From Catajapyx aquilonaris (Eukaryota): DNA of 20,000 nucleotides. A model generated the notes under the pieces. It ran no database searches. It worked only from the letters and a program-made list of their open reading frames with translations, and was not told where the DNA came from. Both the position numbers and the translations under genes were made by a program. Shown piece after piece: positions 1 through 20,000 of this stretch (the first letter of the stretch is position 1; each line of letters starts with the position of its first letter). The stretch covers positions 55,176 to 75,175 of the forward strand of contig JYFJ02001606.1 in the NCBI GenBank assembly GCA_000934665.2, written 5' to 3'.

Positions 1-1205
1 TCTGTAATTAATAATAAATTGATAGTATTAATTAATTTACACAGTCAATTATCGAATATTAATTAACCAACATGTAAGTAGGCAATTAGTAGTAGGCAGT
101 GTTTAAAAAACCCTTTTAGTGTACCCCCCCCCCAAGTCATTATCATAAAATTTCATTTACCGGCGACTATTTCCGAATCTTTTTTATTATTTCCGACATC
201 TTCTCTCTTGTGGTATAAATTCATTCACTTTGATATTAGATACCGTGGGCAATGAAAAAAAGCATATAATTTTTCAGGTCCATTTCCATTAATGAAAAGA
301 TAGAAAAATAATACAAGCACTTACTAACTGTCTACATGAATGTAAATGCCTTTTTTAAAGCATAGAAAATAATTGACTGATCCGCCCTTCACGTTTCCTT
401 CACCCCTCCAGTTTCATTCAACCCCAAAATAATTCCATTCACCATGGATGAACAAGATGTCAGTTTAAGAAGCATTGGACTAGCCTACATGTAAGTGCAC
501 CGAAAATTAGTAAATTGACAAATCGACAGACATTGAGAAAGAAATTTCAAACATGTCAATATAAATTAATTGGATGCCCAATATCTCGGTAATGAGGCCA
601 CATAGACCAAACGACCTACCTACCCAAAATGATCATCTCCATCCCAGAAACTCATCCCCCCAAAAAAATCATCTCCCGAACTACCAACCACCCTGTACAT
701 CACTCGACATGCGCACAGGTTTTGAGCGATGTCCTTCTGTAACATACCAAAAAAAAAAAAATCGCCTCCCATCCAGCAGCAGGCTATTATTTCGAAGGTA
801 GCTGCAAGGTAAAGCAGTCGATAAAACGATCCTCACCATCGCTGTTTTGTGCAATTGTGGGCGGAAGGGTGGCCATATACTTTTTCCACCTTCCCCACCT
901 ATACCCCCCCCCCCTTTCCAGCTTTTATTTTACCCATGCCAGAGCATGTCATGCGTTGAAACGGTTGCCTCGGAACCTCCCCAGCATACACGCCCCTCCT
1001 CCTTCTATATATCCCCCCCGCTCCTCCATCCCCCACCTCTCTTTGCACTGTGCCAAAACATAGCATGGGAGCCTACCTGTGGCCCATTGGACGATGAGCC
1101 GTGTGCATGCAAAGGTGTGGGAAAGATCACTGGACCTCGTCACTGATATGAAGGCCAAAGGTTTCGTGATAATAGGTGCGGTTCGGACTAATATGTGAGG
1201 AAGCT

Positions 1206-4200
1206 ATGCTGCTTAGTTGGCCCCCCTGTGCCTTGGTCTCGTTTGTTGTTGTTGTTCTGCTGAGACCGGCTCGAACTCTGCAACCCGCACAGGTGAGCTT
1301 TTTACAATATTATCCTCTCTCTTTTTGTTGTATAGTCCGAGCAGATATTAAGCCCCTCGGTTTTAAACAAGTGGAGCTTGATGATGCTTGTTATTAACGG
1401 GTGGATGGGGATGATCGGAAATTTGACAACGGGCTTCAAAGTGGAGGGGCAACAATGCTGTTACCGGGTGATTAAAGCGGAATGGCATGTGTTTGGTCAC
1501 TTTACAACAAGCTTTTGCTGGTAGAGAGGGACATGCCGCTTGATATTACACTCCTGCTCTATATGTTCACACAAACGATTTTTTTTTCGAGATGAAATCA
1601 GGCGAATCACACACATTAAGGAGAAATATACAGTAACAATAATCAAATATTACGATCATCATAATCTGAAATTTTCGCTTAATTTTCACTGATTCAACCG
1701 GTCATGTCTTATATTGCACATTTGAATCGTTATGTATATAAGGCAAGTCTGATTTGTTTGTCCATTTTATACTAATTTTATTGTAGCTAGATAGGAGACA
1801 TATTTTTGTTACACGTGACAGAAATATTCGCGTAGACACCATTGGGTAATGGGCAGGTTTATTCCGTTGACAGCAGTCAGTTCTCACAGTAATTACCCCA
1901 AACAGCCGGATATCGATCCTTGATTGATACAATCATTTGCCTTTTTTTCTCTAGGTGGTGTAAAACACATGCTTTGCACATGTTGGCTTCGGAAAAGATG
2001 CGCGACATTTTTGTTTATCAATTTTAAAAATGCTCGACATTGCCCAGAACAAGTCGTGTTGGTCATAAATTTGTAATAAGAAAAAGGGTTCGTTACAGAT
2101 CAATAAGGACAACTCGGAGGGAAAAAAATGTTGCCCTACTTTTGTACATGACAGAAATATAACTGGTTCCGAAATATCGTTACTTTTACTTTCGGTTTGT
2201 TACGAACTATCAGTTTTTCTTTTCTTTCAATTTTGTGTATACTGTACTCAGCCTGTAGGAAAATTCTTATATTGTATTTAAATTTTTTTTGACAGCTATT
2301 GTTGCCCGTTGCGGAATTTTTCACTGCCACTTTTATAGCCCCGCAATCAACATAATTGACAGCCTGGAAAATTTTCTCTCCTCCCCTTAATGACCTACCC
2401 AATTATTTGCACCTACCAACAATTAGCACGAGCACTCGAACCTTAAGATGCTAATTCAGAGTCGGTCTCTCCTTTTGAATAATTTGACCACCACTATTTA
2501 TAGCCATAGTCCCTCTCCAAGCCTTGCTTCTAAACTCCTAGAAATTCCTGAGGATAGTACTATATAGTCCTTTCCAGAACTATTACATCGATCGCACTCC
2601 GTTGCATCACTTTGGCAGCGTCTAAACTGCCTATTAGCAAGGACGAGCCGCATGAAATATGCAGGGAGGGTAAGAGCAAGTTTTGCAAAAAAAAATCGCC
2701 AAAAAAAATATCCGACACGTGACCGCATGTTCGCGCCTCACCTGCAAAGACCTTGACAAAATATACGGAGGGTGAAAAGGGTCATATCCATAATAGATGG
2801 GGGTTAGTGCGATGATTAGGATGAAGATAGACCTAGGCTGGTAGAAATTTTAAAAGACAATGAATTTTGCAAAAATGCTGCAAAAATAAGGTACATTGTG
2901 CGAGGAAATGGGCCGAAAACTGAATGCGGCAGAAGGCAAGGCCCCGGATAATTATTAATTAGGATGATTAAATTTGTACGGTGCGATTTAGTGAAGCAAT
3001 CTGTCAGCTGATGTGACGCAACAGTAATAATTGCAGCATGTAATTAGCATCATACAGTACAAAGCAAGTGTGGAATGTAGGTCAGGTTTCTAAATAAATT
3101 ATTAGTGGCTCCTTTAAATATGGTTAATCTGTATACAGCATCAGTTACACCAGCTCATCTTGGACATTTTCTGGCAAATTGAGAGAGAAATTAGCTATGC
3201 GATAACGTAAAAATTTTGATCAATTCGGTCGGCTTGTGCTGCTCAACTCTGTGAGTTTGTATGTAAACAGAGCCTGAAAACCAGCATAATTTTATAACCC
3301 CATTAAATGTAGTTTGGAAAATTATGCAACACGCCCAACACAATCCAAATTAGGTATAAACTCTGTATTTCCGTTGAAAAATTTATAGTTACAAAGTTTT
3401 TATTAACAGAAGCTCAAGTTGCAAATTTCTATAGACTGCCAATATCTAATACTAGATAATGATTTAAACATTTCTTTTACAATTCTGAGTTATATTAATA
3501 AAGTTCGTATTGCATATTTTATATTTGTATCTTATCAATTCTTATGTTCTTCACTTCTTATCAGTGTCTCATCACTTTATACTGTAAAAGAGCCTCTGTA
3601 ATAAATTTTTCATTTGATTTAATATAGCTTGCAATGATAAGATCAGCCTTACTAATACGTTGTTATCTGAACACACCTTATTGTACGATTTTGTTTATAA
3701 ATATTGGGTTGAGCATGTATGAACATTAAAATTTTACTACGTATACGTACTCACTGTGTTTATTATTGCCTAACAGTCTTTCACAAAGACCTTCTGTAAT
3801 AAAAATTGTTTACTGATACAAATTGATACAAATACACACCAACATAATATTAGTGCTTGATATTATTGATTTGTATATTTATGCGCACAGTATTATAACC
3901 TTTGTGATTTAATTGTACATTTATTAGCACTTATAGCCAATATGACACATCTAAATAAAGCGTCATTAGAATATACGCTCCATCAATCGATCCAAGTTCG
4001 ATTCCCCTCTTTAAAAATCCTGCTAATTGCTCTCTCATCAAGGCCGTGCTAAACTCCCTATCCGAACTGAAACAGGCGGAAAATCTCACTTATCTTCACT
4101 TCCAAACGAGTCAGCCCCACCCATTTGAAGCCCACCAAACCCAAACCGCCGGCAGGAGTATCAATACACAATCGCCATCCGGATTCTCTTCCTCTCCTGT

Positions 4201-7200
4201 TATCCTCCGATATTTTTTTCCATTCTCGCTCTTTCTATCCTTCCATCCATTCCAACCAATGAAGGGAGGAGTTCAGTAGTTTTGTGAAGCAAGGCCAAAG
4301 TTCTCTGTTTGTATCTGCATGAAGAGCTCGATTTATTGTCGAATTGCGTGGCACACAGAATTTCGTGAGTCTGCTCTTGTCACGAAATTTGTGTAGAAAA
4401 AAAGTTAAGAGTTGTTGAATAAATAAATAAATAAATGTCACTTCATATTTAAGTTTGATTAATATGACACACCCGGTACATTGTCTGGGAAGTTGAATGG
4501 ACATATCGATTTGTAAAAAATAATAATATATGGTGTGTACCTTAACGTGATGTGTGTAATCAGAGTGAGTCAGGGGTGTCTTGACCTAGGTCTTGAGATT
4601 GTGCGATTCGTAATGCAAGTTCCGTTACTGGACTGACCTTGAAATGTGTTATGCGGACAATCATGGGGTTTCATCATCGCAGTTTTTGTTTCCTTGGGAA
4701 GATCTGACCTTACACAAACACAGTAGGCGTAAACAAAAACATATATCGGAGGGAGTCATCTTATAATTGCCAGCAATGCTAATTAGGCGTCTTAGAATAA
4801 GCGCAGAGGCCCTGATTCGTGACATGTTAATTATTGTTTTCGATACTGCTGGAAAAATGAACGAAAATACACTCAAAGCTCATTGTTGCGACCTTCGTGA
4901 ATATTTTAAACGATGAAGAATAGCAAACTGACCAGGTATACGTGGAAGTAAATAAATAAATAAAACGCTATGTGAATGTGGGGCAATGTAATATTGCTCC
5001 ACATTTAATATGCAAAAATCAATTGAGCGTGTCACACACCCGCATTTAAATATTGATATTGGACATCTCCCATGTTGACCAAAATTGTAACGCGCTTTTT
5101 GAATTAAACCGCATAATTAGTTAGATAATATAATTGACACACATTTATTTATTTTCTGGTTCTTCCCCAATAGTTATATTTGTACAATGCGTTTGATAAA
5201 AACAATTATAAAAATTTGATTGCATGAAATTGTTTCGATATACAAGGTGGTGCGAATTTCTGTGCCAAAATTCATCCAGTTGATTTTCTCTGCACAGACA
5301 GCATTGTACTTTTGAAGTGTATAAAACGTCTCATTCAAAAACCATTCTTTTCTCTACAGTCTACAGTGTAAGGCATAACTCTGTTTTTTCCTCGCTTTAT
5401 TCCTCTCGCTCAGCAAAGAAGTTTAATGTATTCCTAGCGCTTCTTCTCTCTCGCAAACGTCTATCTCGCGTCTCCATTTCAAGAAAAAAAAAACGGTGTG
5501 GGTATATATATAAAAAATGAGAGCCGGCCATGCCAATGCATAATAAATCTTTCGCTCGTTTTAATGCTAAAAGGAGCACCGACGCTCCCCAAATAAATTG
5601 GCAGTTGAATATCACGAGAATCCAAGGCAAACCGATGAATAAATTACTAGATTCTCCTCTCTCAATATTTTTTTTTGTTCCAGGCAATTCAAATGATTCC
5701 AATATTTTTTTTGCTCCTTCTTGTTATATCCAGCCGTCTATATCTGCTAGACTCATGTCTATCACGAAACCCTTCACAAAATTTGGGACTTTCTAAATGC
5801 ATGTGGTGCATAGCCATACTACAGGATGGGTCAACATTGGTTGAAAAAAAATGTGGCTTTCTTACCTGTTTGGCAAAAAAAATATTTTGGGCTGTACACC
5901 ACCTTGTAGTTGTGGCTATAAAATGTTGATGCTCTCGTTTCCTTCATAGACATAACATATCTCCTCTTTCCAGTTTCCGCTTCTTGACGATTTCGACCTC
6001 TTCGACCTGTCGGATTGGGAACGAAAGTTTATTCTAGGGAATGATCCCAAAGGTAAGGACTCATTCAGTGACTCGATTGACTCTCTCTTCTTATTTTTTT
6101 TCTTATTTCTAGGACAAAATGGCTTAGTTTTTTTTATTATTTCCAGTAGTGGCTTAACATTTGTATGCCTGATTAGGGTGAAATCGATCTGTTATAAATC
6201 ACTCAGGACTACGTTTTTCCCAGGGAGAATTGCAGTTTTATGCTTAATGGATGTGCTCATTGCTTCAGAACGATGTTTATTGCCAAGTGATTTAAACGGC
6301 TATTTTTGGTTGGAAACCCCCCATTATTTAATAGTGCCAATTAATTTGTGCATGACGTTTCCCCCTCTCTGCTTAATGTATAGCAATCACTGCTGAAATC
6401 AAAGGTTTTCATAGGACACATCGTATTAAATTTGAGCACTGTTTATCGTTAATGTATCAACTTTTTATGACATAATTTTGCGGTTATATAGACCACAATT
6501 TTTTACGTGCCAAAGAATGTTATAACAATAAAGCAGATTTGCCAAAAATAACATTGCTTTTTATGCTGCTGTGGTTATTTTGTTTACAAAATGTAGTGAC
6601 CACCTGTCTATTCGCTATGTTACGCAAAGAAATCGGATGCAAACATGTTTTCTGTAATAATTATAATTATAATAATGATGATGATGATAATTTCCTGACC
6701 AGAAAAGAGCATCGAGGTGGCTAGAGTGCTGCAGCACTCCTGGCAAGAGCCAGATGAGTCCGGAAGGCCGACCTCTGACCTGTCCCTCACCCTGGAGACC
6801 AGCGAAGGTGACCTCCACCTGCGGCTGCGAAGGCAGCTCGACCTGGTGTCACCCGCTTTTAAGGTGGTCATCCGAGGAGAGAAGGGAGTGGAGGAGAAGA
6901 GGCACGTCCCCCTGCCCCTTTGCCTCTTCACTGGAAAGGTGACCTCGGGTCACGGAGGTCACGCCGCCCTCTCCACATGCGGAAACGGCAACGGCCTCGT
7001 GAGTTCATTCTCTTTAAGAAATATGGGATCATCACCAACGTGCATGTAGTACCACTTTCACTCGCAGAGTGGCAGTAATGTGCAGAGAGGGATGATCCGC
7101 CATCTATGATAAGAGTAAGGTATTACATGGACAGTCGCGGCCCCGTGAAATTCTGCCACGTTTTAGTCACTAATTTAGACTTTAAAATTATTTATCACGT

Positions 7201-10200
7201 TCTGTTGGCAAGGTCAGACCCCAATGTGTTCATTTAATCCGGATATTTACACGGAAGGGCATGTATTAATAAACACCCCCGCCCCGCATTTGCCCTGTTA
7301 TGTACACATTACCCAATGCAGCCTCTCCCATCGTGGTCAATAAGCTTGTGTATACACCTGTGGAAAAAAAAACCTGACATTTTCACCTGTACTAGGAAAG
7401 TGAGGTTCATACATCTCATTGAAAGAACCGGTCGGCCTATTGATTCCTTTCGTAGAAACGTTGCAGGTGAAAATTGGTTTGAGGATGACAAAAGTTTATT
7501 GATCATCATTCATCAATATGTATACACACGAGAGAAAAATGACCTCTAAGTTCCCATTGTGTTGCACCCAGCCTTGGAAGCCATGGAGACATTACACAGG
7601 TGAAAGAGCTGGTGGTTACCAAGCCTGCAATTGACGCAACCAATCCACTCACCTCTCTGCAGTCTTAATTAGCAATCACGCGATATTAGCGCGGCATCTA
7701 AAATTCGACAATATGGCGATGAGGAAAGCGTCAAATTACATTACAGGAGCTACAGCTTTGTAACAGCTGATTTTCGCAATTTTAGCAACAAATTAGGGCA
7801 ATGCCAAAAATACCTGCTATAGAAGATTTTTTTACGAGCACAACCGAACAATTAGCGCATCTTGTACGGTTGGCATTATCAATGATATCTGGTCAACTCT
7901 CTGTATAATGGATGCACTTATTTCCAACGCTATGCTTGGGGGGAGGGCAAAATGGCAGACGTTTGCGACGTTGCCAAGGCTCTGGAACGAACCTCAACTG
8001 TGCGAATTATGAATCATGATTAATAATTAGTTTGTGGTAGTATGCAAATGTTCTTCTTCTGAAGAATTCAGGGGCGTTTCCCTGTGCCCCTCCCACACTT
8101 TTGGATGCAATGGTCGTGTCGACCACGAGGCCTCTCTTCTGATGCATCAATCAAAGCATGGGGAAGGGCAATGGAGAGAGTGGGGGGAGGGCAAAAAAGG
8201 AAGCTCCTGACTGGTATGGATCACGCGAAATCAGGATTCAAAATTCATCCTGAGCACATCACGTTGTTCGCTTCCACCTAATTGCTAGTGCTTCCCTGTC
8301 ACCCAGTGTCCAACCCCACCATTTTTCAGGGGTAACTTATGGGTTTGAACGACTTGTAATGTCAGATAAGCCCGAAAAATAGTCCATGTTTCCTTACCCA
8401 GGTTTAAACAGGGTTGTCCAACAAGAAAGAAACACTGATTCAGGGAATGCTGATTATTTATATCATTCTTTAAAAAAAATGCCAAATCATGTAATAGCTG
8501 AAAGTAACTGCTACTCTGCGAGACAGATCAAGTGAGAAGATATGGCCAAACAATCGAGGCGTAAAGAGCAAAGAATTGCAGCTGCAAGATACGTAACATT
8601 TTTGCTTATAATAAAGCAGCTAAATAATCAAAATTCTGTAATCAATGTTCTATTCTTATCATACCTTACTATATACAGTTTATGATTGTTACTTTATGCA
8701 TTTTGTCCTTGAACCATGTGAGTTCCCGTAATTTACACAGCTTTTGCCAAAATCTATAATTAAAAATACTACCAAATTGAAATTAATAATTGATCGCCTC
8801 CCTGGATAAAACATGTAAGCTTTCCGCTAATCAGCAATAATTGAGCTATAAGTTGCAATTAATCAAGCATTAAAAGCAGTCACAAGTGTTGCAAAGGTTT
8901 CTGACGTCATTGTATGCATAATGGAGAACTTTTAATAAAAAGCTCCCCGGCCGCTAAAATGATCGGTACATAGATTCTCATTTTGGATGATTGCTTTTTT
9001 AGTACAGAGTTGTTTACTGAGCCGGACTCCACTCTTGTTCATTCTCAATTACTTAATCGAAGCGGTTGAAAGCAGAATGAAAAATCATCTCCAAAAATAT
9101 CGAGTTTGCCATATAGTCTGATCAAAGAAAGTTCGTCGAATAATGTCATGTTTTCACTAAAAAAAGTTAATGAGGAAGCAGCTTATTTCTTATAATCCTA
9201 TCATTTCAAAGCCATTTGCTGTCTTATTATCTTGAAAGTATCCAGAGTGCAGATAATGCAGGTTATGCACAATGGGCCAGTTGTTTACTCCAGCAACCAG
9301 TCATTCGCAATTATTTTCCACATCATATCGCACATAGTACACTGTATCACTCAATATGCGCACATTTCTAGTGGTTATTGCTCTTTAGCTGGTGTGACTG
9401 GCAATCTGGCCACACAACTTTATTTGAATATCCGTTTTAGAGTCTGGAGAGAGAATGAAGTGGCAGAGTGTGGCTTCTGACAAGGCGGTTTCAAATGTGT
9501 ATAACCTGAGACGGAAGTTGTGTCCCCTCAACTAGAGACTAATTACTCATTAATTGCAGCGTGGTGTGGTAGTGACACCGACGGCCCACTATGTCATTCA
9601 CCCTTTGCCGCACAACCTTCGTCGGAAGCGTGAAATCGACAATGTGACCAGCGATGGTTTGCATATCCTGATGAGAGGTCCATCTTTCGGAGTCTGTGGT
9701 CTCAAAAGTGAGTATATAGGAGACGTAAATAAATTGTTGATTCTACACGCGAAAGTGACCGTACACATGAATAAGTTGCAGACGCCACAGACAAGACATA
9801 TGCTTGTGTATATTGAGTTGCGTGACACTTGCCACTTAAAAATGAATTAGGAAAAAAGGACACTGGAGCATCTGAAAAATGAATGAAACGAGTCAATTGG
9901 CACACTTCATTTTCATGCTGTGTTCTTCTAAATAATTCACTTTTTATATGGCATATGACACACTTTACTATGCAATGTGTCTCACTCACTGTGGATATAC
10001 TATTCATATGATGTCATTCATATGCTGTCGTGTTCCTTGGCTTCTCAGCATTGCAAATGTGGATTGTCTGAGCGAAAAGAGACAAATATCATGCCACCGA
10101 GTTTTTAATTAAATTATGATTTCTACTAGATATTTTGCCATAATAACAACACATTTGACCTATAAACGAATTAAAGACAAGGACATAAAGGATGCCTAAT

Positions 10201-13200
10201 ATTACGGAAATAATTAACCGTTATAATAAATCTTTAATGAATATTAATTCATGTACATAACGAATTGAATGTCTACAATAATTCAGCCCCTAATTACGTG
10301 ACGAAATTGCGTAATATTTGATGCTGATTGCTACAAATATTTTTCCTGCTCATATGATTCACAAAAAAATATCATTCTATTTTGTGCATTACAGCACATA
10401 CAATATTTTTTGTATGCATACCAACTCTCCTGTAAGTTGCTTGTGTTGTAAACTGCCGATTCCGGCACCTTTTTTGTGTGTAAACCCCCTCTTTTCATTT
10501 CAAAGGGGAGGGGTGAACTTTAATTTGTGCCATCATTACGTTTTACGGTGCGAGGCGGAAGATAAAGCTGCACTAAAATGTGCGGCAGCATCCTCGATAA
10601 CAATAAAAAAATACAGCGTCGGATAAACGCGAGTAGCATCTGCCCGGTGCATAAAACAGGCTGACAAAACGGTTTTTCTCTTCCCGATAGAGGTGTAGAT
10701 TATGGAAGATTAAACGTGGTCCTCCCAAAAAGCTGCAGTAAAAACCCCCACCCCTTACCTCGGTATGACGAGGTGGACCGTTTTGTTGTGTATTTTGCGA
10801 AAATTGCTAGCTAATACCATTGATCACAAGGACCCCATCCGCTTTGTTTCATCCTGGCATGATGCAACCCAACGATGCTGCTATTGGTAATATATCAGTT
10901 ATACTAGGAACAGCAAGGCACAATTAGTTTCATTTTCAAAGATTGTAATAGGGGTATGTGCATATGTCCGTGGTGAGTCATCAGTATAGGCCATCTATGT
11001 GAGAGAAATGTTTTTTTTCCCAGATATAACACGCATGATGCCGCCTGTCCAGAGTAAGATGGAACCGACAACATGCGTGACACATGATGATGGTACTACA
11101 ACGACCACTAGGTCAGTAACACAGGGTACTACCACGGGAGGTTCTTCCTCTACCGAGAGTGTCGAGGGAACAGCTGCTGGCACTGACGGTGGAGATGTAA
11201 CCACTGTCAGTAGCAACGATACGTCCAACTCGACCAAACCAACAAATACTGCCAACACGACTGGGTCATCAACCACTGAGATTCCTACGACACCCAAAGT
11301 TCCTACGGTCACGTCTCAGGTCACGTCCGTGCCGTCTACGGGAAGGTCAAGGGTCAAACGGAAGGTCAGCCAACGCACCATTGAGGTCGCAGTCTTCGTC
11401 GACGACGTCATGTACACAGCTGTCGAGCGACAGTACCCTAAGGACGAGCCTACGAACAAGATCATAGACATTGTCTTCACTATGATCAACGCCGTGAGTA
11501 TATTCTTGATATGCAGTGGACTTTAGTGCCGGTTAGGTTAGGTTAAGTTAGGTTGTGGTAGGAGATAACCTAACCTATCCTAACCTACCTAATCATATCC
11601 TAATCTAACTTAACCTACCCTACCTTGCCCTACCCTACCCTAACCACCATTGAAGTCCACGGATAGGTTAGGTTAAAACCACGTGCTGCATATGTCATAT
11701 GATAACTTATGCCGTTTTTCCAGGTGGAGCTCCTGTACAACCTGCCCTCATTAGGGATACCCTTTCGACTGGTCCTGCTCCGAATCGACATACTGACAAG
11801 ACGTGCCATCGGATCCAAGCCCAACAAGAGAGGAGGTGAGGTCGAATCGTACCTGTCTTCCTTCTGCCAGTGGCAACGGGCCTTGAACCCAGGAAATGAC
11901 GACAATGTGGATCACTGGGATCACGCACTTCTCCTCACGGGGCTCAACCTCTACGATCGTGTTCCGAGCGCTGACACAGTCATAGGTATTCTATTAATAT
12001 TGCACGAGACGTCGCTCCAGATTTCCTAAAGACTGTCGTTGTTTGTATGAATTATTGATGGATTCGATCAAGAGGCTTAACATCTGCTTAAAACTCCGCA
12101 GGTCTAGCTTGGGTGTCGGGAATGTGTATGGCGCAGTACAGTTGCACAATCAACGAGGGAATTAGCTTCGAATCGGTGTACGTCATTGCGCACGAGATGG
12201 GTCACAAGTGAGTACAAATACTGATGATCCTATCTAATTGCAAGAAGTAATCCAAATTAATATTAATGTAAGAGTACATTATTCATGTAGCAAAATCCCT
12301 TCTTATTCCTTTCCTGCATGATTTATTAAAATTGAATCATTTTCTTCGCAGTTTGGGAATGAGGCATGACGGCCAGAACAGTTGCGACGAGAACATTTAC
12401 ATCATGTCTCCTTCTCTGGGTCCAGGGAAGGTTACTTGGTCGCCATGCAGCAAGGCGGAACTGGAAGCATTTTTAAACACCAGGTAATTTAAAAAAATAC
12501 TTTCGTTGGATATAATTTGAATGTCCTTAATAACACCGTGCTACTTTTTTCAGTCAAACGTCCTGCTTGGATGACCAGGCCAATCCTAACCCCAAACTTC
12601 GTCACAATCAGGGATCGACATATCCAGGTGAAAAGTATCCGGCCCTGCAACAATGCCAGTATGCCTTTGGACGTCTCTTCAGTCCGTATGTCACCAAAAA
12701 GTCACCTTTTGAGGTAAGAAGTCCTACAATCTAAAAAGTGCAGTCACCTCAATTGGCACCTATTTCAACAGGATATATGCAGAGAGCTATGGTGCCAGAA
12801 TAGAACATACGCACTGCGAGCTCATCCTGCTTTAGACGGAACAAACTGCGGACCTAGTAAGGTACAGTACAAAAAAAATGTGCTGTTGACAATCCTAATT
12901 TATGATTACTAATCGTCCTAATTACCATCCAGATATGTATGGGAGGCAAATGTATGACTGACAATCGCGTTAAGAGTCCTGGTACAAAGGCTGTGTCCGG
13001 CAGCAGGACCACAAAGGCTCCGTCAAATGGGTCTGGAAAGAACACTGGTACCACCTTGTCTCCTAGGAGATCACTTCTGTCTCCGACCAAAAAGAGCGTG
13101 CCCAACTCGGCTCCGTCCAGCCTCAGGGTCCAGAGGGACATCCCAGGGAGGTACGTCAGGAGGTTCGTGCAGAAGATGACCGAAGCTGTCACATTCGGGT

Positions 13201-13325
13201 ATGTACAGATATTTAAAAGCATTAATCTCAAACAGTAGTAAAATACAGTAATTAATGTAATGACAAACACATTCTAACAGCATACAATGTGTTTCAGGTT
13301 GAAGCGATTGATGTGGTGGCCATAG
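1206..13325 (+). CDS. ADAMTS-like (reprolysin/M12B) secreted zinc metalloprotease, 12 predicted exons, ~707 aa, no TSP1 repeats seen
   Basis: Phase-compatible GT-AG exons: 1206-1292 (signal peptide [29 protein letters not shown]), 5974-6052, 6703-6998 (prodomain [16 protein letters not shown]...CLFTG...AALSTC), 9560-9707 (RGVV..HYVIHPL..CG cysteine-switch-like), 11024-11493 (Thr-rich, [12 protein letters not shown]), 11724-11985 ([19 protein letters not shown]), 12102-12207 ([15 protein letters not shown]), 12352-12483 (NLGMRHD..IMSP Met-turn..WSPCS), 12554-12713 (CLDD..PGEKY..QQC), 12772-12861 ([16 protein letters not shown]), 12933-13198 (CMGGKC + low-complexity tail), 13298-13325 (LKRLMWWP*). 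Total 2124 nt, open frame throughout. Exons 1, 2 and 12 are less certain than the catalytic core. Confidence 0.9.
6655..6690. repeat. Short (TAA)/(TGA) trinucleotide microsatellite
   Basis: taataattataattataataatgatgatgatgataa just upstream of the exon 3 acceptor. Confidence 0.5.
11531..11675. repeat. Degenerate TTAGG/CCTAA (arthropod telomere-like) pentamer tract in both orientations, ADAMTS intron 5
   Basis: ggttaggttaggttaagttaggtt (11531-11554), then taacctaacctatcctaacctacctaa...ctaccctaacc (11566-11645), then ggataggttaggtta (11661-11675). Confidence 0.75.
12191..12370 (+). other. Zinc-binding motif HEMGHNLGMRHD split by a phase-2 intron (12208-12351)
   Basis: cac gag atg ggt cac aa|gtgagt ... 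ttcgcag|t ttg gga atg agg cat gac gives HExxHxxGxxHD, the ADAM/ADAMTS signature, followed by the IMSP Met-turn. Confidence 0.93.
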
Positions 13326-14259
13326 CTGTGCCTTTTGTGTAGAGACCCGCTTAACAACTGGGGACCAACTTTGCCGAAGATTGAAGCTTATTGTGGGTTC
13401 GACCCAGTGAACATTGTGAGAGTGATTACCTGAGTGCAACAAGTGAAAGCTAAGGACTTCCAAGGTGTTGGAAGCTACTTGTTTCTTTTCTGAGAAAAGA
13501 AACCCCCCCCCCCTGCTCCTTACCTAAAAGCATAATTATGTATGTAGTCAGCAGACAATGAGAATATACTCAAAACCACCTGTTTCCGTCCTATGAACTA
13601 TACTAATGCGCCTATTAAGACACACAGTTTGAAAAATCGTTAACCCTGTTTGCTGCAACTACGGTCTAATTTGCATCAAATTATTCACAAGTGAATCATG
13701 ACGTAAATAAATGCCATGGATTTATCAGAGTAGTTCTGTCTCTTGTGGTGACAATGTTCCAGAAAAATGTCTTCTTCATATTGCAACATCGATAAGTAGA
13801 ATATTATATCAAAATTTTAAATGCTATTGTCTACATTGGTTGGAGATAAAAAGTTGCGATATGGCGGTTGTTGATATGTTTTATGCAAAATTGATTTGCA
13901 ATGTGGAAATCCTGACATCACAATACCCTAATCCCAGTTCTTCACAGCAGAACTTATCAAGAAAAATTGACTGCAAGGTGCAACGGTATAAGGTTCGGCG
14001 ATGTACCACTATTTATTATTGACATTACACTAATTGCTTACTCCAGTAATCATCGTTGTAAAACCAGCAATTCGGCTAACAGAATGTGGCCTTGATTGTT
14101 GCTTCCAATACTTCTATATTTTAACTGGTTTCTGGAGTGAACAACTCATTCTTTCGTATAAGAGAGATCACAATGGAAGCCCACAATTTTCAGGGTAACG
14201 TAATGCTGTCATAACAGTTCAGCAAGTGCATTGCACGAGAGATACAAGGCTTCCTTATT

Positions 14260-14311
14260 AACATGTGGTGCTTCATTATTTTGTTTCATTGCCAGAGCAA
14301 CAGGTGTTGCA
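14260..14311 (+). promoter_or_regulatory. Conserved upstream module of copy 1 (AACATGTGG + TTGC-N3-AGCAACAGGTGYTGCA)
   Basis: AACATGTGG at 14260-14268 and AGCAACAGGTG at 14296-14306; both motifs recur upstream of all four intact copies. Confidence 0.6.
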
Positions 14312-14469
14312 TGTGCTGTACATTTTCTCCCAGTTCCTCACTCAAACCCAGCCAGACGTCAATCCGTGCCTCGCAATTGCGCATCACTGAATCCCGATCA
14401 TTCCAAAGAAGATAGTCAGGTTATCAGAATAGGAGAAAAAAAAAGTTGTAGACCTGAGAAGAGATCAGA

Positions 14470-14899
14470 ATGGCCAAGTGCTTTGCTCTCTTCTTCCTTA
14501 TTCTACTGGTGACAGCAGGAATTATTGCTTTAGATTGCCGACCAGGTAAACGTGCACATTTTTTACTCACGAATTCGCCATATGGTAAAGAGGTTCATTA
14601 CATTTTAAAGACATACGGTATGTGTGTCAATAATTATTGCAGATCAGTGCAAGCCAGGGACTAAGTACTTCAATGGCTGCAACAACTGCACTTGTGGCAA
14701 CACATTATTGGAAGACATTTGCACAGAAAAAGCTTGTCCCAAGAAACCAGGAGAATGTCCCAATGACACAAGCGGGCAAGGAATATGTCTGTTTGACCCA
14801 AACGTCAACTGTTGGGATGACTACCAGTGTTGTGGAACAAAGAAGTGTTGTCCTTCCGGTTGCAATGGAATTTGCAAGGAAGTAGCTACTGTAGAATAG
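14470..14899 (+). CDS. Secreted pacifastin-like + WAP domain protein, copy 1 (subtype A), 110 aa
   Basis: Exons 14470-14545 and 14643-14899 (phase-1 GT-AG intron). MAKCFALFFLILLVTAGIIALDCRPDQ-CKPGTKYFNGCNNCTCGNTLLEDICTEKAC-PK-KPGECPNDTSGQGICLFDPNVNCWDDYQCCGTKKCCPSGCNGICKEVATVE. Confidence 0.9.
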
Positions 14900-15675
14900 C
14901 CTACTGAGAAAGTAAAAATGTATTCGCCACGTATGCAAAGATAAGCCAGGTTTCACTGATAAAGTTATTTTTATTTGCGTTTAGTGTACTCTGATTCACT
15001 TTGTTTAGTCGGTTGTAGTTACTTAGGCTCATCGCATATTTTACAGTAGGCTACACAATGCCTTTTATTTTATGGGTGTGAGTTCCGTCACCCCGTCACG
15101 TTATACCGGTACCGGTTTCTTCATTTGAACGTTCCTTATGCTATGTAGTTTATGAAATAACTGGGAGCTTCGTAGAGGTTATTGGCATTTATAATTAATT
15201 TCTTAATCTGCAATTATTTTACTTCGTCTTTACATTAGAGTCTGCTTACACATTAAAAGTATTTCATAAACTGCTAATAAAAAGAGCAGCTGAGCTAAAA
15301 AAATTATCAGAATATAGTAATCTGCTACTTTTGCGTTTAAGTAATTTGGTGACATACCTTCAGCAGTAGTAGTTACTGTTTGACTGAGTAATAACAATGC
15401 TTATATATACCTTCAATAATATCAGTGTTACTTTGTAACGTACTGTAACGTCACATTTAAAAGAAATTATCTCAGCTATGAAAAAATAAATATCCTCTCT
15501 TAAATCGCTTTATATTAAAATATTCCAGCACCTTAAATATTATCACAGGCTACTTTTGCAATCGATATCCCTTGTTTGAGTAGAATAAAAAGTTCACAAT
15601 AAATATTATTCTCCCATATTTTCAACCCTCAGCCAACGCAATGAAGCAAATATGTGCATTTTGCAATGATATGGG

Positions 15676-15761
15676 CCACATGTTTTGCAAATATTATCAC
15701 AAGGCATATCTGCATATTCATCTACGAATTTTGCGCCATTGCAAAAGCAACAGGTGTTGCA
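15676..15761 (+). promoter_or_regulatory. Conserved upstream module of copy 2
   Basis: CCACATGTT at 15676-15684 (reverse complement of AACATGTGG) and AGCAACAGGTG at 15746-15756. Confidence 0.6.
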
Positions 15762-15921
15762 AAGAAATACGAAATAGCTTCCTCGTCTTTATTAATTCAA
15801 ATTGTGAGCAAACGCATGCCTTTCACACCTTCGCATTGCTCACTAAATCAGCAGCGTCTGAAGGAGAAGCAAGAGAGGTTATCCCGTATTTATCCGAACC
15901 TGGTTATACCGAGATCCAGTC

Positions 15922-16322
15922 ATGTCGAAAGTATTTGTCCTCCTCTGCCTTATTCTGGTGATAACAGCAGGAGTCACTATTGCTTGCCGCCCAGGTAAAT
16001 ACAAATTTTACGATATATTTTAATTCATTTTGCTGATTTTATATCTGTATCCTACTTTCTAATACTATCTTGCACAGATCCGTGTAAACCAGGGACCAAG
16101 TACTTCAATGGATGTAACGACTGCACCTGTGGCGATACACCATGCGACGACAGGTGCACCAAGAGAGGCTGCCGAGTTAAACCCGGAAAATGTCCAGATA
16201 ATAAAGATAGCAAGATTTGCCCTGGCACAAAGTTCTGTGCCAGTGACTACGATTGTTGCGGACAACAAAGGTGCTGTGATTCGGGTGGCGTTATGATTTG
16301 TCAGGATCCACTTGATTTATAA
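15922..16322 (+). CDS. Secreted pacifastin-like + WAP domain protein, copy 2 (subtype B), 105 aa
   Basis: Exons 15922-15994 and 16078-16322; this frame is absent from the ORF track. MSKVFVLLCLILVITAGVTIACRPDP-CKPGTKYFNGCNDCTCGDTPCDDRCTKRGC-RV-KPGKCPDNKDSKICPGTKFCASDYDCCGQQRCCDSGGVMICQDPLDL. AATAAA at 16379-16384. Confidence 0.9.
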
Positions 16323-16893
16323 ATGCAATGTGTAAAGCGACTACCTGGCGACTATACACTTTAACACTAGACCGTTTAAATAAAGCTGGATAATACGTAT
16401 TTCCTATTACTGTGTTTCTTCAGTTATCAAGGTGTCCCTTTCATGCAAAATATATTCCAAATGCCGATATCCTAATCGTGTGTTTTATTAATCATTACAA
16501 AACATGTTGTAGAGTTGACAATAATACATTTATTATACTTTTACACATTTTTTCCGTGTTTCATATGACAATATTATGGTTATATGAAACACGAATAAAA
16601 AAGAACTAACGACTGACATTATTTTGTTTCAAAATTTTGCTTATCAATATTGCGTGGGGGGACGGGGAATTTCTAGTTGCAAGCTATCCTCTTTGCTGTT
16701 TGTCCTTAACTATTCACGATACATTACTAAACGATAGTTAAATAATTCGTATGTCATAGTCGAATTTAAAATATGCAATTTTTGTATTTAAAAATCTTTC
16801 AACTATAAATTTTAAAAATTGCACATTTTGTGTAGTCCCATATGCGTTCTGCGTGATGCCTAGTATTTTATTTAGGAAGATCTGGCCTCTTAT

Positions 16894-17009
16894 GGCCGGT
16901 TTCACCGAGCCCGGTTTTGATTTAAAAAAAACCCGGCCTATCTATTTGCAGGGATTTTCCGAAAGAACGGGTTTTTTAAAAATCGAAACCGGGCTCGGTG
17001 AAACCGGTC
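16894..17009. mobile_element. MITE-like element, ~116 bp with ~42 bp imperfect terminal inverted repeats
   Basis: Left arm ggccggtttcaccgagcccggttttgatttaaaaaaaacccg (16894-16935) is nearly the reverse complement of right arm cgggttttttaaaaatcgaaaccgggctcggtgaaaccggtc (16968-17009). Flanks are TA/TTA-like. It is GC-richer than its surroundings and non-coding. Confidence 0.7.
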
Positions 17010-17536
17010 TTAGAGTGAGACCTATTCATCTGACATCTTCACCCAATATGCGAGAAGCACCCCTACTTAGCGCAAATGTTGAGAATCAAGCTGGATGTCC
17101 AATACCGGATTGCACAGATCATTATTTTAGCACTCATTTGGTAGCCTCCCACACAAATTGATCAGAAATGTGAACATTTTAAGGCCCGAATAATTGTTAC
17201 ATATCGTATAAAATAAATACGAATTAGGAAGTAGTATGACACTGCTATAACAACGAACTTACACAAATAACTTATACAAAACCGATCTTGTACCAAAATA
17301 ATAGCGATACTTTAAAATACTTGAGCTTTAGCAAAATAAATCTTTTTAAAGTTGTCCTTATGTATATACTTGAAACTTAAATATTCCAGCAACGTAAATC
17401 ACCACAGCATTTTTTTTTTGCAATTGGAATCTCTGTTTGCGAAGAACTAAAAAGTGCGCAATATTATTCCCAATCATTTCAACCCTTTGTGAGCACAATG
17501 AAGAAAATATGTACGTATAACATACAAGTTACTGTA

Positions 17537-17607
17537 CCACATGTTTTGCGAACTACAAAAATAAGTTCTCGCATATTTGCGCCATTGCTGAAGCAACAGG
17601 TGCTGCA
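17537..17607 (+). promoter_or_regulatory. Conserved upstream module of copy 3
   Basis: CCACATGTT at 17537-17545 and AGCAACAGGTG at 17592-17602. Confidence 0.6.
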
Positions 17608-17771
17608 GAGACATACGGAATACCTTCCACTTCTTTATTATTTTTCAAAATATGAGCAAGCCTTTCATGCAGTACCTTCATATTTCTCACTACATCACGA
17701 GCATTCGAGACAGAAGCAAGTGAGCTTATTCCGGCTTATTCGAACCCGGTTAAAAGTACAGAGATCCAGTA

Positions 17772-18174
17772 ATGTCGAAAGTACTTGCTCTCTGTTGCCT
17801 TATTCTGGTGATAACAGGAATCTCCATGGCTTGCCGTCCAGGTAAATACAAAATACTTCTGAGCATATTAATTAATTAGCTGTTTTTAAATCCGTACCAC
17901 TCTAATATTGTTTTGCATAGATCCATGTAAATCAGGTACCAAGTACTTCAATGGATGTAACAACTGCACTTGTGGCGATACACCATGTCAAGACAGTTGT
18001 ACCGAGAAGTTATGCAGAGAGAAACCAGGACGATGTCCCATTTCTGCAAAGACTGAAAAATGCAAGACCTGCCCGGGCACGAAGTTCTGTGCCAGTGACT
18101 ACGACTGTTGCGAAAACCAAAAGTGCTGCACTTCGGGTTCTCGCAAGGTTTGCAAGAGCCCAATAAAATCATAA
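17772..18174 (+). CDS. Secreted pacifastin-like + WAP domain protein, copy 3 (subtype B), 107 aa
   Basis: Exons 17772-17841 and 17921-18174. MSKVLALCCLILVITGISMACRPDP-CKSGTKYFNGCNNCTCGDTPCQDSCTEKLC-RE-KPGRCPISAKTEKCKTCPGTKFCASDYDCCENQKCCTSGSRKVCKSPIKS. AATAAA at 18282-18287. Confidence 0.9.
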
Positions 18175-18679
18175 ATTGGGTGGATAGAGTTGATTTAGTG
18201 TTTGATGTATACTCTCTGATGGTCAAATAATTTTTGGCAGTACAGCAATTACTGTCCATCACATGCTTAGAGAAATGTTTGAATAAAATGTATAATGTAT
18301 GTTAATAGAATGTGCATGAGCTTACTAAAAATCTCCTTCACATAAGGTACTTGGGATATTTATATGCAAATCCAGGTTTCTATTTGTTGTATCAATAAAA
18401 ATCGATAGTGCATTTCTGAATTGAATTTCTCTTCTTTGGAGATGCCTGCAGTATTTTCATTTCAAATGCTAATTACTTGAACCATCTAAATAATTATAGC
18501 GTCAGCATATTTCCTGATACCGTACAGTAAATATTTCATGAATAAATACATATATATTTCTACTTTGACTGTTAATTCTTTAGCAATTTGGATGAAACAT
18601 CTCCATTTTCACAAGCAACAATACGGTTTCTGATAATAATAGATATTACAAATAGCAGGCAAGGTTCTCAGTCGAATGC

Positions 18680-18845
18680 CCCTCGTTCATGACAATTTAG
18701 CAAATGCATTGCCTGAGTCTTACAGTTTTTTTTAAAAAAAATTGTGTCGTTGCCAGAGGATTTGTACAAAAAGAAGCCAGGAGAATGTCCCTCTGACCCA
18801 GTCGAGACTGCATCTTATGTAGTTGACCCAGATATAAACTTTTAA
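18680..18845 (+). pseudogene. Collapsed relic of a subtype A pacifastin-WAP gene
   Basis: Promoter pieces homologous to copy 4 (ccctcgttcatgacaatttagcaaatgcattgc; tgtgtcgttgccagag) run straight into KKPGECPSDPVETASYVVDPDINF* (18771-18845), which aligns to copy 4 DKPGKCPSNPIEAGPCVFDPEVNCW. No signal exon, two Cys lost, premature stop. Confidence 0.75.
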
Positions 18846-18950
18846 AGCTCTACAGAGACTACAGTAGCAGCTCACTTTTTCATTGTAACATCCCTCTTTC
18901 ATAGGAATTCAGCAAATTGCATTGCATAAAAGGTACAAGGTTCCCTAATT

Positions 18951-18998
18951 AACATGTGGTGTTTCATTTGTGTCGTTGCCAGAGCAACAGGTGCTGCA
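18951..18998 (+). promoter_or_regulatory. Conserved upstream module of copy 4
   Basis: AACATGTGG at 18951-18959 and AGCAACAGGTG at 18983-18993. Confidence 0.6.
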
Positions 18999-19134
18999 CG
19001 TGCTGTACCTTCCTCTCACTTCCTCATTCAAACGCAGCCAGAGCTAAATCAGTACGGTATACCTATAGAAATTGCGCCTTGAATCACTATATCAGAACCT
19101 GATAAAATTTGAAGACCTGACAGAGATCAGCACA

Positions 19135-19584
19135 ATGGCCAAATGCTTTATTCTCTCCTGCCTTTTTCTGCTCATCACTTCAGAAATAGCTTTCGCTTGC
19201 CGCCCAGGTAAGAACAGATTTTCAAGTCATAAATATATATTCGCCATAAAGCCAGCATATAACTCGTGCTAATTTAATGCCTTTTAAAATGTGTGCCATC
19301 AATAATATAGTGCTCTTTCAGTTCCGTGTGAACCAGAGGCTGGGTACTTCAATGGCTGCAACAACTGCACCTGTGGCAACACACGCATGGAAGACATTTG
19401 CACAGAAATAGCCTGCCCCGATAAACCTGGAAAATGCCCCTCTAATCCAATCGAGGCTGGACCTTGTGTATTTGACCCAGAGGTTAACTGCTGGGATGAC
19501 TACCAGTGTTGTGGGTCACAAAAGTGTTGTCCTTACGGTTGCAACGGAATTTGCACCGAGGTAAAAGGCCCCAAACGTGGTTAA
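19135..19584 (+). CDS. Secreted pacifastin-like + WAP domain protein, copy 4 (subtype A), 111 aa
   Basis: Exons 19135-19207 and 19322-19584. MAKCFILSCLFLLITSEIAFACRPVP-CEPEAGYFNGCNNCTCGNTRMEDICTEIAC-PD-KPGKCPSNPIEAGPCVFDPEVNCWDDYQCCGSQKCCPYGCNGICTEVKGPKRG. Confidence 0.9.
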
Positions 19585-19619
19585 TATAGAATGATATGTT
19601 ACGAACTAATGAGAAGACG

Positions 19620-20000
19620 ACCAGGAGCTTTATAAAGTCACTCGCTTTGCGAGGTGGGGGGGCTCCGCCCCCCCACACCCCCCCTTGGGGCTGCGCCCCA
19701 ATTGGCGCGCCTTCGGCGCTATGCCCGTGTTCCGCCTAATCCATCCGGTTACAGAAATCAGTGACGTTACCGGTAGCGATGAGGAGTTTCCGAACGTGCC
19801 CTCTCTGACGTATCGTTCAAAACAGCGCTTGGGAGGACAGGTGGGACCATCTGTGACGTATCGTTGCAACGGCTTGGTTTGAGCGGTTTGAGCTGTGGGG
19901 TCGAGTGACAAGCGGGTGGAGGGGAGTGGGTGGTCCATTGTTCTCGGGGATCCGGGGGGAGTTGGCGGTATACATTAATTTCGCGATCTCGGGTTTGCGT
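19620..20000. repeat. GC-rich repeat-like element with short hairpins and internal direct repeats, probably running off the window end
   Basis: Abrupt GC rise; hairpins ggggggc-tcc-gcccccc, ttggggc-tgc-gccccaa and gcgcc-ttc-ggcgc; direct repeat TGACGTATCGTT at 19806 and 19854. Class not identifiable from sequence alone. Confidence 0.45.

Follow-up and report, generated by a model that had tools for sequence, protein, structure and literature searches.

Do the four small genes arrayed at this locus code for secreted protease inhibitors, and is their combination of a pacifastin-like domain (PLD) with a WAP domain peculiar to this genome? The + strand of the 20,000-nucleotide stretch of DNA analysed here (the window) carries four intact two-exon paralogues, with products of 105–111 aa in which a putative signal peptide precedes a short-loop PLD and then a WAP domain. 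All four lie at the positions given in the preliminary description: gene 1 at 14470-14545/14643-14899 (110 aa), gene 2 at 15922-15994/16078-16322 (105 aa), gene 3 at 17772-17841/17921-18174 (107 aa), and gene 4 at 19135-19207/19322-19584 (111 aa). Their introns are phase-1, GT..AG, and 79–114 nt long. In each gene, exon 1 codes for the putative signal peptide (Kyte-Doolittle maximum of the hydrophobic core 3.1–3.8, 11-residue window) plus Cys-Arg-Pro, and exon 2 codes for both PLD and WAP. Chance open reading frames can be rejected, since the two-domain cysteine pattern occurs four times in the window and in none of 200 dinucleotide shuffles. Splicing, whose absence had been named as contrary evidence, is supported for two genes: Logan contigs of the public run X1 (not on record as RNA) skip exactly the predicted introns of gene 1 (97 nt) and gene 2 (83 nt), and one contig spans 14640-15471, including gene 1 exon 2; genes 3 and 4 have no cover, so that these contigs are uninformative on their splicing. 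A decayed WAP-start remnant at ~18768..18845 (+), recognised from repeat family D5 and its translation, keeps a KPGECP motif, has lost Cys2, runs into a stop after ~25 codons, and has neither PLD nor exon 1. Upstream of the PLD-WAP genes lies a metalloprotease gene.

The N- and C-terminal domains had been assigned to pacifastin and WAP. Both assignments hold, as Pacifastin_I and WAP match all four second exons and VWC none; the Pfam, PDB, and fold searches likewise return pacifastin plus WAP rather than VWC, the outcome that had been named as contrary evidence. Against the Pfam gathering cut-off of 27.9 bits for PF05375, only gene 1 passes (33.8 bits; Cys1-Cys6 at 14648-14737, +). Genes 2, 3, and 4 score 22.7, 22.7, and 23.9 bits, although pacifastin is still their sole N-terminal Pfam match. 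Genome-wide, 21 of 34 PF05375 matches reach the gathering score. Among the 22 family members, Pacifastin_I matches 21 and WAP all 22 at E ≤ 0.1, in favour of an inhibitor function. The spacing C-x9-12-C-N-x-C-x-C-x6-10-C-T-x3-C is found in the PLD of all four window genes. Throughout the family the six PLD cysteines are invariant, with 9–10 residues between Cys1 and Cys2; Thr occupies P2 in 21/22 paralogues, the Asn after Cys2 is more than 90% conserved, and P1 takes eight residues. Conserved Cys, Thr, and Asn around a variable P1 is the pattern described for inhibitory PLDs (PMC2689174). An Asp two residues ahead of Cys5 is invariant as well.

The best PLD matches in a PDB sequence search are SGCI, PMP-C, and other pacifastins (residues 2–33, gap-free). 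Consensus PLDs have a Gly 3–4 residues past Cys4 (PMC2689174), which is present in none of the window genes and in 6/22 paralogues, versus 376 of 390 short-loop PLD motifs in public matches; this argues against inhibition. The usual Gly had been thought to be shifted, but the gap-free alignment to locust SGCI shows the Gly directly after Cys4 retained and the one at +3/+4 lost. Hence, the domains are pacifastin-like, off the strict consensus. Genes 2 and 3 also have an additional Cys inside the Cys4-Cys5 loop. The AlphaFold model of gene 1 (pLDDT 80.9) superposes on pacifastins at about 2–3 Å over 31–34 residues (probability up to 1.00, E 0.04 or worse). Two results with it count against the inhibitor function, as Foldseek gave no match at E ≤ 0.001 and the VIA Z of the PLD versus pacifastin structures is only 2.0–2.3. 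A single-sequence model of gene 2 (pLDDT 55.4) was too poor for use.

The WAP domain is above the PF00095 cut-off (20.8 bits) in all four genes, with 32.6 bits in gene 1 (14744-14875, +), 29.7 in gene 2, 26.4 in gene 3, and 33.5 in gene 4. SLPI and elafin are its best PDB sequence matches (residues 32–78), and comparison of the gene 1 model with elafin, SLPI, and omwaprin gives the WAP fold at Z 5.9–6.5. The canonical eight cysteines are complete in genes 1 and 4, with one extra, and Cys7 is missing in genes 2 and 3; an extra Cys stands behind Cys4 in all four. Genes 1 and 4 have Cys1-Cys2 and Cys2-Cys3 spacings of 9 and 7, the short-loop WAP of gene 2 has 8 and 5, and the spacing is mostly 8–9 and 7. 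Antiprotease WAPs of the elafin/SLPI type have 6 and 8 (PMC11408880), a spacing absent from the window genes, which again argues against inhibition. For this reason, the term "double-headed" used in the preliminary description is only half supported.

At least 22 intact PLD-WAP exons are present in the genome, on seven contigs, together with pseudogenes and PLD-only and WAP-only copies. The family has probably grown in its arthropod host by tandem duplication. A 7tm_6 scan gave two weak matches, too few to place this host within the arthropods. Gene 4 is the sister of gene 1, and the four window genes do not form one clade (p-AU 0.02). Of 231 pairs, the 16 that have diverged least show a pairwise dN/dS of 0.23–0.79; the proteins are thus constrained, in favour of the inhibitor function. 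In site models for positive selection (own code, fixed tree shape, naive empirical Bayes), M8 versus M8a gives p 0.003–0.013 for an eight-gene clade, p 0.15 once three codons around gaps are trimmed, and p 0.18–0.19 for a seven-gene set. P1 is not among the sites flagged in the eight-gene clade, a result against inhibition. PLD Cys6 and WAP Cys1 are separated by six residues in 21/22 copies. Cleavage as a dibasic precursor was rejected, as only the gene 1 linker in the window has Lys-Lys, followed by Pro, and a dibasic pair occurs in 3/22 linkers. An extra WAP Cys is found in 10/22 paralogues, and nine of these ten, versus none of the other 12, have an exon-1 Cys. This Cys pair, in favour of the inhibitor function, suggests a disulfide joining PLD and WAP; it has a single origin on the tree (support 74/84), so its covariation amounts to one event, which weakens the case.

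The best explanation is that these are small secreted proteins that inhibit serine proteases in the canonical manner, mainly through the PLD, a candidate function to which we assign a probability of roughly 0.6. Removal of the signal peptide would leave a protein of 84–90 aa in which the three-disulfide PLD and the WAP domain stay together, there being no usable dibasic site between them; one more disulfide probably fastens the N-terminus to the WAP in the window's clade. In the pacifastin fold, the PLD disulfides link Cys 1-4, 2-6, and 3-5. The loop Cys5-Thr-P1-P1'-x-Cys6 would bind a chymotrypsin-fold protease in a substrate-like manner. Copies with Lys or Arg at P1 (8/22, including gene 2, with Lys-Arg at P1-P1') would block trypsin-like enzymes, and those with Leu, Met, Tyr, or Val (8/22) chymotrypsin- or elastase-like enzymes. 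The 6/22 with Glu or Asp, including genes 1 and 3 (Glu-Lys) and gene 4 (Glu-Ile), may target proteases with acid specificity, microbial glutamyl endopeptidases for example, or may be weak inhibitors; the effect of an acidic P1 in pacifastins is stated as unknown (PMC2689174). In genes 1 (Leu-Phe after Cys2) and 4 (Val-Phe), the WAP loop may act as a second head, whereas in genes 2 and 3 it probably serves only for scaffolding or binding. The proteins would probably keep endogenous or microbial proteases in check, either in haemolymph or in a gland secretion. Against this, two wasp PLD peptides whose P1 is Arg or Met reportedly inhibit neither trypsin nor chymotrypsin (PMC10545863).

Stand-alone 1:1 secreted PLD-WAP proteins were not found elsewhere in searches that were weak. 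A single-sequence homolog search gave no candidate, an alignment search at similar length gave four matches among 22 candidates, all WAP-only, and the best 150 of 1151 exhaustive-profile matches are nearly all long repeat proteins; small 1:1 relatives could exist beyond these 150. The best ESM Atlas values, 0.78 for exon 2 (WAP clusters) and 0.81 for the PLD alone (unnamed), are leads only. Among the matches listed, larger proteins of clams, a mussel, and a barnacle contain the PLD-WAP pairing; the junction repeats 14–16 times in the clam proteins and twice in the barnacle protein. The literature, as far as its accessible portions go, holds no description of the 1:1 secreted architecture. The family had been proposed as possibly lineage-specific, with an architecture not recognised as characterised; the PLD-to-WAP junction itself is not lineage-specific. 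In a 2026 survey, 155 of 155 short-loop ("conventional") PLD proteins are PLD-only (PMC13388995); the window genes, in each of which a single exon encodes a short-loop PLD joined to a WAP, are a clear exception to the claim that short-loop arthropod PLDs occur in PLD-only proteins alone.

Among the alternatives, it is unlikely that these are crustin- or waprin-like proteins that kill or bind microbes through the WAP, with the PLD in place of the N-terminal region that is rich in Cys, Gly, or Pro in crustins. A signal peptide with a single C-terminal WAP is the crustin layout, though the seven crustin types lack a PLD (both from the accessible part of PMC9409781). Omwaprin is among the top fold matches, the non-6/8 spacing fits non-inhibitory WAPs, and a paralogue on contig C6058 has lost its PLD and kept signal peptide and WAP; against this, the PLD keeps the inhibitor signature. 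The mature proteins of genes 1–4 have net charges of −2, +1, +7, and −4, and gene 3 is thus cationic; because three of the four are acidic or near neutral, the antimicrobial option of the preliminary description is weak. Exon-2 products are net negative in 14/22 copies and reach +5 or more in only two. NF-κB-like sites are not in excess upstream (7 versus 4.4 expected), which counts against both this alternative and the inhibitor function.

A role in a specialised secretion (a venom, prey-capture fluid, glue, or silk, or a fluid for moulting or reproduction), in which the disulfide scaffolds would serve to bind, to cross-link, or to modulate channels and not to inhibit proteases, is likewise improbable. 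It would suit the species-specific expansion with copy birth and death, and the unpaired Cys of gene 3, whose mature product has an odd number of cysteines (17). An E-box element, an invariant block of the four-way alignment at 14297..14310 (+) and again at 15747, 17593, and 18984, sits 151–179 nt before each ATG and suggests common cell-type control. E-boxes number 17 across the 22 upstream regions versus 5.1 expected, and GATA and TATA counts are at or close to chance. Barnacle adhesive proteomes (PMC8371367) and predatory-bug salivary glands (PMC10545863) include pacifastin and WAP proteins. However, the canonical loop is kept in all copies, and gland expression is equally compatible with inhibition.

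A bolder possibility, which we consider unlikely, is that PLD-WAP is one old cooperative module common to molluscs and arthropods, freed here from large matrix proteins and expanded into a set of two-headed inhibitors stapled by disulfides, in which the members with Glu or Asp at P1 act on microbial glutamyl endopeptidases. If true, this would provide the first target for acidic-P1 pacifastins and would connect the matrix-bound pacifastins with the free ones. Very unlikely is an N-terminal module cut down from a VWC/FnI-type domain (matrix or growth-factor-binding), comparable to the bivalve "kielin/chordin-like" PLD-WAP repeats, with the proteins acting as extracellular modulators: the sole close architectural relatives among the matches listed are such proteins, with repeats scoring Pacifastin_I and VWC/VWF, the fold search lists VWF and mucin domains at low ranks, and PF23244 VWF matches 1/22 members (E 0.0023), but VWC/SVWC models match none of the 22 at E ≤ 0.1, the VWC layout of ten cysteines in two subdomains is absent from the family, Cys1-Cys2 spacing is 9–10 versus 16 in bivalve units, family PLD profile medians are 21–27 bits in four PLD-only proteins (two insect-named) versus 14 in clam units, and the fold search ranks pacifastins above VWF and mucin.

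The 22 natural variants, with eight P1 residues and six acidic members, form a ready panel for the targets of acidic P1 and for the question of inhibition by 9/7-spaced WAPs. A scaffold of 85 residues that may offer two loops for binding could be of interest for inhibitor engineering, and the junction common to clams, mussel, and barnacle makes the origin of the pairing testable. Surprise is moderate, because both modules and the tandem expansion of inhibitor genes are ordinary.

Among known systems, the locust pacifastins SGCI/PMP-C and SGTI/PMP-D2 (PF05375; MEROPS I19) agree with the family in the spacing of the six Cys, in the Asn that follows Cys2, in the P2 Thr, and in the predicted fold, and also have a signal peptide on a separate first exon and clustered paralogues (PMC2689174). 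Their PLD repeats are split at dibasic sites, whereas here one PLD is fused to a WAP; the family further differs in the loss of the consensus Gly (16/22), the invariant Asp, and the acidic P1. Elafin and the C-terminal domain of SLPI (PF00095; MEROPS I17) resemble the WAP in the KPGxCP start, the predicted four-disulfide fold (Z 6.1–6.5), the long Cys2-Cys3 loop, and the Leu or Val that follows Cys2 in genes 1 and 4. They differ in spacing, in lacking the extra Cys after Cys4, in keeping the Cys7 lost from genes 2 and 3, and in having Met at P1', which is absent here. The uncharacterised bivalve proteins, whose "kielin/chordin-like" names are automatic annotations (Mercenaria XP_053408337.1, Ruditapes isoform X3, Dreissena 200-aa isoform X2), also have the PLD directly followed by WAP, 6–7 residues from PLD Cys6 to WAP Cys1, and a P1 that varies among repeats. 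Their PLD is long-loop and scores also as VWC/VWF, and the units, with a WAP Cys2-Cys3 spacing of 3, number 14–16 in chains of 1600–1900 aa or are VWC-flanked. In the barnacle Pollicipes pollicipes, "balbiani ring protein 3-like" (XP_037076249.1, XP_037076245.1) has a short-loop (9–10) PLD-like motif directly before WAP, twice per chain, without Thr at P2 or a Pacifastin_I match at E ≤ 0.01; these are multi-WAP chains of 940–1141 aa, unlike the small window products. The crustins, SWD, and DWD of crustaceans are, as here, small secreted arthropod proteins ending in WAP, and a crab DWD is both a subtilisin inhibitor (Ki 4.12 nM as printed) and antimicrobial (PMC3742519). Types I–VII are described with no pacifastin domain in the accessible part of PMC9409781. 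In crustins, which are usually cationic, the WAP is preceded by another WAP or by a region rich in Cys, Gly, Pro, or Ser/Leu, whereas in this mostly acidic family that place is taken by a PLD.

The forward strand carries four paralogous two-exon genes between positions 14470 and 19584 (genes 1–4), with phase-1 GT..AG introns. Their products, of 105–111 aa, start with a hydrophobic N-terminus and contain 16, 16, 17, and 16 cysteines, in gene order, after the predicted signal peptide. The preliminary description had reported four intact paralogues with a signal-peptide-like start and a two-domain cysteine pattern. These are indeed present. The joint pattern of the pacifastin-like domain (PLD) and the four-disulfide core domain (WAP) occurs four times in the window and never in 200 shuffles. 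The spliced transcripts that it called for are supported for genes 1 and 2, whose introns are skipped exactly by the Logan contigs of a public sequencing run (X1); genes 3 and 4 lie outside the X1 cover. The same contigs skip five introns (GT..AG gaps) of the ADAMTS-like gene upstream of the cluster. X1 has no record as an RNA run; its contigs resemble cDNA-derived sequence, seven clean intron skips being what cDNA gives. In conclusion, the PLD-WAP genes are real and transcribed, at least in part. Because the window ends where its contig ends, the cluster may continue further.

The upstream gene (about 6700–13330, forward strand) is a multi-exon ADAMTS-like metalloprotease, of which the exon at 11727–11984 matches the catalytic domains of ADAMTS-4, -1, -5, and -13 (best E 4.9e-7). 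The intron at 12208–12351 divides its HExxH zinc motif, and a Thr/Ser-rich stretch lies ahead of the catalytic part. An intron at 11524–11632 contains TTAGG/CCTAA-like repeats as an inverted pair. All four genes of the cluster are preceded by an invariant GCAACAGGTG element (14297, 15747, 17593, and 18984), which resembles the binding sites of the Snail/Scratch family. Between genes 2 and 3 there is a 52-nt inverted repeat (16891–17012, 85% complementary), which X1 contigs leave into other sequence, suggesting a dispersed MITE-like repeat.

The genome belongs to an arthropod, as 61 Chitin_bind_4 matches indicate. The family was gathered from its contigs by two protein queries and two Pfam scans, giving 22 intact PLD-WAP exons spread over seven contigs, window genes included. 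The signal exon is intact and ends in Arg-Pro in 20 of these, is frameshifted in one, and was not found for one. This count leaves out copies that run off a contig end, a PLD containing a stop, an exon encoding the PLD alone, a gene with signal and WAP but no PLD, and another gene, probably of three exons, in which an intron separates the PLD from the WAP.

The preliminary description had left the choice between pacifastin plus WAP and a VWC fragment to a Pfam search, and this favors the former. Pacifastin_I (about residues 1–35 of exon 2) and WAP (34–80) are matched in all four genes, and VWC in none of the 22 family members. The WAP score exceeds the Pfam cut-off in all four genes, the Pacifastin_I score in gene 1 only. 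Gene 1 can be aligned to locust SGCI without a gap and, beyond that stretch, to SLPI and elafin. An AlphaFold model of its two domains, built from the 22-member alignment (pLDDT 80.9, pTM 0.57), has its highest-ranked Foldseek matches among pacifastins and WAP proteins, none at E ≤ 0.001; VIA-align Z scores are 5.9–6.5 for the WAP and 2.0–2.3 for the 33-residue PLD.

Gene 1 is the sister of gene 4 (96/91), and gene 2 probably that of gene 3 (89/92). A single clade holding all four is rejected by a tree test; hence, the cluster predates its most recent duplications. Other copies vary in architecture. On contig G000:C2346 (about 15600–19400, reverse strand) there are two signal-PLD gene starts, L038 and L039, each ending in a phase-1 splice donor. 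The nearer probably splices to a Thr/Pro-linker-WAP exon, which would give the family a three-exon form relevant to exon shuffling or intron loss. In a paralogue on G000:C6058 (about 10200–10490, forward strand; L034) the PLD is deleted and the signal exon is spliced directly to a family-type WAP. Another, on G000:C3308 (6895–7125, reverse strand; L035), has a frameshifted signal exon and lacks WAP Cys2 and Cys7, a joint loss expected for a 2–7 bond. Near-identical gene starts cut off by contig ends (G000:C9994, 1–330; C16659, 330–626) may be allelic or stem from a duplication that is very recent. The genome, with 82 WAP matches overall, many in tandem, also contains a separate large WAP expansion (contigs C12563, C12917, C7131, C8197, C15379, C1673, C865, C1015, C395, and C2914), with a short Cys2–Cys3 spacing of 3 in the copies inspected.

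Both domains depart from the textbook. The consensus Gly at Cys4+3/+4 of the PLD is absent from all four window genes and from 16 of the 22 paralogues, and an invariant Asp stands two residues ahead of Cys5. WAP spacings are mostly 8–9 and 7, whereas the consulted passages of PMC11408880 give 6 and 8 for elafin and SLPI. Ten of the 22 paralogues have an extra Cys past WAP Cys4, and nine of these ten also carry one at the mature N-terminus, versus none of the 12 others. The ten form one side of a branch even when that column is masked (74/84). From this co-occurrence and shared branch we infer a predicted disulfide, gained once, tying the N-terminus to the WAP. In genes 2 and 3, WAP Cys7 is lost and a PLD loop Cys is gained, which may represent a second rewired bond.

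By analogy with the known families, these proteins would be canonical inhibitors (probability roughly 0.6). Inhibition would occur at the PLD loop, the reactive-site residue P1 would set specificity, and the WAP would serve as second head in some copies and scaffold in others. P1 is Glu in five of the 22 paralogues, Lys in four, Arg in four, Leu in three, Tyr in two, Met in two, Asp in one, and Val in one; of the 390 short-loop PLD motifs among public matches, a redundant and non-random sample, 22 have Glu there. The proteins are under constraint (dN/dS 0.23–0.79). A signal of positive selection reaches significance in one clade if trimming is loose, flagging WAP loop positions ahead of Cys2 and not P1; it vanishes with strict trimming and is absent in a second set. 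The products may instead serve in a gland secretion. A crustin-like antimicrobial role is counted against by the net acidic charge of 14 of the 22 exon-2 products and the lack of enrichment in NF-kB-like sites.

As a stand-alone family, PLD-WAP is apparently undescribed so far. No signal-PLD-WAP protein is described in the consulted passages of PMC13388995, PMC2689174, PMC5673224 (which gives the MEROPS numbers I17 and I19), PMC10545863, PMC5691223, PMC13673367, PMC8371367, PMC11408880, PMC3742519, and PMC9409781; this covers open text, and subscription journals, figures, or bioRxiv supplements may hold one. According to the passages of PMC13388995, 100% of 155 short-loop-PLD proteins are PLD-only, and WAP is among the partners of long-loop PLDs, so that co-occurrence of PLD and WAP is already in print; these passages do not name the PLD-WAP architecture. 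A text search finds no WAP in either supplement of that paper, nor does it occur in the main text of PMC2689174.

Among the matches listed, a PLD-like motif directly precedes a WAP in 11 of 202 public proteins. None of the 11 is a signal-PLD-WAP protein alone, in searches that have little power for small proteins and do not reach unannotated arthropod genomes. The bivalve members, "kielin/chordin-like" proteins of Mercenaria (five isoforms), Ruditapes, and Dreissena, have a Cys1–Cys2 spacing of 16; it is 9–10 in three proteins of Pollicipes and in an unnamed one from ENA. From PLD Cys6 to WAP Cys1 there are 6–7 residues in the 11 proteins and 6 in 21 of the 22 paralogues, a matching joint that may reflect shared ancestry or merely the shortest workable length. 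The nearest among the matches listed, a 200-aa Dreissena isoform, has flanking VWC domains. The PLD-WAP family is made of two known modules, the junction of which is also found elsewhere.
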